Assembly (NCBI GenBank): GCA_021814695.1
Contig: JAKAHY010000005.1
Span: 1,364-65,363 of the forward strand
Source of the DNA: a bacterium
GTDB taxonomy: Bacteria > Patescibacteriota > Minisyncoccia > UBA6257 > JAGOQP01
Direction of reading: 5' to 3'
DNA: 64,000 bases
Shown: one piece after another, positions 1 to 64,000 of the stretch
Position numbering within the stretch: the first letter of the stretch is position 1
How the letters are laid out: each line of letters opens with the position of its first letter
Notes under the pieces: generated by a model
Seen by the model: only the letters and a program-made list of their open reading frames with translations
Databases searched by the model: none
What the model was told of the DNA's origin: nothing
Translations under genes and position numbers: made by a program

Positions 1-804
1 AAATACTTTATCAGGGGCTACGTTTATTTTTATGTATAAATCTCCCGGATTTTTTCCGCGAAGACCGGCTTCTCCTTGGCCGGCTATTTTTATTACTTGT
101 CCGGGAAATACTCCTGGTTTTATATCAACCGTTATATTTTTTGTACCCATCACCCTTCCGGCCCCTCCACATTCGGGACATATTTTGTTTGGAGCCTGTC
201 CGGTTCCAAAGCATTTGTCACATTCCCGAACCTGAACAAAATTGCCGATAAAAGATGATCTTTGTTCTTTAATCTGGCCGGTTCCATGGCATGATTCACA
301 TTTCTTGGTGCCTGCATTTTTATCATACCCCGATCCGGTACATTTAGAGCAGACAACAAATGTTCTGAAAGATATATCCTTCTTAACGCCAAAAAAAGCT
401 TCTTTTAAAGTTATGCCCAAAAGCACCTGAATATCATTTCCTCTTTGTCTCGCTTGAGAGCGCCGGGTTCCACCCCCAAAAAAGCTCCCTAAAATATCAT
501 CCAAATTATCAAACCCAAACTGATCAGCAGAAAATCCACCGAAATCAAAGCCCGCAAACGGACCACCCGCACCTTGAAATCCTCCACCACCGGCATTATC
601 AAAAGTACGCCCAAACCTGTCGTATTGTGCTTTTTTCTGTTTGTCGGATAGAACTTGGTAAGCTTCGTTCACTTCCTTGAATTTTTTCTCGTCTCCGCCC
701 GCCTTATCGGGATGATACTGATGAGCGAGTTTTCGAAAAGCTTTTTTTATTTCATCTTCGGATGCTCCCCGAGGAACTCCCAAAATTTCGTAGTAATCTT
801 TCAT
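1..804 (-). CDS. dnaJ: Molecular chaperone DnaJ (partial, C-terminus beyond window start)
   Basis: Reverse translation of 802-804 gives [34 protein letters not shown] (J-domain with HPD). CxxCxGxG zinc-finger repeats are visible in the reverse complement of ~150-380. The frame is open to position 1. Confidence 0.8.
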
Positions 805-810
805 ATCGAA

Positions 811-1482
811 TTAATTCTCGTCCAAATTATTGTTGGGTTTTTTTATTATTACAAGATAGTCTTCTCTTACTATTCTGTCGGAATCGGATTTTTCTCCATC
901 GATATGCGCCGTTTCTTCATCGGAAAATGACGATTCACGCTTATCTCCGATCTTAATTTCTTCAACGTCAACATTATATTTTTCTTTGACATATTGTAAA
1001 GCCTTCGTAACGGCCGCCGATAGAACCCTATAAGATTCAAAGTAATCTCCCCGAAAAACGGGCGAGAGCCTTACTTCTCCTCCGTCTTTGGCAACTCTTA
1101 CACATTCATCAAATGCATCCACTATTCTTTTTTCTACCGCTTCTTTATTATGGTCAAATTGGCTGGATAAAACATTGGGAATGGCACAGTTTGATATAAT
1201 CAAGTCAAATGTTTTATCCGGAAACGGCAATCGAGTCACATCGGCCACGGCTCCTTTTCCGGTTTCATAAGGAACAAAATGAAAATCAATGCTGTATATG
1301 TCATTAGCAAGACCGCGCTCTTTTGACGCCTTTGCGAATGAACCGATACCGCTCCCTACATCCAAAATCTTTTTATCAAAATCCTCGGGAGAAAGCCTTA
1401 AATTTGTGACATATTCTTTAAAAGTCTGCCCCTCGTGATCCTCTATGTGTTTTAATCTTTCGGGATTAATTGTCATAAACAA
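811..1482 (-). CDS. Class I SAM-dependent methyltransferase
   Basis: DVGSGIGSF glycine-rich SAM-binding motif I. Sits between dnaK and dnaJ. Confidence 0.6.
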   Translation of the reverse strand: MFMTINPERLKHIEDHEGQTFKEYVTNLRLSPEDFDKKILDVGSGIGSFAKASKERGLANDIYSIDFHFVPYETGKGAVADVTRLPFPDKTFDLIISNCAIPNVLSSQFDHNKEAVEKRIVDAFDECVRVAKDGGEVRLSPVFRGDYFESYRVLSAAVTKALQYVKEKYNVDVEEIKIGDKRESSFSDEETAHIDGEKSDSDRIVREDYLVIIKKPNNNLDEN

Positions 1483-2505
1483 CTATGGCAATACGATAGT
1501 TTCCTTGCTCCTTGTCTCATAAATAATAGAACCGAATCTCAAAGCCAAAAGAATTTCATAAAAAAGAAATGAGAGTCCGGCTATAATCGGACGGATAATT
1601 GGAGAAACTGCCAGAACCGTAAAAAGTACTAGTACCGCCCCGATAATCATAATTATATTCCTGACGCTGGGAGGCAAGGTATTAACCTTATTAAGAAGAG
1701 AGTCATAAAGAGCAGAGGATAATTTTTCATCTACATTTAATTTTCCACCGAATATCCCGCCCAAACGTGACTGCAGGTCCTGAAGGCTGTTATCTATTAT
1801 TTGTTGTCTTTGTATAGGAGTAATTTTATCCTTAAGGGCCGGGTCCTGCTGAATCTGTTGGTCGACCATTCCGATTGCGGTATCTCTCAAAGACTTCGAG
1901 AAATCTACCCCGCCAAAAACGCTGGCTAAGGGTTTGGAAAGAATCTGAAGAGTTGTATTCAAAAGACCTTCGGACAATATAGGATTATTTTTTTCCAGAG
2001 GCTTTGTTGAAAAAACATTAAAGAACAGAACCGCTACGATAACGGCTAAAGCCAGAATGCCGAACTTTATTGAACTATTGGCTACCCTAAAAAATGAAAT
2101 TTTGAGCGAATCATCCAAAGCGGCGCGGGTAATCATTCCTCCACCAACAATTATGACGGCCGCCACCGCAAGCGCTAATAAAAGATTCTGGGAAAAATTG
2201 GCAAAAAAACCCAGGCTAAGCCCTACTGACGAAGCAACCAGCATCAGCGCCAGAAAACTTCTCCGGTTTATAAATACGATCTCGAGAGTCAGAAAAATAA
2301 GAAAGAGGATGACGGCAATGGACAAACCTATTACCGTTTTACTTTCTATGTGCAATTGCTGAAATGCGGCGTTATTTATAAGAAAACCGGCCGCAAATGC
2401 AAATACCGCCGTAAAAAAACCGAGAATCGACGATTTAATATAGGAAAACGCGCCGGTGTAAACACTTGGCGCCGATTCCTTTGGAGTCTGTTGTAATCCG
2501 ATCAT
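1483..2505 (-). CDS. Polytopic membrane protein of unknown function
   Basis: 340 aa with multiple hydrophobic segments. Co-oriented inside the chaperone operon. Confidence 0.5.
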   Translation of the reverse strand: MIGLQQTPKESAPSVYTGAFSYIKSSILGFFTAVFAFAAGFLINNAAFQQLHIESKTVIGLSIAVILFLIFLTLEIVFINRRSFLALMLVASSVGLSLGFFANFSQNLLLALAVAAVIIVGGGMITRAALDDSLKISFFRVANSSIKFGILALAVIVAVLFFNVFSTKPLEKNNPILSEGLLNTTLQILSKPLASVFGGVDFSKSLRDTAIGMVDQQIQQDPALKDKITPIQRQQIIDNSLQDLQSRLGGIFGGKLNVDEKLSSALYDSLLNKVNTLPPSVRNIIMIIGAVLVLFTVLAVSPIIRPIIAGLSFLFYEILLALRFGSIIYETRSKETIVLP

Positions 2506-2520
2506 TGTATTTTGAGGAAG

Positions 2521-4371
2521 TTATTGCTGCTGTTCCGTGGTTCCCGCAGCTCCCGCAGCTCCTTCATCTCCCTTATTGTACATCGATTGGCCTATTTTTT
2601 GAAGTTCTCCTGATAATTCGGATGAGGCCGCCTTCATTCTGTCGGCATCATTGTGGGCAATTGCATCTTTGAGCTCCGAGGTCTTTTGTTCAATAGAGGC
2701 TTTTACATCTGGAGTAATTTTATCTTTCCATTCGGTAAGGTTCTTTTCCGCAAGATATACCAGCTGTTCGGCATTGTTCCTGAGTTCGGCGGATTCTTTT
2801 TTCTTTTTATCTTCTTCGGCATGAACTGCAGCTTCCTGTTTTAGGCGCTCAATTTCGTCCTTGGAAAGTTGGGTTGATGCTTCAATTCTTACCGACTGGA
2901 CTTTTCCGGAGGCTTTATCTTTGGCGGAAACGCTTAAAATTCCGTTGGCATCAATATCGAATGCGACTTCAACCTGAGGAACTCCTCTTGGGGCCGGTGG
3001 AATTCCGTCAAGAATAAATCTGGCAAGGGTTTTATTATCCGCTGCCATAGGACGCTCTCCCTGAAGAACATGAATTTCAACCGATGTTTGGTTATCGGCT
3101 GCAGTCGAAAAGACTTGAGACTTTGACGTCGGAACGGTTGTATTTTTTTCTATAACCGGAGTAAATACGCTTCCGTAAGTTTCTATTCCCAGTGAAAGCG
3201 GGGTCACATCCAAAAGCAAAACGTCTTTAACATCGCCCTGGAAAATACCGGCTTGAACGGCGGCACCGATCGCAACTACTTCGTCAGGGTTAATTCCCCT
3301 GTGAGGGTCTTTGCCAAAAAGCTTTTTGACCGCTTCCTGAATGGCCGGCATTCTGGTCTGACCGCCAACGAGAATAACTTCGTTAATATCCGATATTTTC
3401 AGACCCGCTTCACTGATAGTTTGTTTAACAAGTTCTATAGAATGGTCAATCATATCCTGAACCAAGCCCTCAAGTTTGGCTCGCGTCATTTTAATCAGAA
3501 AATGTTTTGGGCCTGAAGCATCCGAGCTTATGTAAGGTAAATTAATTTCTGTTTCGGTAACGGTAGACAATTCGTGCTTGGCTCTTTCCGCGGCCTCTCT
3601 TAATCTTTGCAACGCGAGAGGATCCTTTGACAGGTCAACGCCATCGCTTTTTTTATATTCGGCAACCAAATAATCCATTATTCTCTTGTCAAAATCATCA
3701 CCGCCAAGATGGGTATCGCCTCCGGTACTTTTGACTTCAACAACGTCATCTCCAATTTCAAGAACGGAAATATCGAAAGTTCCCCCTCCGAAATCGTAAA
3801 CACAAATTTTTTCGTTTTTCTGCTTATTTAATCCGTAAGCCAATGCTGCCGCCGTCGGTTCATTAATTATTCTACGGACTTTAAGGCCGGCGATTTCTCC
3901 GGCATTTTTTGTTGCCTGCCTTTGTGAGTCGTCAAAATAAGCCGGAACAGTTATGACCGCTTCTTCTATTTTTTCTCCCGTCTTCGCTTCGGCATCGGCC
4001 TTAAGTTTGGCCAATACCATTGCCGAGATTTCTTCAGGTTTATATTCTCTATCTCCCATTTTTACCTCGACTCCCCCGGTTGAAGATTCCTTCAGTTCGT
4101 AGGGTAACCACTTTACATCCCTTTGTACTTCAACGTCACTGAATTTTCTCCCGACAAGACGCTTTACTGAAAAAATCGTATTTTTGGGATTCACAACCGC
4201 CTGACGCTTGGCAAGCATTCCGGCAAGACGCTCTCCCGATTTACTCACCGCAACCACCGACGGGGTGGTTCTTGCTCCTTCCGCGTTTTCTAAAACTTTT
4301 GGCTCTCCGCCCTCAACAATTGCCATAGCCGAATTTGTCGTCCCCAAATCTATACCTAATATTTTTGCCAT
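2521..4371 (-). CDS. dnaK: Chaperone DnaK (Hsp70)
   Basis: N-terminus [20 protein letters not shown] and full-length Hsp70 signatures. Confidence 0.95.
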
Positions 4372-4465
4372 ATTTGTTTAAAAATTGTTTTTAATTATTG
4401 ATTGTAAATATGAACACCCGCCAATGTTTTGAAACAGGAGAGTGCCGTATTGATAAGGAATATTA

Positions 4466-4954
4466 TTATTTTACCACTTTGACTCTTGCTGCCCGAATCA
4501 ATTTTCCATTCATCATATAACCCCTCTCTACTTCTTCCGCGACCGTTCCTGACGGTTGATCGGATTCAACAACGGTTATTGCATCATGGATGCTGGGATC
4601 AAATTTTTGACCTACCGAAACAGAGATTCTCTCCAATCCATAACGCTTCAGCACATCTTCCAACTGGGTTCTAATAAGATAAATACCCTTCTCTGTTTTA
4701 TCATCCGCACCCAAAGACTGGATAGCCAGATCGAAACTGTCCAATACGCTGATTAATTCCCTGATAATCGTCTCGTTGGCATATTTTAAAACGGTTTCAA
4801 AGCGCTTAGTTTCGTCTTTTTTATAATTAATGAAATCAGCCTTCGCCCGTTTCCAACCATCAAGATAATCATCATTCTCCTTTTTGAGTCTTTCGATCTC
4901 CGACGGCTGAGCGTCCGAACTTGGATTTTGTTGGTTTTCCTGTTTTTCTTCCAT
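4466..4954 (-). CDS. grpE: Nucleotide exchange factor GrpE
   Basis: 162 aa; coiled-coil N-terminus plus GrpE C-terminal domain (ISVLDSFDLA, RAARVKVVK). Lies upstream of dnaK. Confidence 0.85.
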   Translation of the reverse strand: MEEKQENQQNPSSDAQPSEIERLKKENDDYLDGWKRAKADFINYKKDETKRFETVLKYANETIIRELISVLDSFDLAIQSLGADDKTEKGIYLIRTQLEDVLKRYGLERISVSVGQKFDPSIHDAITVVESDQPSGTVAEEVERGYMMNGKLIRAARVKVVK

Positions 4955-5093
4955 ATAAAAATATTCCCCTTGCTTGAATGAATTTCGCTACTATTTTAGT
5001 ACCCTTTGGATAATTGTCAATACTGGATGCTGACAAAATCAGGCTAAAAACGTATAATAAAGGCACTGTCGCAATTATTAATATTCAAGCCAA

Positions 5094-6005
5094 ATGATAA
5101 TCAAAAAAGGCAAGGTCAACTGGATAAATCTGGTTAATCCGAGTGATAAAGAATTAGCAGCTTTAAAAAAGGAATTCGGAATACATCCAATTATTATAGA
5201 GGAGTTAGCCGAACCGTCGGCCCGCTCCAAAGTCGAGATATACGGAAATTATATGTTTGTCGTTCTCCACTTGCCCGTATACGAAACTCAAGGACGCGTT
5301 TCCCGCAGGGGCGAAATGGATTTTTTGATTACCAAAAATGCCGTGATTTCGGTCAGTTACGAAAAACTGGAGCCGATCGAAATGTTGGAAGAAAAAATAG
5401 AGGATAATCCGAATTATAAAGACAGGCTCCTCGGCGGAGACACTGCTCGTCTTCTTTATTATCTTATAGAATCCTGCCTCCTTTATTCGATGAGACAATT
5501 GCACCACGTTGACGAAAAGATCGATGATATACGAAGTACGCTGTTTGAGGATCAGGAAAAAACTCTTCTTGAAAAAATATCTTACGTAAAAAGGGATTTG
5601 CTGAGTTATTATCTCATAACCAAATCGCAATCAAGCATTTTTAACTCTTTGAGCAAAATAGGGCCGGACTTTTTTGGAGACCATACCAAAGTTTATTTCA
5701 GCGATCTGGAAGGAGATTTCTTAAAAGTGCTTCAGTCGTGCGAAAGCTACAAAGATACCATCGAGTCATTTGAAAAAACCAACACCCAGATGTTAACCAT
5801 CAGAATGACTAAAGTAATGCAGAGATTTTCGGTCCTGGCATTTCTGACTTTTCCGATAATGGTATTTCTGGCTTTATTTACAATAGACACAAACTCTAGG
5901 CCAATAGTCGGACACTCTCCTTACGATTTCTGGATTTTATCCGGAATCGTCGTTGGAGCAATACTTATAATGGCGACAATCTTCAGAAAAAAAGAGTGGC
6001 TGTAA
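5094..6005 (+). CDS. CorA-family divalent cation transporter-like protein
   Basis: 303 aa; soluble N-domain followed by two C-terminal TM helices and a terminal RKKEWL, as in CorA. The usual GMN loop motif is replaced by TIDTN. Confidence 0.55.
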   Translation: MIIKKGKVNWINLVNPSDKELAALKKEFGIHPIIIEELAEPSARSKVEIYGNYMFVVLHLPVYETQGRVSRRGEMDFLITKNAVISVSYEKLEPIEMLEEKIEDNPNYKDRLLGGDTARLLYYLIESCLLYSMRQLHHVDEKIDDIRSTLFEDQEKTLLEKISYVKRDLLSYYLITKSQSSIFNSLSKIGPDFFGDHTKVYFSDLEGDFLKVLQSCESYKDTIESFEKTNTQMLTIRMTKVMQRFSVLAFLTFPIMVFLALFTIDTNSRPIVGHSPYDFWILSGIVVGAILIMATIFRKKEWL

Positions 6006-6026
6006 AAAAGACGGCCCAAAGTGCCG

Positions 6027-6227
6027 TCAACCAAAAATCAAACTGGCAATTGCAATCAGAAAATTAAATCCGGAAAGAATATAAGCGACCAGAGAAAACC
6101 TTCTGTGTTTTTCTCTGAATAAATACCCGATGAAGGCGGTTACTACTCCATAAAAGAAATACTCCACAAAGTAGACAACGGCCATTGATTGCATCTCTCC
6201 TCCAATATTCTGCTTATAATATGGCAC
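6027..6227 (-). CDS. Small hydrophobic protein (hypothetical)
   Basis: 66-aa ORF with two hydrophobic segments; weak support. Confidence 0.25.
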   Translation of the reverse strand: MPYYKQNIGGEMQSMAVVYFVEYFFYGVVTAFIGYLFREKHRRFSLVAYILSGFNFLIAIASLIFG

Positions 6228-6303
6228 TAAAAATCGCCATATTCAATATTATAAAAAAGAGCGGCTCCAATGAGTCGCTTTCGTTCAATCTACACACCCC
6301 AAA

Positions 6304-6564
6304 TCATTGCAGCCAAGAAAAAATAATGTTGATGATTGACCACACGGAGCCAAAAAGCAGAGCTAATGATACCGCCCCCATAACAATGGATTCCGCCAGA
6401 TTGATGGCCCACTTACCGAGCCCAATGTCGTTGCTCGCCGCTGAGCTGATACTTGCTAATACCGCAACAATAATGCCCACCAAGGCTCCAAAAATAGCCC
6501 CCGAATAGAAGTGGTGTAGTACAACCATTAGCATCTCTCTTTCTCCTTTCTTGTTGTGTTCCAA
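6304..6564 (-). CDS. Small membrane protein (hypothetical)
   Basis: 86 aa with two predicted TM helices. Confidence 0.35.
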   Translation of the reverse strand: MEHNKKGEREMLMVVLHHFYSGAIFGALVGIIVAVLASISSAASNDIGLGKWAINLAESIVMGAVSLALLFGSVWSIINIIFSWLQ

Positions 6565-6588
6565 TAATATAATGCACTAAAATTAATT

Positions 6589-8055
6589 ATGCGTCAAGTT
6601 TCATTTATTCATTCTTCAAAGTACAATAAACAAATTATGAGACTTCAAGATTCCCTATCGGGAAAGAAAATAGAGCTTAAAAAAACGTCCAAACCAATCA
6701 AATTGTTTGTCTGTGGACCGACGGTTTACGACAAAACCCACATAGGCCATGCCCGGACGTATGTGGCGTTTGATGCATTCGTTCAATACCTCCGATACAC
6801 CGGCCAAAAAGTCTTTTATCTGATAAACATAACCGACGTTGACGACAAAATAATCGCCAAAGCCCAACAGGAACAAAAAAATCCGTTTGAAATAGCCGAG
6901 TTTTTTGAAAATGATTTCCATCAGACCGAAAAGATTTTAAACATAGAATCGGTTACTAAATATGCCCGGGCATCGGATCATATAAAAGAAATAATCGCCC
7001 AAATCAAAGTCTTGATAAAGAGAGGATATGCGTATGAGACTCAACACGGAATATATTTTAAGGTTAAAAAATTCAAAAACTACGGCAAATTATCCAAACA
7101 AAATCTGAATGCTCTCCGCCCCGGATGGAGGATTGATATCGATCCGGAAAAGAAAGACCCTCTGGATTTTGCTCTTTGGAAAAAGTCGGCTTCCGAAATT
7201 AAAACATCGGACAAAAAACAGCCGGCAATTGTCGACTCGGAACCTTTTTGGAAAAGTCCGTGGGGATGGGGCAGGCCTGGGTGGCACATTGAAGACACGG
7301 CTATTACCGAAAAATATTTTGGCGTTCAATACGATATCCACGGAGGAGCGGCGGAACTTAAATTCCCCCACCATGAATCGGAGATTGCCCAGCAGGAATC
7401 AGCGTCAGGCAAAAAACCTTTGGTAAAAATCTGGATGCATACCGGAGTTCTTCTGGTTGGCGGACAAAAGATGTCCAAGAGTTTGAAAAATTTTATTACA
7501 GTGGATGACTTTGTTTCAAAGTATGGCTCCAACGCCTTACGACTTATGATTCTAAACCACTCTTATCACTCTCCTGTCGACTACACCGACGAGACGGCTC
7601 AAGCGGCTCACAATAATATAATCTCTCTTATGCAGTTTTTACTCAAAGCCGATTTTGTATCAAAACACCAGAAAGAAGGCTTCGGATCTTTGCCCCTAAA
7701 AGAGTTCGAAAAACAGATAACGGAATCACTTGACGACGATTTCAATACGCCAAAGGCCATGGGGCTGCTCTTTGAGCTTGTGAACAGAATCGAATCGTCT
7801 ATATACACATTGCCGGCAGGAGAAATCAAAAAGGCCGCCAGATTTGTACAGAAATATTTTGAGATTTTAGGGTTTGTCCTTCCGGTTCCGGAATCGGAAA
7901 TACCCGACAAAATCTTCAATTTAGCCTCCGAAAGGGAGGAATTCAGAGGTAATAAACAATTTATTAAGGCCGACGCCTTGAGAAATGAAATTAATGAGTT
8001 AGGATACAGTGTAGAAGATACGCCATTTGGACCGTTTGTCAGAAAAGATATTTAA
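6589..8055 (+). CDS. cysS: Cysteinyl-tRNA synthetase (true start possibly at 6637, MRLQD)
   Basis: HIGH motif (CGPTVYDKTHIGHAR), KMSKS motif (QKMSKSLKNF), and class I Rossmann-fold architecture. Confidence 0.9.
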   Translation: MRQVSFIHSSKYNKQIMRLQDSLSGKKIELKKTSKPIKLFVCGPTVYDKTHIGHARTYVAFDAFVQYLRYTGQKVFYLINITDVDDKIIAKAQQEQKNPFEIAEFFENDFHQTEKILNIESVTKYARASDHIKEIIAQIKVLIKRGYAYETQHGIYFKVKKFKNYGKLSKQNLNALRPGWRIDIDPEKKDPLDFALWKKSASEIKTSDKKQPAIVDSEPFWKSPWGWGRPGWHIEDTAITEKYFGVQYDIHGGAAELKFPHHESEIAQQESASGKKPLVKIWMHTGVLLVGGQKMSKSLKNFITVDDFVSKYGSNALRLMILNHSYHSPVDYTDETAQAAHNNIISLMQFLLKADFVSKHQKEGFGSLPLKEFEKQITESLDDDFNTPKAMGLLFELVNRIESSIYTLPAGEIKKAARFVQKYFEILGFVLPVPESEIPDKIFNLASEREEFRGNKQFIKADALRNEINELGYSVEDTPFGPFVRKDI

Positions 8056-8092
8056 ATAAAGCCGCGGGCTAAAACCGAAAAACCAGAAATTT

Positions 8093-9439
8093 ATGGACAA
8101 TATAAAATTGCCGCCGCAAGACATCGAAGCAGAAAAGTCTATATTGGGTTCGCTAATGATAGACAAAAACGCCGTAACCAAGGTGGCGGATTCAATTACT
8201 CCCATAGATTTATATAATGCCGCCCACCAAAAAATATATGAGGCGATGTTGGATCTTTTTTCAAAAAACGAACCAATAGACATTCTGAGCGTCACTAATG
8301 TTTTAAAATCCAAAAAACAGTTGGACAGCGTCGGCGGATCATCATATCTGGCTGATTTAATTAATTCAGTTCCTTCTTCGGCACATATCGGTCACTACGC
8401 AAAGATTGTCAGAGAAAAAAGAATTCTCCGCGATCTGATTTCTCTTTCGGCTAATATCAATGATGAAGTTTTTGAGAAAAGAACGGATGTCGATAATCTT
8501 ATCGATTCCATAGAACAGAAGATTTTCAGCGTTTCGCAACGCTCACAGGATAAAAACTTCATAGCTCTGCGGGATGAATTGAAGGAGGCGTACGAAAGAA
8601 TCGAAAAACTGCATCAGGGAGAAAAAGGACTCAGAGGTGTTACAACCGGATTTGAAGATTTGGATAAATTACTTTCCGGATTCCAGCGCTCAGACATGAT
8701 TATTTTGGGAGCCAGGCCTTCTCTTGGAAAAACAACCCTTGCTCTTGATATGGCCAGAGGCGCAGCTCTTAAAGGAAAGGCATCGGTCGGAATATTTTCC
8801 CTGGAAATGTCCCGCGAACAGTTAGTGGACCGCCTTATTGCCGCCGAAGCCAATGTTCCTTTTTGGAGATTACGCACCGGACAACTTAACAGTGAAACGG
8901 ATTTTGCTTTAATTCAGGAGTCATTAGACAGACTGTCGCGAATGAAAATATTCATAGACGACACACCATCACCCAATATTATGCAGATTCGTTCGATAGC
9001 CCGACGCCTACAATCCGAAAACGGGTTAGATTTAATAGTTATAGACTATGTCCAGCTGATACAGCCGCTTACAAACACCGATAATATGGTTCAACAATTC
9101 ACCGAAATTTCCCATGGAATCAAAGCTTTGGCCAGAGAATTGAACGTTCCGGTACTGGCGATTTCCCAGCTTAACAGGCAAGTAGATAACCGCGAGGTAA
9201 GAGTCCCCCGACTTTCGGATCTTCGCGAAACCGGTTCGTGGGAACAAGATGCCGACGTGGTATTGATGATTTATCGCAAAGACCGCGACAAACTTGAACC
9301 GTCCCTGGAAGAGGAGGGCTTGGCAAGCGTCATTATCGCCAAACACCGCAATGGTCCGCTGGGAACCGTTGATTTCAAATTTGATTCGGATAAGGTTACT
9401 TTTCGGCCGATTTCAAAAACTCATACAAATTACGAATAA
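8093..9439 (+). CDS. dnaB: Replicative DNA helicase DnaB
   Basis: N-terminal DnaB domain (DIEAEKSILGSLM), Walker A (GARPSLGKTT), RecA-like C-terminal domain. Confidence 0.9.
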   Translation: MDNIKLPPQDIEAEKSILGSLMIDKNAVTKVADSITPIDLYNAAHQKIYEAMLDLFSKNEPIDILSVTNVLKSKKQLDSVGGSSYLADLINSVPSSAHIGHYAKIVREKRILRDLISLSANINDEVFEKRTDVDNLIDSIEQKIFSVSQRSQDKNFIALRDELKEAYERIEKLHQGEKGLRGVTTGFEDLDKLLSGFQRSDMIILGARPSLGKTTLALDMARGAALKGKASVGIFSLEMSREQLVDRLIAAEANVPFWRLRTGQLNSETDFALIQESLDRLSRMKIFIDDTPSPNIMQIRSIARRLQSENGLDLIVIDYVQLIQPLTNTDNMVQQFTEISHGIKALARELNVPVLAISQLNRQVDNREVRVPRLSDLRETGSWEQDADVVLMIYRKDRDKLEPSLEEEGLASVIIAKHRNGPLGTVDFKFDSDKVTFRPISKTHTNYE

Positions 9440-9447
9440 TATAAATC

Positions 9448-10050
9448 GTGCTTCCTGAAGAGATAAAAAAATTTATAGAGGAGTTCGAAAAACTCCCCTC
9501 AATTGGTCCCCGACAAGCTACCCGCTTGGCGTTCAGGCTCATTGGAGGAGGACAAGCTAAACTTGCCGAGATGGCAAATGCGGTGTCCGGATTAAAGAAG
9601 GTGAAAATATGCCCGCGATGTTTTTTCGTCCACTCTCAAAAAACAGACGTCTGTTCGATATGTGCCGAATCTACTCGGGCCAATGACGTATTTATGGTTA
9701 TAGAAAAAGAGACGGATTTGATGAGTATTGAGCGCACTAAAAAATACCGCGGTAAATATCTGGTCTTGGGAGAACTGACAAAAAGCGGGGTGCTTGAGCC
9801 TTGGCAAAAATTGAGATTAAATGCCCTTAAAAAAATAATCACCGATGAAATGTCGGATAAAATGGCCAAAGAAATAATTATAGCTCTTAACCCGACAACT
9901 TACGGAGATCTAAACGCCTCACTTATAGAAAAAGAACTAAAAAACTACAGCCATAAAATGTCACGCTTAGGAAGAGGAATTCCCACCGGAGGAGAAATAG
10001 AATTCGCCGACGAAGAAACCCTTTCGCACTCGCTTACCAGAAGAGAGTAA
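9448..10050 (+). CDS. recR: Recombination protein RecR
   Basis: HhH N-terminus (LPSIGPRQATRLAF), C4 zinc finger (CPRC...CSIC), Toprim domain. Confidence 0.9.
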   Translation: MLPEEIKKFIEEFEKLPSIGPRQATRLAFRLIGGGQAKLAEMANAVSGLKKVKICPRCFFVHSQKTDVCSICAESTRANDVFMVIEKETDLMSIERTKKYRGKYLVLGELTKSGVLEPWQKLRLNALKKIITDEMSDKMAKEIIIALNPTTYGDLNASLIEKELKNYSHKMSRLGRGIPTGGEIEFADEETLSHSLTRRE

Positions 10051-10109
10051 TTTGTTCTACAAAAAAGCCGCTGGGCAGAACCATGCGGTTAAATTACGTC
10101 TTGCGATAA

Positions 10110-10520
10110 TCAATAACTGTCCCCATCATCCGGAATAAGAGGCTGATACTTTATTTTCCACAAACGGAATGAAATCTTACGAGCTATTTTACCCAGCTCC
10201 TCCAAGTCGCTCTTCTTAAATCCCCTTTCTTGTAGTAGACAAATTGGACAAAATCCTTGAAAGTATCTGCGAATCCCGACTGTACGACGAACATAATAGC
10301 TGACAACTACGGATTTCTCGTGATTACACTTCTTTTGCAAAGAAGACGAAAGAGTATCCAGTTCCGCATTTATTTTATTGAGTTTTTTAGCAAGAGCGGC
10401 TATTTTTTCCCCAATAGCATTGTAGCTATCCGTCTCTCTTTTTAAACTTTCAAAAAGTTTTTTCCTCTTTTTTTCGATACCGGCAAGCTTTTTTCTACTC
10501 ACGTCGAAGTCCTTGTCCAA
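10110..10520 (-). CDS. Hypothetical coiled-coil protein with a CPIC motif
   Basis: 136-aa ORF; no recognisable family. Confidence 0.35.
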   Translation of the reverse strand: MDKDFDVSRKKLAGIEKKRKKLFESLKRETDSYNAIGEKIAALAKKLNKINAELDTLSSSLQKKCNHEKSVVVSYYVRRTVGIRRYFQGFCPICLLQERGFKKSDLEELGKIARKISFRLWKIKYQPLIPDDGDSY

Positions 10521-10585
10521 GACTAGGCCCCTTTTTGTATACTAATACAACCATAAGTGTAATCCCTGTGCGTGTCAACGCCAAA

Positions 10586-10614
10586 ATAAAAAACCGCTTT
10601 AGAGCGGTTTTTTA
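10586..10614 (-). terminator. Rho-independent terminator after rplU
   Basis: Hairpin aaccgctttagagcggtt followed by a T-run on the minus strand; overlaps the rplU stop. Confidence 0.6.
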
Positions 10615-10923
10615 TTTGATACCGGTAATTTTTACTTCTGTAAAATACTGGCGATGGCCCTTAGTTTTCCTTACCCGAGCCTTGGAATGATATTTGAAAA
10701 TAATCTTTTTTCTGTCCCTGGACTGCCTTAAAATTTCTCCTTCAACCTTAACCCCTGAGACTTCCGGTTTTCCAACGGTAGCGCTTGAACCATCCGAGAC
10801 CAAAAGAACCTCATCAAAGGAAACTTTGGAGTTAGGTTCTCCGGCAATCTTTTCTATCTTCAATTTTTGGTCGGGAGTGACAACGTATTGCTTTCCCCCC
10901 GTTTTGATTACGGCAAATGACAT
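10612..10923 (-). CDS. rplU: 50S ribosomal protein L21
   Basis: MSFAVIKTGGKQYVV...KYHSKARVRKTKGHRQ matches the L21 family. Confidence 0.9.
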   Translation of the reverse strand: MSFAVIKTGGKQYVVTPDQKLKIEKIAGEPNSKVSFDEVLLVSDGSSATVGKPEVSGVKVEGEILRQSRDRKKIIFKYHSKARVRKTKGHRQYFTEVKITGIK

Positions 10924-10961
10924 AGTTGAAAAATGTTAACAAAGATGCGGCTGAAAGTCAA

Positions 10962-11324
10962 TTAATTAATCGATGCCAAGTAATATATAACCATCAAGCC
11001 CACGACCATGATAAAACACCCCGAAAAACTCACCAGATATGCAAGAATCTTTTCCCTATAAAACAACCAGAACGCAAGCGCCTGATCAATCGCAAAAATA
11101 ACAGCAAACGTGATTATCAGCCATGCGATATCCCCCGCTGAACCGATAACGTCAACCTCTCTTTGGAAGTTAGTATGCAGTATCATGTTTTTTTCGAGCG
11201 GGAAGAGTTGAACATAGGCAATTCCGAAGGCTATCGCCCACAAAACAATGCCCGTTACGATAACGGACAGAATATATTTATCCAGGATAAATCTCCTAAG
11301 TTTGTGAGGGACATTTATCAGCAT
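10962..11324 (-). CDS. Membrane protein (hypothetical)
   Basis: 120 aa with 3-4 hydrophobic helices. Confidence 0.4.
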   Translation of the reverse strand: MLINVPHKLRRFILDKYILSVIVTGIVLWAIAFGIAYVQLFPLEKNMILHTNFQREVDVIGSAGDIAWLIITFAVIFAIDQALAFWLFYREKILAYLVSFSGCFIMVVGLMVIYYLASIN

Positions 11325-11410
11325 AAACTGGATTGTATCTGAATTCGGGCCCTAATTCAACAGCAAAATAAAACATTGAGAGCAATATAATAGCGTGATA
11401 AAATCAAGAA

Positions 11411-12268
11411 ATGGAAGTACTGACTTTGGGACCGATAAAAGATTATGAATTGATTGATTCCGGCGACGAACAGAAACTGGAGAGATTCGGTGAATATGTT
11501 CTCTCAAGACCCGACCCGAATGCGGTTTGGCCAAGAAAGCTCTCCGATTCCTCCTGGAAAAATGCCGACGCTATTTTTCATAAGGAAAAATTAATAACCG
11601 GAAAACATTGGGAAAACAAGAGGGTTAAGGAGCCTTGGAAATTTTCTTTCGAAAATATTACCATGAATCTTTATCTCTCCCCTTTTAAGCATACCGGTTT
11701 ATTTCCCGAACAAATTCTTAACTGGCAGTGGTTTGGAAAGATTATGGAAAGCTGTGGAGGCAGTTGTCATATTCTCAATCTTTTTGGATATACCGGCGGA
11801 GCCACCTTATATGCCGCTTCCAAAGGGGCCAATGTAACCCACGTTGATGCTTCAAAGCCTTCTATAAATTGGGCTCGCCAAAATCAAAAACTCAGCGGAC
11901 TTGAGGATGCTCCAATACGCTGGATAGTAGACGATGTGGCTAAATTTGTCTCAAGAGAGACAAAAAGGGGGCATAAATATGATGCGGTCATAATGGATCC
12001 CCCGGCTTTTGGACGGGACCAAAAAGGAAAAGTATTCAAGTTCGAAAAAGACATTCCTAAATTATTGCAGCTTATAAAACAAGTAGTTACTCCCAACCCG
12101 CTTTTCTTTCTGTTTAACAGCTATTCTCTCGGATATTCACCGACGGTCATAAAAAATCTACTGGGAGAAATTTTGCCAATAGATAAGATAGAGTCCGGTG
12201 AGTTGCAAATAAAAGAAAAAAATACCGCGCGGTGCTTGCCGTGCGGAGTGTTTGCAAGATACGAGTAA
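11411..12268 (+). CDS. Class I SAM-dependent RNA methyltransferase (RlmI/RlmK-like)
   Basis: N-terminal ELIDSGDEQKLERFG, SAM-binding core LFGYTGGATLYAA, and DPPAFGR catalytic motif. Confidence 0.6.
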   Translation: MEVLTLGPIKDYELIDSGDEQKLERFGEYVLSRPDPNAVWPRKLSDSSWKNADAIFHKEKLITGKHWENKRVKEPWKFSFENITMNLYLSPFKHTGLFPEQILNWQWFGKIMESCGGSCHILNLFGYTGGATLYAASKGANVTHVDASKPSINWARQNQKLSGLEDAPIRWIVDDVAKFVSRETKRGHKYDAVIMDPPAFGRDQKGKVFKFEKDIPKLLQLIKQVVTPNPLFFLFNSYSLGYSPTVIKNLLGEILPIDKIESGELQIKEKNTARCLPCGVFARYE

Positions 12269-12273
12269 TTTTA

Positions 12274-12675
12274 TCAAAAGAATCTGGGCCTGTTCCCTTC
12301 CGCCAAATCCCTGACAACAGCAGGAAAGCTTTTCTTTCCGCTTTCTATTTTGATGCTTCTGCGATTGGCAAAAACAATCTTTTTCTTATAACCGAGACAC
12401 AATAGAGTATACGTCACCCCAATATCGAAGTGAGATCCGGAGCTTGTCTTGTCATACCAGATATGGACTTCGTCGGCATTGAAAATAGCCCTAAAATTAT
12501 CCAATAGAATTCTGGTCCCGACAGGATCATCCTGATTTGTGTCATATAAAGGCCAGTGAACCCGATATCCCTTTTTCCCCAATTTTTCTACATATTTTCT
12601 GATCTTATCGTTTACTTCATCCTTAACATCACGAACGGGACAAATAAGAAAAATCCTTTTGGTTTTCTTTTTCAC
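12274..12675 (-). CDS. Nucleoside 2-deoxyribosyltransferase-like (Rossmann-like) protein
   Basis: IFLICPV N-terminal strand and SSGSHFDIGVTY, resembling the DSGTAFExGYA motif of that fold. Tentative. Confidence 0.35.
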   Translation of the reverse strand: MKKKTKRIFLICPVRDVKDEVNDKIRKYVEKLGKKGYRVHWPLYDTNQDDPVGTRILLDNFRAIFNADEVHIWYDKTSSGSHFDIGVTYTLLCLGYKKKIVFANRRSIKIESGKKSFPAVVRDLAEGNRPRFF

Positions 12676-12787
12676 CTTGGCATCCTCGTATGAACTGCCT
12701 GCATTATATTATTTCGCAGGCTCTTTGCAAGTATTTGTGCCTGAAGGGCTATTTTGATACCTTTAATTCAGAACAAGGAGCGGGCAT

Positions 12788-13192
12788 ATGAAGCTAAAAC
12801 AGCTTCTACTGTGTATATTTCTTCTGTTTCCAAGCGTTTCATCCGAATGGCCGATCCCCAAGGTAATAGCTTCCGGTAAGGGAATGCAAATTGTCGAGAA
12901 TAAGTTGCCGGTTTCATTCCTGTGGTTTGTGGGAATATCATTGTCCGAAGAAAATAACGTCTACGCCCTGTTGCCCATCCATAACAACGGGACGGACAGA
13001 AACAGATTTGAGTCATCGGGAATTGACGTCATCTTTCACGATAATGAAAGTATTTTTATTAAAATTGTTCTGGAAACGAACAAAATGGATTCCCGCCAAA
13101 TAACCCGCGCCGTCATAAAAAAACTGGAATCGGTAGATTCTCGCCTTATGTTTTTCTTAGACGACAGCACTCTTTACGTACCCCGCCCATAA
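12788..13192 (+). CDS. Secreted hypothetical protein
   Basis: N-terminal signal peptide MKLKQLLLCIFLLFPSVSS. Confidence 0.4.
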   Translation: MKLKQLLLCIFLLFPSVSSEWPIPKVIASGKGMQIVENKLPVSFLWFVGISLSEENNVYALLPIHNNGTDRNRFESSGIDVIFHDNESIFIKIVLETNKMDSRQITRAVIKKLESVDSRLMFFLDDSTLYVPRP

Positions 13193-13234
13193 AGCGGGAT
13201 TTTGTTTAAAAAGGACGGCTATATACAGCCGCCA

Positions 13235-13804
13235 TTATTTAATGTACTCACGCCAGAGAGGATCCCAATCTTTCTTGAATACCGCCAGCATAACTTCGTC
13301 CCAATATCTTCCTTTGCGAAAGTGCTGGTTTTTTCTTACCCCCTCAACCTTATAACCACAATGAAGATTGTGACCGATACTCCTTCCGTTATACGAAAGA
13401 GCCGAGGAACAAATTTTTCTTAGGTTCAGCGTACTGAAAGCGTAGTTTAACAGATTCATTTTAGCGTCGGTCCCGAAACCCTTGCCCCAGAATTCTTTTT
13501 CACCAATCAGCGCTCCGGTAAAGGCGGTGCGAGATATCCAATCTATCCGATGAAGACCCATAGTGCCGATAGGGATTTTGCTGTCTTTTATCTCAATAAC
13601 AAGAATTACATTTTTATCGTCTTTATTGGCATTTTCTATCCACTCCCTTTCCCGCTTGATTCCTGAAGGAAAGACCGCAGAAACAAAATGTCTAACTTCC
13701 GGATCATTTATCCAACGATAAAACAATTCGACGTCGGTATTAATATCGGGAGGCCTAAGAATTACTTTTTTACCAATAATGAATACTGTTTTTTGGTTTT
13801 CCAC
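13235..13804 (-). CDS. GNAT family N-acetyltransferase (RimJ/RimL-like)
   Basis: Acetyl-CoA binding motif ...GALIGEKEFWGKGFGTDA.... Confidence 0.75.
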   Translation of the reverse strand: MENQKTVFIIGKKVILRPPDINTDVELFYRWINDPEVRHFVSAVFPSGIKREREWIENANKDDKNVILVIEIKDSKIPIGTMGLHRIDWISRTAFTGALIGEKEFWGKGFGTDAKMNLLNYAFSTLNLRKICSSALSYNGRSIGHNLHCGYKVEGVRKNQHFRKGRYWDEVMLAVFKKDWDPLWREYIK

Positions 13805-14051
13805 TTTCCCCTCCTTTTTGGGTTGTTAAGGTTCAAAAACTGCTCCGGTCATCGGAGCAGTTTTTGGTTTCAAATGTCAAAAAGTATTGTTTATATATTT
13901 AAAATCAAAGATTGCTCCAATGAAAGCCGGCCTCCGTTAAGGGATGCCGGGCAAATCATATTAATTTGGAACAACCCGTGTTTATACATAATTTTATTGC
14001 TTGTATTGTACATAACGATAAACAAATCAATTTGTTTCATTTTTTGTGGCC

Positions 14052-14071
14052 CCTGCCTACCGGCAGGCAGG
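14052..14071. repeat. 20-nt GC-rich palindrome cctgcctaccggcaggcagg (copy 1)
   Basis: An identical 20-mer occurs at 28160-28179; both copies sit beside tRNA-derived fragments. Confidence 0.7.
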
Positions 14072-14088
14072 CAACACGGGGGTTCGCC

Positions 14089-14102
14089 GTTCGAATCCCG
14101 AG
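14089..14102 (+). repeat. Inverted partial copy of the tRNA-Glu T-arm
   Basis: gttcgaatcccgag on the plus strand matches the T-arm of the minus-strand tRNA-Glu, about 50 nt downstream of the tRNA 3' end. Confidence 0.55.
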
Positions 14103-14111
14103 GGCAAAAAC

Positions 14112-14140
14112 AAAACATCCCGCTTACGCGGGTATGTTTT
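14112..14140 (-). terminator. Terminator after tRNA-Glu
   Basis: Hairpin cccgcttacgcggg followed by a T-run on the minus strand. Confidence 0.5.
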
Positions 14141-14148
14141 TGTTTTTG

Positions 14149-14223
14149 TGACCCCATCGGGATTCGAACCCGAGTTTTCGCGATGAGAACGCGACGTCCT
14201 GGACCGGACTAGACGATAGGGCC
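14149..14223 (-). tRNA. tRNA-Glu (anticodon CTC)
   Basis: Reverse complement folds as a cloverleaf: acceptor GGCCCTA/TGGGGTC, anticodon loop TTCTCAT, T-arm TCGGGTTCGAATCCCGA. Confidence 0.8.
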
Positions 14224-14241
14224 AATAACACACTACTTTTA

Positions 14242-15492
14242 TCACATAGCTCGCACTTCTTCAACTATTTTATCCAGTCCTACGACGCGAGAGCCCTTTA
14301 TCAAAATCAAATCCCCTTTTTTGATAACCTCCTGAAGTTTTAAGCCCGCCTCTCTAGCTTCGTCAAATGAGAATACGGATCTTTCATCCATATCCTTTTT
14401 TATAGCTCTTTGGGCAATAAACCTCGCTCTGGGCCCTACGGTAATAAGAATATCGGTACAAGAAGGAACCAGATCTCCTATCGTCTCATGAGCTTTAACC
14501 GTATAATCGCCCAACTCCATCATATCCCCCAGTACCGCAATCTTCCGTGTATGAGACACCATTTTGAGCGTTTTTAGGGCCATCTCCAGAGCTATCGGAG
14601 AGGAATTATAACTTTCATCGACAATCTGGGTTAATTTGATCCCCTCAATGATTACCGAGCGTCCTTTTATGGGGGCATAGTTTAACGTAAAGGCATTGGC
14701 GGACTCTATGAGATTAACTTCAAAAATAGTACCAACACAAGCAGCACAGGCGGCCGCATAAGCATGGGATATGGAAAATGCGTTCTTTAAGATAATCGGA
14801 ACGGAAGCTCCTTGATTTTCCATTTTAAAAGCAATTCCGTCTATTCTTCCTTCATCAATCATGTGCTTGAAATTGGATATCCTGACATCGGAATCTTTTT
14901 CAAATCCGAAAGTTACCGTCTTGGCACGGGTTTTTTCTTTGAGTTTAGTGATTATCGGATCATCTGAATTCAAAACGGCATAATCATCCACCGAGAGTTC
15001 AAAGATCAGTTTTCCTTTTTCTCTGGCAACTTGTTCTATGCCTTGAGGATAATTTTCTACATGGACGGGAAGCTGCCCGATTGCCGAAATTACCGCAACG
15101 TGCGGCTTGGCAATGGACATTAATTCCGTAATATCTCCGGGCTTATCAGCTCCGTATTCCAAAACTAACATTCGAGGATATGAATTTCTGGATTCAAATA
15201 TCAAATGCCAAAATCCAACCGATAAAACTTTTATCCAAAAAAACCACACCGGCCTGGATACCTTGGAATAATTCCCGATAATCGAAAGCGGCACCCCTAG
15301 TTCGTTATTGAAATTGGCCGATGTTTTTCTGGCATAAAATCTGTTCTTGAGTGCGGCCCAAATAGCCTCTTTAGAAGAAGTTTTTCCGACACTTCCGGTA
15401 ACAACAATGATAGCCGGCTTAAATCGTCTTATGGTCAGCCTTGATATAAAAACAAGGATAGATTTTAGAAACGAAATTATTTTCTTTTTCAT
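14242..15492 (-). CDS. murF: Mur ligase, most likely UDP-MurNAc-pentapeptide synthetase MurF
   Basis: P-loop VTGSVGKTS and Mur ligase central and C-terminal domains; last gene of the mraZ cluster. N-terminal domain unusually short. Confidence 0.7.
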   Translation of the reverse strand: MKKKIISFLKSILVFISRLTIRRFKPAIIVVTGSVGKTSSKEAIWAALKNRFYARKTSANFNNELGVPLSIIGNYSKVSRPVWFFWIKVLSVGFWHLIFESRNSYPRMLVLEYGADKPGDITELMSIAKPHVAVISAIGQLPVHVENYPQGIEQVAREKGKLIFELSVDDYAVLNSDDPIITKLKEKTRAKTVTFGFEKDSDVRISNFKHMIDEGRIDGIAFKMENQGASVPIILKNAFSISHAYAAACAACVGTIFEVNLIESANAFTLNYAPIKGRSVIIEGIKLTQIVDESYNSSPIALEMALKTLKMVSHTRKIAVLGDMMELGDYTVKAHETIGDLVPSCTDILITVGPRARFIAQRAIKKDMDERSVFSFDEAREAGLKLQEVIKKGDLILIKGSRVVGLDKIVEEVRAM

Positions 15493-15500
15493 CGGTTAAA

Positions 15501-17159
15501 TTAACGGCTTGAAGACGTTTGGGACGGCCTGTCCGGGGCAATATTATAGTAATTGAGGAGAAATTCAACCATTGTTCTGAATTGGGGCACGACGGTTTCT
15601 CCGGCCAAGGGAGCGTTTTGCGGCCTATCCAGTTTTATAAAAACGGTGAATTTGGGATTGGAGGCAGGGGCATAACCTATAAAAGTATTAATCAGCTTCT
15701 CATGGTTATATCCTTTAACATCATAATCCGTGGTATAAGCAGTTCCGGTTTTTCCGGCAACTTCATATTGGGAAATGGCGGCGACTTTGTTCACATCCAC
15801 TGCCGATACCATCATTTTGGTTACTTTTTGCGCAGTATCCTGGCTGATAACCCTTCTGACAACCTGAGGTTGTTCGTTTGCCAGTATCAACGGTTTCATC
15901 AAAAGTCCCCCGTTAGCAACAGCGGAAAACGCCGTGACTAACTGGATTGGAGTCGCTGTAATCCCCTGACCATAAGAAGCGGTCGAATAATTGGAGCCTA
16001 TGCCACTGTTTAGATTGCTTAAATTACCCGCAAGTTCTCCGGGGAGTTCTATGCCTGATTTTGCTCCAAATCCGAATTTCTTGATGTAATCGGTGAATAT
16101 TGAATTGCCTATTTGTTTTTGGGCAAATACTGCTCCGACATTGAGAGAATGCTCAATAACATTAGTCATTGTTATTTTCCCGTAAGGTCCATGAGTTTTG
16201 TAATCCCAATTGCAAATAGTCCATTTGCTATCCAGTTTTACACAAGCGGTATCAACATATGTCGTATCGGGAGTAATTTTACCAGAATCTATTCCGGTGG
16301 ACATCGTAATTACCTTAAACACCGATCCTGGTTCGTAAGGAAGCTGAACCGCATTGTTTATGAAATTATTAAGGGGATAATCCTGATAATTGTTGGGATC
16401 AAACGTAGGAACCGATGCCATTGCCAAAATCTTACCGGTGGAAGGCTCTTGAACAATCATCGTAGCGCCGGCGGCGTGCCACTGCTTATTTAAAGCATCA
16501 ATCAACAACTCCGCTTCATTTTGAATATTTCTGTCAATTGTCAGATAAATATCCTGTCCATTTTGAACATCCTGTATTGTCCCGCCCTCAACCCCACCAC
16601 CGGAACCGCGAAGCTCACTGTTATATTCCAATTCCAATCCATATCTTCCGGCAAGTTCGCCGTCATTACCCGGAGAGATAAACCCGAGCACCTGTGAGGC
16701 CATAGTGCCAAACGGATATGAACGGTAAATTTTTGGCCTTAAATATACCCCCTTCAAATTCAAATCTTTTATTTGCTGGACTTGTTCGTCTGTGGCCTTT
16801 TCTATGAGCAAGGTATATTGGCTCTTTGGCCTGGACAAACTAGCGACCAAAGATTTAACGTCTTTTCCGGTTATGGGAGCTAATTCGGTCGCTGCCTCTT
16901 GCGGATCCGAAATTTCTATAGGAACGGCATAAGCAGTCTCAAATTCTTTGTTTAAAACAATCGGAGTAAAAACTCCATTTTTATCGGAAGCGTAAATAAT
17001 CCCCCTTGACGGTATAAAATATCCCATAGCTTCACCTTGAGCCTGGGCCTTAGCGACATAGTTTGCTTTATTATCTATCTGAACCGTATAGAGATAGGCT
17101 CCAAGAATCCCAAAAAAAGCCAAAAACGATATTCGAATTAGCCATAATCTCCACTTCAT
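15501..17159 (-). CDS. ftsI: Penicillin-binding protein 2 / FtsI transpeptidase
   Basis: N-terminal TM, dimerisation domain, transpeptidase motifs SVFK...SxN...KTGT. Confidence 0.85.
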   Translation of the reverse strand: MKWRLWLIRISFLAFFGILGAYLYTVQIDNKANYVAKAQAQGEAMGYFIPSRGIIYASDKNGVFTPIVLNKEFETAYAVPIEISDPQEAATELAPITGKDVKSLVASLSRPKSQYTLLIEKATDEQVQQIKDLNLKGVYLRPKIYRSYPFGTMASQVLGFISPGNDGELAGRYGLELEYNSELRGSGGGVEGGTIQDVQNGQDIYLTIDRNIQNEAELLIDALNKQWHAAGATMIVQEPSTGKILAMASVPTFDPNNYQDYPLNNFINNAVQLPYEPGSVFKVITMSTGIDSGKITPDTTYVDTACVKLDSKWTICNWDYKTHGPYGKITMTNVIEHSLNVGAVFAQKQIGNSIFTDYIKKFGFGAKSGIELPGELAGNLSNLNSGIGSNYSTASYGQGITATPIQLVTAFSAVANGGLLMKPLILANEQPQVVRRVISQDTAQKVTKMMVSAVDVNKVAAISQYEVAGKTGTAYTTDYDVKGYNHEKLINTFIGYAPASNPKFTVFIKLDRPQNAPLAGETVVPQFRTMVEFLLNYYNIAPDRPSQTSSSR

Positions 17160-17163
17160 AAGT

Positions 17164-17478
17164 TTAGTTAGTCGCTTGCGACACGACGCTTAATGTAGAG
17201 GAGTAGGAAGGATTTTTATCGAGAATAAATCCTGTTGTCTGGATAAAATTAGGATCATAAGCTCCATCCAAAAGTTTATTAAGTTTGTTTCCCAATTCAG
17301 CTGTTTGAACTTGAATTTTAGCAAGTAAATCTTCGTTGTTTGAAACGTCGTGTCTAAGACTTATAAGACGAATGTAAAGAAAAACACCACAAACAGCCGA
17401 AATGATAAGAACGGCTATCATAACCACTATAAGCGAATTGATTTTCAGATCTCTTTTTCCGAACTCTATGACTGTCAT
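17164..17478 (-). CDS. FtsL-like bitopic cell-division protein
   Basis: 104 aa; single TM followed by a coiled coil; position between rsmH and ftsI. Confidence 0.45.
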   Translation of the reverse strand: MTVIEFGKRDLKINSLIVVMIAVLIISAVCGVFLYIRLISLRHDVSNNEDLLAKIQVQTAELGNKLNKLLDGAYDPNFIQTTGFILDKNPSYSSTLSVVSQATN

Positions 17479-17531
17479 ATATTAATAAATGGTAACCGGT
17501 AATTGGTAATTAGTTATAAAAAATAAAAACA

Positions 17532-18434
17532 TCAGATAAATTCCAAGACTCTTAATTTGGCTGAACGGCTTTTGGGATTTCGCGCAACTTCTTCTCGTGA
17601 TGCCGTAATGGGTTTTTTTGTGATAATTTTTGCCAATCCCTCTTTTTTAAAATCGGCGAACGCATTTTTTACTATTCTGTCTTCAAGCGAGTGAAAAGAG
17701 ATAATGGATACTATTCCGCCTTTAGCAACCAGTGTCGGAACTTTCTGTAGGAACTCGGAAAGGTTTCTCAATTCATCATTCACATATATCCGTAATGCCT
17801 GAAAAGTTTTGGTGGCAGGATTGATTCTTCCTTTTCTATAGAATGCCGGTACTGCCCCAGCAACCACTTCCGCCAATTGGGACGTCGTTTCGATTCTGTT
17901 CTTACGACGAGATTGCGCAATGGCCTTTGCAATTTGTCTTGAAAATCTTTCCTCACCGAATTTCCATATCATATCCGCCAATACCCTCTCATCTGTCGAG
18001 TTAACCGCTTCCGCCGCCGAAATACCCGAGGTCATGTCATAACGCATATCCAAGCGTTCGTCTTTCTGGAAAGTAAATCCTCTTCCGGAATCATCCAGAT
18101 GAAAAGAAGAAAACCCTAAATCCAAAAGTATTCCATCCGGCTTTCCAAGATGATTTTGCTCCAGAATATAATCCAAGTCTTTATAATTTCCCCACTCCAC
18201 TCGGATATCACATTTATGTCCGGAAAAGTCTTTCATAAACGATTCCTTAATCTTTTCGAGTAAATCTATATCCAGGTCTATTCCCAAAAAACTTCCTCCG
18301 GGCATTATTTTAGAAATTATTTCCCGGGCATGCCCTCCTCCGTCTATTGTGCCATCAACGATGAATTTCCCCTTGGAAAGATTCAGGGATTCAAGCACTT
18401 CTTTTAAAAGAACCGGAATGTGCCTTACCGTCAT
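17532..18434 (-). CDS. rsmH: 16S rRNA m4C1402 methyltransferase RsmH (MraW)
   Basis: MTVRHIPVLLKEVLE...DGTIDGGGHA N-terminus typical of RsmH. Confidence 0.9.
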   Translation of the reverse strand: MTVRHIPVLLKEVLESLNLSKGKFIVDGTIDGGGHAREIISKIMPGGSFLGIDLDIDLLEKIKESFMKDFSGHKCDIRVEWGNYKDLDYILEQNHLGKPDGILLDLGFSSFHLDDSGRGFTFQKDERLDMRYDMTSGISAAEAVNSTDERVLADMIWKFGEERFSRQIAKAIAQSRRKNRIETTSQLAEVVAGAVPAFYRKGRINPATKTFQALRIYVNDELRNLSEFLQKVPTLVAKGGIVSIISFHSLEDRIVKNAFADFKKEGLAKIITKKPITASREEVARNPKSRSAKLRVLEFI

Positions 18435-18862
18435 ATCCCCAATTGCCCTAATTTTTCGGCAATTTCATCGGAGGCACTCTCTGTTTTTGATTTATAGCGA
18501 TTCCATTCATCTTCATCCCAAATTTCAATGCGATTATAAAGTCCGGTCACTACGGATTTCTTTGAAAGCTTAGCGTATGCCCGTAAATTTTCCGGAATAA
18601 GAATTCTTCCCTGATTATCAAATTCCACATCTCCGGCCCCGGCCAACATCAATCGAACAAATGCTCTGGAGTCGGATTGTGAGAGAGGAAGGTTAACCAG
18701 CTTGTTTGCTAGTGCGTCCCACTCTTTTTGCGGAAACAGAAAAAGACACTTATCCAATCCCCTGGTTATAATTGCGCCCCCACTAAGACTCGCGCGAAAT
18801 TTAGCCGGAATGGCCAATCTGCCTTTGCTGTCTATTGTGTGTTTGAATTCTCCCAAAAACAT
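18431..18862 (-). CDS. mraZ: Transcriptional regulator MraZ
   Basis: MFLGEFKHTIDSKGRLAIPAKFR; duplicated SpoVT/AbrB-like domains. Confidence 0.9.
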   Translation of the reverse strand: MFLGEFKHTIDSKGRLAIPAKFRASLSGGAIITRGLDKCLFLFPQKEWDALANKLVNLPLSQSDSRAFVRLMLAGAGDVEFDNQGRILIPENLRAYAKLSKKSVVTGLYNRIEIWDEDEWNRYKSKTESASDEIAEKLGQLGI

Positions 18863-18904
18863 ATAGGTGGATAAATTATCCAGATAATTTCTAACTTTTT
18901 AACT

Positions 18905-18940
18905 GTTTCCACACAGTTGTCCACTTTTCCCCACTTTCAT
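18905..18940 (-). promoter_or_regulatory. Candidate MraZ operator boxes upstream of mraZ
   Basis: On the coding strand, GTGGG, GTGGA and GTGTGG repeats at roughly 10-nt spacing, 50-75 nt upstream of the mraZ start. Confidence 0.35.
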
Positions 18941-19026
18941 GTATTATGCGCCACAGACCCACACAAAGCAAGTGGATAAGTAATTTGTTTTTGGACCGCC
19001 TCCTGTTTGGCCGGAGAGCAACAAAA

Positions 19027-19052
19027 AACCGCATATTTTACAATGCGGCTGA
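19027..19052 (-). terminator. Terminator after the 19067-19546 ORF
   Basis: Hairpin ccgcatattttacaatgcgg followed by a T-run on the minus strand. Confidence 0.45.
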
Positions 19053-19066
19053 GATTAGCGGGCTGT

Positions 19067-19546
19067 TTAGAGCCGACCGTTAAACACTTTCCTGGCTTGT
19101 TGAAATGCAGTCAGGCGTTTGATATTAAAAACGGATTGCATTTCTTTTCTTAGCTCTTTCCATCGCTCATCAATAGATTCGGAATCGGATACCAAAAGAT
19201 TATGTCGGACACATACCCGAGAGTCGTCATAGTCCGGATTTTCTCCTATGATAATTATCTTGGCGATCTTCTTCCAAAAATCGTTATCACTCATTGACCC
19301 GACAAGTAATACCGTTGTTCCGAAAAGATCCAATTCAACCCCATCATCACCCCTACGCTTCAAATTAAAAAACGGAATTTGTTGTCTATCACATTCAACT
19401 TCACAACGATGTAGACTCTTTGATTCTTTTCCCCAAATAAAGTCGGTGCAGAAAAGCGCCAATGCAACATCGCTGCCGTTATTGGTAAGATAACCTGACG
19501 CATTATCAAACGACAGGTATGGAATAATTTCTATTACATCGCTCAT
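19067..19546 (-). CDS. Hypothetical protein
   Basis: 159-aa ORF, no family recognised. Confidence 0.3.
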   Translation of the reverse strand: MSDVIEIIPYLSFDNASGYLTNNGSDVALALFCTDFIWGKESKSLHRCEVECDRQQIPFFNLKRRGDDGVELDLFGTTVLLVGSMSDNDFWKKIAKIIIIGENPDYDDSRVCVRHNLLVSDSESIDERWKELRKEMQSVFNIKRLTAFQQARKVFNGRL

Positions 19547-19713
19547 CTCAGAAAGACTGAGTTGAATTGCAATAGCAATATCGATATCCAGACTAACCGC
19601 CAGTAGATGAAGCGGCTTTTTTTCCAGAGCTTCCTCTTTTCAGATAGCTAAGTTTAAGCTAACACAATACACAGTAATGTAAAGTGCGCCAATATATTTC
19701 AAAGAAATACAAA

Positions 19714-20472
19714 CTATTGGGCCAGAACCGAATCAATAGTTTGTTTTACCGAAGCAAAACCATAAGCTCCATCGATAGAAGCAACCGGTTTATTGTCGGC
19801 TATAACAACGCTGTAGGGAGTGCCCCGAGCTCCGGATTTTATCGCATCCTGAATTTGAGACGATATCTTTTGATCGTAGCCGGTACCTGAAAGACAAGAG
19901 TCGAATTTTTGCATATCAAGCCCAAGACCTCTGGCTATAACATCAAGCTGGTTTGGATCAAGCTGATTATTGGAAGGCGTGATTTTAAATACCCCATCTA
20001 CGTATTTCCAAAACATATCATTACCCCCCTGCTCTGCGGCACACTCCGAAGCAACCGCTTCGTGGCGGGCCTTAGGGTGAAGTTGATCTATCGGATAATG
20101 TCTATAAACCCAAGCCACTTTATTCCCGTAGGTCGCGAGTACTTGCTCCATTGTAGGTTGAAACTGTTTGCAAAAAGGACATTCAAGATCAGAAAATTCC
20201 ACTATTTTTATCGGAGCGTCGGGATTGCCTCGAATATGATCCAGAGAGCTAACCGGAACAATGTTGTTAATGGAGGAAACGGACGCCGTCGGACCGGGAT
20301 TCTGTTGCTGTCCGGATTGATTATTTTCTCCGGCTAAAGACTGGCGATTACTAAACGCAAAAATGACAGCCGCCGATATAATCACGCCCGCAAATATAAT
20401 TGCGAACGGAATTATAAGCGGATTCTTTTCATCGATCTTTTCTTCAATAACATTCTTTTCTTTTTCGTCCAT
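19714..20472 (-). CDS. DsbA-like thiol:disulfide oxidoreductase (membrane anchored)
   Basis: N-terminal TM; thioredoxin fold with CPFC active site (FSDLECPFCKQF). Confidence 0.75.
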   Translation of the reverse strand: MDEKEKNVIEEKIDEKNPLIIPFAIIFAGVIISAAVIFAFSNRQSLAGENNQSGQQQNPGPTASVSSINNIVPVSSLDHIRGNPDAPIKIVEFSDLECPFCKQFQPTMEQVLATYGNKVAWVYRHYPIDQLHPKARHEAVASECAAEQGGNDMFWKYVDGVFKITPSNNQLDPNQLDVIARGLGLDMQKFDSCLSGTGYDQKISSQIQDAIKSGARGTPYSVVIADNKPVASIDGAYGFASVKQTIDSVLAQ

Positions 20473-20478
20473 ATATTT

Positions 20479-20823
20479 TTAGTTATGTCCTAATTTTAAT
20501 TTTTTGTACCTGTTTTCAATTTTTTTCATTTTAACCTGGAGTGACTTTTCTACATCAATTTTCATCAAGTCCGCGATAAGAAGAGAGCATAAAATAACAT
20601 CGGCAAATTCGTACTTCAAATTATCGTCTTTAAATTTATCGGATTTGTCCTTTCTCTGAAGCGAGTAATGGAATAATATTTCTTCACTGAGCTCTCCCAA
20701 CTCTTCCATAAGTTTTACAACCATAGCAAATACTTCCGCATCTCTGCTCAAGCGGCGCTTATCGCGTTTTCTTAAGCGCTTATTCTCGGCAACCGCAAAT
20801 TTTGTAAGTTTATTGAAATTCAT
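20479..20823 (-). CDS. MazG-like nucleotide pyrophosphohydrolase
   Basis: EELGELSEE and EFADVILCSLLIADL motifs of the small MazG family. Confidence 0.65.
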   Translation of the reverse strand: MNFNKLTKFAVAENKRLRKRDKRRLSRDAEVFAMVVKLMEELGELSEEILFHYSLQRKDKSDKFKDDNLKYEFADVILCSLLIADLMKIDVEKSLQVKMKKIENRYKKLKLGHN

Positions 20824-20988
20824 AAATTATATTTTATTTATTCTCCAAAAACTGCGGGCGTTACTGGATTTGTCCCTCAAAATCATTCAGATTTTATCGG
20901 GATTGCGTTATTCAAACCTATCTTTGCTCGGGATAATAACGGGAAAACTCGTGACCTTTGCAATGCTTTCCCCGTTAGATTTCTGCGG

Positions 20989-21060
20989 TGCACCCTGCAG
21001 GGATCGAACCTGCGGCCTTCGCAATGTGAATGCGACGTTCTACCACTAAACTAAGGGTGC
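20989..21060 (-). tRNA. tRNA-Val (anticodon CAC)
   Basis: Reverse complement GCACCCTTAGTTTAGTGGTAGAAC...TTCACAT...GCAGGTTCGATCCCTGCAGGGTGCA forms a cloverleaf. Confidence 0.8.
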
Positions 21061-21120
21061 AAATAAATCTAGCGGGGCTTAACAGGTAAACGCCCCCTTA
21101 ATTGCCAACGATTAGCATAC

Positions 21121-21165
21121 AAAAAAAGACGCCCTGATACAAATCGCATCAGGACGCCTTTTGTC
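21121..21165 (-). terminator. Terminator after rplL
   Basis: Hairpin gacgccctgat...atcaggacgcc followed by a T-run on the minus strand. Confidence 0.55.
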
Positions 21166-21215
21166 CGTATAAATCGGAGTTTAATCCGCATTTATCCGAG
21201 AATTTTCAATGGATT

Positions 21216-21584
21216 TTACTGTAATTCGACAACCGCTCCGGCTTCCATTAATTTCTTTTTCATTTCTTCGGCATCCTCCTTTTTAACGTTCTCTTTTATC
21301 GGTTTAGGAGCTCCATCAACTAAATCTTTGGCTTCCTTAAGTCCAAGTCCGGTGATTTCCTTAACCGCTTTAATGACGTTTATTTTCTGTTCTCCGGCAG
21401 CCTTCAAAACAACCGTAAAGGAAGTTTTTTCTTCGGCCGCTGCTGCTCCGGCTGCGCCTCCGGCCATTACCGGCATAGCTGCCGAAACTCCGAATTTTTC
21501 TTCCAGAGCTTTGACCAGTTCTGAAATTTCCAAGGCGGTTAATTTTTCAACTTGCGAGACAATGTCTTCTATTTTTTTATCCAT
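21216..21584 (-). CDS. rplL: 50S ribosomal protein L7/L12
   Basis: Ala-rich hinge and conserved C-terminal domain [23 protein letters not shown]. Confidence 0.9.
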
Positions 21585-21596
21585 ATTTTTTATTGA

Positions 21597-22100
21597 TTAT
21601 TGACCTTTCTTTGATATTTGATCGAGAACATTCGCTAAAGTTCTCAGAGGTGCCTGAACCATTCCGACAAGCTGGCCCAAAAGAATTTCTCTTGTAGGTA
21701 ATTGTCCCAAACGCTTAATCTCATCCGCCGAATAGAACCTCGAAGCAAGAACATCGTACCCTCCCATCATTTTGAATTCCGGAAGTTCTTTCTCTTTGCT
21801 CTTGGCGAAACGATACACGGTGCCGGCCGCATCAACAATATCGCGGGAAGAAAAAATAGTTCCCAACTGCGATTCAAATTGAGCAACATCAACATCGACG
21901 TTTTTTTGTTTGAAAACAAGACCCAGAAGCCTCTTCTTGATGACTTTATACGTGCTTTCAATCGCCGCAAGGGCATTTTTAAGAACACCAACTTCCCGAG
22001 TCGGGGTTTTTGAAAAATCCACGAACACGAGTGACTTGGAGCCTTCAAGCAATTCGGTTGCTTTTTTTATGTCCTGCGTTTTTTGTATTTTTGTTTTCAT
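21597..22100 (-). CDS. rplJ: 50S ribosomal protein L10
   Basis: L10 family; immediately upstream of rplL. Confidence 0.9.
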   Translation of the reverse strand: MKTKIQKTQDIKKATELLEGSKSLVFVDFSKTPTREVGVLKNALAAIESTYKVIKKRLLGLVFKQKNVDVDVAQFESQLGTIFSSRDIVDAAGTVYRFAKSKEKELPEFKMMGGYDVLASRFYSADEIKRLGQLPTREILLGQLVGMVQAPLRTLANVLDQISKKGQ

Positions 22101-22418
22101 TATAGCTTACGCTAATGCGATACTAATATACGAATACATGCGAATAATACGGATGCATTCTAATATTTACCAACGCAAATCGACCTTTTATTTTTGGTCT
22201 CCGGCCCTTGCCTTTTATACAAAAAAGCGGCCAGATTCCCTAAGACCGCAAACAAAAAGTTTGTCTCCTCGGTATGTCTTATTCCCTATTTGGGACGCAT
22301 ACTGTCTGCGGATCTTGTTTTTAATATACTATTTGAAGACCGCAAAGTCAATCCTGAACCTTTTGTAAACACAGGCTCCACCCGTAAGCCAAGGGCAGTT
22401 TATAAAAGGTACGGGATC
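22101..22418 (-). promoter_or_regulatory. Putative L10 leader / 5' UTR of the rplJ-rplL operon
   Basis: About 320-nt non-coding, structured region upstream of rplJ; by analogy with L10(L12) autoregulatory leaders. Confidence 0.3.
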
Positions 22419-22456
22419 AATAAATAAAAAGCCGCCTTATATTCAATGACGGCTTA
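22419..22456 (-). terminator. Terminator after the 22454-22699 ORF
   Basis: Hairpin aagccg...cggctt followed by ttttatttatt on the minus strand. Confidence 0.45.
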
Positions 22457-22699
22457 ACCCAAAACAATATCAGAAGGGCTTCTGGTTGGAGGAAAATGCT
22501 CTCCCCTGAAGTTAATTTCGCATTTAACTTCCGAAATCCTTGCCCCGTCACAACCAAGGGCAGTATTCTGATAGAATTCGACATGATCCCTCACATATGT
22601 GGCAACCAATTCAAAATCACTTGCCCAGACAGATTGGGAGAGCGAAAATCCCATTTCATCTGATCCATATTCAACCACAAACTTTGTCATTTCGGGCAT
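22454..22699 (-). CDS. Hypothetical small protein
   Basis: 81-aa ORF downstream of the giant surface-protein gene. Confidence 0.3.
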   Translation of the reverse strand: MPEMTKFVVEYGSDEMGFSLSQSVWASDFELVATYVRDHVEFYQNTALGCDGARISEVKCEINFRGEHFPPTRSPSDIVLG

Positions 22700-22810
22700 T
22701 TGATTTCCTCCGATGCTGACTAAAATATATGTCCCATTTTAAAAATAGTCAATAAATAAGCCCCGCAATTGCGGGGCTTATTTATTTGCGGACGTCACTC
22801 ACTCAATTTG

Positions 22811-25800
22811 TTATTTGTTCATCACGAACGGTTTTGCCTCAAGAACATCTTCGTCTTTCGTATTATCATTAGTGTCTTTGCGGAAGAAAATCCAGTAGAT
22901 AAGGAATAGTAAAGCGATAAACAGAATAAGATCAAATATCCAATTTCCGAGCAAAGCTCCAAACGCGGTGATAACCGTAGCTCCTAAGGCCGGACCACTG
23001 CCGACAATTGAAGTCAGGTAGGCTGAAATAGACTGGAATCTTCCCCGAACATCATTAAAGTTAAGAACCGAAGAAAAGATTACGGTATCTCCGTTAGAAA
23101 GAGAATCCGAAGCAATTCCATCAATGCTTATAGCTGATTGGAAATTAGCCGCGACCGCCCCAAGATTGTAGGAAATCCCATTAGCATCGTGATTGAAGAA
23201 AGGATAGTTGGTTGAAGAAAATTCAGTTCCCGGAGGCAAGATAACTTTCAGAAATGCGTTAGATAAGTTGTATGTGCATCCGTTACGATAAGTGATAGTC
23301 AAAACGAAATGCTGTCCCGGAGTTAACTGACTGACGTTTATCGAAGGAACAAGCATGAGACACGAGAGTCCGGTAGTGGTCGGCTGAACAATGATCGGAT
23401 TAGTGGGAGTAACCGGATTTACGATGATAGTTTGCTGTTTGGCAGTCGTAAAACTCAATATTGAACCGTAAGCTGTTCCGGAGCCGTTCTGAGCCACTGC
23501 GCGATAGTAATAAGTAGTATTCTGAGCAAGTCCCGAAACTGCGGTTGAGAGATTTGCATATGAACTTCCAGCCCCAACGGGTTGACTGACGGTTTGTGAT
23601 CCGAGACTCATAGTTGTCCCGTATTCAAACCAACCGTTGGCAGAATTGCCATTGGGATTTACCTGCCCGTTAAGCAATGCCGACGTTTGATAAATATACG
23701 ATGCCTGATTGGTTATGACCAAAGGCGTAACGTTGTAGTTATTATTTCCTCCGGTAGAAAAACTCAATATCTGGCCGTAAGTCGTTCCGGAATCGTTTCT
23801 GGCTGCTGCGCGATAATAATAGGTAGTCCCTTGAGACAATCCTGAAACAGATTGATTGAAGTACTGGGTTCCGCTGTATGAACCGATGCTCTGCGAAAAA
23901 GTAGTGTTACCAAGATAGTTATAGTTGGTTCCATACTCAAACCAGGCGTAAGTATTTCCACCATTGGGGTTTACCTGACCATAAAGTGTAGCTGAATTGT
24001 AGGAGACGTTAGAGCTGTTGGTCTGAACATAAGGAGTGCTTCCGTTATAGCAGTTATTTCCATAACATCCGCCTCCGTTGTTTGTAGAGAAACTAAGAAT
24101 TGATCCGTAAGCGGTTCCGGCGCTATTTTGGGCGACAACCCGGTAATAATAAGTCGTGTTGTAGTTGAGTCCGGATATATAAGTAGAGACATTGATTGAG
24201 CTGTTGTTGGAACCGGCCGACTGATAGGAAGTCATGTTCCCTAAGTTAGTCGAAGCTCCATACTCAAACCAGTAGTTGGTGGAACAATTGTTCGGATTTA
24301 CCTGTCCGTTAAGTTGAGCCGAATTCTGATAAACATTTCCGACACTCAAAGACGAGGCCATCGGAGACGAACACGATCCTCCACTGCCTCCATTGGTTGT
24401 AAAGCTTAAAATTGAACCCTGAGAAGTTCCGTAGGAATTCTGAGCAACAATCCTGTAGTAATAAGTGGTGTTAGAAGAAAGATTTGATAAGCTTGCCGAA
24501 TAAGGTTGAGCGCTATTTCCGGAACCGGCTGATTGAAATCCGGTGGAATTACCCAAAGACTGGGAAGTTCCGTATTCAAACCAATATGATGTTGAAGCGC
24601 TGTTAGGATTTACGGTACCGGTTATCTGAGCCGAAGATTGAGAAAGATTATTCGTTCCGCCGGTAACCACAATAGGAGTATTTCCTCCTCCGCCTCCGCC
24701 ATTAGCAGTTGTGAAACTAAGAACTGATCCCTGGGTAGTTCCGTAAGAATTCTGGGCGACTACTCTAAAATAATAAGTAGTGTTAGCCGACAATCCCGTT
24801 ACACCAGCCAAAACATTTTGATTTGAAGTTCCGTTTCCGGCCGATTGAGCCGAAGTCGTATTACCCAAAGACTGGGAGGTCCCGTATTCGAACCAATATG
24901 ATGTTGAAGCGCTGTTGGGATTTACCGAACCATTAAGAGTCGCCGAAGTCTGAGAAACGTCGGAGGCTGAATTGGTAATCGCCAAAGGAGCCGATCCTTG
25001 ATGTGTCTGGCTGATTTGAACAGTAACGCTATCGGTTGCCAAACCGCTTGAATTGCTGCAAGAAATAGAATAGGTGGTCAAACTATAAATAGCTCCGGTT
25101 AAAACCGATCCCGAAGTTGCCCCTCCGGTAGAAAAATTACCTCCGGTAGCATGACATTCGGTGGCATTGGTCGAACTCCAATTTAAAGTTGAGGAACCGC
25201 CACTGGTTACAGTTGTCGGGTTAGCAGAGATATTAGCCGTCGGATATTGTGCGGGCGGATTACTTACACTAACAGTAACGCTATCGGTTGCCGAACCGCT
25301 TGAATTGCTGCAAGAAATAGAATAGGTGGTTGAGCTATAAAGGACTCCGGTTGAAGCAGATCCGGATGTCGCTCCTCCGGTAGAAAAATTACCTCTGGTA
25401 GCATGACATTCGGTGGCATTATTTGAACTCCATTGAATCGTAGATGAATTTCCGGAACCTATAATTGTCGGGTAGGCGGAAATATTCGCCGTCGGTTGTG
25501 AAACCGGAGGCGGATTGTTTATCACGCTTACGGTTGCATTAGCCTGAATGGAACCACCCGAAGAATTTGTACATTGAATTGAAAAAGTTGTGGTGCCAGC
25601 CAACGGAGAAACCTGGTCTTGTCCCTGGGTCGCGTTACTGGTAGAAAAACCGGCTCCGGCCAAAGCATGACATTCGGTGGCGTTGGTTGATGTCCAGTGC
25701 AGATAAGGAGCTGTTCCTAACGAAACCTGAGTTACGGCAGTGCCGTTGGGATACTCTGCCCAAAGATTAGCCGTGGGTTGCTGTTGCTGAATCGATTGTC

Positions 25801-26287
25801 CGGTAATGCTATAAAGTCCGGTTGTATAATATTCGATATTCCCGCTGCCCGGTAAAACATCCCCTACCCCGCCAAAACTGGCGCTCATGGGAGAAAGAGA
25901 GATGGTGTATCCCGGAGCTGCATAAATATCTACAGATTGCGAAATTGATGGCGCGTTTTGAGCCCAAATTGTTCCGGTTACTCTGATGTGATTACCGTCA
26001 CCGGTAGCGCTATAACTGGATTTGGCATCAATAGCGGTAACCGAAGAATTGTTTAAAAAGGTGAATTCGAAAGCAACCTGATCTCCAGGCTTCATATTAG
26101 TAAGCGATGTCGTCCAGTTGTATGTTCCGGCATATGCGTGATTTCCAACCGTAAACATTCCGGATTGAGAAAATGACGCTTGACCGGCAGCCAATGCAAA
26201 AGAAGGCACGAGCGAAGCCGCTACGCCTATAACTACGACCAAAATTGATGATATTTTGAATAATTTATTCATTTTAGAATTAGGCAT
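22811..26287 (-). CDS. Giant cell-surface protein with fibronectin-III-like repeats
   Basis: 1158 aa. Signal peptide; three Cys-containing about 50-aa repeats (NATECHA...SISC.NSSG); six or more about 100-aa repeats (YWFEYGTSQSLGN...TTYYFRVVAQNSYGT...LSFTT); C-terminal TM helix with a short charged tail. Confidence 0.8.
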   Translation of the reverse strand: MPNSKMNKLFKISSILVVVIGVAASLVPSFALAAGQASFSQSGMFTVGNHAYAGTYNWTTSLTNMKPGDQVAFEFTFLNNSSVTAIDAKSSYSATGDGNHIRVTGTIWAQNAPSISQSVDIYAAPGYTISLSPMSASFGGVGDVLPGSGNIEYYTTGLYSITGQSIQQQQPTANLWAEYPNGTAVTQVSLGTAPYLHWTSTNATECHALAGAGFSTSNATQGQDQVSPLAGTTTFSIQCTNSSGGSIQANATVSVINNPPPVSQPTANISAYPTIIGSGNSSTIQWSSNNATECHATRGNFSTGGATSGSASTGVLYSSTTYSISCSNSSGSATDSVTVSVSNPPAQYPTANISANPTTVTSGGSSTLNWSSTNATECHATGGNFSTGGATSGSVLTGAIYSLTTYSISCSNSSGLATDSVTVQISQTHQGSAPLAITNSASDVSQTSATLNGSVNPNSASTSYWFEYGTSQSLGNTTSAQSAGNGTSNQNVLAGVTGLSANTTYYFRVVAQNSYGTTQGSVLSFTTANGGGGGGNTPIVVTGGTNNLSQSSAQITGTVNPNSASTSYWFEYGTSQSLGNSTGFQSAGSGNSAQPYSASLSNLSSNTTYYYRIVAQNSYGTSQGSILSFTTNGGSGGSCSSPMASSLSVGNVYQNSAQLNGQVNPNNCSTNYWFEYGASTNLGNMTSYQSAGSNNSSINVSTYISGLNYNTTYYYRVVAQNSAGTAYGSILSFSTNNGGGCYGNNCYNGSTPYVQTNSSNVSYNSATLYGQVNPNGGNTYAWFEYGTNYNYLGNTTFSQSIGSYSGTQYFNQSVSGLSQGTTYYYRAAARNDSGTTYGQILSFSTGGNNNYNVTPLVITNQASYIYQTSALLNGQVNPNGNSANGWFEYGTTMSLGSQTVSQPVGAGSSYANLSTAVSGLAQNTTYYYRAVAQNGSGTAYGSILSFTTAKQQTIIVNPVTPTNPIIVQPTTTGLSCLMLVPSINVSQLTPGQHFVLTITYRNGCTYNLSNAFLKVILPPGTEFSSTNYPFFNHDANGISYNLGAVAANFQSAISIDGIASDSLSNGDTVIFSSVLNFNDVRGRFQSISAYLTSIVGSGPALGATVITAFGALLGNWIFDLILFIALLFLIYWIFFRKDTNDNTKDEDVLEAKPFVMNK

Positions 26288-26409
26288 ATTTTATCACAAC
26301 ATACGATAAAAGTCAATACATATGACTATTAGGGTTGCGTGTAATTGAAACATACAGCAATAGCGCCAATAATCAAGATCTTATCATTTTAAGAGCCTCA
26401 AAATCATAT

Positions 26410-26452
26410 TTTGAAAACCTTAAAATAACGGGGTGCCTTTGGGGGCACCCGC
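26410..26452 (-). terminator. GC-rich terminator after the 26476-27300 gene
   Basis: Hairpin gggtgcctttgggggcaccc followed by a T-run on the minus strand. Confidence 0.5.
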
Positions 26453-26475
26453 ATCAAATGTTCTAAAAGTGCGAT

Positions 26476-27300
26476 TTAAGGAATCGTCGATCCTGGACGG
26501 ACCGCCTCGGAATGGCCGCTTCCTCCTGACACACCTTCGACGATGGCTCCGGCGACAATTAGCCCCACCGTTGCCCAAAGCACGTTGTGGTTGTTGATGT
26601 CGATGTATACTCGACCCATAACACTTCCGCCCAGGCCGGTACACTCGAAGATGTACGTCTCGTCATGCTTGAGATGCGGAGTGAGAAACTCCCCCGATGT
26701 TTTGCTGTCCGTGTTCAGACCCACACCGCCAAGAGCGTGGCACTCAGAGGTGAACTGCGAATCCCACAGGATTCTGACCTGGGATCCTCGCTTCACCTTC
26801 ATGCCTGCGACATCCTGGCCGATCCACGTTGCTTGAAGCGACAGGGTCGGCTTGGGTGCCGTCCTTGGAACCCCAACGACTTGCGCCGGTTGAGGTACGG
26901 TCGGAGGTGGCGGTGGCGCGGTCGCCTCGTAGCATTGGATGCCGATCGCCCTGGATGTATCCAGGTCGATCGCGGGGATAAATCCGTTTCCACACTGCCA
27001 CAGCACGAGATGTGTCCTGGCGGGAATCACCTTCCCGTTAAACTCAGCGGGAAAAATGATCGGCGTCAGAGGCGCAAGAGACTTGCTCCCCTTGAAGCCA
27101 AAACGCGTTTGCATCAGCCCAGGGACAGGGGCGTCCCACTTGGCCATACACTCCCCCTGCCGAACCGTTCTGTCCGGCTCGATTGGGTCGGTGCCAATGA
27201 CATAATATACATGTGGTTCGGCGGCAATCGCATAGCTGGGAACCAGCCATGCAAAGGCCAAAATGAGACAACCAAAAACAACCCACGTCGTCTTTTTCAT
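26476..27300 (-). CDS. Secreted/membrane-anchored protein encoded in a GC-rich (likely horizontally acquired) segment
   Basis: Strong RBS aaaggagagg; signal peptide MKKTTWVVFGCLILAFAWLVPSYAIAA; poly-Pro linker PPPPPTVPQP; a SECHA-containing domain related to the repeats of the adjacent giant protein; C-terminal hydrophobic segment. GC content is visibly much higher than the surrounding genome. Confidence 0.6.
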   Translation of the reverse strand: MKKTTWVVFGCLILAFAWLVPSYAIAAEPHVYYVIGTDPIEPDRTVRQGECMAKWDAPVPGLMQTRFGFKGSKSLAPLTPIIFPAEFNGKVIPARTHLVLWQCGNGFIPAIDLDTSRAIGIQCYEATAPPPPPTVPQPAQVVGVPRTAPKPTLSLQATWIGQDVAGMKVKRGSQVRILWDSQFTSECHALGGVGLNTDSKTSGEFLTPHLKHDETYIFECTGLGGSVMGRVYIDINNHNVLWATVGLIVAGAIVEGVSGGSGHSEAVRPGSTIP

Positions 27301-27425
27301 CGTCCTCTCCTTTCGTTTTCTAACAGCTTTTTAGATATTATCACAAAATAGTACTTATGTCAATAAAAAGTTGCCAAAAACCCAGCTATTTATCAAATAA
27401 ATGTTCGTTCACAAAATTTATTTCA

Positions 27426-28085
27426 TCAGCCCGCTATCAGGGGAACAAAAGAAAATCCATGAAATGCCCTTTCTTCAAAATCATTCTTTTCTGTTTTATC
27501 CAGAACAACAATGCTCTCCCCCAGCGGAGCGACAATTCTTCCTCCAATAATAAGCTGGTCCTTCCAAGACTCGGGAATCTTATCCGCAGAAGCAGCTGCA
27601 ATAATCTTGTCGAAAGGAGCTTCGGTTTCATACCCCTTTGTGCCATCAAAATTTATAATCTTTGCCACCTCTCTTTCGACAAACCCGTATTTGGAAAGAT
27701 TGTTTATTGCCATCTGAGCAAGAGAATCGATACGCTCGAGAGAGATAACTCCATAGCGTCCATCTTTGTCTTCGGTAATTCCTCCGGGATGTTCAATCAT
27801 TTTGGCAATCAGTGCCGTCTGCCAACCGGAACCCGAGCCAATCTCCATAACCTTATCCCCCGCCCGCAAATCCAGGAGCTCGAGCATAAAGGCAACCGTC
27901 AGCGGTTGAGAAATAGTTTGTCCGTTTCCTATTGAAAGAGGCTCATTATGATATGCAAACTCCGCCAAAGAAGGCGGAACAAAGTCTTTGCGGTCAATCG
28001 CGTTAAAAGCATCTATAAGCAGCTGGGATTTAAGATATCCCAACTCGGTAAGTTCTTTTACAAGCTCGGAGTTTGAATAGGCCAT
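27426..28085 (-). CDS. pcm: Protein-L-isoaspartate O-methyltransferase
   Basis: SQPLTVAFMLELL and VMEIGSGSGWQTALIA motifs. Confidence 0.85.
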   Translation of the reverse strand: MAYSNSELVKELTELGYLKSQLLIDAFNAIDRKDFVPPSLAEFAYHNEPLSIGNGQTISQPLTVAFMLELLDLRAGDKVMEIGSGSGWQTALIAKMIEHPGGITEDKDGRYGVISLERIDSLAQMAINNLSKYGFVEREVAKIINFDGTKGYETEAPFDKIIAAASADKIPESWKDQLIIGGRIVAPLGESIVVLDKTEKNDFEERAFHGFSFVPLIAG

Positions 28086-28150
28086 TTACTATATAATAGC
28101 AGATGTTAAGCGTTGAAAAAATGCCTGTTGTGATGTATTTTGTAAACATT

Positions 28151-28230
28151 GGGGTCATACCTGCCTACCGGCAGGCAGGGTTCAAGAGCTCATTGGTAGA
28201 ATTGCTTCGTCTTCATTAACATTATTAATA
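28151..28230 (+). pseudogene. Degenerate duplicate of the tRNA-Trp 5' half, interrupted by the 20-nt palindrome
   Basis: ggggtcata[cctgcctaccggcaggcagg]gttcaa[gagctcat]tggtagaattgc parallels the start of the downstream tRNA-Trp (ggggtcatagttcaatggtagaattgc). Confidence 0.55.
28160..28179. repeat. 20-nt GC-rich palindrome cctgcctaccggcaggcagg (copy 2)
   Basis: Identical to 14052-14071. Confidence 0.7.
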
Positions 28231-28231
28231 T

Positions 28232-28305
28232 GGGGTCATAGTTCAATGGTAGAATTGCGGTCTCCAAAACCGCTGATCTAGGTTCGAATCCTAGTGACCC
28301 CGCCA
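28232..28305 (+). tRNA. tRNA-Trp (anticodon CCA), 3' CCA encoded
   Basis: GGGGTCATAGTTCAATGGTAGAATTGCGGTCTCCAAAACCGCTGATCTAGGTTCGAATCCTAGTGACCCCGCCA. Confidence 0.85.
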
Positions 28306-28480
28306 GTGTAAAAATAATACCCGCAGTCGTGTTATTTTTATACAAGTGAGTCCTTGGATTCGAATTGGAAAAGGGTCGGGAAAACAACGTTTTCCCGTGT
28401 TGGAAAACAGCGAAGCGTTAGAAACCGAGGGTGTCTAAGGAGAAGCGAAGCGACGACGTGAGATTCCTAGTGACCCCGCA
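28306..28480 (+). mobile_element. GC-rich tRNA-Trp trailer bounded by a direct repeat of the tRNA 3' end (integration scar or mini element)
   Basis: 28462-28480 (gattcctagtgaccccgca) repeats the tRNA-Trp 3' end (28287-28305). The segment holds an inverted T-loop-like ggattcgaa (28356-28364) and the hairpin gggaaaacaacgttttccc. Confidence 0.4.
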
Positions 28481-28483
28481 GAT

Positions 28484-28516
28484 AAAAATAGAGCTTAATT
28501 TTAAGCTCTTTTTAAT
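28484..28516. terminator. Bidirectional terminator hairpin
   Basis: agagcttaattttaagctct flanked by A/T runs, between the tRNA-Trp locus and the convergent 28512-28895 gene. Confidence 0.5.
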
Positions 28517-28895
28517 TCGATCTCTTAAGTTCCGGAGCGAAATAAAGCATCGTCTTCTTCTTATGGCAGATAGGACAGATATATTCGACCTCATATTTAA
28601 AAACGTGCTTATCGTACCAACCTTCGCGAGCCTTGACCCATTTCGTCTCCTCTCCGCTTACCAGCTGCGGCCCAATAACGGCAATCACTTTACCCTGCAT
28701 ACGGTAAGTTTTTCCAAAATTGCATTGCCTTTTTTCGAAAGCCCTGACATCATCCCCGATGTTGAATTTCTGAACTTCGCAACCTTTGGATTCGCATCTT
28801 AATGCGGCAGATTCCGTTCTGTGCTTTTTACCACAAATCTCACACAAAAAACGGACAATGGTCCTGGAAGGGACTGTTCTCTCCACTCTTTTCAC
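28512..28895 (-). CDS. Zinc-ribbon protein (hypothetical)
   Basis: 127 aa; CEICGKK...C.SKGC and CPICHKK motifs. Confidence 0.4.
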   Translation of the reverse strand: MKRVERTVPSRTIVRFLCEICGKKHRTESAALRCESKGCEVQKFNIGDDVRAFEKRQCNFGKTYRMQGKVIAVIGPQLVSGEETKWVKAREGWYDKHVFKYEVEYICPICHKKKTMLYFAPELKRSN

Positions 28896-28955
28896 AAGTT
28901 TTCTCCTTGTTCTGCAAAAATTCTATCATGTAGTACCGAAGTGTCAAATAAAAAT

Positions 28956-29684
28956 TTATTTGACAAACTTGAACGTACCGATAATATTTTTCATCAACGA
29001 ATTTATTTTTTTCTCGTCAAACGGCCTAAGATTGTACGAGGATGGATAGTTGGCAATCTGGCTGGAATGAACGGTGTATTCCAATGCATAACATCGGCTA
29101 TTGTGCAGCGTACGATAACTGGTTGTTTCGTAGTAATTTCCGGCACCGGCATCGGCCGAATGGAAAACAGTGAATTGGACACCGTTAACATCGGCAGTTG
29201 AGGTTGCCATAGCCGGTCCCCCGCTTGAGTCGGCATTCATACATTGAGCCACGGCAGATTTATCAGAACTGGCCCCAATCGTAAATTTGGTATCAATAAA
29301 ATTAGTTTGAGGCTCAAATGCTCTGGGAACGGTCAGCTCAAAATATTTTATTCCCGAAATATTATTAGCTCCCGCTCGCCAATCGACCGACGGCAAATTT
29401 AAATAACTACCTTGAGCATCAAAATCAATCGGATAGGCTATGCTAAAGCCACTGTTATTCGCATCAACTTGCCATTCGGCAGGATTGCTGTAATACTCCG
29501 TCACACAAGATAAATTCTGAGTTGAGGAGCTCACGGCAGTGTCGGGTGAAATATTTTCGATAGATAAAAGAGTTTTTTGATATTCCATCCCGTAATAAAA
29601 TCCTAAAAACGGCAGTGCCACGAATAAAATCAAGGCCAGCAATTTTGAATACCAAGTTACTTTATTCCATTCTATTTTTTGCAT
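28956..29684 (-). CDS. Membrane-anchored extracytoplasmic protein (hypothetical)
   Basis: N-terminal TM (LLALILFVALPFLGFYY) followed by a Ser/Thr-rich ectodomain. Confidence 0.4.
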   Translation of the reverse strand: MQKIEWNKVTWYSKLLALILFVALPFLGFYYGMEYQKTLLSIENISPDTAVSSSTQNLSCVTEYYSNPAEWQVDANNSGFSIAYPIDFDAQGSYLNLPSVDWRAGANNISGIKYFELTVPRAFEPQTNFIDTKFTIGASSDKSAVAQCMNADSSGGPAMATSTADVNGVQFTVFHSADAGAGNYYETTSYRTLHNSRCYALEYTVHSSQIANYPSSYNLRPFDEKKINSLMKNIIGTFKFVK

Positions 29685-29720
29685 GTTATTAACATAATAG
29701 CATATACGCTTTTATATTCT

Positions 29721-29750
29721 AAAAACCCGCCTTTCGGCGGAATTTTTATA
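29721..29750 (-). terminator. Terminator after rpmG
   Basis: cccgcctttcggcggg-type hairpin followed by a T-run on the minus strand. Confidence 0.5.
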
Positions 29751-29812
29751 TTTTAATTCGCGTGAGCGCATTCGTGTCGCCGAAGCTTTGGCAAAGGCGC
29801 GCTATTCGCATA

Positions 29813-29983
29813 CTATCTTTTGGCTTCAGCGTGTTTAGTGTGATCGCGGCACCATTTGCAATATTTTTTAAGCTCCAATTTTCCCTCAAAAGTTTTTTTG
29901 TTTTTTCGGGTGCTGTAATTTATCCGCTTACAAACGGTGCATCTTAATTTTGTTAAATTTTCGGTGAATTTTGATTTTGCCAT
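29813..29983 (-). CDS. rpmG: 50S ribosomal protein L33 (below the 60-aa cut-off of the ORF track)
   Basis: Reverse translation: [56 protein letters not shown]; L33 zinc-ribbon signature. Confidence 0.8.
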
Positions 29984-30000
29984 ATTTTTTTATTTATGTG

Positions 30001-30074
30001 AGCCAATGGCCGGAATTGAACCGGCGACCTACTCCTTACCATGGAGTTGCTCTACCAGCTGAGCTACATTGGCC
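30001..30074 (-). tRNA. tRNA-Thr (anticodon GGT)
   Basis: rc GGCCAATGTAGCTCAGCTGGTAGAGCAACTCCATGGTAAGGAGTAGGTCGCCGGTTCAATTCCGGCCATTGGCT. Confidence 0.75.
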
Positions 30075-30120
30075 TGGATCACAGACATTATCCTAACGAA
30101 AACCAACATAACTTTCAAGC

Positions 30121-30196
30121 TGGAGCCACCTCCCGGATTCGGACCGGGGACCTTCACTTTACAAAAGTGTTGCTCTACCAGCTGAGCTAAGGTGGC
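30121..30196 (-). tRNA. tRNA-Thr (anticodon TGT), CCA encoded
   Basis: rc GCCACCTTAGCTCAGCTGGTAGAGCAACACTTTTGTAAAGTGAAGGTCCCCGGTCCGAATCCGGGAGGTGGCTCCA. The T-loop reads TCCGAAT (C at position 55). Confidence 0.7.
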
Positions 30197-30209
30197 ACGA
30201 TTCGAAATG

Positions 30210-30294
30210 TGGGCAGGGTGAGAGTCGAACTCACGCGGGCACATTGGCCAACGGTTTTACAGACCGCCCTCGGCCCCTACGAGACTACCTGCCC
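30210..30294 (-). tRNA. tRNA-Tyr (anticodon GTA), long variable arm
   Basis: rc GGGCAGGTAGTCTCG...GGTCTGTAAAACC...GTGAGTTCGACTCTCACCCTGCCCA. Confidence 0.75.
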
Positions 30295-30308
30295 TTTTAA
30301 CGAACTAA

Positions 30309-30674
30309 CTAATTATCTTTTACTTCCTCACTCTTTTCTTCCCTTTTTTCATCCTTTTTTTCCTCCTGTTCTATCTCTTTGAGGATGTTTTGTTGGTCTG
30401 AATTTGAGGCGTGTCTGTTTTTTATCCTTTCTATGTGCCTGGAAACGTAATTGTCCAATCGCATAACCAACAATTTCATCTTTCTGAGCCATTTAGAAAG
30501 CAGAACTATTAATTTGCGGTCAACTTCGTCTATCCATTCCGCTTTAAAAAAAGTTTTCCGTGTTGATGGCTCTTCCGATGAAATATCACTGACATAAGGA
30601 AGTTTGCGCACAAACAAAAACACAATAGCCCCAAAGGCGATGAAAAAAACAAATTCCAGAATGAATAACGACAT
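30309..30674 (-). CDS. Membrane protein with acidic/lysine-rich C-terminal tail (hypothetical)
   Basis: N-terminal TM; EEKKDEKREEKSEE tail. Confidence 0.35.
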   Translation of the reverse strand: MSLFILEFVFFIAFGAIVFLFVRKLPYVSDISSEEPSTRKTFFKAEWIDEVDRKLIVLLSKWLRKMKLLVMRLDNYVSRHIERIKNRHASNSDQQNILKEIEQEEKKDEKREEKSEEVKDN

Positions 30675-30695
30675 GTGATTTATGCTACGGAATAA

Positions 30696-31136
30696 TTATA
30701 GTTCGTAGCGGCAGAATCTTTCAACCTTTATGTTTTCACCTGTTTTTGCGATTGCTTGCGTAATAAGATCGCCTACGGTAATCGATTCGTCCTTAACAAA
30801 AGGCTGTTTAACTAATTCTTCCGAAGTTTCCGGATTCATCGAGGCTACGTGCATTGCCAAATCGTGAGCCAATGTTTTGAAAACATCGGTCTTTGCGACA
30901 AAGTCGGTTTCACAGCGAAGCTCCAAAATAACACCGATGCGGCCATTATGAACATAAGTCTCCAGCAGTCCGGCACCAGTTTTTCTTTCGGCTCTTTTTT
31001 CCGCTTTGGCAACTCCTCTTTCTAAAATCAGCTGCTTGGCTTTATCAAAATCACCTCCGGCATCATCCAAAGCCTTTTTACAATCCATAACACCCGCACT
31101 TGTTGCTTCGCGAAGACGAATCAAAACGTTATCCAT
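30696..31136 (-). CDS. tsf: Elongation factor Ts (short form, 146 aa)
   Basis: UBA-like N-terminus [26 protein letters not shown]. Confidence 0.85.
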
Positions 31137-31142
31137 TGTTGT

Positions 31143-31895
31143 TTAAGATTTAATTTTATCTACTAAAGCATTTATAACCCATTCCACCGATGCCTTGGAG
31201 TGGTCGTTTGCCGGAATAAAGTAGGTCATTTGTCCGGGATTGTCGTCGTTGTCAATTATTCCCACCAACTTCATTTTGTGAAGAGTAGCTTCATGAACGG
31301 CAGTTGAATGCCCCTTAAGAGAAGGATCTATAACAAACATTATATCCGGAATCTTTGTAAAATTCTCCAGACCCGTGAAAAGGATTCCCATTTTTTCTAC
31401 CTCTCTTGAAATAAGAAGTTTTTCCTTTTTTGTATATCCTTCAAATTTTCCTTGTTCCAGATCAAGTTTCCTTTTCTTGAAATAATCAATTCTTTTCCCA
31501 ACAATACCGAAATTAGTGATCAGACCTCCTATCCATCGATTTACTACGTAAGGCGCATTACCGAGAGCTTCGGACAATTTTATTACCGCATTTCTTGAGG
31601 CCGCTTGAGTTCCGACTATCATAAATGTCTTCTTTTCGGCCAAGCTGCTTTTGATAAATCCGGCGACAATATCAATTGCCTTGATTGTTTTAACCAGGTC
31701 GATTATGGCAACACCATTGCGTAATCCGTAAATATACTCGTCAAATTGAGGGTCTTTACGTGATTTTTTATGGCCGTAAAAAACTCCGGCTTTGGCCATT
31801 TCCGTTAAAACCACTTCGTCTACTCCTACTTCGGATGCCAGGCTCTGAATATCAAACAGTGCCGATCCGTTATTTTTTTCTTCGTTTTCACTCAT
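31143..31895 (-). CDS. rpsB: 30S ribosomal protein S2
   Basis: S2 family (FMIVGTQAASRNAV...NRWIGGLITNF). Confidence 0.9.
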   Translation of the reverse strand: MSENEEKNNGSALFDIQSLASEVGVDEVVLTEMAKAGVFYGHKKSRKDPQFDEYIYGLRNGVAIIDLVKTIKAIDIVAGFIKSSLAEKKTFMIVGTQAASRNAVIKLSEALGNAPYVVNRWIGGLITNFGIVGKRIDYFKKRKLDLEQGKFEGYTKKEKLLISREVEKMGILFTGLENFTKIPDIMFVIDPSLKGHSTAVHEATLHKMKLVGIIDNDDNPGQMTYFIPANDHSKASVEWVINALVDKIKS

Positions 31896-32128
31896 AGATA
31901 TAACAACGCTGCGCCTTTCACGCAGCCAATTCCGTTGCTATCCGATAAGCCGGTCGGACACGGAACTTGCTGTCTCCGCTTGATAGCAGAGGGTTATTTT
32001 ATATAAATGGGTTTCCCCATGGCTCACAAAGATAATACATTACCATAACCAGAAAATCAATATAACACCAATAATTTGACCTTAAAAGCCAAGAAGGTTA
32101 TTATATCCGGCAGAACAAAGGAAAGAAA

Positions 32129-32341
32129 ATGATTCCAAGACTGACACCGGCTCAGGAAGAATTGCAGAATATGGTTAGCGAATTGACACAGAATAATCCG
32201 GATAAAATCCGAAAACTTGCCGATGAGCTTGGATTCTCACTGCCGATAATTGAGCAATGGTCAAAAGGGGAAAATATGGCCCACCCAATTATTGCCGAAG
32301 CAATCGTTATATATCTTAAAAATAAGTCGCAGGCATCATGA
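32129..32341 (+). CDS. Small HTH-like protein (hypothetical)
   Basis: 70 aa; good RBS aaaggaaag; possible helix-turn-helix LADELGFSLPIIEQWSKG. Confidence 0.3.
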   Translation: MIPRLTPAQEELQNMVSELTQNNPDKIRKLADELGFSLPIIEQWSKGENMAHPIIAEAIVIYLKNKSQAS

Positions 32342-32356
32342 CTATGTCCTGCTTTT

Positions 32357-33001
32357 TTATTTTTTATTTTGTCTTTTGCGCCATTCTTCAATTTTCTTGT
32401 GGTTTCCGGACAAAAGAATGTCGGGAACTTTCCATTTATTCTTCCCTGATTTAAAAACTTCCGGACGGGTATATGTGGGATAACTCCCCTTAATCTCTTC
32501 AAGCGATTCGTTTTTGCCCAAAACTCCGGGGATAAAACGGGAGACGGCATCCACAACAATCATCGCCGGGATCTCCCCTCCCGAAAGAACAAAGCCTCCT
32601 ACGGAAATCTCTTCATCGGCGACATACTTTGCAACTCTCTCATCAATGCCTTCATAGCGGCCACAAATTAATATCAAATTTTTGTATTTGGACAATCTCT
32701 TGGCTTCTTTTGCGGTAAATAATTTTCCTCTTGTACTAAACAAAACTACTCTTGTTTTATTATTTTTAGCCTTAGGCTTAAGACTCTTTACCGCCTTAAA
32801 TATAGGCTCAACTTTCATAACCATACCCGGCCCTCCACCAAAAGGAGAATCGTCAACTTTGTGGTGTTTGTCGGTTGTCCAGTCGCGTATATTATGGATG
32901 TGTATATCGATAATGCCGCGTTTTTGAGCGTGTCCAAGAATAGAGTGATGAAAATACTCTCCAAAAGATTCCGGTATCACCGATAAAATATTGAATTTCA
33001 T
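32357..33001 (-). CDS. trmD: tRNA (guanine37-N1)-methyltransferase TrmD (start taken at MKFNILSV)
   Basis: SPOUT knot motifs (ILICGRYEGIDERV; GGEIPAMIVVDAVSR). Confidence 0.9.
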   Translation of the reverse strand: MKFNILSVIPESFGEYFHHSILGHAQKRGIIDIHIHNIRDWTTDKHHKVDDSPFGGGPGMVMKVEPIFKAVKSLKPKAKNNKTRVVLFSTRGKLFTAKEAKRLSKYKNLILICGRYEGIDERVAKYVADEEISVGGFVLSGGEIPAMIVVDAVSRFIPGVLGKNESLEEIKGSYPTYTRPEVFKSGKNKWKVPDILLSGNHKKIEEWRKRQNKK

Positions 33002-33104
33002 TTGAGTGTTGCGGTTAAAATTTAATTGTAACAGTAAAAGCCGCAATTACAAAAAAGCGCCGTTTTGCAACGGCACTTTTTATACGTATAAATCTGAGTT
33101 TTTA

Positions 33105-33416
33105 CTAAAGAGATTTGAGGTCTTCCATCGCCTGGTCAACCGCTGACCCATGTCCTCCCGTGCCGCCTTCCGGCTCCAGGATTTTAAGGTTAACACGAGC
33201 GTTGTTCTTTAAGCCCACGATGCGAAGGAGCGAGCGAATAGCTTTAGCAGTGGCGCCTTTGCGGCCAACTACCTGCCCCATATCATCCTTGTGGACCTGA
33301 AGAGTCAGGAGTACTCCCATCTCGTCGATTTTCCTTTCAACTTTTACATCTTCAGGATGGTCGACTATGGATTTTACGAGAAACTCGAGAAAGCTAATAT
33401 CCTTTGACGCGTCCAT
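33105..33416 (-). CDS. KH-domain RNA-binding protein (YlqC/KhpA-like)
   Basis: VGRKGATAKAIRSLL GxxG KH motif; lies between rpsP and trmD as in the canonical operon. Confidence 0.8.
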   Translation of the reverse strand: MDASKDISFLEFLVKSIVDHPEDVKVERKIDEMGVLLTLQVHKDDMGQVVGRKGATAKAIRSLLRIVGLKNNARVNLKILEPEGGTGGHGSAVDQAMEDLKSL

Positions 33417-33498
33417 GATAATCGGGATTATTACAGAACCTCGACCTTTAATTCTATTTCGGCAAATTACGATGAAAAACTTTCAGGTAACTTATCTG

Positions 33499-33813
33499 CT
33501 ATGCAGAAGGAGCGGGTTCAGTTTCGGCCGGTTTTTCCTTCTGTTGTTTTGATTTCTTATGCAAAGGAATTTTTTTACCTTCAATAATCTTGGCGTCCAC
33601 CAAAAGATTATGGACCGTATCCGTCGGCTGAGCACCGTTAGCCAACCACTGTTTGGCTTTTTCCGCATTTATCAGGAATTTATTGGTGTGAGGATTATAC
33701 CATCCCAAATCATCTATATATTTACCTACAAGCTTGGACTTCTTGGGAAGTATGACTACTCTGTAGGAAATCTGTTTTTTCTTGCCCACTGGGCGAAGTT
33801 TGATTGATATCAT
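33499..33813 (-). CDS. rpsP: 30S ribosomal protein S16
   Basis: MISIKLRPVGKKKQISYRVV N-terminus of the S16 family. Confidence 0.9.
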   Translation of the reverse strand: MISIKLRPVGKKKQISYRVVILPKKSKLVGKYIDDLGWYNPHTNKFLINAEKAKQWLANGAQPTDTVHNLLVDAKIIEGKKIPLHKKSKQQKEKPAETEPAPSA

Positions 33814-33888
33814 GCTGAATTTTTGTCTGTTTACGTTACAATTTAAGTTATTCGATTCTAACTACAAACACCAGAAAAGTCAATAAAT

Positions 33889-36081
33889 TTATTTAACCAT
33901 AGGTTCGGCTTCCTCAAGCTTTATGGATAAAAGTTTTGACCCACCTCCTTCGTCCATAGTCACTCCATACAAAACTTGAGCCGCTTCCATAGAAACCCGA
34001 TTGTGAGTCACCATAACAAATTGAGTTTCTCCGGAAAAATTCTTAATAAGATCGGCGTATCTTTTGGAATTTTTCTCGTCCAAGGCCGAATCGGCTTCGT
34101 CCAGAACCAGAAACGGAGGCGGACTAACCGAAATCAGAGCAAATAACGCCGCCAAAGAAACCAGGCTCTTTTCTCCCCCCGAAAGCATTTCCAGACTGGT
34201 TATTTTCTTTTGCGGTATGGAAACTTCCAAATCCAAGCCTGCCAGAGACTCATCAACTCCTTCATTCTCCGGCGAAGGTTCTTGGATTTCAGTACCGTCC
34301 TGATTTTCTGCGACGGCTTTTTCTTTTTTGATGATTTTCATTTTGGCCGAACCGCCACCGAACATTATTCTGAAGAAATTATTGAAAGCGTCGTTGACTT
34401 TCTTAAATGAGGCCTGAAAATCATGGGATATTCTTTGGCTAAGTTCGCTGATAAGAATACTTAAATCAGCCGAGGCTTTTTTGAGGTCTGAGGATTCCTT
34501 GGTTAAAAACTCATGGTGAGTTTCCACTTCCTTGGCTTCTTTAATCAAAACTTCGTCGATTTCTCCGATACTGGCCAGTTCTCCCCGCATTCGGTAAATT
34601 TTACGCTCCATTTCGGAAAGTTCGGACTCGCTAAACGATTTTTCAAACGTTGGAGAAAGAGCCATCTGTTCAAATTCGTTAAAGTGCCCCCCAAAGGAAC
34701 GAATCTGATTTTCAAGCTCCTGAATCTTGAAGGTTATTTTTTCTTCTTCAAAAAATATCTTGTTTTTCGCATCTTCAAGATGTTTTATTTTGGAGCGTAA
34801 CTGTTCCAATTGGGTAAATGTCTCTTTAAAGTTTTTATTAAAATCTTCCACTCCTTTAGAAATATCGCGTTCGGTTGATTCGATTTTTTCTATATCCTTT
34901 TCGATTCCGGACAGGATGGATTCTATCTCCTTTTTCTTTACGGAGAGTTCCCCCTGTTGCGGAGAAGTTTGGGATTTTTTTGGAGAGATCACGCTTTCCA
35001 CAATCTCTATAATTTTTTTTATTTTGATTTTTGCCTCATCAAAGCTGGCCGAGGAAAGCATGTTCTCTAAATCATTTTTTATATTCGAAAGGGTTTGATG
35101 CATCTGCTCGACCGAGACCGATTGTGTTTGGACCGCTCTCTCAAGCTGTTCCAGTTGAGCCTCAATCTTATAGACGTCTTTTTCGAGAGCCGATTTTTTT
35201 ATAAATAGATCCCGCTTTTCTTTTTGGAGAATTTCAGTTTTCCCGGAAGGTAAAGATTTATCCTCTAAAGATTTGAGTTGTTTTTCTATCTCGGCTGATT
35301 TTTTAACTGCATCTTTTAATTCCGACTCATTTGAAGAAAGAGGTTCTTTGATTTTCTTTCTGGAGTCGTAAAGAAATTTGATTTTGAATGAATAAAAGTC
35401 GCTTTCCAGATTTTTCAATTCCTGTTCTACTTCAAAACGCTTCTCCCATTTAGCCGTTTGGCGCTTAAGCATGCGCAACCGAGGCGCAACCTCTTGAATC
35501 ATAGCCTCAACTTTGTCCAAATTGATTTTAGTATTTTTCAGCTTGCGCTCGCTTTCGGATTTTTTGAGCTGAAATTCTCTTAATCCCAGGATTTCTTCCA
35601 TCATTGCAACGCGTTCGGCGGGAAGAGCACGGACAAAAATATCATTTGCTCCCTGGCCAATTATAGTAAGCCCCTTGCTACCAAGCTTTATTTTTGCAAA
35701 AAAATCAATGATGTCCTTAAGACGAACCTCGTTGTCATTTATGAAATATTGAGAAACTCCGTTACGGCTTATTTTTCTGGATATTACCACCTCCTTGAAA
35801 TCAACCGGTAATTTACCCGAGGAATTATCAAAAACCAGGCTCACTTGAGCCATGGACATTCTGGGTTTTTTGGCCGTACCCGCAAAAATAAGGTCTTCGA
35901 TTTTATCACCTCTCAAGTTTTTTGCTTCACGCTCACCCAAAAGCCACCTGATGGCATCTATAATATTAGACTTCCCCGATCCGTTGGGGCCGACTATAGC
36001 AACAATACCCGTCGGAAATTCAAAGACGGTTTTTTGGGCGAACGATTTAAATCCGTTTATTTCAAGACGTTTTAAAAACAT
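33889..36081 (-). CDS. smc: SMC-family chromosome segregation ATPase (unusually short, 730 aa)
   Basis: N-terminal Walker A VGPNGSGKSNIIDAIRWLLGE, long coiled coil, C-terminal signature LSGGEKSLVSLAA, and Walker B VLDEADSALD. Confidence 0.8.
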   Translation of the reverse strand: MFLKRLEINGFKSFAQKTVFEFPTGIVAIVGPNGSGKSNIIDAIRWLLGEREAKNLRGDKIEDLIFAGTAKKPRMSMAQVSLVFDNSSGKLPVDFKEVVISRKISRNGVSQYFINDNEVRLKDIIDFFAKIKLGSKGLTIIGQGANDIFVRALPAERVAMMEEILGLREFQLKKSESERKLKNTKINLDKVEAMIQEVAPRLRMLKRQTAKWEKRFEVEQELKNLESDFYSFKIKFLYDSRKKIKEPLSSNESELKDAVKKSAEIEKQLKSLEDKSLPSGKTEILQKEKRDLFIKKSALEKDVYKIEAQLEQLERAVQTQSVSVEQMHQTLSNIKNDLENMLSSASFDEAKIKIKKIIEIVESVISPKKSQTSPQQGELSVKKKEIESILSGIEKDIEKIESTERDISKGVEDFNKNFKETFTQLEQLRSKIKHLEDAKNKIFFEEEKITFKIQELENQIRSFGGHFNEFEQMALSPTFEKSFSESELSEMERKIYRMRGELASIGEIDEVLIKEAKEVETHHEFLTKESSDLKKASADLSILISELSQRISHDFQASFKKVNDAFNNFFRIMFGGGSAKMKIIKKEKAVAENQDGTEIQEPSPENEGVDESLAGLDLEVSIPQKKITSLEMLSGGEKSLVSLAALFALISVSPPPFLVLDEADSALDEKNSKRYADLIKNFSGETQFVMVTHNRVSMEAAQVLYGVTMDEGGGSKLLSIKLEEAEPMVK

Positions 36082-36754
36082 GTAATCCTTTTCTGGCAGC
36101 TTCCAGTTCGGCCTCCTGTTTGGACAATCCCGACCCTTCGGCTACTTTATTTTCATTAAGAAATACTCCGACGACAAAAGTTTTGTGATGATCTGGTCCG
36201 TATTCTTCAAGCACTTTATACATCGGGGTAATTTTAAATTGTTCCTGTGCAATTTCCTGAAATAGGCTTTTGGCATCCTTATCCAAATTGCGCCTGACTA
36301 TTTCTTCAACTCCGACAAGTACGTGTTTATAAACAAAATCTTTAACCACCTCATATCCTTTATCCAGATAAATGGAACCCAAGAGAGCCTCAACGCTGTT
36401 GGCCAGAATAACTTCGCGGGCCTTTCCGGTATCACGAGCTTCTCCTTTAGACAAAAGTAAATAATCTTCAATTCCGAGAGTTTTTGCCACCTTAGAAAGC
36501 GCCACATAATTTACCAGCGCCGCCCGAATACTTGTGAGCCTTCCTTCCTCGTATTGTGGATATTTGGAAAACAAATAATCGGTGACTATAAGCTCAAGAA
36601 CGGCGTCCCCCAAAAATTCCAAACGTTCGTTGTGCGGCAAATTCCACGAAGGATTTTCGTTTATATAAGAGCGATGAGTCAGGGACTCTTTAAGAAGGTC
36701 CACATTCGAGAATTGAATTCCCAACTGTTGTTGCAATAACGAGATGTCTGACAT
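36062..36754 (-). CDS. rnc: Ribonuclease III
   Basis: ERLEFLGDAVLE catalytic signature plus C-terminal dsRBD. Confidence 0.9.
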   Translation of the reverse strand: MSDISLLQQQLGIQFSNVDLLKESLTHRSYINENPSWNLPHNERLEFLGDAVLELIVTDYLFSKYPQYEEGRLTSIRAALVNYVALSKVAKTLGIEDYLLLSKGEARDTGKAREVILANSVEALLGSIYLDKGYEVVKDFVYKHVLVGVEEIVRRNLDKDAKSLFQEIAQEQFKITPMYKVLEEYGPDHHKTFVVGVFLNENKVAEGSGLSKQEAELEAARKGLHVFKTS

Positions 36755-36756
36755 GC

Positions 36757-37215
36757 TTATTCTTTCTTATTTTCTGTTGGAGACGGCGAGGTTTCAACTA
36801 TTTCTAATTGCTTATAAACAGTTCCCAGAACTCCGTTTATAAATTTACCGGAATTGACTCCGCCGTAATTTTTAGCCAGTTCAATAGCTTCGTTGATGGC
36901 GACTTTATAAGGGACTTCGTTATGATCGACATAAAGCAATTCGTAAACGCCTATGCGCAAAACATTCCTGTCAATTAAAGCTATCTGATCAAAAGGCCAC
37001 TCAACCGCCGATTTTGAGATAATAGCGTCAATCTCCGGAAGATGATCAACTACTCCCTTAACTATTTTCCACACAAACTCAGGTTCGTTGATTCCGGGCC
37101 CAAACTCATCCATATTTCTCTGGACAATTTGAACGAGGTCTTTTTCCTTATTGGAAAAATCCCACTCGTAGAGCGACTGGAGAACAATCGAACGCGCGAG
37201 ATGTCTTGTTGCCAT
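36757..37215 (-). CDS. nusB: Transcription antitermination factor NusB
   Basis: NusB family fold ([15 protein letters not shown]...). Confidence 0.85.
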
Positions 37216-37235
37216 TTTTATTTAGTCAAAATTCA

Positions 37236-37270
37236 AATAAAAAAACGAGGCGAATTTATTTTTTCGCCTT
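37236..37270 (-). terminator. Terminator overlapping the rpmF stop
   Basis: Hairpin ggcgaa...ttcgcc followed by a T-run on the minus strand. Confidence 0.45.
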
Positions 37271-37423
37271 GTGCCGATAGCCGCAGTTGGGACACGCCCT
37301 ATGGGAAATCATCGGATGTTTGCATTCGGGGCAAACAGCCAGATTCTGGGGCTTTAAGGCCATATGCGAGCGCCTGCTTCCCGTCTTTGACCGAGTGTGA
37401 TGTTTTGTAGGTACTCCACCCAT
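37256..37423 (-). CDS. rpmF: 50S ribosomal protein L32 (below the ORF-track size cut-off)
   Basis: Reverse translation: MGGVPTKHHTRSKTGSRRSHMALKPQNLAVCPECKHPMISHRACPNCGYRHKAKK; L32 zinc-ribbon signature. Confidence 0.75.
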   Translation of the reverse strand: MGGVPTKHHTRSKTGSRRSHMALKPQNLAVCPECKHPMISHRACPNCGYRHKAKK

Positions 37424-37512
37424 TGCTCAGTAATTAGTAACTAGTAATGAGTAATTAGTGAAAAAAGACCAATGGCCTATTTTTTCGGCCGATAGTCACT
37501 ATTCACTAATTA

Positions 37513-38193
37513 CTACCGTATTTTAGTGAACTTTCCAATAAATGTCAAACGATGAATCGGGCTTGGCCCATATTTTCTTATGGCCCGGATATGGCTTTTT
37601 GTGCCGTATCCTTTATGTCCGTCAAATCCATATTGAGGATATTTTAATTTCATTCTTTTCATCTCCAAATCCCTTTTTACTTTGGCAATTATAGAAGCGA
37701 TGGATACTGCGGGAACGGTTTCGTCGGCTTTCGGAAAACTCTCAAACGAACCGATTCTATCACTGGGCTTTATGTGAATACCCGCATCCGCAATTATCCG
37801 AACATGATTAAGTCCATATTTTTTTATTAATTTTAAAACGGCACGATTGGCGGCTTTATCGCAGGCACGGGCAATATTAATTTTATCTATTTCCGAGGGC
37901 GATACGGCCGAAAGCGCAAACGGAATTTTATTTTTCTTTACCCACGAAAACCACTCTTCTCTTTGTTTCTCGGAAAGTTTTTTCGAATCGGTCAATTTTT
38001 TTGGCGAATTAGATTTTTTCAGAAATTTTTTGGGATTTTTAGGAAATAAAACCGCACCCACAAAAATTCTGCCCGCCAGCGGTCCCCGTCCCACCTCATC
38101 AATGCCTATAATATAATTATGAGACAAGACTCGCTTCTTTGAAGCGGCCCTTCTGGATTCATCCGTTCCCAAAATCAATCTCTCTTTTTCCAT
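37513..38193 (-). CDS. rnhB: Ribonuclease HII
   Basis: GIDEVGRGPLAGRIFVGAV catalytic motif. Confidence 0.9.
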   Translation of the reverse strand: MEKERLILGTDESRRAASKKRVLSHNYIIGIDEVGRGPLAGRIFVGAVLFPKNPKKFLKKSNSPKKLTDSKKLSEKQREEWFSWVKKNKIPFALSAVSPSEIDKINIARACDKAANRAVLKLIKKYGLNHVRIIADAGIHIKPSDRIGSFESFPKADETVPAVSIASIIAKVKRDLEMKRMKLKYPQYGFDGHKGYGTKSHIRAIRKYGPSPIHRLTFIGKFTKIR

Positions 38194-38251
38194 TGTCTTT
38201 ATTTAATCATACTCGCCCAAAAACAAAAACTCCTGAAAATAGAAATATTTT

Positions 38252-38587
38252 TCAGGAGTTGATTTTAATGCCTACGGAAATCAATTCCATCGGAGATTTT
38301 ACCGGTTCGCTCCGGATACGGCTTATCGATTCCAGAATTTTTCCAAAAATATAGTCATCAACCGCGGAATCGAATATTGCCAGAGCTTCTTTGTCGCTTC
38401 TTGAAGAAATCAGGTCACGCTCTAGGGCGGCATCCATGTAGTAGACGCGGGCCACATTTATTAATTTAGCGAAACTCTCAGCAAATTCCGTTCCGTTAGG
38501 CATGCGGGTGTCCAAATCTACGCAAATAGTCACTTCCAGATAATCTTTGGCAAGATTGATAAGGGCCTGATGCCTGTTTATGTCCAT
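38252..38587 (-). CDS. Hypothetical protein
   Basis: 111-aa ORF, no family recognised. Confidence 0.3.
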   Translation of the reverse strand: MDINRHQALINLAKDYLEVTICVDLDTRMPNGTEFAESFAKLINVARVYYMDAALERDLISSRSDKEALAIFDSAVDDYIFGKILESISRIRSEPVKSPMELISVGIKINS

Positions 38588-38693
38588 ATTTATGCCTCCT
38601 CATACGAGCTTTACCTAGTAAATCATTTTTTACCCATTGAGTCCAGTTGTCATCGGCAAAGCATGCACTATAATGAAAGTAAATTTTTATTCT

Positions 38694-41600
38694 ATGTCTG
38701 AATTTGTTCATCTCCACAATCATAGCCACTACTCTCTACTGGATGGACTCGCAAAAATAGATGATTTTGTGGCACAAGCAAAAAATCTGGGGATGGAAGC
38801 GATCGCTCTTACCGATCACGGCAACTTATACGGCGCAATTGAGTTTTATAAAGAGGCAAAAAAACAGGGAATAAAACCGATTTTGGGAGTCGAGGCATAC
38901 CTGGCTCCAAAAAGCCGGCACATAAAGACCGCAACCGAAGCGGATAAATATTTTCATACAACTCTCCTGGCAAAAAATAATGTTGGTTGGCACAACCTGA
39001 TACAATTGATAACCAAAGCCAACCTTGAAGGATTCTATTACAAGCCGAGAATAGATAAGGAACTCTTGGAACAATATAAGGAAGGTCTGATAGTCTTATC
39101 CGGTTGTCCGTCGGGAGAAATTCCAAGAATGATCCTAAGAAATCAAATCGATGAAGCTTATAAAGCGGCGGATTATTATAAAGATCTTTTGGGAGAGGAT
39201 TTCTATATAGAGATATGGAATCAGCCCAAACTGAAAGATATCCATAAAGCAGTCCCCTATCTACTGGATATAGCAAAAGAAAAAAATATTCCCTTGGTAG
39301 CCACTCAAGACACTCATTATTTAAAAAAAGAAGATGCATTTTATCACGACGTTCTTCTGGCTGTACAAACAGGAAATAAAATAACCGATGATGACAGATT
39401 CTCGTTGAGAGCCGGAGAGTTCCATATGAGGTCAGTGGATGAAATGAAAAAGATATTCATCCAGCATCCCGAAGCAATATCCAATACGGTAAAAATCGCC
39501 GAAAAATGCAATGTTGAAATTCCTTTAGGAAAAACTCTGCTTCCTAAATTTCCGATTCCGGAAGGATTTACAAGCTTCTCTTTTCTAAAAAAGCTCATAG
39601 ACGAAAGAATCGCGGCCCGCTATCCGATTTTGGAGAATGAAATAAAAGACAGGTTGGACTACGAGCTTGGCGTTATAGAAAAAACAGGTTTTTCAGATTA
39701 CTTTCTTATAGTTCAGGATTTTGTTAATTGGGCCAAAGACCGCAAAATTGTCGTCGGCCCAGGAAGAGGATCGGCTGCCGGAAGCATAGTGTCTTACATT
39801 TTAAGAATAACCGAAATCGATCCCATTAAATACAACCTTCTTTTTGAACGTTTTTTGAATCCGGATCGTATCCAAATGCCGGATATAGATATAGATTTTA
39901 CCGACGTACGCAGAGATGAAGTTATGGGATATTTGCGGGAGAAATACGGCGAAAACAGCGTTGCCCACATTATAACCTTTGGAACAATGGCTTCCCGCGC
40001 AGCCATCAGAGACGCAGGTAGAGCTTTGGGCTTTTCTTACGGTTTTTGCGATGAAATAGCAAAGATGATTCCTTTTAATGCCGACTTGTCAGAAGCCCTG
40101 GAACAGGTACCTGAATTTAATAAACAGTATCAGGAAAATTCCGATGTTCATCGCCTAATTGATACCGCTCAACACTTGGAAGGGGTTGCCAGACACGCGT
40201 CGGTCCATGCTTGCGGAACGGTTATCGGAGCCAAGCCTCTTACCGAATATATGCCTCTGCAATATGCCCCTCAGGATCCGGATACAATCATCACTCAATT
40301 TGAGATGCACACCGTAGAAGATTTGGGCCTCCTTAAAATGGATTTGTTGGGATTGAAAAATCTGACCATTATAGAAAATACCATCCGCCTTATCCGGGAC
40401 ACACAGGGAGTAGAACTGGATATTTCCAAAATTCCTTTAGACGATGAAAAGACTTTCTCAATTTTGCAGGCAGCAGATACTACCGGAGTATTTCAGCTAG
40501 AATCCAGCGGAATGCGGAGATATCTTAAAGAGCTCAAACCCACAGAACTTGAAGATATAATCGCCATGGTAGCGCTTTATCGTCCGGGCCCAATGGAGCT
40601 TATTCCTCAATACATCGCGCGTAAACATAAAAGAGAACCCGTGACATATATTCATCCGTCACTTGAACCTATTTTGGGTAATACATACGGCATAGGAATT
40701 TACCAAGAGCAGATGATGCGCATAGCCAGAGACCTTGGAGGATTCACTCTCGCCGAAGCGGACACCTTAAGAAAGGCTATCGGAAAGAAAATAAAGGAGC
40801 TTTTGGATTTACAACAAGAGAGATTAGTGTCCGGAATGATTAAAAATGGAATAGATAAACCGATTGCTCTTCAGATTTGGGATCTTTTTCCTCCGTTTGC
40901 CAGATATGGGTTTAACAGAAGCCATGCCGTATGTTATGCGCTTATCGCTTACCAGACTGCTTATCTAAAAACCCATTTCCCTATCGAGTTGGTGACATCA
41001 CTTTTAAATAACGACTCCGGAGATGTTGAGCGTGTAGCTTTTTTGGTTTCGGAGTCAAAAAAAATGGGGATTCAGGTTTTACCCCCCGATATCAATCAGA
41101 GCTATTCCATATTTGCTCCGGAAGGAAACCACATTCGATTCGGTCTGTCGGCAATTAAAAATGTCGGCTCCAATATAGTTGAAGCGATTGTATCCGAAAG
41201 GCAGAAAAACGGACCGTTTAAATCGTTTACCGATGTTTTGGCCCGGGTTACCCACAAAGACCTCAATAAGAAGTCGTTAGAAAGCCTCGCAAAGGCCGGT
41301 GTTTTTGACAGCCTCGGCATCGAAAGAAATTCTATTCTCGCAAACCTGGATAAAATTCTGGTATTTTCACAGCAAATAAAGAGACAGTCGGCGACTTCCC
41401 AAAACGGCCTCTTTTCCGGATCGAGTGAGAATTTTTCAATTTCTTTAGCTAAAGCTCCTCCCACAAACGAAGACGAAAGACTGCGCTGGGAAAAAGAGCT
41501 GCTTGGATTTTATATATCCGACCATCCGCTAAAAAAATATCAGAAGTTTTTTCAGGAGAAAAAAGTCTCGCCCATAAAATCAGTGCTTAATAGAACCGCT

Positions 41601-41861
41601 ACATCCAGTCTGTCAGGAACATATCGCGTTGCCGGAATCGTCACGGCGGTCAAAAAAATAATGACCAAGACGAAGAAACCCATAGCATTTGCAAGAATTG
41701 AAGATTTGAGCGATACTCTAGAAATAGTGGTTTTCTCGGAAATTTTGGAAAGAAAACCAGAAGCCTGGGAGCCTCAAAATATAATTATCGTCCAGGGAAA
41801 ATTATCCCAGAGGGAAAATGAGCCGAAAATAATCGCCGATCAAGTCATAAAGATAAATTAA
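38694..41861 (+). CDS. dnaE: DNA polymerase III alpha subunit DnaE (start taken at MSEFVHLHNHS; the ORF is open from 38637)
   Basis: PHP domain HLHNHSHYSLLDG, polymerase core, C-terminal OB fold. Confidence 0.9.
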   Translation: MSEFVHLHNHSHYSLLDGLAKIDDFVAQAKNLGMEAIALTDHGNLYGAIEFYKEAKKQGIKPILGVEAYLAPKSRHIKTATEADKYFHTTLLAKNNVGWHNLIQLITKANLEGFYYKPRIDKELLEQYKEGLIVLSGCPSGEIPRMILRNQIDEAYKAADYYKDLLGEDFYIEIWNQPKLKDIHKAVPYLLDIAKEKNIPLVATQDTHYLKKEDAFYHDVLLAVQTGNKITDDDRFSLRAGEFHMRSVDEMKKIFIQHPEAISNTVKIAEKCNVEIPLGKTLLPKFPIPEGFTSFSFLKKLIDERIAARYPILENEIKDRLDYELGVIEKTGFSDYFLIVQDFVNWAKDRKIVVGPGRGSAAGSIVSYILRITEIDPIKYNLLFERFLNPDRIQMPDIDIDFTDVRRDEVMGYLREKYGENSVAHIITFGTMASRAAIRDAGRALGFSYGFCDEIAKMIPFNADLSEALEQVPEFNKQYQENSDVHRLIDTAQHLEGVARHASVHACGTVIGAKPLTEYMPLQYAPQDPDTIITQFEMHTVEDLGLLKMDLLGLKNLTIIENTIRLIRDTQGVELDISKIPLDDEKTFSILQAADTTGVFQLESSGMRRYLKELKPTELEDIIAMVALYRPGPMELIPQYIARKHKREPVTYIHPSLEPILGNTYGIGIYQEQMMRIARDLGGFTLAEADTLRKAIGKKIKELLDLQQERLVSGMIKNGIDKPIALQIWDLFPPFARYGFNRSHAVCYALIAYQTAYLKTHFPIELVTSLLNNDSGDVERVAFLVSESKKMGIQVLPPDINQSYSIFAPEGNHIRFGLSAIKNVGSNIVEAIVSERQKNGPFKSFTDVLARVTHKDLNKKSLESLAKAGVFDSLGIERNSILANLDKILVFSQQIKRQSATSQNGLFSGSSENFSISLAKAPPTNEDERLRWEKELLGFYISDHPLKKYQKFFQEKKVSPIKSVLNRTATSSLSGTYRVAGIVTAVKKIMTKTKKPIAFARIEDLSDTLEIVVFSEILERKPEAWEPQNIIIVQGKLSQRENEPKIIADQVIKIN

Positions 41862-41883
41862 CGCGATACGAATAAATGCGAAT

Positions 41884-43659
41884 ATGCCCAAGAAGAATAA
41901 CGAAAAGGAAAATCAAATACACAAAATAAGGCACTCGCTGTCTCATTTATTAGCTACTGCTGTTTTGGAAAAATGGCCGGATACAAAACTCGGAATTGGA
42001 CCCGTTATTGAAAACGGATTTTACTACGACTTTGATTTTAAAAAACCTATTGCCGATTCCGACCTCAGTGGACTTGAGGGAAGGATGAAAGATCTAATAA
42101 AAGAAAAAATCGATTTCAAGAAGAAACCGATTTCCCCCGCACAAGCGAAAAAAATGTTTGCCAAGGCAATCTATAAACTTCAGCTTGTAAATGAGTTGGT
42201 TAAATCCAAAAAACCTCTTTCTATATATGTGAGCGGTAAATTCACCGATCTTTGTTCCGGGCCTCATGTAAAAAATACATCGGAAATTGATTTCCGGGCT
42301 TTTAAACTGACCTCTATCGCCGGTGCTTATTGGAAAGGAAGCGAAAAAAACAAGATGCTTACCCGCATCTATGGCGTGGCATTTTCTACAAAACAAGAAC
42401 TGGAGGCGTACCTAAAAAACCAGGAAGAGGCGGAAAAAAGAGACCATCGTAAATTGGGAAAAGAGCTCAAGATATTCACTTTCAACGACTATGTCGGACC
42501 GGGACTACCCCTATGGTTGCCCAACGGCGCGGCTATGATAGAAGAGCTGGAAAAACTAGCCAAAGAAAAAGAATGGAAAGCGGGATATTCAAGGGTTAAA
42601 ACACCGCATATTGCCAAAGAAATAATGTACAAAACATCAGGACATCTGCCTTACTATGCAGACTCAATGTATCCTCCGATGATATTGGACGAAAACGGAC
42701 AGAAGGTAACATATTACCTGAAAGCAATGAATTGCCCTCATCATCACCAGATTTATGCATCCGAACCCAGAAGTTACCGAGATTTACCCGTCCGCTTAGC
42801 CGAATATGGAACCTGCTACCGGTACGAAAAAAGTGGAGAACTTTTTGGTTTAATGAGGGTTCGCTCAATGCAAATGAATGATGCCCATATTTATTGCACG
42901 GAAGACCAGTTTTCCGATGAATTTGTGGCTGTTATAAAAATGTACCTTGAATATTTCAAGATTTTCGATATCAAAAGATATGTTATGCGATTCAGCACTC
43001 ACAGCAAGGAGGGGCTGGGAAAGAAATACATAAATAACGAGAAACTTTGGATAAAAACGGAAAAAATGGTTCGTGATGTTTTGAAGAAAGAAAAAATTGA
43101 ATTTGTAGAAGTCCCCGATGAAGCCGCATTCTACGGACCAAAGATTGATGTTGAAGTTTGGAGCGCTATCGGAAGAGAATTTACGCTGGCAACAAACCAG
43201 GTTGACTTTGCCGTTCCCGAAAGATTTGGCCTTAAATTCACAAATGAAAAAGGCAGGGAAGAAACTCCACTTTGTATTCACAGAGCCCCTCTTTCAACTC
43301 ACGAAAGATTGATAGGATTTTTAATAGAACATTACGCCGGAGCTTTTCCCACTTGGTTATCCCCGATTCAGTCAACTATTTTGCCGATTTCAGAAAAACA
43401 TATGGATTATGCCAAAGAGGTAAAGTCAAAACTTATGGATTCCGGAATCCGGGTTGAAATATCAGAAGCCAACGAAACTCTGGGGAAAAGAATTAGAGAG
43501 GCTGAGATGAAAAAGATTCCCTACATTCTGGTTGTCGGCGATCAAGAAAAACAATCAAACTCTGTCAGCGTCAGAAGCCGCCAAAACAAACAGATGGGAG
43601 AAATGAGTTTTGACCAATTTCTGGAACAGATTAAAAAAGAAATAGCCGAAAGAAAATAA
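41884..43659 (+). CDS. thrS: Threonyl-tRNA synthetase (shortened N-terminus, 591 aa)
   Basis: Class II aaRS catalytic core and C-terminal anticodon-binding domain. Confidence 0.9.
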   Translation: MPKKNNEKENQIHKIRHSLSHLLATAVLEKWPDTKLGIGPVIENGFYYDFDFKKPIADSDLSGLEGRMKDLIKEKIDFKKKPISPAQAKKMFAKAIYKLQLVNELVKSKKPLSIYVSGKFTDLCSGPHVKNTSEIDFRAFKLTSIAGAYWKGSEKNKMLTRIYGVAFSTKQELEAYLKNQEEAEKRDHRKLGKELKIFTFNDYVGPGLPLWLPNGAAMIEELEKLAKEKEWKAGYSRVKTPHIAKEIMYKTSGHLPYYADSMYPPMILDENGQKVTYYLKAMNCPHHHQIYASEPRSYRDLPVRLAEYGTCYRYEKSGELFGLMRVRSMQMNDAHIYCTEDQFSDEFVAVIKMYLEYFKIFDIKRYVMRFSTHSKEGLGKKYINNEKLWIKTEKMVRDVLKKEKIEFVEVPDEAAFYGPKIDVEVWSAIGREFTLATNQVDFAVPERFGLKFTNEKGREETPLCIHRAPLSTHERLIGFLIEHYAGAFPTWLSPIQSTILPISEKHMDYAKEVKSKLMDSGIRVEISEANETLGKRIREAEMKKIPYILVVGDQEKQSNSVSVRSRQNKQMGEMSFDQFLEQIKKEIAERK

Positions 43660-43685
43660 TCTCCTCCCGAAAGGGAGGTTTTAGG

Positions 43686-44615
43686 ATGCAGAATCAAAAA
43701 ATTATAGCAGTCGTAGGACCGACCGCGTCTGGAAAATCCGATTTGGCGGTAAATATTGCGTTATTCATAAAAAAGAACGCCAAGAGGTTGGGCGTTAACG
43801 GTGCTGAAATAATTTCGGCCGATTCTCGTCAGATTTACAAATGGCTGGACATAGGCTCAAACAAAATAACCGCAAAAGAAATGCGGGGCATTCCCCATTA
43901 TTTGTTAAGCATCGCCAGTCCCAAAATAAATTTTTCCGCGGCCCGATACCAAAGGCTTGCGGTAAAAGCCATAAAAAATATTACAAAGAACAATAAAATC
44001 CCTATTATATGCGGAGGAACGGGGCTTTATATAGATTCGGTAATATATGGAATTAAATTTCCAGAAACAAAACCGGACTTAAAACTTCGTAAAAAATTGG
44101 AAAGAATGGAAACCAAAAAACTGTTTGAACTTCTTCAAAAAAAAGACAAAAACAGATCGCTTTCAATAGACCCTCATAACAGAAGACGACTCATCCGGGC
44201 ATTGGAAATAAATTTTTCTACGGGAAGGCCGGTTTCTGCTCTGAAGAAAGAACTGCAGTTTAACGCGCTTTGGCTGGGATTATCCGCAGACAAAAATATT
44301 TTAAAAGGAAAACTCGCCATCAGACTCGATAAGCGCCTAAAAAAAGGAATTGTTCCGGAAGTAAATAATCTTCATAAAAAACACGGCTTGTCCTGGAAAC
44401 GCCTGGAATCATTCGGTCTCGAATATAAGTTCGTAGCTCAATTTCTTCAGAATAAAATATCAAAAGAAGAAATGAAGGAAAAAATAATAAACGAAAGCGC
44501 TAAATACGCCAAGCGCCAGATAACGTGGTTTAAAAGAAACTCCCAAATCCATTGGATTGAAGGCAAACAAAAAGCCCTCGATCTTGTCGAGAGCTTTTTG
44601 CGGGTTTCTTATTAA
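43686..44615 (+). CDS. miaA: tRNA dimethylallyltransferase MiaA
   Basis: P-loop VVGPTASGKSDLA plus DSRQIYK motif. Confidence 0.85.
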   Translation: MQNQKIIAVVGPTASGKSDLAVNIALFIKKNAKRLGVNGAEIISADSRQIYKWLDIGSNKITAKEMRGIPHYLLSIASPKINFSAARYQRLAVKAIKNITKNNKIPIICGGTGLYIDSVIYGIKFPETKPDLKLRKKLERMETKKLFELLQKKDKNRSLSIDPHNRRRLIRALEINFSTGRPVSALKKELQFNALWLGLSADKNILKGKLAIRLDKRLKKGIVPEVNNLHKKHGLSWKRLESFGLEYKFVAQFLQNKISKEEMKEKIINESAKYAKRQITWFKRNSQIHWIEGKQKALDLVESFLRVSY

Positions 44616-45100
44616 AGACCAACCTGATCCTTAAACTGGCCCCAGTAATTTTTTTCTATCATCTTTCTTGCCAACTCTTTTCCTTTATCACCTTGAGTTT
44701 TTGCAAGAACGCTTTCCGTTTCTTTACCAACCTCAAGCCCCAAATATGCGGCGATATCTTCCGATTTTGCCATGCTGTAGGAATGGCCCATGAGCCATCC
44801 GTTTAGAGTGCCCTTCATTGTCTCTATCTGTACTTTTAAGGCGTCGTCCACAACAATCTTATCCAGATTATTAACACACGCATCCGCGAATAAACGTGCA
44901 ATTTGCTCAACGGACATTTTCAATAATCCGTTTTCTTTATTGAAATCCGCGACTTTCTCACTAAATGAAGGCTCTTCAAACCCTGCCGGCTGATAAGTAA
45001 CCGATTCCTCCTTTATTACTTCTCCTTCCGGAGTTTTTTCTTCCGGAACTACCTCTAATTCCTTTCCTTTATCCTGTACAAATTTATTTTCAGACATCAT
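44612..45100 (-). CDS. Hypothetical acidic protein
   Basis: 162-aa ORF. Confidence 0.35.
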   Translation of the reverse strand: MMSENKFVQDKGKELEVVPEEKTPEGEVIKEESVTYQPAGFEEPSFSEKVADFNKENGLLKMSVEQIARLFADACVNNLDKIVVDDALKVQIETMKGTLNGWLMGHSYSMAKSEDIAAYLGLEVGKETESVLAKTQGDKGKELARKMIEKNYWGQFKDQVGL

Positions 45101-45123
45101 ATTAATTTTAATTGTAATAATTG

Positions 45124-45513
45124 TTATTCGTTATTCGACTTTTGTTCAGAAAGCATATATTCGCGCCCTAAAGTATTCTTAGCGATATATTGCCATGCCT
45201 TTTGGGTTCTTGTTACCTTTTCAATAACATCCTGGCCCAAGCCCCCAAGGTTGAGGCGCTCTATTTCTTTTTGCACGCCCCGATTAATTTCCTCAAAAAC
45301 ATCGTCCCAGTTGAGCGCGCTGTTTCTTTTGATTATTTCCTCAAAGGCCCCGACAGCTTCAGCCATTCCCTGCTCATTGATTCCTTTCCCGGGCATACTG
45401 ACTACTTTTCGAATTTCACGCATGGCCGTATCAACAACCGCCCTCATGCGATCTTCCGTTTCCATAGACTGATTGTTTTTTTCCTTGCGTATTGGCATTT
45501 TTTCTATGTTCAT
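45124..45513 (-). CDS. Hypothetical protein
   Basis: 129-aa ORF. Confidence 0.35.
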   Translation of the reverse strand: MNIEKMPIRKEKNNQSMETEDRMRAVVDTAMREIRKVVSMPGKGINEQGMAEAVGAFEEIIKRNSALNWDDVFEEINRGVQKEIERLNLGGLGQDVIEKVTRTQKAWQYIAKNTLGREYMLSEQKSNNE

Positions 45514-45515
45514 AA

Positions 45516-46955
45516 TTATGATAATAGTTTTTTAAGCAATTGTCTCGCAACCTCCGGATTTGCTTTTCCTCTGGTTTTTGCCATTACTTGGCCGACGAGA
45601 AACTGCATTGCATTTTCTTTTCCTTGCTTGTAATCATAACACACTTTACTATTATTGTCAATTATGTCCTGAATTATACTCTCCAACCCGCTTTCGTCGG
45701 AAATTTGGCCCAGTCCCTCGCTATTAATTATATCTTCGGGCACCTGGCCGGTTTCAAAAGATTTAGCCAATACATCTTTGGCAACCCGACTGGATATTTT
45801 GTTTTCAGACAAAAATGCAACTGTTGTTCCCATGCTTAGTGGAACAAGCTTTGACTCCGAAAGAGCTATCCCTTTTTCTGCCTCTATGCCCTTAATATCC
45901 GATACCAGATAATTATACACCATCTCAGGATTACCGTCGGGAATAATTGATTTTAATTCCGAAACAGACTCCTCAAAAAAATCGCTCAAGAATTGGTCGC
46001 GGACCAGAATTTCTACTTGGGTTTTTGAAAGATTATATTCGGCTGATATTCTTTCCCTTTTTTGAGACGGCAATTCGGATATTTCTGATTTTATCTTATT
46101 TATGTAATCGTCATCAAAAGTCATCGGGGGTAAATCGGGCTCAGGAAAATACCGGTAGTCGTGAGCCTCTTCTTTTGATCGCTGGGATATGGTTTTTTGT
46201 TTTGCCTCATCCCAACCCCGAGTTTCCTGAATAATTTTTTCTCCTTTTTCGAGCGCCTTCTGTTGCCTCTCAATTTCGTAAGCTATGGATCCGGAAACCG
46301 CCCTAAAAGAATTGAGGTTTTTTACTTCAACTTTTGTGCCTAATTTTTCGGAATCCTGTTGAGCAATGGATATATTGGCTTCAATTCTCAGTTGGCCCTT
46401 TTCCATATCAGCCATCGAAACCTTAAGCGTTCGGATAATGAGTTGAAATTCCTGGGCAAATTCAACAACATCCTCGGCATTATCAAAATCAGGCTCGGTC
46501 ACAAGTTCCATAAGAGGAACTCCGGCACGGTTAAAATCGACAAGGCTATGTTTACCATCGGCGGCATGGGCCAATCTGCCGGTATCCTCCTCAAGATGTA
46601 TTCTGGTAATCCTTATTTTTTTACCGTTTGACGGCAAGATAAGATAGCCATTAAGACAAAGCGGCTGGTCGTATTGGCTGATTTGGTAGGCCTTGGGAAG
46701 ATCGGGGTAAAAATAATTCTTCCTGTCGAACTTGGAGATTTTGTTTATTTCGCAGTTTAAAGCCAGTCCGGTTTTAATAACCATATCCACCGCTCCTTTG
46801 TTCATTTTTGGAAGAGTCCCCGGATGACCCAGACAGATAGGACAAACATTAACATTGGGTTTTATTTGTTCGGGGTCATTGTCGCAGTCGCAAAACATTT
46901 TGGTTTGCGTTGCCAATTCAGAGTGAATCTCTAATCCAATTGTCGGTTTATACAT
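45516..46955 (-). CDS. gatB: Asp/Glu-tRNA amidotransferase subunit B
   Basis: IGLEIHSEL...FCDC...NVCPICLGHPGTLP N-terminus plus YqeY-like C-terminal domain. Confidence 0.9.
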   Translation of the reverse strand: MYKPTIGLEIHSELATQTKMFCDCDNDPEQIKPNVNVCPICLGHPGTLPKMNKGAVDMVIKTGLALNCEINKISKFDRKNYFYPDLPKAYQISQYDQPLCLNGYLILPSNGKKIRITRIHLEEDTGRLAHAADGKHSLVDFNRAGVPLMELVTEPDFDNAEDVVEFAQEFQLIIRTLKVSMADMEKGQLRIEANISIAQQDSEKLGTKVEVKNLNSFRAVSGSIAYEIERQQKALEKGEKIIQETRGWDEAKQKTISQRSKEEAHDYRYFPEPDLPPMTFDDDYINKIKSEISELPSQKRERISAEYNLSKTQVEILVRDQFLSDFFEESVSELKSIIPDGNPEMVYNYLVSDIKGIEAEKGIALSESKLVPLSMGTTVAFLSENKISSRVAKDVLAKSFETGQVPEDIINSEGLGQISDESGLESIIQDIIDNNSKVCYDYKQGKENAMQFLVGQVMAKTRGKANPEVARQLLKKLLS

Positions 46956-46965
46956 AAATAAAAAA

Positions 46966-47610
46966 TTACAAATATTCTTTAAGCCTGTCTTTAACTATTT
47001 CGAAAACCTGTTCAGGAGAACCGCTGGCATCAACCACTTCGAATCCATCAAAATGAGCGCCGATAGAAAGATAGTTTTCTCTTACAGCCCTTAATTTATT
47101 CAAGCTTTCAAATATGGTCTTTCCATTGTTCCTCTTTTCTATCCTGGATAAGGCTACGTCGGGCTCCAAATCAAAGAAAATGGTCTTGGCGGGCATTACC
47201 ATTTCATCCCCTATTAATTCTTTGTGGTGATTCCAAAGAGTCTTCCAATGTAATGAGCCGTCCAAGCTTCCATATGCCAGATTCGAAAGAAAAAATCTGT
47301 CACAAAAAACCATTTGCCCTTTTTTGAGAGCAGGGCTGATTACTTTTTCAATATGTTCTTTTCTGTCCAGAATAAACAGCAGCTGCAACTGTTCGGCGGG
47401 AACATTTTTTATGCGCCCTCCGACTATATCCTCTATCTTTTCTGACCAAAATCCTTTTCGCGTATGTTCAAATGTAAAAATAACATCTTTGCGTTTTTTG
47501 GATTCAAAATGTCCTTTAAGCAGTTCTATTTGAGCCCCCTTACCCGAACCGTCTATACCCTCAAAAACAATGAAGTTTTTATTTATTTTTTCACTTAATA
47601 AACCGGCCAT
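46966..47610 (-). CDS. tmk: Thymidylate kinase
   Basis: P-loop FEGIDGSGKGAQ. Confidence 0.85.
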   Translation of the reverse strand: MAGLLSEKINKNFIVFEGIDGSGKGAQIELLKGHFESKKRKDVIFTFEHTRKGFWSEKIEDIVGGRIKNVPAEQLQLLFILDRKEHIEKVISPALKKGQMVFCDRFFLSNLAYGSLDGSLHWKTLWNHHKELIGDEMVMPAKTIFFDLEPDVALSRIEKRNNGKTIFESLNKLRAVRENYLSIGAHFDGFEVVDASGSPEQVFEIVKDRLKEYL

Positions 47611-47711
47611 ATTCCAAATTGTATAAGATTGAGCGATAAATATAAAGCCCCCGCTTTACAGCACTTTGATGCAGTGATATAACATAGCCAGCTACTTTAA
47701 AGGAGGCCCTA

Positions 47712-47939
47712 ATGGCCGGCGGAATTCCGGGACCGATTTTGTACGGATTTTTTGTCGCGCTTTATGTACTCGCTGATATAACGTGCATCAGGTTCATTGA
47801 AGACGGTTTGTGGCGCCACTTGGCGGAAAACGCTTTCATTAAGTTTCTGCTTTACGCCTTTGCTCCAATATTTTTTGTTTTCTATCTTCTAACGGTTGCA
47901 GTTCGACTCTTACGCGCAAATGTCTTCGGAGACAAGTAA
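47712..47939 (+). CDS. Small membrane protein (hypothetical)
   Basis: RBS aaaggagg; two TM helices. Confidence 0.3.
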   Translation: MAGGIPGPILYGFFVALYVLADITCIRFIEDGLWRHLAENAFIKFLLYAFAPIFFVFYLLTVAVRLLRANVFGDK

Positions 47940-48202
47940 TGAGCTTGGTATTCTTCGCTAAACTGGCAATTACAGCAATTATCTGGCTAGTTTTTGGAGC
48001 GGCCCTAACCAAAGGAGTTTGCGCCGCCCTTAAAACCGAGCATGTTTTTAAAAATTGGCCATGGTGGAAGAAATTTGCAACGATATCGGCAGCACCACTG
48101 GCGGCCGCGCTCTACTTATTTATTACGCTGCTATTTGGTGTTTTCCCAAATCTTCCCGAAAAACTTGGACGTCTGTTGTACCGCTTCAAACACCCCGATT
48201 GA
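47939..48202 (+). CDS. Small membrane protein (hypothetical)
   Basis: 87 aa, two TM helices; translationally coupled to the previous ORF. Confidence 0.3.
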   Translation: MSLVFFAKLAITAIIWLVFGAALTKGVCAALKTEHVFKNWPWWKKFATISAAPLAAALYLFITLLFGVFPNLPEKLGRLLYRFKHPD

Positions 48203-48220
48203 TTGTCGGGGATTTTTTAT
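48191..48220 (+). terminator. Terminator after the small membrane-protein pair
   Basis: Hairpin ccccgattgattgtcgggg followed by ttttttat. Confidence 0.5.
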
Positions 48221-48278
48221 ACCATAAAAAAACAGCTCACCTCACATGAACTGTCCTTTTATAAATTTTGATTCGGTC

Positions 48279-48704
48279 TTATTTTTCTACTTCAATTCCC
48301 ATGGAGCGGGCGGTTCCTTCAATGATTTTCATTGCCGCATTGATATCCCGCGCATTCAGATCTTTCATCTTCTTTTCGGCTATTTCTTTAACCTGAGCTT
48401 TGGTTACTTTTCCAACCTTAGTCCTCAGAGGATCTCCGGCGCCCTTGGCGGCTCCGGCGGCTTTTTTGAGCAAATCCGATGCCGGCGGGGTTTTTAAGAT
48501 AAACTCAAATGACCTGTCTTCATAAATAGTAATAACTGCGGGGACAACGCTTCCGGCCATATCCTTGGTTGCATCATTAAATTGCTGGCAGAACTGGCCC
48601 AAGTTTATTCCATGAGGTCCCAAAGCTGTACCAACCGGAGGTGCCGGAGTAGCTTTACCGGCTTCTAATTGCAGTTTAATTGTTGTTTTTATTGCTTTTG
48701 CCAT
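48279..48704 (-). CDS. rplK: 50S ribosomal protein L11
   Basis: L11 family [13 protein letters not shown] motif. Confidence 0.9.
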
Positions 48705-48748
48705 TGTTAGTGAATAGTAATTGGTAAATAGTAATTAGTCAAAAAGGA

Positions 48749-49348
48749 TTATATTTTTTGAACCTGAAGAGAATCTATTTCAACCGTTGTCTCTCTTCCG
48801 AAAACAGGAACAGTCACTTTTATGCGGCCGTGTTCTTCATCAACTTCCGTTATTTTTCCCTCATATTCCTTGAACGGACCGTCAATAATCTTTACCAAAT
48901 CCCCAACCGAGTAGTCAACAGTAAATTTCGCTTCTTTCTCCTTTTCCATTCTGGACATCAGATATTCTATTTCGTCTCTTGAGAGCGGGGTGGGTTTTGT
49001 AGAATCCGGACCGACAAATCCCATTACACGCGGAGTATTTCTGACAACATACCACGAGTCTTCGGTCATAATCATATCAACCAAAACATATCCGGGATAA
49101 ATTTTTTCTTCGATGGTCTTTCGTTTTCCGTTTTTTATTTTTATTTTCTGATCTTTGGGAACAACGACGTCAAATATCTTATCGGTCATACCAAGAGATT
49201 CAACGCGCTGTTTTAAATAGCGCGCTACCGCATCTTCGTAGCCAGAATAAGTGTGGACTGCATACCAACGACGAGTATCCTTGTCCGCATCTGAAATTTG
49301 CAGACCTGATTTTTTTTCTTCTTTTTTTTGCTGATTGCTTTCCGACAT
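48749..49348 (-). CDS. nusG: Transcription termination/antitermination factor NusG
   Basis: NGN domain WYAVHTYSGYE and KOW motif GDLVKIIDGPFKEYEGKI. Confidence 0.9.
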   Translation of the reverse strand: MSESNQQKKEEKKSGLQISDADKDTRRWYAVHTYSGYEDAVARYLKQRVESLGMTDKIFDVVVPKDQKIKIKNGKRKTIEEKIYPGYVLVDMIMTEDSWYVVRNTPRVMGFVGPDSTKPTPLSRDEIEYLMSRMEKEKEAKFTVDYSVGDLVKIIDGPFKEYEGKITEVDEEHGRIKVTVPVFGRETTVEIDSLQVQKI

Positions 49349-49354
49349 AATGAT

Positions 49355-49540
49355 TTATAACAATAATTGACTGAGCAGGTATGAAAACAACATATCTAAA
49401 AATCCAAGAAATATGGCGATTGCCAAAGAAAAACCGACTACAACAAGTGTCAAATTTATAGTCTCGTTTTTGGTCGGCCAATTAACCTTCCTTAATTCGT
49501 TATATGACTCTTTAAAATAATTTTTGATTCTGGCTATCAT
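49355..49540 (-). CDS. secE: Preprotein translocase subunit SecE
   Basis: 61 aa; ELRKVNWPTKNE followed by a single TM. Confidence 0.75.
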   Translation of the reverse strand: MIARIKNYFKESYNELRKVNWPTKNETINLTLVVVGFSLAIAIFLGFLDMLFSYLLSQLLL

Positions 49541-49745
49541 GGATTATGTGGATTTAAAAAAGGCCCACGCGCCTATGCACATATCGTACCTACGCCAATA
49601 CTAAATGTCAATCCCGAACCTTTGGTAAATTGCGCGAAGTGCCAGAACTGCCCCATACATAAAATAATTTCTGAATTCAATAACTTAAACATAATGGCTT
49701 TAAATATATACTATTTATAATATTTACCGAAGGTGCGGGATCAAG

Positions 49746-51776
49746 TTATATATCCAGATTCTTCACAGTTGCCGCACGGCTTTGAATGAAGTGTTTTCTG
49801 GGCTCAACTCTTTCCCCCATAAGAATGTCAAAAAGGCGGTCAGCTGCCTGGGCATCCTCTATTTTCACCTGTTTCATAATTCTTGTGGTCGGATCCATTG
49901 TCGTTTCCCACAATTGCTGGGGGTTCATTTCTCCAAGACCCTTATAGCGCTGTATTAAAACGCCTTTGACTTTTTCCTCCCCTCCTTCTTCGGTAGAAGT
50001 TTCAACGTTCTTCTCCTCTTTTTCTTCTTTGTCTTCTTTAGCTTTCTTTTTTGCAGCTTTTGCCGCCTGCATTGAAGCTGAAATTTTATCCTTCTCCTGG
50101 TCGGAAAAAGCATACGCGAACTCTTTTCCGGATTGCACCCTGAAAAGCGGCGGCTGGGCAATATACAAATATCCCCTTTCTATAATTTCTCTAAAATAAC
50201 GGTAAAAAAGAGTCAAAAGAAGAGTGCGAATGTGAGCGCCGTCAACATCGGCATCGGTCATAATTACTATCTTGTGATAGCGGATTTTTTCCACATTAAA
50301 ATCGTTGCCAATGGCAGTCCCAAGAGCAATCACGAGCGATTTGATCTCGTTATTAATAAGCATTTTATCCAATCGGGATTTTTCGACATTGAGAATTTTC
50401 CCTCTGAGCGGCAATATAGCCTGAAATCTCCGATCTCTGCCCTGTTTTCCCGAACCTCCGGCCGAGTCTCCCTCGACAATAAATAATTCAGATTCTGAAG
50501 GTTCTTTCGATGTACAGTCGGCAAGTTTACCGGGAAGCGCCAGTCCTTCCAACGGACCCTTGCGCAATACGGTTTCTTTGGCTGCTTTAGCCGCCTTTCT
50601 GGCCTTTGCGGCCAAAAGACACTTACCCACAATGACCCTGGCTTCAGACGAATACTTTTGTAAGAACTCTTTTAGAGCTTCGGCAACAACAGCCTCAACG
50701 GCGGTTCTGGCGGGAGGATTTCCTAGGCGGGCCTTGGTCTGTCCCTCAAACTGAGGCTCTCTGATTTTTACCGACACAATGGCTACTATGCCCTCTCTCA
50801 CGTCATCACCGGTAAGATTTTCTTCCTTATCCTTAATATAGCCGTTCTCACGGGAATAGTCGTTTAAAACACGGGTAAGCGCGCTGCGAAATCCGGTCAG
50901 GTGCATTCCCCCGTCGGGCGTATAAATATTGTTTGCAAAACTCAACTCCTGAGTCTCGGGATCATTGTCATAGACAAATGTGGCCTCTACCTGTATATCC
51001 TCGTATTCCTTGTTTACATAAAATGGAGTTTCCTGCGCCGTTTCACCAAACTCATTCAAATACGAAAGAAATGAAAGCAATCCTCCTTCAAAACAGAACG
51101 AGTAATATAAGGGAACTTCTTCCCGCTCGTCTATAATTTCAATTGTTATCCCTTTGACCAAGAAAGCCTGTTGCCTTAAATGGTCTATGATTTTCTTCCG
51201 GTCGAATTCTATCTTGGAGAATATTTCCTCATCCGGTTGAAATGTTATTTTTGTACCCGTTGTTTTGGAATTGCCTATTTTTTTGACTTTATACTGCGGG
51301 ATTCCTTTTTTATATTCCTGAATATACGAACCTCCGTCTTTGTTTACTTCCGCCTTCATCCATTTGGAAAGGGCGTTAACAACCGCCGCTCCGACACCGT
51401 GCAAACCTCCCGAAACTTTATATGAATCTCCTCCAAATTTTCCTCCGGCATGAAGCGTGCAGAGAGCCGTTTCAAGAGCGGATTTTTTTGTCTGAGGATG
51501 CACATCAACCGGAATTCCTCGGCCGTCATCCGTAACGGCTACTATATTGTTCTTCAGCAGTTCTACTTTTATATGTTTTGCAAAACCGGCCATCGCTTCG
51601 TCGATAGAGTTATCAACGATTTCCCACACCAAATGATGCAAGCCATCGACTCCGGTGGAGCCGATGTACATTCCTGGGCGCTTTCTGACAGGCTCAAGAC
51701 CCTCAAGAACATAAATGTCCTTAGCGCTATAAGAAGCTCCGTTATTTTGTTCCTTTTTTTCCTCTTTTTTTGCCAT
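49746..51776 (-). CDS. gyrB: DNA gyrase subunit B
   Basis: GHKL ATPase (LHHLVWEIVDNSIDEA), Toprim (EGDSAGGS) and C-terminal tail motifs. Confidence 0.95.
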   Translation of the reverse strand: MAKKEEKKEQNNGASYSAKDIYVLEGLEPVRKRPGMYIGSTGVDGLHHLVWEIVDNSIDEAMAGFAKHIKVELLKNNIVAVTDDGRGIPVDVHPQTKKSALETALCTLHAGGKFGGDSYKVSGGLHGVGAAVVNALSKWMKAEVNKDGGSYIQEYKKGIPQYKVKKIGNSKTTGTKITFQPDEEIFSKIEFDRKKIIDHLRQQAFLVKGITIEIIDEREEVPLYYSFCFEGGLLSFLSYLNEFGETAQETPFYVNKEYEDIQVEATFVYDNDPETQELSFANNIYTPDGGMHLTGFRSALTRVLNDYSRENGYIKDKEENLTGDDVREGIVAIVSVKIREPQFEGQTKARLGNPPARTAVEAVVAEALKEFLQKYSSEARVIVGKCLLAAKARKAAKAAKETVLRKGPLEGLALPGKLADCTSKEPSESELFIVEGDSAGGSGKQGRDRRFQAILPLRGKILNVEKSRLDKMLINNEIKSLVIALGTAIGNDFNVEKIRYHKIVIMTDADVDGAHIRTLLLTLFYRYFREIIERGYLYIAQPPLFRVQSGKEFAYAFSDQEKDKISASMQAAKAAKKKAKEDKEEKEEKNVETSTEEGGEEKVKGVLIQRYKGLGEMNPQQLWETTMDPTTRIMKQVKIEDAQAADRLFDILMGERVEPRKHFIQSRAATVKNLDI

Positions 51777-51905
51777 TAAAATCTATAAAAAGCCACTAAA
51801 AATGGGATCAATTTAACCCCTTTTGTTGATCTAAGATTAGCATATTTTGAGCTAAAAAACAAGCCGGAATTGTGTTAAAACAGGGTAAAAATAGACACGG
51901 AAATT

Positions 51906-51924
51906 TGGGTGGCCTACGGGATTT
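51906..51924 (+). repeat. 19-nt direct repeat of the tRNA-His 3' end (attR-like)
   Basis: gggtggcctacgggatttg is identical to 52050-52068 (T-loop through acceptor 3' end of the minus-strand tRNA-His), 122 nt away. Confidence 0.65.
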
Positions 51925-52049
51925 GCCTCTCGCTCTGCTGAGTCTCGAGACCTTCGCAGCCTCTTCGGCAGCTGCGGCCCGCGGTTCAAATTCTATGAAG
52001 ATTTCCCAGAAAATAATAAGTTCTCCGAAGGGAGAACTTATTATTTCTT
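51925..52049 (-). mobile_element. GC-rich tRNA-His trailer between the tRNA and its 3'-end repeat (scar or mini integrative element)
   Basis: Contains an inverted T-arm-like cgcggttcaaattc (51979-51992) and a strong hairpin taagttctccgaagggagaactta (52016-52039, followed by a T-run on the minus strand) that likely terminates the tRNA-His transcript. Confidence 0.4.
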
Positions 52050-52122
52050 GGGTGGCCTACGGGATTTGAACCCGTGATAACAGTGCCACAAACTGTTGTG
52101 TTACCACTACACTAAGGCCACC
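52050..52122 (-). tRNA. tRNA-His (anticodon GTG); G-1 not encoded
   Basis: rc GGTGGCCTTAGTGTAGTGGTAACACAACAGTTTGTGGCACTGTTATCACGGGTTCAAATCCCGTAGGCCACCC; anticodon stem ACAGT/ACTGT. Confidence 0.7.
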
Positions 52123-52217
52123 ATACAACTTACAAAGACACTATAAATTATCTCAAGATATATTTCAATACCATTTTTCTTGATTTTATCAATAGTTATC
52201 AATAGAATGGATGTATT

Positions 52218-52289
52218 GCCCCCATAGTTCAATGGATAGAACGACTCCCTTCTAAGGAGTAGATCTAGGTCCGATTCCTGGTGGGGGTA
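52218..52289 (+). tRNA. tRNA-Arg (anticodon TCT), non-canonical T-loop TCCGATT
   Basis: GCCCCCATAGTTCAATGGATAGAACGACTCCCTTCTAAGGAGTAGATCTAGGTCCGATTCCTGGTGGGGGTA; G1-U72 wobble. Confidence 0.6.
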
Positions 52290-52368
52290 CATAATCACAA
52301 AAACGACTTTATGATGTTTTTTGCGCTTAACCTCTAAAAGACGCTCTGATGAAGATATAAGGATAAAG

Positions 52369-52743
52369 TTATAAATCAAGTTTTCTACCCTTATAATTTA
52401 AAGCTTCTTTAATAAATTTTTTTTCGTCCCTACTGCTATGCTCTATCAAATGACAGTTAGCGCATAATAAAATACATTTCTTAATTTCGTTTTTTATAGA
52501 ATTCCAACTTTTATTTCCAACATTTCCAAGATTAAATTCTTTATTTTTTGGGTTTGTGTGGTGAAATTGGAAAGCTGATTGATTACCAGACCAACCACAT
52601 TTTTTACATTTTCCTCCAAGATATTTTATTGCAGCTAATTTTGTTCTATATCTCCTAATTTTTGTATTACAAGAACCACATCTGCTTCTGCACTTATTTT
52701 GATAATCTTTAAAATTATTTTTACAAAGCTTACATATTCGCAT
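52369..52743 (-). CDS. HNH endonuclease with N-terminal zinc fingers (homing-endonuclease-like)
   Basis: FQFHHTNP...N...N...KKCILLCANCHLIEH is a canonical HNH motif; CKLC...CGSC...CKKC zinc clusters; the region is markedly AT-rich. Confidence 0.7.
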   Translation of the reverse strand: MRICKLCKNNFKDYQNKCRSRCGSCNTKIRRYRTKLAAIKYLGGKCKKCGWSGNQSAFQFHHTNPKNKEFNLGNVGNKSWNSIKNEIKKCILLCANCHLIEHSSRDEKKFIKEALNYKGRKLDL

Positions 52744-52833
52744 ATTCTCAGTATAACACGTGTCGCTCTACCAAAAAACAGAACATTGCAAAAACGAATC
52801 CTTGTGATAATATTTGTTGGTACATTTAAATAT

Positions 52834-53200
52834 GCCGCGGTAGCTCAGTGGTAGAGCGCATCCCTAAACTCTTTGGGGCTTTTCCGAGTAATCGGGATTG
52901 AAAAATCGGGTGAAATCGGTGGAAATCTCTAAATAAATTTTATTTTTAGACAATACCGAGCCAATCCTTCGCTAAAGCTTCGGATTGCAAGCAAGCTGTA
53001 TCTAAATTTTGCATAGAATAGAAAGTTTGCCTGCCGTAGCCTTCAGCGTAGGCAGGTGTAGAGACTATCCTTTATGGAGTACTCCGGCGGTTCCGCCAGA
53101 GGAAGCGCCCGATCCCCGCCTTTTGGTGGGGAATGATATAGTCCAAAACTCTTAGTCATGGAAGAGGATGGCGTCGGGGGTTCAATTCCCTCCCGCGGCA
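52834..53200 (+). tRNA. tRNA-Phe (anticodon GAA) interrupted by a group I intron between positions 33 and 34
   Basis: 5' exon GCCGCGGTAGCTCAGTGGTAGAGCGCATCCCT (52834-52865). 3' exon GAAGAGGATGGCGTCGGGGGTTCAATTCCCTCCCGCGGCA (53161-53200). Spliced loop CTGAAGA; acceptor GCCGCGG/CCGCGGC. Confidence 0.7.
52866..53160 (+). ncRNA. Group I self-splicing intron (295 nt) in the tRNA-Phe anticodon loop
   Basis: 5' exon ends in U paired to the intron GGGG (P1 CCCU/GGGG with a U-G pair); the intron ends in G (omega-G, 53160). R-like element AGAGACTA (about 53059-53067) and S-like GATATAGTCC (53135-53144) can form P7. Candidate cctgcc/ggcagg helix at 53032-53058. Confidence 0.65.
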
Positions 53201-53206
53201 CAATAA

Positions 53207-53240
53207 AAAACATTCACATTTTAAGTGGATGTTTTTATTT
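53207..53240 (+). terminator. Terminator after tRNA-Phe
   Basis: Hairpin acattcacattttaagtggatgt followed by ttttattt. Confidence 0.5.
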
Positions 53241-53392
53241 GCTGCGGGGAGCGAGCAAACTGATTTGCTTGCGTTAGGGAATTGAACGCCGGAGCATGTT
53301 TCGGCCAGCAGGCAGAAACGCGAGGCGGCGGCTAGACCAATTCGAGCGACGGCGAGAATTGAGTCGGAGCCAATATTATCCCGCGGCACAAT
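53241..53392 (+). mobile_element. GC-rich tRNA-Phe trailer ending in a direct repeat of the tRNA 3' end (scar or mini element)
   Basis: 53379-53392 (tcccgcggcacaat) repeats 53191-53204; inverted T-arm copy gggaattgaacgcc at 53277-53290; composition far more GC-rich than the flanks. Confidence 0.4.
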
Positions 53393-53405
53393 GAACAAAA
53401 AAGCC

Positions 53406-53813
53406 CTAAAAGGCTTTTTTGTTCATCATGACCGATTCCACTAAATCCCCCACGAAAGGTAATTTATACCTTTCGCCTTTATACGCCTTAAACATAGTAA
53501 TCACCCACACCGCAAATCCAAGCAGTGAAAGCAGGCCACCGACAAACCAACCAAAAAATGGAATTATTCCTACGATAAAAGACAGGACATTGAGCGACAA
53601 AAACACGAAGATTGACTGAAGTGCGTGGAACCGAATAAAATCGTTTTTATTTTCTATAACCAGAAAAACAATCCCTCCAACCCAAGCAAACAGATAACAC
53701 AAGACCGCCTCTATATTTTCCGGCAATCCCAATGCCGTCTTCTTGTGATCGGCCTGGGATTCCTTAATTTTATCCCCGTGAACGTGGTTACTCTCTTTTT
53801 TTGTTTCGTCCAT
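53406..53813 (-). CDS. Membrane protein (hypothetical, 3-4 TM)
   Basis: 135 aa; charged N-terminus followed by hydrophobic helices. Confidence 0.45.
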   Translation of the reverse strand: MDETKKESNHVHGDKIKESQADHKKTALGLPENIEAVLCYLFAWVGGIVFLVIENKNDFIRFHALQSIFVFLSLNVLSFIVGIIPFFGWFVGGLLSLLGFAVWVITMFKAYKGERYKLPFVGDLVESVMMNKKAF

Positions 53814-53873
53814 AATATTTTGTTTAACTTATTGAATTATAACCTACCTTGGCTATACTGTATAGGTAAATTA

Positions 53874-53944
53874 CGGGCCGTAGTGTAACGGTAGCACGAG
53901 TGCTTTGGGAGTATTTAGTCCGGGTTCGAATCCCGGCGGCCCGA
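53874..53944 (+). tRNA. tRNA-Pro (anticodon TGG) with C1-G72 pair
   Basis: CGGGCCGTAGTGTAACGGTAGCACGAGTGCTTTGGGAGTATTTAGTCCGGGTTCGAATCCCGGCGGCCCGA; acceptor CGGGCCG/CGGCCCG is perfect. Confidence 0.75.
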
Positions 53945-53950
53945 CTTGAA

Positions 53951-53983
53951 CAAAATACTCTGCCTTGTGCAGAGTATTTTTTT
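53951..53983 (+). terminator. Terminator after tRNA-Pro
   Basis: aatactctgccttgtgcagagtatt followed by tttttttg. Confidence 0.6.
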
Positions 53984-54011
53984 GAGATTCAACCAAGATA
54001 AATCCGACATC

Positions 54012-55199
54012 TTAAACTCTGACCTTCTGCCTGGCTAATGCCGATTTTACTATTCCGTCAACCAATTCATCATAAGATATTCCGGATGCTTGAGCGGCCA
54101 TAGACATAATATCTTCCCGGGCCAAATATGGATTAAGGTTGGCCTCAAGAACGTAAAGCTTGCCGTCATTGTCCATTCTCATATCAATACGGGCATAATC
54201 GCGGACATCCAAGGCTCTGGCGACTTTTACCGCTAAATCGCCCATTTTCTTTTGAATCTCTTCCGGGAGCGTTTTTTTAAGGTCTTGTCCGTAATTAAAA
54301 TCTATTTTTTTGAACTCTTCCGACTTTTCGTCGATTTTGGCCTTGTTGGAATAAATTTTAGGTTTTCCTGCCGGCCATTTGGAAAAATCCAGCTCAACAA
54401 TAGACAGCGGCTTGGCATTACCGTCATCGCCTATAACCGAAACATAAAATTCCCTGCCATCAATAAATTCCTCCACCATAACGTCTCCCCCCAATGTTTC
54501 ATGAAGTTCTTTTACCTTCTTAACCAGAGATTCATAATTATTAGCGACAGAGTTATCGTCAATGCCTATAGAAGCATCTTCTCTAACCGGTTTTACAAAC
54601 AGTGGATATGTAAATCCTTTAGGTACTGCAACGTCCTGGCCGACGCGCACCACGAAAAAATCGGCATACGATATTCGATGGAAATCAAAAATCTTTTTAC
54701 TTACGTGTTTGTCTCCACTCAGAAAAAGCCCTCCCGATGTAGCTCCGGTAAATGGTATCCTGAACATTTCTATTAAGGCGGTAACATTGGAATCGAACCG
54801 GTCGTTGTTTCGGAAAGTTTCAACAAGATTAAAAATTAAATCCGGCTTTGCCTCTCTTATGCCGTTAGTTATCTTGTCGATGCTTTGATTAATCGGCAGA
54901 AGAGCCACCTGATATCCTCGGGATATAAGAACTTCTTCAACATTATCGACAACTTCGTCGTGAGTAGGAATCTGATTGGGATATTCCTGATAGAAAAGAA
55001 TCAGGATTTTTGTTACCGGTTTAGACAACAAATTTTTTTTGACGTCACCATCCCCGGACGAATTTAAAACCGGCGATGAAGGCGTCTGGACATCCATCTT
55101 CCTTGAAGAAATCTTTTGTAATTCCGGTCTGGAATTTAATTGCGTATCGGACATTGTTGTCTTTTTATTAACAATATCATAACGGATATTCAAATACAA
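54012..55199 (-). CDS. ddl: D-alanine--D-alanine ligase-like ATP-grasp enzyme (long N-terminal extension; start uncertain)
   Basis: ATP-grasp motifs (PLFVKPVREDASIGI, EEFIDGREFYVSV, YVLEANLNPYL). Confidence 0.65.
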   Translation of the reverse strand: MYLNIRYDIVNKKTTMSDTQLNSRPELQKISSRKMDVQTPSSPVLNSSGDGDVKKNLLSKPVTKILILFYQEYPNQIPTHDEVVDNVEEVLISRGYQVALLPINQSIDKITNGIREAKPDLIFNLVETFRNNDRFDSNVTALIEMFRIPFTGATSGGLFLSGDKHVSKKIFDFHRISYADFFVVRVGQDVAVPKGFTYPLFVKPVREDASIGIDDNSVANNYESLVKKVKELHETLGGDVMVEEFIDGREFYVSVIGDDGNAKPLSIVELDFSKWPAGKPKIYSNKAKIDEKSEEFKKIDFNYGQDLKKTLPEEIQKKMGDLAVKVARALDVRDYARIDMRMDNDGKLYVLEANLNPYLAREDIMSMAAQASGISYDELVDGIVKSALARQKVRV

Positions 55200-55255
55200 A
55201 AAATTTATGCAAAAAATCCCCCCGGAATCGTCCGGAGGGGTTTTATTTAAAAGGT

Positions 55256-55645
55256 TTATTTCATTCCCAAGGTATCTCTGACTTTAGTGACAACGTCTTC
55301 GATTTTCCAATCGGATTTTATCAGATAGTATGCCGGCTCATCTTTGGCCACGGCCCAGGTAATTTTATCATCCGCCGTCAAGTTGGTAAGAATTATTATA
55401 GGAACTTTGCGGCCGTATACGTTTTCTTCCCTTAAACGCCTCATCATCTCCACCCCATCCATCTTTGGCATTGCCAAATCCAATAGGATAAGATCGGGGC
55501 GTTTTTCCAATGCGGTTCTCAGGCCTTCCGCTCCGTTTTTTGCCTCATGAACGGTAAATCCTTCCCGGATAAATTTTTCTGACAAGGCATTCAAGACCGA
55601 TGGCTCGTCTTCCACAATCAGCAGTGATTTTGCTTGCTGTTCCAT
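55256..55645 (-). CDS. Single-domain response regulator (CheY-like receiver)
   Basis: LLIVEDEP...DLILLDLAMPKMDG...VPIIILTN. Confidence 0.8.
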   Translation of the reverse strand: MEQQAKSLLIVEDEPSVLNALSEKFIREGFTVHEAKNGAEGLRTALEKRPDLILLDLAMPKMDGVEMMRRLREENVYGRKVPIIILTNLTADDKITWAVAKDEPAYYLIKSDWKIEDVVTKVRDTLGMK

Positions 55646-55712
55646 GTCTAATTTATATTAATATTGACCTTTGGGTTTATAAAAAAATAATAGCACAAAA
55701 AACTCCCAAGCA

Positions 55713-58700
55713 CTATATCAGCTTTTTAGTGCCTGATTTTTGAATCATCCCCTTAACAGGCAGAGAAACATAAAATTTCGTCCCTTTATTTTCTTTGGAT
55801 TCAAACCAAATTGAACCGCCGGATTTTTCGACTATTTCTTTGACTATATAAAGACCCAATCCGGTTCCATCGGTTTCAACCTCCCTTATATTATCTGCTC
55901 TGAAAAATTTCTCGAAAATCCTTGACTGCTGTCGTTCTGGAATCCCATAACCGCTATCGGAGACGGATATTATGATGTCATTCCCTATCTTATGAACCTC
56001 AACCTTGATCGACCCTTTGTTGGGCGTATATTTGACCGAATTTGAAATCAGATTCTGAAGCACCACGCGCATTAAACTTTGGTCAATACTAAGCAATCCT
56101 ATTGTTTTATCATATTGTTCTGTTAATTTTTGATGGCGCTTTTTTATTTCGTGTGAAAGCTCTTTTATTACGGATTTCAATATTTCGATGATATCGGTAG
56201 GTTTGGGTTCTATAGCAAAGGTTCCAAGCTCAATTCTAGAAACGTTAAGCAGAGACCCGACCAAATCGGCCATGCGCTTGCTCGAATGATAGATTTCCCC
56301 GAGATAATCTTTCTGTTTTTTATTAAGTTTACCGACGTCTTCATCCAATAACATTTCCGTATACCAATTTATTGCCGAGAGGGGCGTGCGTAATTGATGG
56401 GATGCCAGTGATACAAATTCTGACTTAGATTTATCAATCGCCCTTTCTTTTGTTACGTCGCGCTCAATTCCGACAAAGAATATAATATTTCCCTTTTCAT
56501 CAAGAATCGGAGCAATACTCATGACAGCCTGGTAAGACTCTCCCGATTTGCGCCTGTTTGTAACTTCTCCGGTAAATGATTTCTTTTCTTCCTTAATTGT
56601 CTTCCACATTGTTTTATAGAAATCCGCCGGCATCTGACCGCCCCACAATCTTGGGTTGGCTCCTATCATCTCGTTTATCGGATAACCCGTGATTCTGGAT
56701 GCCGCATTGTTGGCATAAAGAATTTTAGCGTCCGCATCGGTAATAATAATATGATCGGAAGCATTCTGAACCGCCAGCTTAAACTTCTCCATATCAGCAT
56801 TTACCTGTTTTAAATGCTCTTCACTGCGCTTAATTTCGGAAATATCATGAACGATTACCTGTATCGCTTTAACACCCTCAAAAACAACCGGAGCGGCAAT
56901 AACTTCAACATCAATGGGCGTGCCGTCGATTTTAAGGAACTTTTCGGCATTGAGAGAAACTGATTTGCCTGTTTCTATCATTTCCGAAATCCTTTGCTCG
57001 ACAACCTTTTGGCTATCAGGATGAACAAAGCTCATTGTTGGCCTACCTATCAAGTTCTCTGCCGATTTTGCCCCAAATAATCTCACAGCTGCCATATTAA
57101 CGAATAAAACGCTTTTTCCGGAATGAACAGCAATGGCATCGGGAGATAAATCCACTAACAAGCGGTAATTTTCTTCGCTCTTCTTCAGATTTTCTCTGGA
57201 GATGACTTCGTTTGTGACATCGGCATATATAGCCACAATATTTCCGTCGGGAGTTTTGTATATAAAATTTCTTCTCCAGGAATCCTTGCCGTTGTTGCTG
57301 TATTTTTTTTCGGGGAAATACTGGGAATTGCCGGTTTTATACACGTGCTTGAACACATCCACAATCCCCATTTGAACTGCTCCGGGGAATGCGCGGGTAA
57401 CATCTTTGCCTATAACATCCTGTTTTTTAACGCCTTCTATTTTTTCGGCAACAGAGCTGAAATCTTTTAATATAAAACTTTTACCGTCATCCTCGGTTTT
57501 ATAAACAACGACGGCTAATCCCAAATTATTTGTCATTTGGGTATATATCTCCTCACTTTCTATCAAACTTATTTGAGTTCGAATACTGCCTATCCCAAAG
57601 CCTATATCGTTGGCCAACTCGGTCAAAAGTTTTATTTCACTTTCACTAAACGCGTCCGGTTCCGAGGAATAAATATTTAATGCTCCAAAAATACCGGAAG
57701 CCAAAGGTATTGGAAAAGCCGCAGAAGATGCATACCCCCGCTTTGATGCCGCCTCTCTCCACAACACATATGATGGGTCGTTTAATATATCTTTCATAAC
57801 AGAAACCTTTCCGTATCTTATCGCAATTCCGGTTGGGCCCTGACCATATTCGTTGTCTCCCCAGGATATTTTAACGGAGCTAAGATACCCGTCTTCGTAT
57901 CCGACCTGAGCTATCGGTTTGACGGTTTTTTGAACATCATTTATTGCCGTTCCTATCCATGCCAGACGATAGCCACCGACATTAACCACAATGTCACAGA
58001 CTTTTTTTACAAATTCATCTTCGTTTTTTATACGGACCATCGCCTGGTTGCTTTCGCTAAGAACCCTAAGGGCGCGGCTGGTTCTGGCCATGGTTATCTC
58101 CGTCAATTTTCTATCTGTCATATCTTCAGAAAATATGGCCAACTGATAAACTTTGCCGGAAGAATCGTGTATGGGATAAATGCTATTGCGGAAATATCTT
58201 CCGGAACGAAAATCTTCGTACTTAGTGGGCTCGCCGCTATCAATAACCGCGGAAGCTCTGTCTCTGCGCACTTTGGCTAATTCCGGAGGAAAATACTCAT
58301 ATATTATTTTTCCGGACAATTCGCCGGGCTTCATATTAAAACGAGCTGCTCCGGATTCATTGGCAGTAATTATCCGTCCGTCCAAATCGATAAGATAGAC
58401 GGCTTCTACGGTAGCGTTGAGAATCGCACTGTTGACTTCATTGCTTTGTTTTAGCGCAGCTTCAATCTGGCGATGATGAGTAACGTCTCTAATTATGACC
58501 AAATTAAGTCCCGGCAAATAATGCGCCGTTGCCGTAACTTCCATATACCTGTTTTGACCGCTTATGGGACCCTTAAACATAAAATCGAATCTCATTTTCC
58601 CCTCCACCAAAAATCTATCCCATACTTTTCTATCGACATTTTTTTCGTCCGGAGAAATAAAATCAAAAACGGTATGGTGTAAAATCAGTTCTTTTTTTGA

Positions 58701-59897
58701 AAGACCGTGCATTGCAATTCCGGCAGAATTAGCATCAACAAAACGCCCGTCATCATCAATGACAAACATGGCGTCGGGAGCCTGTTCAAAGATAGATTTG
58801 AGCTTTGCTTCGCTGTCCTGAAGTTCTTTTGTTACTTTGTCGGCCAATCTCAACGCCCGCGAGCGCGATGTTAAAAATATAAAAATGATAAGAGATACCA
58901 GAAAGCTTGTTAAAATAGCGGCTATGGGGTATACGATAAGAAAAATTACATCCGAAGTTTTTACCCCAAATTGCGGAAGCGCTTTAAACTTTATGAGCCA
59001 TTGACGCCCCTGAAAATAAAAAGATTTTTGATATACAAACTGGGGAATAATCTGATTATTCGGATTGCTGTCAAAAAACGGATTGGCCGATGGATTATCG
59101 GTTATGTCATAAACTTCGTAATCAATATATTGTCCAAAAGAACTCAAAATAATTCCGGCCTCGCATTTATCAATGTCTGAAATAGCAAGGACAAATCCTC
59201 TCAATTGTCCTTGGCTGGTGGGAATAGTCGACGATTTATAATATATGGGCATAATCGTATCGACTCTTGAGTGATCACTATTCCACATCTTTTGAATAGG
59301 CGTTGCTACCGCGCGGCCACTACTGCCCGCTTTTTGTAAATCCTGTAGAAGTTGGGGTTGCGAAGAATAATCATATCCTTCCAAAACCGATGAGCTTTCG
59401 GTAAGCGGCGTAATATATTTGATTATGTAGTATTCGTCTTTATTTACATCGGGATGCAAGACAACGTCGGTCTGTTTTTTAAAAACGGTCGATGAATAAT
59501 CACCGGCAGTTTTTAATTCTGTTTTAATCTGGTCTTTGTTTATTTTTTTTATGTATCCCAATTCATCTATGCAGGATGTCACTAAAGACGCGGTTTGTCC
59601 TTGGGTGTATGCTGACCACTCTTCGGGGCTTATGGTATGAGGCATCGATTCATAGTATCCTTTGACACCGATAAGGATGGAGTTGCTAACATTTACTCGA
59701 TTAGTTATTTCGCCCACAACCCGATTAACCTCAGTATCAAACGCGGCCCTCCTCTCATACATAACCTGATCGAGTATTTTAGTCCAAAAAATATAAGTAA
59801 TAATCAAGAGAACAATAAAAACAGCGGTCGGTAAAATCGTTTTTTTTAAACTAAACACGCGAATTTTTTTATAAAGTTCGAGCCAGCTGTCACTCAT
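55713..59897 (-). CDS. Giant sensor histidine kinase (1394 aa) with periplasmic sensor domain, multiple PAS/GAF domains, HisKA and HATPase_c
   Basis: Two TM helices flank an extracytoplasmic domain of about 300 aa; H-box SHQLRTPLSAINWY; G-boxes DSGYGIP...GTGLGLYIVKEIV. Confidence 0.85.
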   Translation of the reverse strand: MSDSWLELYKKIRVFSLKKTILPTAVFIVLLIITYIFWTKILDQVMYERRAAFDTEVNRVVGEITNRVNVSNSILIGVKGYYESMPHTISPEEWSAYTQGQTASLVTSCIDELGYIKKINKDQIKTELKTAGDYSSTVFKKQTDVVLHPDVNKDEYYIIKYITPLTESSSVLEGYDYSSQPQLLQDLQKAGSSGRAVATPIQKMWNSDHSRVDTIMPIYYKSSTIPTSQGQLRGFVLAISDIDKCEAGIILSSFGQYIDYEVYDITDNPSANPFFDSNPNNQIIPQFVYQKSFYFQGRQWLIKFKALPQFGVKTSDVIFLIVYPIAAILTSFLVSLIIFIFLTSRSRALRLADKVTKELQDSEAKLKSIFEQAPDAMFVIDDDGRFVDANSAGIAMHGLSKKELILHHTVFDFISPDEKNVDRKVWDRFLVEGKMRFDFMFKGPISGQNRYMEVTATAHYLPGLNLVIIRDVTHHRQIEAALKQSNEVNSAILNATVEAVYLIDLDGRIITANESGAARFNMKPGELSGKIIYEYFPPELAKVRRDRASAVIDSGEPTKYEDFRSGRYFRNSIYPIHDSSGKVYQLAIFSEDMTDRKLTEITMARTSRALRVLSESNQAMVRIKNEDEFVKKVCDIVVNVGGYRLAWIGTAINDVQKTVKPIAQVGYEDGYLSSVKISWGDNEYGQGPTGIAIRYGKVSVMKDILNDPSYVLWREAASKRGYASSAAFPIPLASGIFGALNIYSSEPDAFSESEIKLLTELANDIGFGIGSIRTQISLIESEEIYTQMTNNLGLAVVVYKTEDDGKSFILKDFSSVAEKIEGVKKQDVIGKDVTRAFPGAVQMGIVDVFKHVYKTGNSQYFPEKKYSNNGKDSWRRNFIYKTPDGNIVAIYADVTNEVISRENLKKSEENYRLLVDLSPDAIAVHSGKSVLFVNMAAVRLFGAKSAENLIGRPTMSFVHPDSQKVVEQRISEMIETGKSVSLNAEKFLKIDGTPIDVEVIAAPVVFEGVKAIQVIVHDISEIKRSEEHLKQVNADMEKFKLAVQNASDHIIITDADAKILYANNAASRITGYPINEMIGANPRLWGGQMPADFYKTMWKTIKEEKKSFTGEVTNRRKSGESYQAVMSIAPILDEKGNIIFFVGIERDVTKERAIDKSKSEFVSLASHQLRTPLSAINWYTEMLLDEDVGKLNKKQKDYLGEIYHSSKRMADLVGSLLNVSRIELGTFAIEPKPTDIIEILKSVIKELSHEIKKRHQKLTEQYDKTIGLLSIDQSLMRVVLQNLISNSVKYTPNKGSIKVEVHKIGNDIIISVSDSGYGIPERQQSRIFEKFFRADNIREVETDGTGLGLYIVKEIVEKSGGSIWFESKENKGTKFYVSLPVKGMIQKSGTKKLI

Positions 59898-59950
59898 ACG
59901 AGCGGCGCAAAGCTTCTGATCTTTGCAAATTTATTTTTACTGGAAAATTG

Positions 59951-60322
59951 CTATTTTGACTTTATGGAGACTGTCTTAACCTTGGAAACGATCTCGTTAA
60001 TCGGGTGCTGCGCTTTGACAAAATAATCAACAGCCCCCAAAGAAAGAGCGCGTTTTATATCCTCATCTTCTCCTAAATTGGAAACTACAACAACGGGGAT
60101 GGTTTTGAGTGAATCTTCGGATTTCAATTCCGAGAGCACTTCAAAGCCGTTTTTTTTCGGCAAAACCAGATCAAGAACAATAACGTCGGGGTCAAAACTT
60201 TTGGCCAAATTAAGAGCCACCTCTCCGTCCGAAGCTATCTTTACGTCATAGTGGGCTTTTGAGAACTTTTCCTCAAAAACTTTTGCCAGTATTTGTTCGT
60301 CTTCAACAACTAAAATTTTCAT
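59951..60322 (-). CDS. Single-domain response regulator (CheY-like receiver)
   Basis: ILVVEDEQ...DVIVLDLVLPKKNG...PVVVVSN. Confidence 0.8.
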   Translation of the reverse strand: MKILVVEDEQILAKVFEEKFSKAHYDVKIASDGEVALNLAKSFDPDVIVLDLVLPKKNGFEVLSELKSEDSLKTIPVVVVSNLGEDEDIKRALSLGAVDYFVKAQHPINEIVSKVKTVSIKSK

Positions 60323-60369
60323 AAAACTTTCAATAAATAATTAATTCAACCTTCTTTGTCAGTATACAA

Positions 60370-61824
60370 CTAACCTTCTATTTCCTCAATGTTACTCGCT
60401 ACATAATCTTTTATTTTATCCGCAGCCGCTTTAAGACGCTTTAAGGCAAATTTCATTTCTTCGGCTTCTCTTTCGTCTATTTTATCATCGGCATATTTTC
60501 CCAAAAGATTGTCTATCTCTTTTGTAATAATATTAAAGGATGTTATAACGTCTCTTTGAGCAATAACTATTCTCATCTGGCGTTTCTTTTTTTCAAGCCT
60601 TCCGACATACCAACCACTGGCAACTCCTAACATAATCAACACTATAATTGCCACAAAGAAAAAAGTTTTTGACACGCCTAGTCCACCGATCATAAAAAAC
60701 GGCTTTTCTTGAATGTAAAGATTTATCCGAGAAGCGGTGATGTTTCCGGCTTCATCAACGGCCTCAACAACAACAACGTGACTACCCGAACTTTGCGGAG
60801 GCAACACAAACGAGGTCAAAGGTGTCGAGGTTATTGTCTTACTGTCAATAACTATCCGGTAAAAAGCGATCCCGGAGGGCTGGTCCGTCGTTTCAAACGT
60901 CAGAGTCGGATTTATAACATCAGTATTATTACCCTCTTTAACCAGGGCATCAAATGGTTGGGGAGGGGCGGTATCAATGGATATTTTATAGTGAAGAGTC
61001 GGGCCCCATCCGATATCATTTTTAAATCTTACGTGCAAATACCACGCCCCATCATCCAAAGCTCCAAAAGTCTTGTTGTCAAAAAGACCTTCCGATTTAG
61101 TCGGGCTAAAAGCCGGGTCTTTATTTAAATCGGTCGCAATACCGGTAACATCCGGGGGTAAATCTATGTGGGTTATAAAATTAGAACTGACATTATACCA
61201 ACTTGATGAATCGGGATAGAGAGGAACTTGAATTGATGGCTTTTGAGGAAGTTTCCCTGTCGGAACCGCCGGTCTTGATACGGGCGTTATTTGCTGAGGA
61301 GTCGATGTCGGAGCGGTAATTATCTGAGTCCCCTGTGTAGTTGCAATGGTTATTTGTAAACCATTCATAGCCGTTAAAACATTTGACCCGCTTCCATCGC
61401 TTGCAGTTATAGCTCCATCTGTAAGAGATATATTCGCCTGACCCGCTCCCTTGACCACAAAAAATATTCTAAAGGCTTCCAATGATTTTCCGGTAAATCC
61501 CACAGTCGCTCCGGCCACAAATGTAACGGTTCCGGCATTATTATTTACGGTTGGATCCTGCAGCCAAAAATTAAATACCGAATTTGTTTTATCGGTGCTG
61601 GTAACACTTAAGATATCGGCCGGAAACTTTATTGTTGCCTGAACGGCATTGACACCGGCATTTTCGCTGTCGATTTTTACATCGACACTAAATTTATCCC
61701 CGATATTAAAAATATTTTGACTTGTAACAAGATTAATCGTTGCCGCCTTTGCCGATGGTGGCAACAGAGCAATAAAACAAATCGCAAATACGGCGGATAT
61801 TACAATTACTTTTTTATTTATCAT
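60370..61824 (-). CDS. Membrane-anchored surface protein with N-terminal cohesin-like domain
   Basis: Signal peptide; about 140-aa beta-rich domain (GDKFSVDVKIDSENAGVNAVQATIKFPADILSV...GTVTFVAGA...FRIFFVVKGAGQANISL) resembling type-I cohesin; Pro/Thr/Ser linker; C-terminal TM plus a cytoplasmic coiled-coil tail. Confidence 0.5.
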   Translation of the reverse strand: MINKKVIVISAVFAICFIALLPPSAKAATINLVTSQNIFNIGDKFSVDVKIDSENAGVNAVQATIKFPADILSVTSTDKTNSVFNFWLQDPTVNNNAGTVTFVAGATVGFTGKSLEAFRIFFVVKGAGQANISLTDGAITASDGSGSNVLTAMNGLQITIATTQGTQIITAPTSTPQQITPVSRPAVPTGKLPQKPSIQVPLYPDSSSWYNVSSNFITHIDLPPDVTGIATDLNKDPAFSPTKSEGLFDNKTFGALDDGAWYLHVRFKNDIGWGPTLHYKISIDTAPPQPFDALVKEGNNTDVINPTLTFETTDQPSGIAFYRIVIDSKTITSTPLTSFVLPPQSSGSHVVVVEAVDEAGNITASRINLYIQEKPFFMIGGLGVSKTFFFVAIIVLIMLGVASGWYVGRLEKKKRQMRIVIAQRDVITSFNIITKEIDNLLGKYADDKIDEREAEEMKFALKRLKAAADKIKDYVASNIEEIEG

Positions 61825-61864
61825 CAGATTTTGATTTGGTTTTACTTACGATGATTATAACACG

Positions 61865-64000
61865 TTATTTTTGCTGAAGAGTCCTCACAAAGATGCTGAA
61901 GTCTTGAACGTCCACTTTTCCGTCACCATTAAGATCATCCAGAGCTCTCGTTTTCGGATCAGTTGAGCTCCAGCGAGAAATAAATATGCTCCAATCTTTT
62001 ATATCTATTACTCCATCGTTATTGAAGTCCATATTCGGAGTAAATATATTGGTTATAGAAAACACTTGTTGGGGAGAAAAGTCGCTCTTGATGTAATCCG
62101 GCGATACTTGCCGAGTTGCGACCGTATGGCTTCCAAAATCAAGATTAGCGGTATTGACCAATACTTTATAGTTTCCTCTGGAATCTGCGGTAACGGTGTT
62201 GGATATAAGTTGTCCGTCTATTTCTGTTTCGATGTTATATCCGGGAGCGGCCAGTCCGATAATGCCCAGAAAATCTCCTTTGGTTATGGATGAACGTATA
62301 AGGCCCAGAGTCGGCGAGAGTAAAATATTTTGAACCTTCAACAGCTGACTCGGATCTGTAAGATTGGCACCGAAGATCTTGGCTTGAGTCGTACGATTGG
62401 AGCTGTCGGTCGCGACTATTGAATAAGAACTCGCTCCCGGAGGAAGCCCTCCGACAGATATAGAGAAGTTACCGTTTGGGGAAGCGGTAGACTGCTGCTG
62501 TATTGGAGTTTGTCCCCCGCCTTTAATTGCGATGATATTTATTTTTGCATTAGTAAAGGCCTTACCGGACAGCTGGACTCCGGAGATTGCCGGAGGAACA
62601 AAGCCTCCCGATATTTGTGCGCTTTGTGTTGTAGCAGGTCCGTAGGTAATGACAAAAGTAACCGTTTGTTGAGAAGAAACATCTAGGCCGGTACTGGCAA
62701 TATCCTGAAGAGAAAGAGTAATCGTTTCCAGTTTCGGATCCGATATATATATCGTTCCGACTCCATTGGTGATAGTTATTGGACCGGCTCCGGTAGCTGA
62801 ACCCGTCGTCACAAGTCTTACGTTTGAATGGTACAGAGTGTCGGTATTCCCGCTATCATCCTGAACTTTAACCGTAACAAGCATTGACGCTCCTACTGGG
62901 TATTGAGAGCTTAATGGCATTATATTTATTCGAGTCGCAACAATCGGAACGGTAGAAACAACAACCGTATCGGCAGCGTCCTGAATTCCGGAAGTTCCGT
63001 TGGCAATCGGCGTACCGTCGGAAGCTGTTATAACCCAAGTCCCGGGAGTTTCGTCAAAATACCAAAACTGAGCAGAAGATTGATTGTTGTTAAAAACAAT
63101 AAATGTTTCGGTGCCTCCACCGGAAGAGGCGTCATAAAATGCTGTAGTTGTTCCCGAAGACGATGAGTAAAGATATGCGGTAACGACTCCGGATGTCACG
63201 AGGTTATTATATTGATCTTTCCTGGTAATTGTATAACCCAAACGGGTTCCGGCAGTCATATTGCCCGGATCATCGAGAACAAATTTATAAATTGCTCCGG
63301 GCGTCACGGAAAATGTACTGGCAGAATCGGCAATACCGGATGATCCATCCGGAGCGGTAGCGTTGTCTGATGCGGTTACAGTTGTCGTAGCTGATTTCTC
63401 GTCATAATACCAGAAACTAACCGAAGAAGTTCCGCTGACAAAATCTATGGAAGTAATGGAACTGCCTCCACTGGCAGCATCATAAAAGTGGTACGTCCCG
63501 GAAGACATTGAATACAAATATGAAACTGTTGATCCGAGAGTAACGGCATTTCCGTACTGGTCTTTGCGAGTGAGCTCAAATCCAAGACGAGTTCCGGCAG
63601 CCATATTGCCCGGATTGTTTAATGCAAATTGAGCCACAGCTCCTGGATTAAACGTAGCAGTGCCGACTGAAGAAACGTTAAGGCCGGTATGCTGGGTATC
63701 TGAAAGCGATAAATTAACTGTTTCAGCAGTATGGTCGGAGATATCTATCGTGCCGACTCCGTTAACCATTGTCACCAATCCCCCTCCGGTTGCCGAACCG
63801 CTGGTAACAAGAGTGACGCTGCTGGTTGCGGTAGTATCCAAATTACCGCTGTTGTCCTGAGCTTGTATGGTTACCGTTATGGGGCCGTCAACGGTCCCGG
63901 CAGTTGTGGAAAGTATGACAAATTTTGTCGCAACGATAGGTGCCGCATTAACAGTCACTGAGTCCGTTCCGTCGGCAATTCCGGTTGCGCCATCAGGAGC
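61865..64000 (-). CDS. Giant Ig-repeat surface protein with C-terminal dockerin domain (N-terminus beyond the window end)
   Basis: C-terminus DFNNDGVIDIKDWSIFISRW...DLNGDGKVDVQDFSIFVRTL gives two canonical dockerin calcium-binding repeats. Upstream are repeated Ig-like modules of about 95 aa. The reading frame is open through 64000. Confidence 0.65.
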   Translation of the reverse strand, partial: APDGATGIADGTDSVTVNAAPIVATKFVILSTTAGTVDGPITVTIQAQDNSGNLDTTATSSVTLVTSGSATGGGLVTMVNGVGTIDISDHTAETVNLSLSDTQHTGLNVSSVGTATFNPGAVAQFALNNPGNMAAGTRLGFELTRKDQYGNAVTLGSTVSYLYSMSSGTYHFYDAASGGSSITSIDFVSGTSSVSFWYYDEKSATTTVTASDNATAPDGSSGIADSASTFSVTPGAIYKFVLDDPGNMTAGTRLGYTITRKDQYNNLVTSGVVTAYLYSSSSGTTTAFYDASSGGGTETFIVFNNNQSSAQFWYFDETPGTWVITASDGTPIANGTSGIQDAADTVVVSTVPIVATRINIMPLSSQYPVGASMLVTVKVQDDSGNTDTLYHSNVRLVTTGSATGAGPITITNGVGTIYISDPKLETITLSLQDIASTGLDVSSQQTVTFVITYGPATTQSAQISGGFVPPAISGVQLSGKAFTNAKINIIAIKGGGQTPIQQQSTASPNGNFSISVGGLPPGASSYSIVATDSSNRTTQAKIFGANLTDPSQLLKVQNILLSPTLGLIRSSITKGDFLGIIGLAAPGYNIETEIDGQLISNTVTADSRGNYKVLVNTANLDFGSHTVATRQVSPDYIKSDFSPQQVFSITNIFTPNMDFNNDGVIDIKDWSIFISRWSSTDPKTRALDDLNGDGKVDVQDFSIFVRTLQQK

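What the first reader, a model, noticed from the sequence alone, without database searches (positions are those of the whole stretch)
26400..27310. Compositionally anomalous GC-rich gene for a secreted protein inserted next to the giant surface-protein gene
Across 26420-27300 the sequence is visibly much more GC-rich than everything around it, with codons dominated by GCC, CGG and GGC and long ORFs open in several frames. This is the hallmark of recent acquisition from a high-GC donor. The encoded 274-aa protein has a signal peptide, a PPPPPTVPQPAQV linker and a Cys-containing domain (SQFTSECHALGGVGL...IFECTG) that is related to the NATECHA...SISC repeats of the neighbouring native 1158-aa protein. 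This suggests either domain capture or a shared surface-display role. Its terminator hairpin is also GC-rich.
Basis: seen in the sequence. Interest (0 to 1): 0.6.

Follow-up and report, generated by a model that had tools for sequence, protein, structure and literature searches.

The report
Anciently GC-rich, hairpin-packed surface-protein gene
The GC-rich gene is real, but it is not a recent import: it is an old resident surface-protein gene that has stayed 10-25 GC points above its AT-rich genome in every related lineage found, and its coding sequence is packed with stable hairpins, which probably explains the composition.

Summary
Observation confirmed. CDS 26476-27300 (-) is 57% GC (GC3 0.64) in a 41.6% GC window (z=5.9), with its own promoter, RBS and terminator. 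It is not a chimera: four contigs (two NCBI MAGs, two Logan run assemblies) match 100% across both junctions.

"Recent acquisition from a high-GC donor" is not supported. Ten related lineages carry a homologue. Where flanks exist (seven loci) it sits right after PCMT, in five of them followed by a giant-protein gene. Every copy is GC-rich (0.47-0.59 against 0.35-0.43), although synonymous sites are saturated between lineages and PCMT's GC3 tracks each genome. No high-GC, phage or plasmid homologue exists.

New finding: in all 11 lineages the CDS folds far better than chance (z -3 to -20; median -6.6 when protein and codon usage are kept). Seventeen control genes give -3.1 to +1.8 across both nulls. 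The fold is a row of local hairpins whose positions turn over.

The product is a type-I membrane protein with two Ig-like domains. Its C-domain is related to the neighbour's repeats.

Best explanation: selection for pervasive base pairing, probably in the mRNA, maintains the GC content. The purpose of the hairpins is unknown.

The parts
26476..27300 (-). CDS of the GC-rich gene (274 aa plus stop). The whole coding region is hairpin-dense, with about 68% of nucleotides paired in the MFE fold.
   Evidence: ORF. Composition. Protein-level conservation with third-position divergence. Fold z=-3.4 (dinucleotide shuffles) and -4.1 (synonymous-codon permutation), with 0 of 60 shuffles reaching the observed energy. 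Fold z=-6.4 with UTRs included.
27220..27300 (-). Signal peptide (aa 1-27, MKKTTWVVFGCLILAFAWLVPSYAIAA). The first ~45 nt of the CDS are AT-rich (GC 0.42).
   Evidence: Read from the sequence. AlphaFold helix at residues 2-19. GC of the first 45 nt against the rest of the CDS. The cleavage site is inferred, not predicted with a dedicated tool.
26926..27213 (-). N-terminal beta-sandwich ectodomain (aa ~30-125; type A motif DPIEPDR..GEC..CGNGF..LDT; conserved Cys51/103/123).
   Evidence: pLDDT 85-96. Tandem Ig-fold matches in PDB. Family alignment.
26854..26925 (-). Pro-rich disordered linker (aa 126-149).
   Evidence: pLDDT below 50 at residues 129-143. Sequence.
26590..26853 (-). Ig-like C-domain (aa 150-237; W..S..ECHAL...ETYxFECTGxGG), homologous to repeats in the neighbouring giant protein.
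   Evidence: BLASTP 30-33% identity, E=2e-10, to three repeats. The same domain is found in hundreds of multi-repeat proteins. pLDDT 88-96.
26479..26583 (-). C-terminal membrane-anchor helix (aa ~240-257) and Gly-rich tail ending VRPGSTIP (family consensus GGGxH..VRxGPTIP).
   Evidence: AlphaFold helix at residues 240-253 with a disordered tail. W242, G246, T272, I273 and P274 are invariant in the 5-sequence alignment; only W242 stays invariant across 12 sequences. No known sorting-signal model matches.
27335..27363 (-). Own sigma-70-type promoter: TTGACA, 17 nt, TAATAT, with an upstream TG.
   Evidence: 10 of 12 matches. It resembles the promoter of the giant gene (repeat D1).
27304..27314 (-). 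Shine-Dalgarno region (AAAGGAGAGG) 6-7 nt before the ATG.
   Evidence: Sequence. Every orthologue with an assembled 5' UTR has an AAGGAGG-like motif.
26421..26450 (-). Intrinsic terminator: GGGTGCC-CCCAAA-GGCACCC followed by a T-run.
22811..26287 (-). Downstream neighbour: 1158-aa surface protein with three copies of the same Ig-like domain plus Fn3/PhoD_N-like repeats. Native composition (GC3 0.41) and no folding excess, so it serves as an internal control.
   Evidence: Fold z=-0.3 and -0.6 against dinucleotide shuffles for two 825-nt segments. Promoter at 26316..26288.
27426..28085 (-). Upstream neighbour: PCMT (protein-L-isoaspartate O-methyltransferase). It is the conserved anchor of the locus. 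Native composition and no folding excess.
   Evidence: Pfam PF01135, E=3.6e-53. Synteny. Fold z=-0.5.

Best explanation
WHAT IT IS. This is a native, long-resident and fast-evolving gene of an uncultured small-genome bacterial lineage. It encodes a type-I membrane-anchored surface protein: signal peptide, two Ig-like beta-sandwich domains joined by a Pro-rich linker, one transmembrane helix, and a short conserved tail.

WHY IT IS GC-RICH. The GC-richness is not a decaying trace of horizontal transfer. It is an actively maintained property of the coding sequence and is coupled to an unusually dense row of stable local hairpins along the whole CDS. Stable helices in an AT-rich genome need G and C, as in tRNA and rRNA genes. 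Selection for pervasive base pairing would therefore hold the gene 10-25 GC points above the genome while individual hairpins come and go.

WHICH MOLECULE. The base-paired molecule is most likely the mRNA. A hairpin-saturated transcript would resist single-strand-specific RNases and/or slow the ribosome during export.

SHOWN: the anomaly, its age and conservation, the folding excess, and the turnover of hairpin positions. INFERRED: that selection on structure causes the GC content, that the relevant molecule is RNA, and what the structure is for.
For: 1. AGE AND RESIDENCE. The identical locus was recovered on 13 contigs, and four contigs (two NCBI MAGs, two Logan assemblies of separate runs) are 100% identical to the window across both junctions. 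Homologues occur in 10 further lineages. PCMT is followed by the gene in all 7 loci with flanks, and by a giant-protein gene in 5 of them. The promoter, SD and terminator look native.

2. ANOMALY CONSERVED PAST SATURATION. Gene GC is 0.47-0.59 and GC3 0.44-0.72, against locus GC 0.35-0.43. Fourfold-site identity in the gene is at the random expectation for nearly all pairs. It is near random in PCMT and EF-Ts for the deep pairs (0.28-0.34 against 0.26). PCMT GC3 follows the genome (0.42 down to 0.31) while the gene does not. A passive excess would have decayed to about a quarter or less per lineage. That would require an impossible starting GC3 above 1.

3. FOLDING EXCESS IN ALL 11 LINEAGES. 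z is -2.9 to -20 against dinucleotide shuffles and -1.1 to -13 against synonymous-codon permutation. Seventeen control genes range from -3.1 to +1.8 across the two nulls. Mann-Whitney p=6e-6 and 2.6e-5. The built-in tool confirms this: window z=-6.4, L009 z=-12.3, PCMT z=-0.5. The adjacent giant gene encodes the same domain type with native GC3 and no excess.

4. ANATOMY. The fold is many 12-30 bp local hairpins, with about 70% of bases paired. They are not copies of a repeat family.

5. RNA-STRAND HINTS. G rather than C is enriched at sense-strand fourfold sites (0.35-0.40 against 0.21) in most lineages. The sense strand is more stable than the antisense in 10 of 11 lineages and has greater excess stability (p=0.027/0.032). 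The first ~45 nt of the CDS stay AT-rich.

6. PRINCIPLE. GC-rich segments in AT-rich genomes mark structured RNAs (PMC6429828). A probably non-functional rRNA copy in an AT-rich genome has lost GC (PMC4370689).
Against: - All structure evidence is thermodynamic prediction. No probing or expression data exist.
- The excess persists with G-U pairs forbidden (z -1.9 to -17) and with DNA parameters (z=-8.9 for L009). A DNA-level role is therefore not excluded.
- Hairpin positions are poorly conserved beyond the closest pair: 30% of pairs are shared for win-L001 and 0-11% for deeper pairs. The RNAalifold covariation term is unfavourable. There is therefore no classical covariation support.
- Synonymous sites evolve faster, not slower, than in flanking genes.
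- The GC3 contrast between stems and loops is barely larger than in permuted sequences (p=0.07).
- Translation-initiation regions are not detectably more open than in controls.
- Parsimony-polarised changes lean GC>AT (49 against 21), which hints at some net decay, although the method is biased in that direction.
- L003 is weak under the codon-permutation null (z=-1.1), and L012 has GC3 of only 0.44.
- No reason is known why this gene alone should need such a transcript.
Confidence: 0.5

Rival explanations
1. DNA-level hairpins at a hyper-recombining or hypermutable contingency locus. Quasi-palindromes in the DNA of a diversifying surface-antigen gene promote intrastrand template switching and/or frequent allelic recombination. 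GC-biased gene conversion, or preferential survival of stable GC-rich palindromes, then raises the GC content. On this view the hairpins are a cause or by-product of diversification, not an mRNA feature.
For: - The folding excess survives forbidding G-U pairs and using DNA parameters, and the antisense strand also shows z of -2.2 to -13.
- Hairpin positions turn over quickly.
- Synonymous sites diverge faster than in flanking genes (p=0.007 and 0.03).
- The protein evolves fast and is modular or mosaic: N-domain types A and B do not follow PCMT relatedness, the Ig domain is present or absent, and L011 combines an L008-like signal peptide with a window-like N-domain.
- In L015 a 30-bp hairpin pairs the conserved ETYxxECTG codons with a strand whose amino acids depart from the family consensus.
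Against: - The enrichment is asymmetric (G over C on the sense strand), and the sense strand folds better than the antisense. Neither symmetric gene conversion nor cruciforms predict this.
- In the window gene many stems depend on G-U pairs, and only one Watson-Crick inverted repeat was detected inside it, a 30-nt palindrome at CDS 329-358 with 87% complementarity.
- GC-richness stops exactly at the CDS ends and spares the first ~45 nt.
- No paralogous donor cassettes or template repeats occur within 64 kb, and there are no G4 motifs.
- Known bacterial gene-conversion effects on GC3 are a few points, not 20-35 (own knowledge).
Confidence: 0.22
2. Ancient horizontal acquisition from a very high-GC donor before these lineages diverged, with unusually slow or incomplete amelioration. 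On this view the hairpin excess is incidental.
For: - The amino-acid composition is also GC-shifted: GARP 0.31 against host 0.22, and FYMINK 0.21 against 0.31.
- Polarised substitutions lean GC>AT (49 against 21).
- Some members are less GC-rich: L012 has GC3 0.44, and L015 and L019 have 0.55-0.57. That could be read as different stages of decay.
- The N-domain has no recognisable relatives outside the family.
Against: - Synonymous sites are saturated within the gene and near-saturated in flanking genes, yet the excess is still +0.2 to +0.37 in GC3. Back-extrapolation requires a starting GC3 above 1.
- The lowest-GC genome (L008, 0.35) has the highest gene GC3 (0.72).
- This does not explain a folding excess that is robust to composition and codon usage in all 11 lineages.
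- The Ig-like domain belongs to a family abundant in the same kind of genomes and in the adjacent gene.
- No high-GC homologue was found among 1.84 billion representatives.
Confidence: 0.1
3. Recent acquisition from a high-GC donor, or repeated independent imports from a GC-rich mobile reservoir into the same slot.
For: The atypical composition and codon usage are the classical signature of such an event. A 31-nt imperfect direct repeat flanks the gene.
Against: - The gene is present at the same locus in every relative with assembled flanks, at up to saturated divergence.
- The flanking repeat is two sigma-70-like promoters.
- There is no integrase, and the tRNA-Trp lies beyond native-composition PCMT.
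- No phage, plasmid, viral or high-GC homologues were found.
Confidence: 0.03
4. The GC-rich block is really a large structured non-coding RNA (or an assembly chimera), and the ORF is fortuitous.
For: GC-rich, strongly folding segments in AT-rich genomes are usually structured RNAs (PMC6429828). For L009 the centroid fold almost equals the MFE.
Against: - The protein signal is clear: the ORF is intact in 11 lineages, amino acids are conserved while third positions diverge, and Cys and Trp residues are invariant.
- The C-domain is homologous to hundreds of proteins (E down to 1e-29).
- AlphaFold predicts two confident domains.
- No other frame is consistently open across lineages.
- There is no Rfam match, and the structure is not positionally conserved.
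- Independent assemblies are identical across the junctions.
Confidence: 0.03

Closest known systems
Horizontally acquired 'alien' genes and the amelioration model (Lawrence and Ochman; own knowledge)
   Same: A single gene whose GC content, GC3 and codon usage differ sharply from the host genome, with sharp boundaries.
   Different: - It is present at the same locus in all relatives examined.
- The anomaly persists past synonymous saturation and does not track host GC.
- There are no mobility genes, no donor, and the expression signals are native.
GC-rich structured RNA genes in AT-rich genomes (tRNA, rRNA, and the GC-rich intergenic regions used to discover ncRNAs; PMC6429828)
   Same: Local GC enrichment that goes with strong base pairing. 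In the window, the only other comparably stable 150-nt windows are tRNA clusters, a group-I-intron-like region, and an unannotated spot at 13.8-14.2 kb.
   Different: - Here the structured segment is a translated protein-coding sequence.
- The helices are not positionally conserved and show no convincing covariation.
Genome-scale ordered RNA structure (GORS) in some positive-strand RNA viruses (own knowledge)
   Same: Pervasive folding excess throughout coding RNA, beyond what composition and codon usage give, without conservation of individual helices.
   Different: That is a property of whole viral RNA genomes. Here it is confined to one chromosomal bacterial gene, and it comes with a large GC shift.
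Borrelia vlsE / vls antigenic-variation locus (own knowledge; the two papers read for it, did not confirm it)
   Same: A surface-antigen gene that is conspicuously more GC-rich than its very AT-rich genome, as a conserved feature across species despite rapid sequence divergence.
   Different: - No silent cassettes or similar DNA occur within 64 kb.
- There is no G4 potential or strong GC skew.
- The locus is chromosomal and lies among housekeeping genes.
- The defining feature here is a row of hairpins.
Palindromic repeat elements in or near genes (Rickettsia RPE inserted in-frame; REP/BIME) (own knowledge)
   Same: GC-rich hairpin-forming sequence inside an ORF of an AT-rich genome.
   Different: - The hairpins share no sequence with one another or with anything else in the window.
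- They overlie conserved protein domains rather than forming an insertion.
Tandem Ig-fold single-pass surface receptors and adhesins, and PKD/Ig-like repeats of bacterial surface proteins
   Same: The architecture is predicted to be signal peptide, two beta-sandwich domains, a transmembrane helix and a short tail. The best PDB matches are CD4 D1-D2, titin Z1Z2, basigin and a PKD domain.
   Different: - Sequence identity is about 10% and the E-values are weak (3.5e-3 or worse).
- There is no Pfam or NCBIfam hit.
- The conserved GGGxH..VRxGPTIP tail follows the helix, unlike LPXTG, PEP-CTERM or GlyGly-CTERM signals.

Membership tests
Recently horizontally acquired gene / genomic islet | Atypical base composition and codon usage relative to the host | tested here: met
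   GC 0.572 against 0.416, z=5.9. GC3 is 0.64 against 0.44 expected with host codon usage.
Recently horizontally acquired gene / genomic islet | Patchy distribution: absent from close relatives, with an empty site | tested here: not met
   The gene follows PCMT in all 7 related loci with assembled flanks. No empty site was found.
Recently horizontally acquired gene / genomic islet | Mobility signatures (integrase or transposase, att repeats, tRNA target) | tested here: not met
   The neighbours are PCMT and a surface-protein gene. The only flanking repeat is two promoters. The tRNA-Trp is separated from the gene by native-composition PCMT.
Recently horizontally acquired gene / genomic islet | Identifiable donor-lineage homologues with matching composition | tested here: not met
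   Only low-GC family members were found in 5.8 billion and 1.84 billion protein sets. No hits were found in GTDB representatives, JGI metagenomes, phages, plasmids or viral contigs.
Recently horizontally acquired gene / genomic islet | Composition relaxing toward the host with divergence (amelioration) | tested here: not met
   The GC3 excess persists at synonymous saturation and is largest in the lowest-GC genome. Polarised counts are ambiguous.
Structured non-coding RNA family | Match to a curated RNA family | tested here: not met
   There is no Rfam hit at gathering threshold or at E<=1.
Structured non-coding RNA family | Positionally conserved helices supported by covariation | tested here: not met
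   Shared pairs are 30% for the closest pair and 0-11% for deeper pairs. The RNAalifold covariation term is +12 kcal/mol.
Structured non-coding RNA family | Folding stability beyond composition | tested here: met
   z is -2.9 to -20 in 11 lineages, while controls are about 0.
Ig-like / PKD-like surface-protein domain | Beta-sandwich fold and homology to known repeat-containing surface proteins | tested here: met
   BLASTP E=2e-10 to the neighbour's repeats. Profile hits were found in hundreds of multi-repeat proteins. The AlphaFold beta-sandwich has pLDDT 88-96, and Foldseek gives Ig/PKD matches with probability 0.9-1.0. There is no Pfam model hit.
Known C-terminal sorting-signal proteins (LPXTG, PEP-CTERM, GlyGly-CTERM and others) | Signature motif preceding the transmembrane helix plus a basic tail, matching a curated model | tested here: not met
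   There is no NCBIfam match. Here the conserved motif follows the helix.
vls-like gene-conversion antigenic variation locus | Nearby array of silent donor cassettes similar to the expressed gene | tested here: not met
   No similar DNA occurs in the remaining 63 kb of the window. Only the window could be searched, not the whole genome.
vls-like gene-conversion antigenic variation locus | G-run / G4 potential and strong GC skew | tested here: not met
   No canonical G4 motif occurs in any of the 11 genes. GC skew across the gene is about 0 to -0.1.
Diversity-generating retroelement target | Template repeat and reverse transcriptase near the variable region | tested here: not met
   No repeat of any gene segment occurs in the window. 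No reverse-transcriptase domain was listed among the neighbours in the precomputed Pfam annotations. The window's distant ORFs were not all scanned.
Dispersed palindromic repeat elements (REP / RPE) | Multiple similar copies dispersed in the genome | tested here: not met
   There are no direct self-hits among the hairpins, and no hits elsewhere in the window beyond chance 12-mers.

The most novel reading that the evidence does not exclude
A previously undescribed class of bacterial gene: a 'hairpin-saturated' coding sequence in which pervasive nucleic-acid structure, not horizontal transfer, sets the gene's base composition over deep evolutionary time. The most novel version is that the quasi-palindromes act as built-in templates for intrastrand template-switch mutagenesis or recombination. 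That would continuously rewrite a host-contact surface protein, giving a contingency locus with no repeats, cassettes or reverse transcriptase. Alternatively, the transcript doubles as a very stable structural RNA.
Probability: 0.2. Interest if true: 0.85.

Novelty: new variant of a known kind. Interest (0 to 1): 0.62.

Why it matters
1. METHOD. Atypical GC in a single gene is routinely read as recent horizontal transfer. Here the same signature is ancient, vertically stable and apparently maintained. Composition-based HGT calls can therefore be wrong in a systematic way.

2. BIOLOGY. If structure really holds a protein-coding gene 15-25 GC points above its genome, this is an extreme and experimentally tractable case of selection on synonymous sites and mRNA or DNA structure in bacteria.

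3. HOST INTERACTION. The gene encodes a rapidly diversifying, modular Ig-fold surface protein next to a giant surface protein in an uncultured small-genome lineage. That makes it a plausible cell-contact molecule, so whatever the hairpins do (transcript longevity, translation pacing or diversification) may bear on how these organisms interact with their surroundings.

Tried and rejected
- GTDB-representative and JGI metagenome scans with the 3-sequence profile found nothing. The family was reached instead through the PCMT anchor and the exhaustive profile search.
The 3-sequence scan was negative.
- The polarised AT>GC against GC>AT count is confounded by parsimony bias at saturation and is not used as decisive.
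- Openness of the translation-initiation region is no different from controls, so the test is uninformative.
- The stem-versus-loop GC3 contrast is only marginally above permuted sequences (p=0.07) and is inconclusive.
- G-quadruplex scan: none found.
- Overlapping or antisense gene: the 254-aa antisense ORF in the window is not conserved in other lineages, and no frame is consistently open. Rejected.
- Attachment-site reading of the 31-nt flanking repeat: rejected, because both copies are promoter hexamers with correct spacing.
- REP/RPE-like element and DGR template repeat: rejected.
- Taxonomic identification failed. Cluster look-ups give no organism names, the related MAG records are titled only 'bacterium', and MAG identifiers were not found in the literature. 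'CPR/Patescibacteria-like' is therefore an inference from gene content and was not tested.
- The AlphaFold-database fold library was unavailable.
- Papers consulted for the Borrelia vls comparison did not contain the relevant statement. That comparison rests on my own knowledge.
Full report
**1. Observation**

The minus-strand ORF 26476-27300 (274 aa) is 57.2% GC, against a window mean of 41.6%. For 825-bp windows the sd is 2.6 points, so z=5.9, and the highest-ranking windows all overlap this gene. GC1/GC2/GC3 are 0.59/0.49/0.64. The 35 host ORFs of 150 aa or more used as the codon reference have GC3 0.34-0.47. With host codon usage this protein would have GC3 0.44.

The shift favours ACG, CTG, AAG, GAG, ATC, AAC and GAC, and avoids ATA and TTA.

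Long ORFs in other frames, the PPPPP linker, the Cys-containing domain and a GC-rich terminator hairpin (26450..26431 plus a T-run) are all present.

The gene has its own near-consensus promoter (TTGACA, 17 nt, TAATAT, with upstream TG, at 27363..27335) and a strong Shine-Dalgarno sequence.

**2. Not an assembly artefact**

The exact protein is carried on 13 contigs. Two NCBI MAG contigs and two Logan assemblies of separate sequencing runs are 100% identical to the window over 1464-1900 bp covering both junctions between AT-rich and GC-rich sequence.

**3. Not a recent import**

Only two close relatives exist among 5.8 billion proteins, at 65-70% and 57-58% identity.
- One lies in a syntenic contig: S2, EF-Ts, PCMT, the gene, then the giant protein.
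- The other lies between a PCMT 3' end and a giant-protein 5' end.

Using PCMT as an anchor in GTDB representatives, plus an exhaustive profile search of 1.84 billion representatives, I recovered further members. In every locus with enough flank (L001, L003, L008, L009, L011, L018, L019) the gene directly follows PCMT. In five of them a giant-protein gene follows. L019 then continues with a 706-aa ORF before L10/L12.

All ten homologues are GC-rich relative to their loci. Gene GC is 0.47-0.59 and GC3 0.44-0.72, against 0.35-0.43 for the rest of each locus.

These lineages are deeply diverged.
- PCMT is 56-88% identical between them.
- Fourfold-degenerate sites in PCMT and EF-Ts are near random identity for the deep pairs (0.28-0.34 against 0.26 expected).
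- Within the GC-rich gene they are at random identity for almost all pairs.
- PCMT GC3 tracks genome GC (0.42 down to 0.31-0.35), while the gene does not. The lowest-GC genome (L008, 0.35) has the highest gene GC3 (0.72).

If the excess were a passive relic, the residual site memory of about 5% per pair implies that each lineage keeps about a quarter or less of its initial excess. Today's excess of +0.2 to +0.37 would then need a starting GC3 above 1. This step is an inference from a two-state relaxation model.

There is no integrase. The only flanking direct repeat (26288-26318 and 27335-27365) is the pair of similar promoters of this gene and the giant gene. No homologue occurs in phage, plasmid or viral collections, or in any high-GC context.

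**4. The protein**

AlphaFold with a 12-sequence family alignment gives mean pLDDT 80. It predicts:
- a signal-peptide helix;
- two confident beta-sandwich domains (about residues 30-125 and 150-237, pLDDT 85-96);
- a disordered Pro-rich linker;
- a helix at residues 240-253;
- a disordered tail.

Foldseek against the PDB returns tandem Ig-fold ectodomains and a PKD domain (CD4 D1-D2, titin Z1Z2, basigin). Probabilities are high, but E-values are weak (3.5e-3 or worse) and identity is about 10%.

The C-domain is homologous to three repeats at the N-terminus of the adjacent 1158-aa protein (30-33% identity, E=2e-10). It is also homologous to repeats in hundreds of large proteins.

Family members are modular.
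- N-domains fall into at least two divergent types (A: DPIEPDR..GEC..CGNGF; B: MCRLGVNPVDT). L018 and L015 have longer N-regions. The types do not follow PCMT relatedness.
- The Ig-like domain is absent from L009, L011 and P0016.
- L011 joins an L008-like signal peptide to a window-like N-domain.
- Most members share a Gly/Ala-rich helix followed by a Gly-rich tail ending in GPTIP or a related motif (GPPIQ, RPRI, RPPV).

No Pfam or NCBIfam model matches, including sorting-signal models.

I infer a type-I membrane-anchored, fast-evolving surface recognition or adhesion protein. Localisation and function are not shown.

**5. The unexpected feature: the coding sequence is saturated with hairpins**

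The window transcript folds with z=-6.4 against dinucleotide shuffles. The CDS alone gives z=-3.4, and z=-4.1 against permutations that keep the protein and its codon usage. None of 60 shuffles reached the observed energy under either null.

Every family member shows the effect. z is -2.9 to -20 against dinucleotide shuffles and -1.1 to -13 against synonymous permutation, with medians of -5.7 and -6.6.

Seventeen control genes give -3.1 to +1.8 across the two nulls, with medians of -0.5 and -0.7. They come from the window and the related loci. They include PCMT from five genomes and two segments of the adjacent giant gene, one of which encodes the same Ig-like domain type. Mann-Whitney p=6e-6 and 2.6e-5.

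The built-in tool reproduces this:
- L009 gives z=-12.3 over 100 shuffles, with the centroid almost equal to the MFE.
- PCMT gives z=-0.5.

The folds are rows of local 12-30 bp hairpins with short loops, and about 70% of nucleotides are paired. In a 150-nt sliding scan of the whole window, this gene supplies 9-10 of the 25 most stable windows on either strand. Most of the others are tRNA clusters, a group-I-intron-like region, or an unannotated spot at 13.8-14.2 kb.

The hairpins are not copies of a repeat family, and no Rfam family matches.

**6. What kind of structure**

Positions are only transiently conserved. The closest pair (70% nucleotide identity) shares 30% of its base pairs. Flanking genes that are more similar in sequence share 2-19%. 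All deeper pairs share 0-11%.

RNAalifold on three orthologues finds 35 doubly changed pairs but an unfavourable covariation term.

So what is maintained is hairpin density, not a particular fold. That argues against a specific ribozyme- or riboswitch-like RNA.

Synonymous sites evolve faster than in flanking genes (L008-L009: 0.31 against 0.55 identity, p=0.007; win-L001: 0.46 against 0.58, p=0.03).

**7. RNA or DNA?**

In favour of the mRNA:
- At sense-strand fourfold sites G rises from 0.21 to 0.35-0.40 in most lineages, while C changes less.
- The sense strand is more stable than the antisense in 10 of 11 lineages, and its excess over shuffles is larger (paired t p=0.027, Wilcoxon p=0.032).
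- Many stems in the window gene rely on G-U pairs. Only one Watson-Crick inverted repeat was detected inside it, a 30-nt palindrome at CDS 329-358 with 87% complementarity.
- GC-richness starts about 45 nt into the CDS and ends at the stop codon.

Against exclusivity:
- The excess survives forbidding G-U pairs (z -1.9 to -17) and using DNA parameters (z=-8.9).
- The antisense strand is also strongly structured.

Tests of initiation-region openness and of the stem-versus-loop GC3 contrast were inconclusive.

**8. Best explanation and rivals**

I conclude with high confidence that this is an old, native, vertically transmitted surface-protein gene whose GC anomaly is maintained rather than decaying.

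I conclude with moderate confidence that the maintenance is tied to pervasive base pairing. Stable helices in an AT-rich genome require G and C, which is the principle behind GC-rich tRNA, rRNA and ncRNA genes (PMC6429828). A probably non-functional rRNA copy in an AT-rich genome loses GC (PMC4370689).

I favour selection on the mRNA, for nuclease resistance or transcript longevity and/or translation pacing during export. The purpose is inferred only.

The main rival is a DNA-level role. In that reading quasi-palindromes promote template switching or recombination at a diversifying antigen locus, possibly with GC-biased conversion. It fits the fast turnover, the elevated synonymous divergence and the mosaic proteins. 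It does not fit the strand asymmetry or the confinement to the CDS.

Ancient transfer with incomplete amelioration cannot explain the persistence or the folding excess. Recent transfer, a chimera, and an ncRNA mistaken for a gene are each contradicted by several tests.

**9. Comparison with known systems**

It looks like an 'alien gene' but fails four of the five defining tests for recent HGT. It behaves like a structured RNA in composition and stability, but it is translated and lacks conserved helices.

The nearest analogues (own knowledge) are:
- pervasive unconserved structure in some viral RNA genomes (GORS);
- the conserved GC-richness of the Borrelia vls antigen locus. That locus, however, depends on silent cassettes and G-runs, which are absent here.

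I found no report of a conserved GC-rich, hairpin-dense coding gene in such bacteria.

**10. Verdict**

- Observation: confirmed.
The protein features and domain relationship hold. Recent acquisition does not.
- Novelty: a new variant of known kinds (selection on coding-sequence structure; GC-rich structured elements in AT-rich genomes).
- Caveat: the evidence is entirely computational.

Noticed in passing
window 52856-53192 (+): There is a full-length match to the group I intron model RF00028 (48.3 bits against a gathering score of 50, E=5.8e-11). It is followed immediately by a short match to the 3' end of tmRNA (RF00023 positions 346-363, E=0.0056). ARAGORN found no tmRNA in the window. This may be an intron-interrupted ssrA gene between tRNA-Arg and tRNA-Pro. 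The region is among the most stably folding in the window.
   Followed up: partly
window ~13800-14200 (both strands): This is a very stable local fold (down to about -75 kcal/mol per 150 nt, residual about -5 sd after regression on GC). It lies just upstream of and overlapping tRNA-Glu (14148-14223). There is no Rfam hit at gathering threshold.
   Followed up: no
L018 8418-8765 (-) and L019 8413-8724 (-): A second small GC-rich ORF (~100-115 aa; GC 0.57-0.59, GC3 0.71) lies between tRNA-Trp and PCMT in the two deepest lineages. It is conserved between them (33% identity, E=3e-10) and has no Pfam or NCBIfam match. It is absent from the window and the other loci. Its folding excess is only modest (z -2.3 to -3.7).
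   Followed up: partly
window 26288-26318 and 27335-27365: A 31-nt imperfect direct repeat (74% identity) brackets the GC-rich gene. On the minus strand both copies read as sigma-70 promoters with an upstream TG, one for the giant gene and one for the GC-rich gene.
   Followed up: yes
window 28187-28205 against 28240-28258: A 19-nt sequence 89% identical to the D-arm region of tRNA-Trp lies 53 nt upstream of that tRNA, between it and the PCMT start. It may be a decayed tRNA fragment.
   Followed up: no
window 28512-28895 (-): This Cys-rich zinc-ribbon-like 127-aa protein evolves unusually fast. It is 52% identical between the window and L001, whereas neighbouring genes are 76-96% identical. 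It has only weak zinc-finger Pfam hits.
   Followed up: no
L001 2532-3272 (+): A low-GC (0.32) 246-aa ORF with weak HTH_7/HTH_23/HTH_28 hits overlaps the 3' end of tRNA-Tyr (2482-2567) and ends just before tRNA-Thr (3280-3353) in L001. It has no counterpart in the window's tRNA cluster (30000-30294). It may be a transposase or resolvase-like insertion.
   Followed up: no
L019 9773-10609 (+): The database gene call for the L019 family member (202 aa, P0015) is truncated. The GC-rich region and an intact ORF with a signal peptide extend upstream to a TTG start, giving 278 aa.
   Followed up: yes

Follow-up and report, generated by a model that had tools for sequence, protein, structure and literature searches.

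Small insertions of three kinds around a tRNA-Trp gene of a Paceibacteria-type CPR bacterium, one of them a candidate mobile element aimed at the tRNA T-loop

Why should a working tRNA-Trp gene be preceded by a broken copy of its own 5' half and followed, after 156 nt (28306-28461), by a repeat of its own 3' end? An earlier, sequence-only reading of this locus took both pieces as attL/attR-type scars of integrative elements and the 156 nt as the remnant of one of them. We analysed the locus within the window, i.e. the whole stretch of 64,000 nt under study, and all the features on which that reading was built, the pseudo-half, the palindrome, the 8-nt insert, the 19-nt repeat, the inverted T-loop and the hairpin at 28377-28397, are present where it had placed them. 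Our best explanation is that three separate kinds of small insertion lie around one working tRNA-Trp of a Paceibacteria-type CPR bacterium, and that the block on the 3' side is a non-autonomous mobile element targeting the tRNA T-loop; we regard this explanation as about equally poised between right and wrong. The parts of the locus are as follows.

28151-28159, + strand: copy of tRNA-Trp nt 1-9, GGGGTCATA, which opens the relic 5' half of an older ('outer') tRNA-Trp
28160-28179: 20-nt palindromic micro-insertion, CCTGCCTACCGGCAGGCAGG, exactly between relic tRNA positions 9 and 10
28180-28205, + strand: remainder of the relic 5' half, a D-arm copy with an 8-nt insert, GAGCTCAT
28206-28231, + strand: spacer from the relic to the live tRNA-Trp; its end, TTAATAT, is common with the left flank of the inner tRNA of locus L009
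28232-28305, + strand: functional tRNA-Trp, anticodon CCA, with the CCA encoded (ARAGORN; Rfam tRNA, 70.7 bits)
28306-28343, + strand: A/T-rich terminator-like hairpin with 15-nt arms, 87% complementary
28346-28364, + strand: inverted T-loop, T-stem 3' strand and part of the acceptor 3' strand, GTGAGTCCTTGGATTCGAA, the 5' arm of family A
28365-28461, + strand: conserved folded core of family A (covariance model R1)
28462-28481, + strand: degenerate T-loop end GATT, then CC and the tRNA-specific tail TAGTGACCCCGCAG
28486-28513, + strand: second terminator hairpin (terminator-like site 28490-28509), common with the outer-gene terminator of relatives

The tRNA-Trp locus and its relatives

On the 5' side, the segment (T)GGGGTCATA at 28150/28151-28159 is a direct repeat of 28231-28240 at 10 of 10 positions, and the D-arm copy at 28187-28205 is 89% identical to 28240-28258. 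The palindrome between them has arms of 10 + 10 nt that are 90% complementary; 3' of it the order is GTTCAA, the 8-nt insert and TGGTAGAATTGC, and the half breaks off just inside the anticodon stem (GAATTGC), with no tRNA called on 28180-28205 by ARAGORN or Rfam. On the 3' side, the A/T-rich hairpin is the centre of a long imperfect palindrome (28283-28364, 69% over 84 nt) that consists of the tRNA-Trp 3' end and its inverted copy, the inverted T-loop piece at 28353-28364 being 92% complementary to 28283-28294. The core then runs through the junction TTGGAAAAGGGTCGG, hairpin H1 (28377-28397), GUGUUGGAAA, hairpin H2 (28418-28438), GGAG and GCGACGACGUGA, and the terminal repeat GATTCCTAGTGACCCCGCA (28462-28480) agrees with tRNA positions 28286-28304 at 17 of 19 nt, or at 17 of 18 when 28286-28303 is set against 28462-28479. 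Chance is no explanation for these repeats: shuffled sequences are expected to yield 0.00 matches to the 20-mer palindrome, which has a second exact copy at 14052-14071, and 0.01 to the 19-mer terminal repeat. Nor is the locus an assembly artefact, since 28086-28511 is 100% identical in two independent assemblies, GCA_027423305.1 (NCBI) and ERZ27237538 (ENA), both from other samples. A promoter consensus scan gave a single promoter-like site, 28113-28141, ahead of the entire locus, a number not above the chance expectation.

Comparison with relatives, the check that had been proposed for this locus, revealed empty sites in L001, L008 and L011/L012, where a terminator or unrelated sequence comes straight after the tRNA-Trp; L001, L008 and L011 have neither pseudo-half nor repeat. 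Orthologous Trp sites are occupied in the window, in L003 (3' element only) and in L005/L006, and L005/L006 and L009 represent other states of the Trp locus. The empty sites bear out the proposal that the tRNA pieces on the flanks were left by inserted DNA, and they run counter to the idea of a conserved single precursor with no empty sites anywhere. Judging from this comparison, the family-A block appears to have been inserted, and its insertions are polymorphic among relatives.

Family A, a conserved non-coding family behind tRNA genes

The 3' block is a full, intact copy of a conserved multicopy non-coding family, which we named family A. The covariance model R1 covers 28343-28483 of the window with 87.6 bits (E=4e-25), and an R1 search gave 55 matches in CPR/Patescibacteria genomes, from 48 sources; some of these matches do not carry the search pattern, e.g. 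L003:6046-6182, just downstream of a tRNA-Asn. When one genome of each species was scanned with the pattern, 51 loci emerged, some 43 of which belong to CPR genomes, often with several in a genome; the invariance of GGGTCGG and CGACGTGAGATTCC in them is partly forced, because the pattern demanded these bases. The copies are ~125-150 nt long and none has an ORF; the window unit is 176 nt, likewise without ORF, and the whole insert is about 150-190 bp. Their host tRNAs represent at least 14 isotypes (Trp, Met, Leu, Lys, Pro, Asp, Glu, Arg, Gly, Ile, Thr, Tyr, Ser, His) in many CPR lineages from different CPR phyla. The element is always on the tRNA strand and downstream of the tRNA, with the core starting mostly 56-78 nt past the tRNA end (full range 15-256 nt). 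Four parts make up the layout: an inverted copy of the T-loop and the 3' T-stem strand of the neighbour tRNA; a single-strand fold that is conserved and has covarying hairpins; a degenerate T-loop, GUGAGAUU; and CC with a tail that repeats the neighbour tRNA from C61 up to and including the discriminator and often goes on into trailer or terminator. A terminator follows the tail, a strong terminator-like hairpin usually stands between tRNA and element as well, and most copies lack the acceptor 5' strand.

The family is apparently undescribed so far. Our literature search found no description of such elements; in Rfam 15, the segment 28050-28560 gave chance-level matches only, at E up to 10, and eight other loci gave no convincing match on the element at E up to 1. 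Scans of the window, the locus and these eight loci, by gathering score and by E-value, assigned the element to no Rfam family. A match to the ylbH leader at the 5' end of the L026 copy, with 32.9 bits against a gathering score of 50, was judged spurious. Among known RNA classes, tmRNA and two-piece tmRNA, group I intron fragments, HDV-like and hammerhead ribozymes, T-box, retron and bridge RNA were all dropped on account of unfit size, motifs or gene context and of having no model match. No protein recurs near family A either, as the 180 ORFs lying within 2.5 kb of 43 copies, when clustered all against all, gave a largest cluster of 3 members, and there is no integrase, transposase, RT or TnpB among the 40 scanned ORFs of the window. 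The viral contigs of IMG/VR held 0 matches to the family-A pattern, in two versions, or to the pattern of the family B described below.

The core has a conserved secondary structure with compensatory changes, a signal which is expected from folded ssDNA as much as from RNA. H1 is paired at 98% across 44 copies, with 4 of its 7 pairs covarying and one pair alternating between AU and GC at 22:20. In all, 87.9% of cells are paired, and the covariation score, reached by 0 of 500 shuffles, lies above all slid controls. The loops are GNRA-type, G.U/G.T pairs are found on the tRNA strand only, and the T-loop-like pentamer at the core end retains U54 and A58; in two divergent copies a true T-loop, GTTCGATTCC or GTTCGCTTCC, takes its place. 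The A-to-T mismatch of the repeat (GATTCC vs GAATCC in the tRNA) is not decay. The sequence GAGATTCC is fixed by the search pattern, but both copies found without the pattern have true T-loop sequences at this place.

These results bear on the classical interpretation, in which the tRNA pieces are attL/attR scars of tyrosine-recombinase elements and the 156 nt are a randomly decayed island remnant. The repeat does extend from the T-loop region to the tRNA end and beyond, as in the attL/attR of tRNA-targeting elements, and the empty sites in relatives fit as well. There is also a known paradigm, in that partial tRNAs flank integrative elements and successive integrations of tRNA-targeting elements leave partial-tRNA arrays (10.1101/2020.12.28.424599). 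However, the conservation of the interior, in sequence and fold, over 55 copies, at least 14 isotypes and different CPR phyla already contradicts this interpretation, and every copy is ORF-less and of similar length (~125-150 nt) with no integrase recurring nearby, so that we consider it very improbable. The non-autonomous remnant of the sequence-only reading is instead a full-length member of a conserved folded family, and its tyrosine-recombinase element finds no counterpart, there being no integrase that recurs beside 43 copies and none among the 40 scanned window ORFs.

The two ends of family A follow the neighbouring tRNA. In about two-thirds of the copies that have an upstream tRNA (22 of the 36 listed), 14 nt or more of the tail are identical to that tRNA, and the repeat, 14-37 nt when exact and up to 49-57 nt when approximate, runs past the tRNA end. 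In 26 of 34 copies the inverted arm is an exact reverse complement to the T-loop of the very tRNA beside it (mean 6.6 and maximum 17 in shuffles), and it typically takes in 2-8 further nt of T-stem and acceptor strand (0-10 listed). Beyond the constant part, arm and tail pair over 2.16 bp, compared with 0.72 bp for shuffled tails; in the copies where tRNA end and tail differ, arm pairing favoured the tRNA end in 2 and the tail in 3, with 12 ties. The element ends, GGAATCGAAC...GTGAGATTCC, are inverted repeats at 8 of 10 positions (from a consensus read by eye), the left end copying the T-loop of the target. The duplication starts at the same place, C61, and varies in length from 14 to 57 nt, and the element is multicopy.

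A conserved scaffold of ~100 nt and, behind it, 12-20 nt that equal the adjacent tRNA gene, with the tail varying by target and the scaffold constant, could also be a guide RNA in the style of TnpB omega-RNA or Cas12, for which the nuclease or transposase would be encoded elsewhere and the tail would steer it to the tRNA gene. The likeness to the omega-RNAs of TnpB and IscB and to transposon guide RNAs is in the scaffold and the short 3' segment equal to the insertion-site flank; unlike the TnpB/IscB systems, family A has no nuclease gene or IS ends, and it has a direct repeat and an inverted target copy. Neither beside the 43 copies nor among the 40 scanned window ORFs is there a TnpB, IscB, Cas or IS110 gene, the element has no Rfam match, and the guide would target the copy that lies 150 nt upstream of itself. 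We know of no guide that has an inverted arm complementary to itself, and altogether a guide RNA seems improbable.

Mobile element or RNA gene

Under the mobile-element explanation, family A would enter tRNA genes at the T-loop/T-stem boundary and would keep the tRNA whole by bringing or copying its 3' end, following the logic of attL/attR in tRNA-targeting integrative elements. The recombinase or nuclease would be supplied in trans and would recognise a folded single strand, either ssDNA or RNA, and the inverted arm may pair with the tRNA 3' segment such that the target copy is rebuilt beside the conserved core. We infer the mobility from distribution only. In L024, nearly identical cores lie behind two different tRNAs 1 kb apart; L047 has tandem copies; an identical variable hairpin is common to Saccharibacteria and Parcubacteria copies; and the tail in L005 fits the tRNA-Trp allele of L001, not its own neighbour.

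Two kinds of known system come close. Like the tRNA-targeting integrative elements (attL/attR of phages, ICEs and genomic islands; tycheposons), family A inserts 3' of an intact tRNA gene, has a direct repeat that starts in the T-loop region and reaches the 3' end, sometimes farther, and presents both occupied and empty sites among relatives together with partial-tRNA arrays. Unlike them, it is only ~150-190 bp long, has a folded core in place of cargo and no integrase or other ORF, places one core behind at least 14 isotypes, and carries an extra, inverted copy of the target. The attP of CTX-phi and the attC of integrons are folded single-stranded recombination sites that exploit recombinases, host XerCD in the case of CTX-phi. 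By analogy, family A may likewise be a protein-less folded single strand whose inverted arm would rebuild the target duplex near the crossover, with structure kept more than sequence and with strand-specific mismatches or wobbles; the exact T-loop reverse complement in the arm of 26 of 34 copies is what such a site should have. The target would, however, be the tRNA T-arm rather than dif or attI, and family A is about 20-50 times smaller than CTX-type phages.

Some points weigh against mobility. The negative search of the IMG/VR viral contigs points to no vector. Near-identical cores behind different isotypes would need arm and tail to be remade for each target, which is unlike classical site-specific integration, and the GNRA-type loops, strand-specific G.U pairs, fixed orientation and terminator suit an expressed RNA gene equally well. 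It can be put forth that family A is primarily a functional small-RNA gene mimicking the 3' quarter of the neighbour tRNA, a serious rival even if we judge it rather unlikely. The RNA would consist of a T-stem closing a large structured 'T-loop', then the acceptor 3' strand and discriminator, and it would be excised by tRNA-processing enzymes (RNase P, RNase Z/exonucleases, CCA-adding enzyme). Its role may lie in tRNA metabolism, e.g. in decoying or titrating the enzymes or toxins by which tRNA 3' ends are read, or in partnering 5'-tRNA fragments, and it would have spread by duplication. Covarying helices, GNRA-type loops, G.U pairs confined to the tRNA strand, the constant orientation downstream of the tRNA, the terminator after the tail, the T-loop-like pentamer with U54 and A58, replaced by a true T-loop in two divergent copies, and an arm-tail helix longer than chance predicts would all be accounted for. 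On the other hand, a strong terminator-like hairpin usually separates tRNA and element, and no promoter was found by the consensus scan. Moreover, the repeat often continues beyond the mature tRNA end into trailer or terminator, none of which mimicry needs; the element is patchy among close relatives, its tail sometimes mismatches the neighbour, and the arm copies the tRNA's own T-loop and does not complement the element's GAGAUU. The mobile-element and RNA-gene readings are not mutually exclusive.

Known tRNA-like RNAs (the tmRNA domain, YrlA, viral 3' structures) resemble family A in the T-loop-like motif, T-stem 3' strand, acceptor 3' strand and discriminator at the end. In contrast to them, family A has no Rfam match and mostly no acceptor 5' strand, and whereas the tmRNA, YrlA and viral types mimic one fixed tRNA type, family A mimics whichever tRNA is upstream. 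If it is an RNA gene, it would add a large family of so far unannotated tRNA-3'-end mimics to the Patescibacteria, a poorly understood group that accounts for a sizeable part of bacterial diversity. If it is mobile, it would be the smallest known tRNA-gene-targeting element, retargeting many tRNA species without a recombinase of its own; this would raise the question of which enzyme and which nucleic-acid form, RNA or ssDNA, are involved, and the mechanism could be of interest for programmable insertion. With R1 and a simple search pattern, family A is directly searchable.

Upstream half, palindrome and further elements in the window

The upstream half had been grouped with the downstream repeat as att scars of one kind. 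Our comparison shows instead that an older tRNA-Trp gene, nested or replaced, has left its 5' relic here, after being split in the anticodon-loop region by a cassette with an entire replacement tRNA. The relic's start is homologous to the 5' exon of the outer gene in L009 and to its decayed counterpart in L005. In L009 the nested tRNA-Trp is intact, and removal of three inserts restores a tRNA-Trp(CCA); the nested state recurs for tRNA-Lys in an unrelated genome, L033, where the two halves joined give a tRNA-Lys(TTT). The terminal repeat at 28462-28481 and the second terminator, in turn, are orthologous to the 3' end of the older tRNA-Trp gene, i.e. the outer tRNA-Trp of L009 and L005, as indicated by flank homology read by eye.

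Could the outer half and the terminal repeat still be exons of one functional precursor, a split or multi-intron tRNA that loses its inserts, the inner tRNA among them, after transcription? The outer exons of L009 are well preserved and rejoin into a tRNA once the three inserts are taken out, complementary flanks enclose the inner tRNA in both L009 and L033, and the whole-locus fold of the window pairs the outer 5' and 3' pieces (z = -6.4). This pairing is trivial given the common origin of the pieces; the outer copy in the window has no anticodon arm or T-stem 5' strand, so that removal of the inserts restores no tRNA and none can be rebuilt; and in L005 the outer halves are progressively decayed. 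We know of no tRNA-splicing endonuclease in bacteria, and the proposal is hardly credible. Disrupted tRNA genes of archaea (split, multi-intron, permuted or element-disrupted) resemble the present case in their anticodon and D-loop interruptions, complementary insert flanks, and 5' and 3' halves parted by foreign DNA. They differ in that the host here is a bacterium, the insert is a complete second tRNA of the same specificity, and the outer gene decays in relatives. The fold also has an extra helix, 28204-28214 / 28443-28452, which is probably coincidental, because its 3' strand belongs to the conserved core and its 5' strand is not conserved in L005.

The clusters that hold these genes contain arrays of tRNA fragments and nested genes, which could suggest that there is no dedicated element at all and that the partial tRNA copies are by-products of repeated double-strand-break repair, driven by homing endonucleases and template switching at the palindromic terminator or T-arm. 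An HNH ORF at 52369-52743 of the window and a GIY-YIG ORF in L009 both lie within tRNA clusters, and the inter-tRNA ORFs of L005 and L024 have weak HTH matches and a putative LAGLIDADG-like motif, read by eye. However, break repair gives no account of a covarying, conserved 100-nt core across phyla. Such repair may account for the way in which element or relics are moved, but not for what they are, and as a full explanation we find it most unlikely.

The 20-nt palindrome is an unrelated, independent and widely dispersed micro-insertion that is not specific to tRNA genes. It occurs in at least 120 metagenome contigs and in 48 viral contigs, with the GC of palindrome-bearing contigs ranging from 0.20 to 0.72; there are 2 copies in the 64-kb window and 3-6 in some viral contigs. 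The tRNA-Lys pseudo-half of L033 has the same palindrome at the same tRNA position, and it is present in other tRNA-derived fragments as well. Its removal restored a tRNA gene at 0 of 83 metagenome sites. Insertion into pre-existing hairpin loops found no general support, the mean run of flank complementarity being 0.43 as compared to 0.33 in controls. Single striking hairpin-loop cases and self-nested palindrome copies exist. The palindrome shares with MITEs, REP/REPIN sequences and mitochondrial GC clusters that it is short and non-coding, has multiple copies and is rich in GC within an AT-rich genome, and that it is inserted precisely, sometimes nested in its own copies. Unlike these, it has only 20 nt and no target-site duplication, spans a broad range of contig GC and occurs in viral contigs.

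Three further elements lie behind other tRNA genes of the window.

51905-51996, - strand: family-A-type architecture behind tRNA-His (52050-52121)
53240-53392, + strand: the same architecture behind an intron-containing tRNA (52834-53202)
14046-14104, - strand: tentatively, a degraded family-A-like element behind tRNA-Glu

The tRNA-His element consists of an inverted T-loop copy (51984-51996), a 'family B' core (51926-51983) and a perfect 21-nt repeat of the tRNA 3' end (51905-51925). Its core is homologous, with compensatory changes, to the core behind the tRNA-Trp of L007; family B rests on these two copies only, and a metagenome scan with its core gave 0 matches. Behind the intron-containing tRNA, an inverted tRNA 3' end with an interrupting hairpin (53240-53287) is followed by a 'family C' core (53288-53378) and a 14-nt repeat (53379-53392); family C has a common 3' motif, GAGCGACGGCGAGAATT, and the module was also seen in L041 (read by eye). 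Because R1 with filters off gives only 3.6-4 bits on these two elements, B and C have the same architecture as A and are not proven homologues of it.

Family A, and probably B and C with it, may constitute a new class of protein-less mobile element, whose fold would carry a re-writable copy of the T-arm and acceptor end and which would target nearly any tRNA gene by mimicry of sequence and structure, with no dedicated integrase; we put this forward tentatively, as a possibility that is on balance doubtful. If it holds, then together with the tRNA-in-tRNA cassettes and the 20-nt palindrome it would make the tRNA genes of CPR bacteria a previously unrecognised arena for the turnover of selfish elements. 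The tRNA loci of these tiny genomes are hot spots of turnover, and family-A elements, nested tRNAs and pseudo-halves will confuse CPR tRNA annotation.

The element behind tRNA-Glu comprises an inverted T-loop and T-stem (14089-14104), a remnant, GGCGAACCCCCGTGTTG (14072-14088), the second copy of the palindrome (14052-14071) and the short tail GGCCAC, with an 88-nt palindrome at 14089-14169 (79.5%). R1 gives only a weak match, at 14042-14111 (10 bits, E=0.28), so its assignment as family-A-like is tentative. Separately, we observed that ARAGORN misses one intron-bearing tRNA in the window.

The tRNA-Trp locus and its relatives

The window comes from the chromosome of a CPR bacterium. Among its genes are rpsB, a short tsf, trmD, rplJ, gyrB, dnaK and aminoacyl-tRNA synthetases, and the closest named homologues of the flanking methyltransferase belong to Paceibacterota/Parcubacteria. 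At the tRNA-Trp gene, the tRNA, half copy, palindrome, 8-nt insert and repeat described in the sequence-only reading are all present:

28160-28179: 20-nt palindrome
28232-28305: tRNA-Trp(CCA)

Located 81 nt 5' of the tRNA, GGGGTCATA copies tRNA nucleotides 1-9; the palindrome follows, and then a copy of the D-arm with the 8-nt insert GAGCTCAT, which stops where the anticodon stem starts. On the 3' side, 156 nt terminate in GATTCCTAGTGACCCCGCA, which matches the tRNA segment from T-loop to 3' end at 17 of 19 positions. Shuffled sequences gave 0.00 and 0.01 expected matches for the 20-mer palindrome and the 19-mer terminal repeat, respectively. One NCBI and one ENA assembly, both from other samples, carry the intergenic region 28086-28511 at 100% identity, so the locus is not an assembly artefact.

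Relatives of the locus were retrieved through homologues of the adjoining pcm gene (percentages are protein identities; L numbers denote loci from other genomes or contigs, each with its own coordinates). Empty sites do occur among them, with nothing around the tRNA-Trp in L001 (83%), L008 (77%) and L011/L012 (67%). In L003/L004 (80%) the downstream element is present and the upstream half absent, and the direct repeat, at ~50 nt, takes in the entire terminator. L005/L006 (88%) carry a homologous element whose hairpin shows compensatory changes (CGGAAACC/GGTTTCCG versus CGGGAAAAC/GTTTTCCCG) and whose tail, CCTGGCGTCCCCGCA, corresponds to the 3' end of a tRNA-Trp of the L001 type and not to that of the adjoining gene. 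In L007 (79%), the core that the window carries behind tRNA-His lies behind a different tRNA-Trp, again with compensatory changes. From these comparisons it follows that the cores are modules residing at different tRNAs and that the Trp site is polymorphic.

The 3' block is a conserved, multicopy, non-coding, folded element whose ends copy the preceding tRNA and whose presence varies among orthologous sites. Both flanks had been read as attL/attR-type integration scars, with a non-autonomous remnant between tRNA and repeat. The insertion footprints at the tRNA gene bear that out in part; the interior is no decayed remnant, and the flanks are not one kind of scar, the 5' half being what is left of a tRNA gene that was nested or replaced. 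The finding at this locus is real, and its interest goes considerably beyond that of two integration scars.

A folded element behind tRNA genes

We refer to the element behind tRNA-Trp as family A. The pattern GGGTCGG-N55-85-CGACGTGAGATTCC, searched in one genome per species, matched 51 loci, about 43 of them in CPR genomes (Saccharibacteria, Paceibacterota, Liptonbacteria, Colwellbacteria, Moraniibacteriota and other Parcubacteria), several of which had more than one copy; the matches outside CPR were at chance level in unrelated taxa. A covariance model built from 44 copies found a single copy in the window (28343-28483, 87.6 bits) and 55 copies in 48 sources, some lacking the pattern, as at L003:6046-6182, directly 3' of a tRNA-Asn. 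Overall covariation exceeded that of every shuffle and every slid control, and hairpin H1 of the core was 98% paired, with covariation at 4 of 7 pairs. The core ends at its 3' side in GUGAGAUUCC, a degenerate T-loop, replaced by GTTCGATTCC or GTTCGCTTCC in two divergent copies, which accounts for the A/T mismatch in the repeat noted earlier. Among copies with a tRNA upstream, about two-thirds carry, after the CC, a tail equal to that tRNA's 3' end for 14 nt or more; 14 isotypes are represented, and the identity often extends beyond the tRNA end (14-37 nt exact, up to 49-57 nt approximate). In 26 of 34 copies (shuffled mean 6.6) the inverted arm reproduces the 7-nt T-loop of its neighbouring tRNA exactly, as the reverse complement, and it typically goes on for another 2-8 nt of T-stem and acceptor strand (range over the copies, 0-10). 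No Rfam family matched the element, no recurring protein was found within 2.5 kb of its copies, it was absent from IMG/VR, and literature searches turned up no account of it.

When the ends of each window tRNA were used as queries for repeats, two further tRNAs, a tRNA-His and an intron-bearing tRNA, had a perfect 3'-end repeat 130-170 nt downstream; their cores are designated families B and C:

51905-51996, minus strand: family-B element behind tRNA-His (52050-52121), with terminator hairpin, inverted T-loop copy, a 58-nt core distinct from that of family A, and perfect repeat
51905-51925, minus strand: perfect 21-nt repeat of the tRNA-His 3' end
52834-53202, plus strand: intron-bearing tRNA, group I intron in the anticodon loop
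53240-53392, plus strand: family-C element behind the intron-bearing tRNA
53379-53392, plus strand: 14-nt repeat of the 3' end of that tRNA
14148-14223, minus strand: tRNA-Glu, with an element at 14046-14148 behind it

The Trp, His and intron-bearing loci share one order: tRNA, A/T-rich hairpin, inverted T-loop-to-acceptor copy, 60-100 nt of GC-rich sequence and the direct 3'-end repeat, followed by a clear second terminator hairpin at the Trp and intron-bearing loci, with none evident after the tRNA-His repeat. A pattern scan for family B in viral and JGI metagenome contigs yielded no further copies. The intron (52856-53165) scored 48.3 bits with Rfam Intron_gpI (E=8.7e-11), slightly below the gathering score of 50; its host tRNA escaped both ARAGORN, because of the intron inside, and the Rfam tRNA model. 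In family C the inverted tRNA 3' end is split by a hairpin, the core has the motif GAGCGACGGCGAGAATT in common with family A, and the module CTAGACCAATTC...GAATTGAGTC recurs in L041 and in L080, there with the palindrome in its loop. At the tRNA-Glu, the tRNA 3' end, a hairpin and the inverted copy form an 88-nt imperfect palindrome, after which comes a truncated family-A-like core holding a second exact 20-mer (14052-14071).

We infer that the family-A element is mobile and non-autonomous. It would enter at the T-loop/T-stem boundary, and a folded single strand, either ssDNA or RNA, might present the rebuilt target copy; for the family-A strand, ssDNA folding is proposed by analogy with CTX-phi attP and integron attC. 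A DNA insertion event is favoured by the repeat reaching into the trailer and terminator, as well as by the hairpin between tRNA and inverted arm in most copies, which was a strong terminator-like one where read (tRNA-His, tRNA-Trp and the intron-bearing tRNA of the window). That family A is an RNA gene is a live alternative, for which its covarying fold, GNRA loops, fixed orientation relative to the tRNA and the terminator 3' of the tail all speak. G.U (or G.T) pairs are confined to the tRNA strand, and the loops resemble GNRA. Candidates for introducing the breaks are small homing-endonuclease-type ORFs, which are frequent in these tRNA clusters:

52369-52743 of the window, minus strand: HNH-domain ORF (Pfam E=1.4e-4)
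L009 1675-1920: GIY-YIG-domain ORF
L005 888-1625 and L024 1800-2468: two related ORFs with weak HTH matches and a LAGLIDADG-like motif read by eye

Nested tRNA genes and the upstream half

The near-duplicate loci L009 and L010 (~2680-2960, minus strand) hold a GGGGTCA-type tRNA-Trp with three interruptions. Two are hairpins inserted in the D-loop; the third, in the anticodon loop, reads CCGCCTGCC..., a complete different tRNA-Trp, ...GGGCAGGC. Removing the three inserts of L009 in silico gives a tRNA-Trp(CCA) called by ARAGORN. A tRNA-Lys is nested likewise in L033 of Liptonbacteria (5063-5290, plus strand), where removal of the insert in silico also restores the outer tRNA; on its 5' side this locus has an additional pseudo-half, interrupted after nucleotide 9 by the 20-nt palindrome, and on its 3' side a copy of family A. 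In both cases the inner tRNA has the specificity of the outer gene, complementary flanks and a position within the anticodon loop. L005 is intermediate, with decayed outer halves around an inner tRNA and a family-A element, and the palindrome in the outer T-loop. The tail and second terminator of the window align with the 3' end and terminator of the outer gene in L009 and L005, and the tRNA-Trp locus of the window is therefore a further-decayed nested one, in which the element tail and the outer 3' end coincide, as a deletion joining the two repeats would most simply explain.

A 5'-side counterpart of the 3' elements was seen at L033 4850-5062 (plus strand), where the leader and first ~20 nt of the tRNA-Lys are duplicated upstream, this 5' part being broken by the palindrome and followed by ~70 nt of GC-rich, hairpin-rich sequence.

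The 20-nt palindrome

The palindrome, CCTGCCTRCCGGYAGGCAGG, is a precise insertion with no target duplication. On this point too the sequence-only reading does not stand: the palindrome belongs to no att site and is a dispersed micro-element in its own right, occurring in at least 120 metagenome contigs (including loci L067-L146) and in 48 IMG/VR viral contigs (L187-L234), some with 3-6 copies. Its flanks range in GC from 0.20 to 0.72, just 2 of the 83 metagenome sites had a tRNA within 150 nt, and it is sometimes nested centrally in another copy (e.g. L110, L111, L115, L117). It has the look of a mobile palindrome of ultra-short length. It is also present in tRNA-derived fragments of several CPR genomes, and in a single case (L056, 1889-1908) it interrupts the tRNA-matching tail of a family-A copy behind tRNA-Ile, as CCTAGTG-palindrome-GGCGCAC. 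At L009 1100-1250 (plus strand), partial tRNA-Thr 3' ends with differing acceptor sequences form an array between two intact tRNA-Thr genes, and in one fragment the palindrome sits just 5' of the T-arm.

Follow-up and report, generated by a model that had tools for sequence, protein, structure and literature searches.

A miniature structured insertion behind tRNA-His in a patescibacterial genome and its relatives at other gene 3' ends

The tRNA-His locus

The window, by which the whole analysed stretch of 64,000 nucleotides from contig JAKAHY010000005.1 of an ultra-small, CPR/Paceibacteria-type bacterium is meant, carries an intact tRNA-His(GTG) gene on the minus strand at 52050-52121, which was identified by ARAGORN and by the Rfam tRNA model (67.2 bits). 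Its G-1 lies at 52122 and a promoter-like TTGAAA-17-TATAGT at 52168-52140. The 3' end of this gene is present twice. The 19-mer GGGTGGCCTACGGGATTTG, which corresponds to the last 19 nt of the tRNA, has exactly two occurrences, at 52050-52068 and at 51907-51925, and gave no match in 100 dinucleotide-preserving shuffles with three mismatches permitted. Such a repeat had been proposed from sequence alone in the original prediction and is confirmed, except that its first copy had been placed one base off, at 51906-51924. The full exact repeat is 21 nt long, with a spacing of 143 nt. The right-hand copy, DR1 (52048-52068, minus strand, 100% identity), is the 3' end of the tRNA plus 2 nt and comprises the 3' half of the T-loop, the 3' strands of the T-stem and acceptor, C73, C74 and AA. 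The left-hand copy, DR2 (51905-51925, minus strand), is a displaced direct copy of the same end. After DR2 the host flank leads to gyrB, the start codon of which lies at 51776, and below 51905 this flank can be aligned with the spacer between tRNA-His and gyrB in a related locus, L087. The neighbours of the segment are gyrB and tRNA genes.

No ORF of at least 50 aa is confined to the 122 nt between the two repeats, and the only ORF listed there (51872-52069, plus strand) extends through the repeats into the tRNA. The segment had been described as GC-rich, which held in part, its GC content being 49% against 41.6% for the window. It divides into a hairpin at 52011-52046 with 29% GC and a stretch at 51926-52009 with 58-66% GC, a content reached by 1% of 84-nt windows. 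The hairpin, termed hairpin X, is borne by the element on the minus strand and is predicted by folding to form a stem of 16-17 bp with a CUUC loop, followed by UUUUCU. The strong hairpin terminator that had been proposed corresponds to this terminator-like stem-loop. Hairpin X is not found in the empty sites of L087, L088 and L099 described below, where the sequence after the tRNA differs, and the tRNA-His element of L106 has a different hairpin in its place. It forms the midpoint of a long palindrome made by DR1 and an inverted copy of the same tRNA end.

This inverted copy, IRL (51983-52011, minus strand; TTCTGGG...GAATTTGAACC), is a decayed version of the duplicated tRNA 3' segment, for which the inverted-copy test alone gave p=0.044. 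Best preserved within it is its core ATTTGAACC (51983-51991), which reads as the T-loop with its flanks in reverse complement (tRNA positions ~52-60). An inverted T-arm motif had been noted at this place; it held, and can now be assigned to an inverted copy of the entire duplicated target segment. The IRL of the L106 orthologue is clearer, and when judged by eye it agrees at ~17/23 positions with the reverse-complemented tRNA 3' end.

The remaining part is a GC-rich structured core (51926-51982, minus strand), defined by folding and by comparison with L106. Here CGCGGG pairs with CCCGU of DR2 and surrounds two hairpins, at 51955-51976 and 51926-51952. The folding z-scores were -3.4 and -5.5, and none of 200 shuffles was equally stable. 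The core is ~93% identical to that of L106, in which two substitutions produce better pairs (U:G to U:A and A:C to G:C). The covariance model for this subtype, R3, matches the window and L106 only, and therefore no independent covariation test of the core is possible. The predicted structure of the His subtype rests mainly on thermodynamics, with only these two orthologues. A replacement allele of tRNA-His, mismatching the ends of the element, now stands upstream of it in L106, where the element is still present.

Empty sites, sister elements and the wider family

In L087, L088 and L099, tRNA-His directly abuts the gyrB upstream region without the extra 143 bp, and the segment in the window is therefore an insertion. 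L107 and L123 also lack it. The empty sites were obtained by a DNA-pattern scan of metagenomes; an analysis of gyrB synteny in 80 reference genomes found no tRNA-His adjoining gyrB in the closest GTDB representatives. Pairs of empty and occupied sites in close relatives were also found for sister elements, namely L094 versus L082, L088 versus L099 and, at tRNA-Phe, L106 versus the window. A host terminator directly follows tRNA-Phe in L106, and in the window it follows the second copy of the tRNA end. The region at 51905-52047 is concluded to be one copy of a family of miniature, ORF-less structured insertions; the favoured reading, about as likely as not, is that they are mobile.

Three sister copies lie in the same window. 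A subtype B element is located behind tRNA-Trp at 28306-28479 (plus strand), supported by the repeat search, by a score of 116 bits with model R2 and by an inverted copy at p=0.004. It consists of a hairpin (28310-28339), an inverted copy (28346-28365), a core (28366-28462) and a displaced copy (28463-28479), and a host terminator comes after it at 28490-28509. Behind tRNA-Phe, a subtype A element occupies 53203-53392 (plus strand), with a score of 142.5 bits for model R1 in addition to the repeat search and the empty site in L106. Its left part contains a terminator (53205-53236), an inverted acceptor copy (53237-53249) and a hairpin H1 (53251-53272), and its right part an inverted T-arm copy (53274-53287), the core and a displaced copy (53379-53392), after which the host terminator is found at 53393-53424. 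This tRNA-Phe was missed by ARAGORN because it is split by a group I intron, which scored 48.3 bits in an Rfam scan of the same kind as used on the elements. The tRNA cluster of the window thus also houses a true group I intron, together with homing-endonuclease genes. A degenerate or deleted copy was recognized behind tRNA-Glu at 14046-14147 (minus strand), and retains a terminator (14106-14147), an inverted T-arm copy (14089-14105; TCGGGATTCGAAC, 13/13), a 20-nt GC hairpin (14052-14071) and the displaced end GGGGCCAC (14046-14053).

Several expectations of the original prediction can be judged at this point. The same layout had been claimed at tRNA-Trp and tRNA-Phe and was confirmed at both, since 28286-28303 recurs at 28462-28479 (17/18) and 53191-53210 at 53379-53398 (18/20). 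The empty site that it anticipated was found at tRNA-His and for the sister pairs. The suggestion of a recurring class of tiny tRNA-targeting insertions is supported by the presence of the layout at many tRNAs in related genomes. The alternative that they are remnants is disfavoured, as a uniform size and an interior that is structured throughout speak for the small unit being the complete element, and a search for a larger, integrase-bearing element found none. A recognizable cloverleaf in the second copy, which would have spoken for gene duplication, was not seen, as ARAGORN made no call in 51905-52011 and the Rfam tRNA model gave no match there even at E<=10.

The family comprises ORF-less elements of 105-175 nt and was seen only in Paceibacteria-like loci; 783 kb of unrelated loci from bacteria and archaea contained no comparable layout. 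Besides tRNA-His, Trp, Phe and Glu in the window, the targets elsewhere are tRNA-Arg, Pro, Ala and Phe and, once, rplK. The family is therefore not strictly tRNA-specific, one copy being located at the rplK 3' end. More than 15 copies at 8 targets share this size range and a common order of parts, in which the gene 3' end is followed by a hairpin, an inverted 3'-end copy, a structured core, a displaced direct copy and the host flank. The hairpin is a terminator in AT-rich genomes, and in GC-richer relatives the interval between tRNA and element has no terminator. One copy sits between tRNA-Pro and tRNA-Phe in an apparent tRNA operon. The elements are always sense-oriented downstream of an expressed gene, and no promoter-like site belonging to an element was found. 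No cargo was seen in any copy.

The conserved fold is best documented for subtype A, the largest subtype, in the core of which 94.8% of cells are paired and 30/34 pairs are changed on both sides; none of 500 shuffles matched this, and slid controls reached 29-47%. In subtype B, the junctions are conserved and the stems covary. The loops GAGCGACGGNGAG and ACGACGUGAG are conserved in the elements. Of the 11 elements tested, 10 have an inverted target copy directly behind hairpin X/H1, and individual p values across all 11 are 0.001-0.13; the exception is L119-Phe, where the best match falls inside the core. The inverted copy always extends across the left boundary of the duplicated segment, overshooting it by 2-4 nt at tRNA targets and by 7 nt at rplK. 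The first bases of the unit are the same as the first bases following it, and both are able to pair with the inverted copy. Pairing between the inverted and the direct copy on the gene-sense strand closes the core. A folding-strand test gave a ratio of G:U to A:C of 29:8 on this strand, subject to an ascertainment caveat. The outer ends (an A-rich terminator start and ...ACGACGTGAG or ...GAGAGG) are not mutual inverted repeats. The duplications are gene-end specific and measure 17-26 nt, up to ~50 nt.

Individual loci add further features. L091 contains three identical tandem units of 167 nt and, at tRNA-Arg, a second and almost whole copy of the tRNA whose D- and T-loops hold inserted hairpins. 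Across ~75 nt, the Ala element of L091 is almost identical to that of L116, and by GyrB both loci are only distant relatives of the window organism (L116 82%). The Arg and Phe paralogues of L099 have the same core and the same secondary hairpin insertion but target-specific ends. Degenerate copies include the one at tRNA-Glu in the window and another in L107. The two copies at rplK in L002, each of ~26 nt, show 4 differences, all of them synonymous, and both encode RSMGITVE*, which indicates carry-over of a foreign gene end; this argument comes from one locus only.

Searches for associated machinery were negative within their scope. No integrase, transposase, Rep, RT or Cas1 was detected in the 39 window ORFs scanned or seen beside any element copy, and neither a larger parent nor a free circular form was found in the loci searched. 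Scans of viral contigs with the tRNA end, the His core and the subtype-A loop motif returned nothing, or chance matches in GC-rich coding DNA. With Rfam 15, only tRNAs reached the gathering threshold in the window and nothing credible appeared in the element regions. Permissive Rfam scans of all three window elements yielded no intron or ribozyme match above chance, even at E<=10. No description of such elements was met in the literature searched, and the family appears, on that basis, to be previously undescribed, with no matching Rfam family, integrase or published account.

Several identities were considered and set aside. Known RNA genes (SRP RNA, 6S, tmRNA, RNase P, T-box and ribozymes) were ruled out by Rfam scans, both at the gathering threshold and with permissive settings. 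ARAGORN and Rfam excluded a further tRNA on either strand as well as a split or permuted one; the opposite strand shows acceptor-like and T-loop-like pieces because it is the complement of both target copies. A hammerhead-like reading of the CUGANGAG/GAAAC motifs was dropped, as the members are inconsistent. A tRNA-like minihelix with a free discriminator was ruled out, the inverted copy pairing through N73 and C74 to give a blunt stem. An origin by fold-back priming at the terminator would render the core random filler, which contradicts its conservation.

Mechanism and rival explanations

It is shown that each element occupies the 3' end of a conserved gene, that the inserted DNA brings with it a hairpin or terminator, an inverted 3'-end copy and a conserved folded core, and that the insert separates the gene from a direct copy of its 3' end, which borders the original downstream flank. 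The likeliest mechanism, which could as easily prove wrong as right and for which neither enzyme nor intermediate has been identified, is a non-autonomous, att-like recombination inside conserved gene ends. The unit would integrate like an attP-bearing element, recombining within the carried gene end of 17-26 nt (Campbell-type), so that the gene would stay intact and a direct repeat would arise. The 3'-end copy borne by the element would complete the gene and the resident end would be pushed downstream, an inference for which a direct indication exists only at rplK. Recombination would have to be supplied in trans, because the unit encodes nothing, and the supplier might be an unidentified recombinase or host recombination following DNA uptake. 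Since the inverted and direct copies pair on the gene-sense strand, a single-stranded unit would fold into a rod with a stem imitating the double-stranded target, in the manner of integron attC and CTX-phage attP. It may be speculated that the folded stem and the conserved core act as a recognition site. A single-stranded or RNA intermediate must be assumed, because a double-stranded circle of 143 bp is physically implausible. Against this att model, retargeting to another tRNA needs the inverted and direct copies to change together, which a simple att site leaves unexplained. Against mobile DNA in general, the strong covariation and conserved loops are equally compatible with a functional RNA, and the searches found no integrase, larger parent or circular form.

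The strongest rival, which remains possible, holds that the host retains the unit as a functional structured RNA, the DNA repeats being part of the RNA gene and not traces of insertion. The unit would be transcribed as a tRNA 3' trailer or rplK 3' UTR and freed by tRNA-processing enzymes, and its ends, one complementary and one identical to the cognate gene end, would close the fold or contact the cognate tRNA. In its favour are the invariable sense orientation behind an expressed gene, the lack of a promoter-like site of its own, and the absence of a terminator before the element in GC-richer relatives together with the copy between tRNA-Pro and tRNA-Phe. The very strong covariation with conserved loop and junction sequences, the excess of G:U over A:C on the sense strand, and the near-identity of the L091 and L116 Ala elements despite their distance from the window organism also support it. 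Against it, the element is dispensable, being missing at the same tRNA in close relatives, and most tRNAs are without one. In the AT-rich window, moreover, a strong terminator-like hairpin separates tRNA and core. The persistence of the L106 element behind a mismatching tRNA-His allele, the resemblance of the identical L091 triplication to DNA amplification, and the existence of degenerate copies likewise count against it.

A bolder reading, considered unlikely, treats the elements as self-inserting units of 100-170 nt, made of RNA or folded single-stranded DNA, with the inverted copy as a programmable guide. By pairing with bases across the insertion point, this guide would select conserved gene 3' ends, and the gene would be regenerated on insertion. 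The guide would resemble a group I internal guide sequence or a group II EBS, and the core would be a small catalytic or protein-recruiting module; a reverse-splicing-like attack or target-primed copying would be followed by fixation in DNA. This is supported by the inverted copy always spanning the left boundary of the duplicated segment and tracking the target, the protein gene included, and by paralogues retargeting with matching changes at both ends. In addition, the same sequence opens the unit and follows it, and both may pair with the guide (cf. P1/P10 alternation), and a true group I intron and homing-endonuclease genes occur in the window tRNA cluster. Conversely, no known ribozyme or intron model matched even at E<=10, the core of 57-100 nt is far smaller than known self-splicing introns, and no reverse transcriptase was seen in the window ORFs scanned or among the neighbours of the copies. 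The geometry argument is merely suggestive, and the rplK copies, with their synonymous differences, are better explained by carry-over of a foreign allele than by target templating.

A third explanation, very unlikely, is that the segment is the deletion scar of a large prophage, ICE or IME at a tRNA-His attB, similar to a CIME with attL and attR retained. A repeat that starts in the T-loop and extends to the tRNA 3' end, with the intact gene at one of the junctions, is the classical integrase signature, and decayed elements are documented to leave partial tRNAs (10.1101/2020.12.28.424599). Independent scars would vary, however, whereas more than 15 copies at 8 targets share one size range, with homologous, fully base-paired interiors that carry compensatory changes. 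Gene fragments are absent, identical tandem units exist, and neither the loci nor the viral contigs yielded an intact parent. A tandem tRNA-His duplication with a decayed second copy, perhaps invaded by small hairpins, could appeal to the genuine second tRNA-Arg copy of L091 and to the T-stem-like CGCGGG...CCCGU helix around the His core, but is all but excluded by the lack of a cloverleaf, D-arm or anticodon arm (ARAGORN and the Rfam tRNA model were negative), by tRNA likeness in direct orientation being limited to the last 19-21 nt, by a 21/21 identity beside complete dissimilarity elsewhere, which is not neutral decay, and by an interior plan homologous to that of elements behind unrelated tRNAs and rplK.

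Significance and comparison with known systems

The genomes of CPR/Patescibacteria are tiny and are thought to be poor in classical mobile elements. In this case, a 64-kb stretch of housekeeping genes holds four copies of a gene-less structured insertion, and relatives hold many more. If the elements are mobile DNA, they would represent an extreme miniaturisation of the strategy of integrating at a tRNA end and rebuilding it, and would imply that these organisms possess a recombination activity, as yet unidentified, that acts in trans. If they are RNA, they would form a new, well-supported class of structured RNAs tied to tRNA operons. Should the guide reading hold, they would be the smallest known mobile elements autonomous in recognition, a retargetable insertion system for CPR bacteria without an element-encoded protein and directly relevant to programmable insertion. 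Under either the DNA or the RNA reading, they account for spurious partial tRNAs in CPR annotations, the allele-like repeat differences are precise markers of recent gene flow between lineages, and the three covariance models (R1-R3) are applicable to all CPR genomes.

As in prophages, ICEs, IMEs, tycheposons and CIMEs, an intact tRNA is found at one junction and a displaced partial tRNA, from T-loop to 3' end, at the other. A CIME is a decayed ICE or IME that retains attL and attR (PMC5704250), and partial tRNAs left by decayed elements have been reported in a preprint on tycheposons (10.1101/2020.12.28.424599). With integrative elements at tRNA ends, the family also shares the provision of the sequence downstream of the tRNA, empty sites in relatives, tandem accretion, and a carried gene end that may show allele-like differences from that of the host. 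In contrast to them, its members measure only 105-175 nt, lack an integrase, ORF or known autonomous parent, contain an inverted copy of the att segment and also occur at a protein-gene 3' end. Their interior, unlike that of CIMEs, is a conserved covarying fold and not decayed genes. Of the criteria for tRNA-targeting integrase elements, the repeat with an intact tRNA and the empty site are fulfilled, and the integrase, usually with cargo, is lacking. The decayed interior expected of CIMEs is not seen, the same plan with a covarying fold and no gene fragments recurring in more than 15 copies.

Casposons and Cas1-type integration at tRNA-gene 3' ends produce long target duplications (14-15 bp or repeat-length), which resemble those of the family. 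Unlike casposons, the elements have no casposon-type terminal inverted repeats, cas1 or polB, and a simple staggered-cut duplication is disfavoured by the allele-like differences between the rplK repeats. MITE-like repeats (REP/BIME, Correia, RUP and Rickettsia palindromic elements) are similarly small, non-coding, hairpin-forming and multi-copy, polymorphic among strains and sometimes located within RNA genes. The family differs from them in lacking transposase-type terminal inverted repeats, in its long, target-specific flanking duplication (against 2-10 bp) and in its strictly fixed position and orientation relative to the gene end. A MITE or non-autonomous DDE transposon was rejected on the same grounds of missing terminal inverted repeats and long, gene-end-specific duplications. 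Like group I and II introns, the elements reside in highly conserved genes, have a segment complementary across the insertion point, form a structured RNA on the sense strand and share a tRNA cluster with a genuine group I intron and with genes for homing endonucleases. Unlike introns, they do not interrupt the gene, are several-fold too small and have no detectable ribozyme core; splicing is unnecessary because the upstream gene copy is complete.

Integron attC sites and cassettes and the CTX-phage attP(+) hairpin differ from the family in several respects. The R/L boxes of attC (GTTRRRY) are missing and the junctions are instead tRNA T-loops (GTTCRAW). The boundary repeat is 17-26 nt against 7 in attC, and the target is a gene end needing regeneration. 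No link to IntI or Xer has been shown and no IntI was present in the window ORFs scanned, and the single-stranded intermediate is, for the family, purely inferred. The elements nevertheless fit the description of such sites, namely a one-strand imperfect palindrome with structure conserved over sequence. As in attC and CTX attP, this palindrome is of ~60-150 nt, one strand is favoured in folding, the folded stem imitates a double-stranded target, and the units can be stacked in arrays beside a fixed site.

The element behind tRNA-His

The tRNA-His(GTG) gene occupies 52050-52121 on the minus strand of the window (ARAGORN; Rfam tRNA, 67.2 bits) and overlaps the right-hand copy of a direct repeat. 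The 19-nt repeat claimed here in the original prediction held. Exactly two copies lie in the window (51907-51925 and 52050-52068), and shuffled sequence has none with up to three mismatches permitted. Once extended, the exact repeat measures 21 nt (51905-51925 and 52048-52068, 143 nt apart); it is real and not a product of chance.

On the tRNA strand, the gene is followed by a hairpin of 16-17 bp (52046-52011) and then UUUUCU. At the end of the stretch after the hairpin stands GAATTTGAACC; its core, ATTTGAACC at 51991-51983, matches the tRNA-His T-loop in reverse complement. Next come a structured core of 57 nt (66% GC), comprising two hairpins with the closing pair CGCGGG:CCCGU, and the second, displaced copy of the tRNA end (DR2, 51925-51905). 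A spacer of about 130 nt separates DR2 from the start codon of gyrB at 51776 (49746-51776, minus strand; 676-aa GyrB). The enclosed segment had been described as GC-rich, which held only for a portion of it: the inter-repeat region has 49% GC overall, with 29% in the hairpin and 58-66% in the other part, a value reached by only 1% of equal-length windows. The folded unit is far stabler than shuffles (z = -3.4 and -5.5). It contains neither an ORF nor a known RNA family. The elements have no Rfam family match, and those of the window contain no promoter-like site.

The proteins closest to the window GyrB carry the names Candidatus Paceibacterota or Wolfebacteria. ORF domain scans and synteny identify the window as core genome, including dnaK, grpE, dnaB, recR, an mraZ/mraW/PBP/Mur cluster, rpsB, tsf, trmD, smc, rnc, nusB, dnaE, thrS, gatB, nusG, rplK and gyrB. 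Integrase, transposase, reverse transcriptase and Cas1 domains were not found among the 39 window ORFs scanned. The window also encodes a 1158-aa protein with fibronectin-III/PhoD-N-like repeats (22811-26287, minus strand), which are specified by tandem units of about 312 nt sharing 64-86% identity (repeat families D1-D6).

Empty and occupied sites

Related tRNA-His loci were retrieved by a metagenome scan with the tRNA-His 3' end. An empty site had been proposed as a check and was found in the metagenomic loci L087, L088 and L099, where tRNA-His leads straight into the gyrB upstream region and gyrB. Their tRNA-His genes are identical or near-identical to that of the window, which has 143 bases more. 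The element is likewise missing from L107 (GyrB 88% identical) and L123, and is carried by L106 (GyrB 95%) with a core about 93% identical to the window. It is thus an insertion, judged against relatives; it predates the separation of the window and L106 and postdates their split from the 88% relatives. Upstream of the L106 element, another tRNA-His allele (acceptor GAGATCT/AGATCTC, T-loop TGCAAAT), located 12 nt downstream of a LAGLIDADG ORF, has taken the place of the tRNA-His and the hairpin. Within the element, both the inverted and the direct copy still agree with the window-type tRNA-His, indicating that they descend from the tRNA resident when the element arrived.

The replacement in L106 left a window-type displaced 3' end downstream. 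LAGLIDADG ORFs lie about 6-20 nt upstream of tRNA-His in L106 (2198-2730), L114 (2354-2934), L116 (8482-9052) and L123 (129-668), and the acceptor stems of these tRNAs are unlike that of the window. Allele replacement linked to homing endonucleases is a possible explanation.

At tRNA-Phe, even close relatives differ: L094 is empty and L082 occupied, with flanks otherwise near-identical; presence and absence also separate L088 (empty) from L099 (occupied), and L106 (empty) from the window (occupied). In L106 the host terminator AACAAAAAAGCCCTA.AGGGCTTTTTTGTT comes immediately after tRNA-Phe, and in the window it comes after DR2. The tRNA-adjacent hairpin or terminator therefore arrives with the element, which supplies its own, and the original flank remains with DR2. 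In L099, the elements behind tRNA-Arg and tRNA-Phe have cores about 85-90% identical, and both contain an inserted secondary GC hairpin of 15 nt at an identical position; their inverted and direct copies are each specific to their own tRNA. The spreading agent can therefore alter both ends together.

The tRNA-Phe(GAA) of the window (52834-53202, plus strand; exons 52834-52865 and 53161-53202) has its anticodon loop split by a group I intron of about 295 nt, also present in L106 and L107. Since the intron interrupts the gene and scores just under the Rfam gathering score of 50 (Intron_gpI, 48.3 bits, E 2e-11), neither ARAGORN nor the Rfam scan at gathering calls a tRNA-Phe in the window. Between tRNA-Arg and this gene sits a 124-aa ORF (52369-52743, minus strand) whose HNH endonuclease domain scores 22.4 bits (cut-off 21.4); it might be a free-standing homing endonuclease of the tRNA cluster.

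A recurrent family with a conserved fold

The same layout had been predicted at tRNA-Trp and tRNA-Phe of the window, and both claims held: a 17/18 copy of the 3' end lies 159 nt downstream of the former and an 18/20 copy 174 nt downstream of the latter. A degenerate version lies downstream of tRNA-Glu. Among 54 tRNAs in 106 sequences, ten downstream copies of a tRNA's own 3' 17 nt were detected, all 126-317 nt away and all in Paceibacteria-like loci, and no upstream copies; additional downstream copies were found in further loci. The related sequences compared were a few dozen metagenomic loci. Covariance models built from seven elements (subtype A, behind tRNA-Phe in the window) and four elements (subtype B, behind tRNA-Trp) recover their training members and, beyond these, a copy in L119 (66 bits), one in L002, a Liptonbacteria MAG (37.7 bits, E about 1e-6), and remnants in L107 and L116. 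Run on unrelated loci of bacteria and archaea (783 kb), model A gave zero matches and model B a single weak one (E 0.5). The family is recurrent and lineage-restricted. Its third subtype, the His element, is shorter and is carried only by the window and L106.

All members share one order: the gene 3' end with its repeat copy (DR1), a hairpin or spacer, the duplicated stretch as an inverted copy (IRL), the structured core, and DR2 adjoining the original host flank. In AT-rich genomes the hairpin part is a canonical terminator, and in the His and Phe elements of the window DR1, hairpin and IRL form one long palindrome with the hairpin loop at its centre. The IRL is best kept over the T-loop and neighbouring stem; in several members it extends over the acceptor strand and even to bases beyond the tRNA. 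The sequence ATTTGCTGCGGG of the window's Phe element reads, apart from a single change and a single gap, as CCCGCGGCACAAT in reverse complement. Individual p values for the IRL range from 0.001 to 0.13 across 11 elements, ten of which have it at the equivalent relative place; the best match of L119-Phe is inside the core instead.

Support for a core structure is strong in subtype A: 94.8% of cells are paired and 30 of 34 pairs have changed on both sides, values attained by none of 500 shuffles; slid controls were 29-47% paired. In subtype B the junctions GGGUCGG, AAACCGAGG and ACGACGUGAG are invariant, the stems covary, and a predicted closing helix links the inverted and direct copies. G:U pairs outnumber A:C pairs on the gene-sense strand (17:5 and 12:3), so this strand gives the better fold. 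A single-strand fold in gene-sense orientation is conserved across the family, with the caveat that structure prediction used that strand and the strand inference carries ascertainment bias.

The copy in L002 sits at the end of rplK, whose L11 is 74% identical to that of the window. The gene end (...AGA AGC ATG GGA ATT ACC GTA GAG TAA) and the displaced copy (CGG AGT ATG GGA ATT ACC GTG GAG TAA) show four differences, all four synonymous, and each encodes RSMGITVE*. The odds of this pattern in an untranslated copy are roughly 0.25^4 (a rough estimate). Because random change would hardly produce it, one copy probably derives from a diverged functional rplK, as far as a single locus can tell. 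Such an origin fits carry-over on an incoming element and is not predicted by simple target-site duplication. The left edge of the rplK repeat and the inverted copy TCCAATGCTTC are complementary, and the inverted-copy rule is thus also valid at a non-tRNA target.

Several related repeats were observed. Behind tRNA-Ala in L091 (8869-9335), the models detect three perfectly identical tandem 167-nt subtype B units, indicating recent amplification or repeated insertion. Behind tRNA-Arg(tct) of the same locus (7438-7600) lies a pseudo-tRNA that is almost complete, its D- and T-loops carrying inserted GC hairpins; genuine tandem pseudo-tRNAs thus exist alongside the structured elements. The tRNA-Trp gene is preceded, 26 nt upstream, by a partial 5' copy of itself (positions about 1-27; window 28151-28205, plus strand) in which a GC hairpin of 20 nt breaks the sequence after position 9; the real gene therefore stands between old pieces of its 5' and 3' ends. 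A palindromic hairpin, the 20-mer CCTGCCTACCGGCAGGCAGG, is present in exact form at 14052-14071 and 28160-28179 (0.03 expected), with an imperfect copy at about 53030-53057. Similar CCTGCC...GGCAGG hairpins of 15-36 nt occur within elements and pseudo-tRNA loops of L099, L091 and L106, and look like a distinct family of tiny hairpin repeats. At tRNA 5' ends, a mirror-image class (upstream of tRNA-Arg(tct) in L094/L082; L106 1815-1935; L119 8520-8680; L122) comprises a copy of the tRNA's first 11-18 nt, a conserved insert of about 95-105 nt and the intact tRNA. The L119 copy is 63 nt and includes the promoter region.

Proposed mechanism, rival readings and known systems

The unit may integrate by att-like, Campbell-type recombination inside the short gene end that it brings. 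The recombination would be catalysed in trans, and recognition would rest on the IRL/DR stem together with the conserved core, perhaps with a single-stranded intermediate, for which attC and CTX attP are the analogy. This joint package is inferred, without expression or read-level data, and is the preferred reading at slightly less than even odds; a plain att model does not account for the joint change of both ends.

The best-surviving rival, a structured RNA retained by the host, remains possible. A guide-directed mobile element acting at the RNA level is unlikely, and if the inverted copy is a guide, there is a modest chance that the family is categorically new. The scar of a large integrative element is still less credible, and a decayed tandem tRNA is very unlikely.

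As no description of such elements appeared in the literature searched, the att-like reading is of a miniature, structured, integrase-less att-flanked insertion that has not been previously described. In behaviour, its closest likeness is an integrative element at a tRNA attB. Tycheposons flanked by partial tRNAs (10.1101/2020.12.28.424599) are comparable, and CIMEs (PMC5704250) are a comparison case; unlike these, the family has neither an encoded integrase nor a decayed gene-bearing interior. With introns it shares a segment complementary to the insertion point, whereas the ribozyme core is absent. The sequence boxes of attC and CTX attP are missing and a recombinase link has not been shown, yet the elements resemble both in being strand-biased, imperfect palindromes whose structure is conserved.
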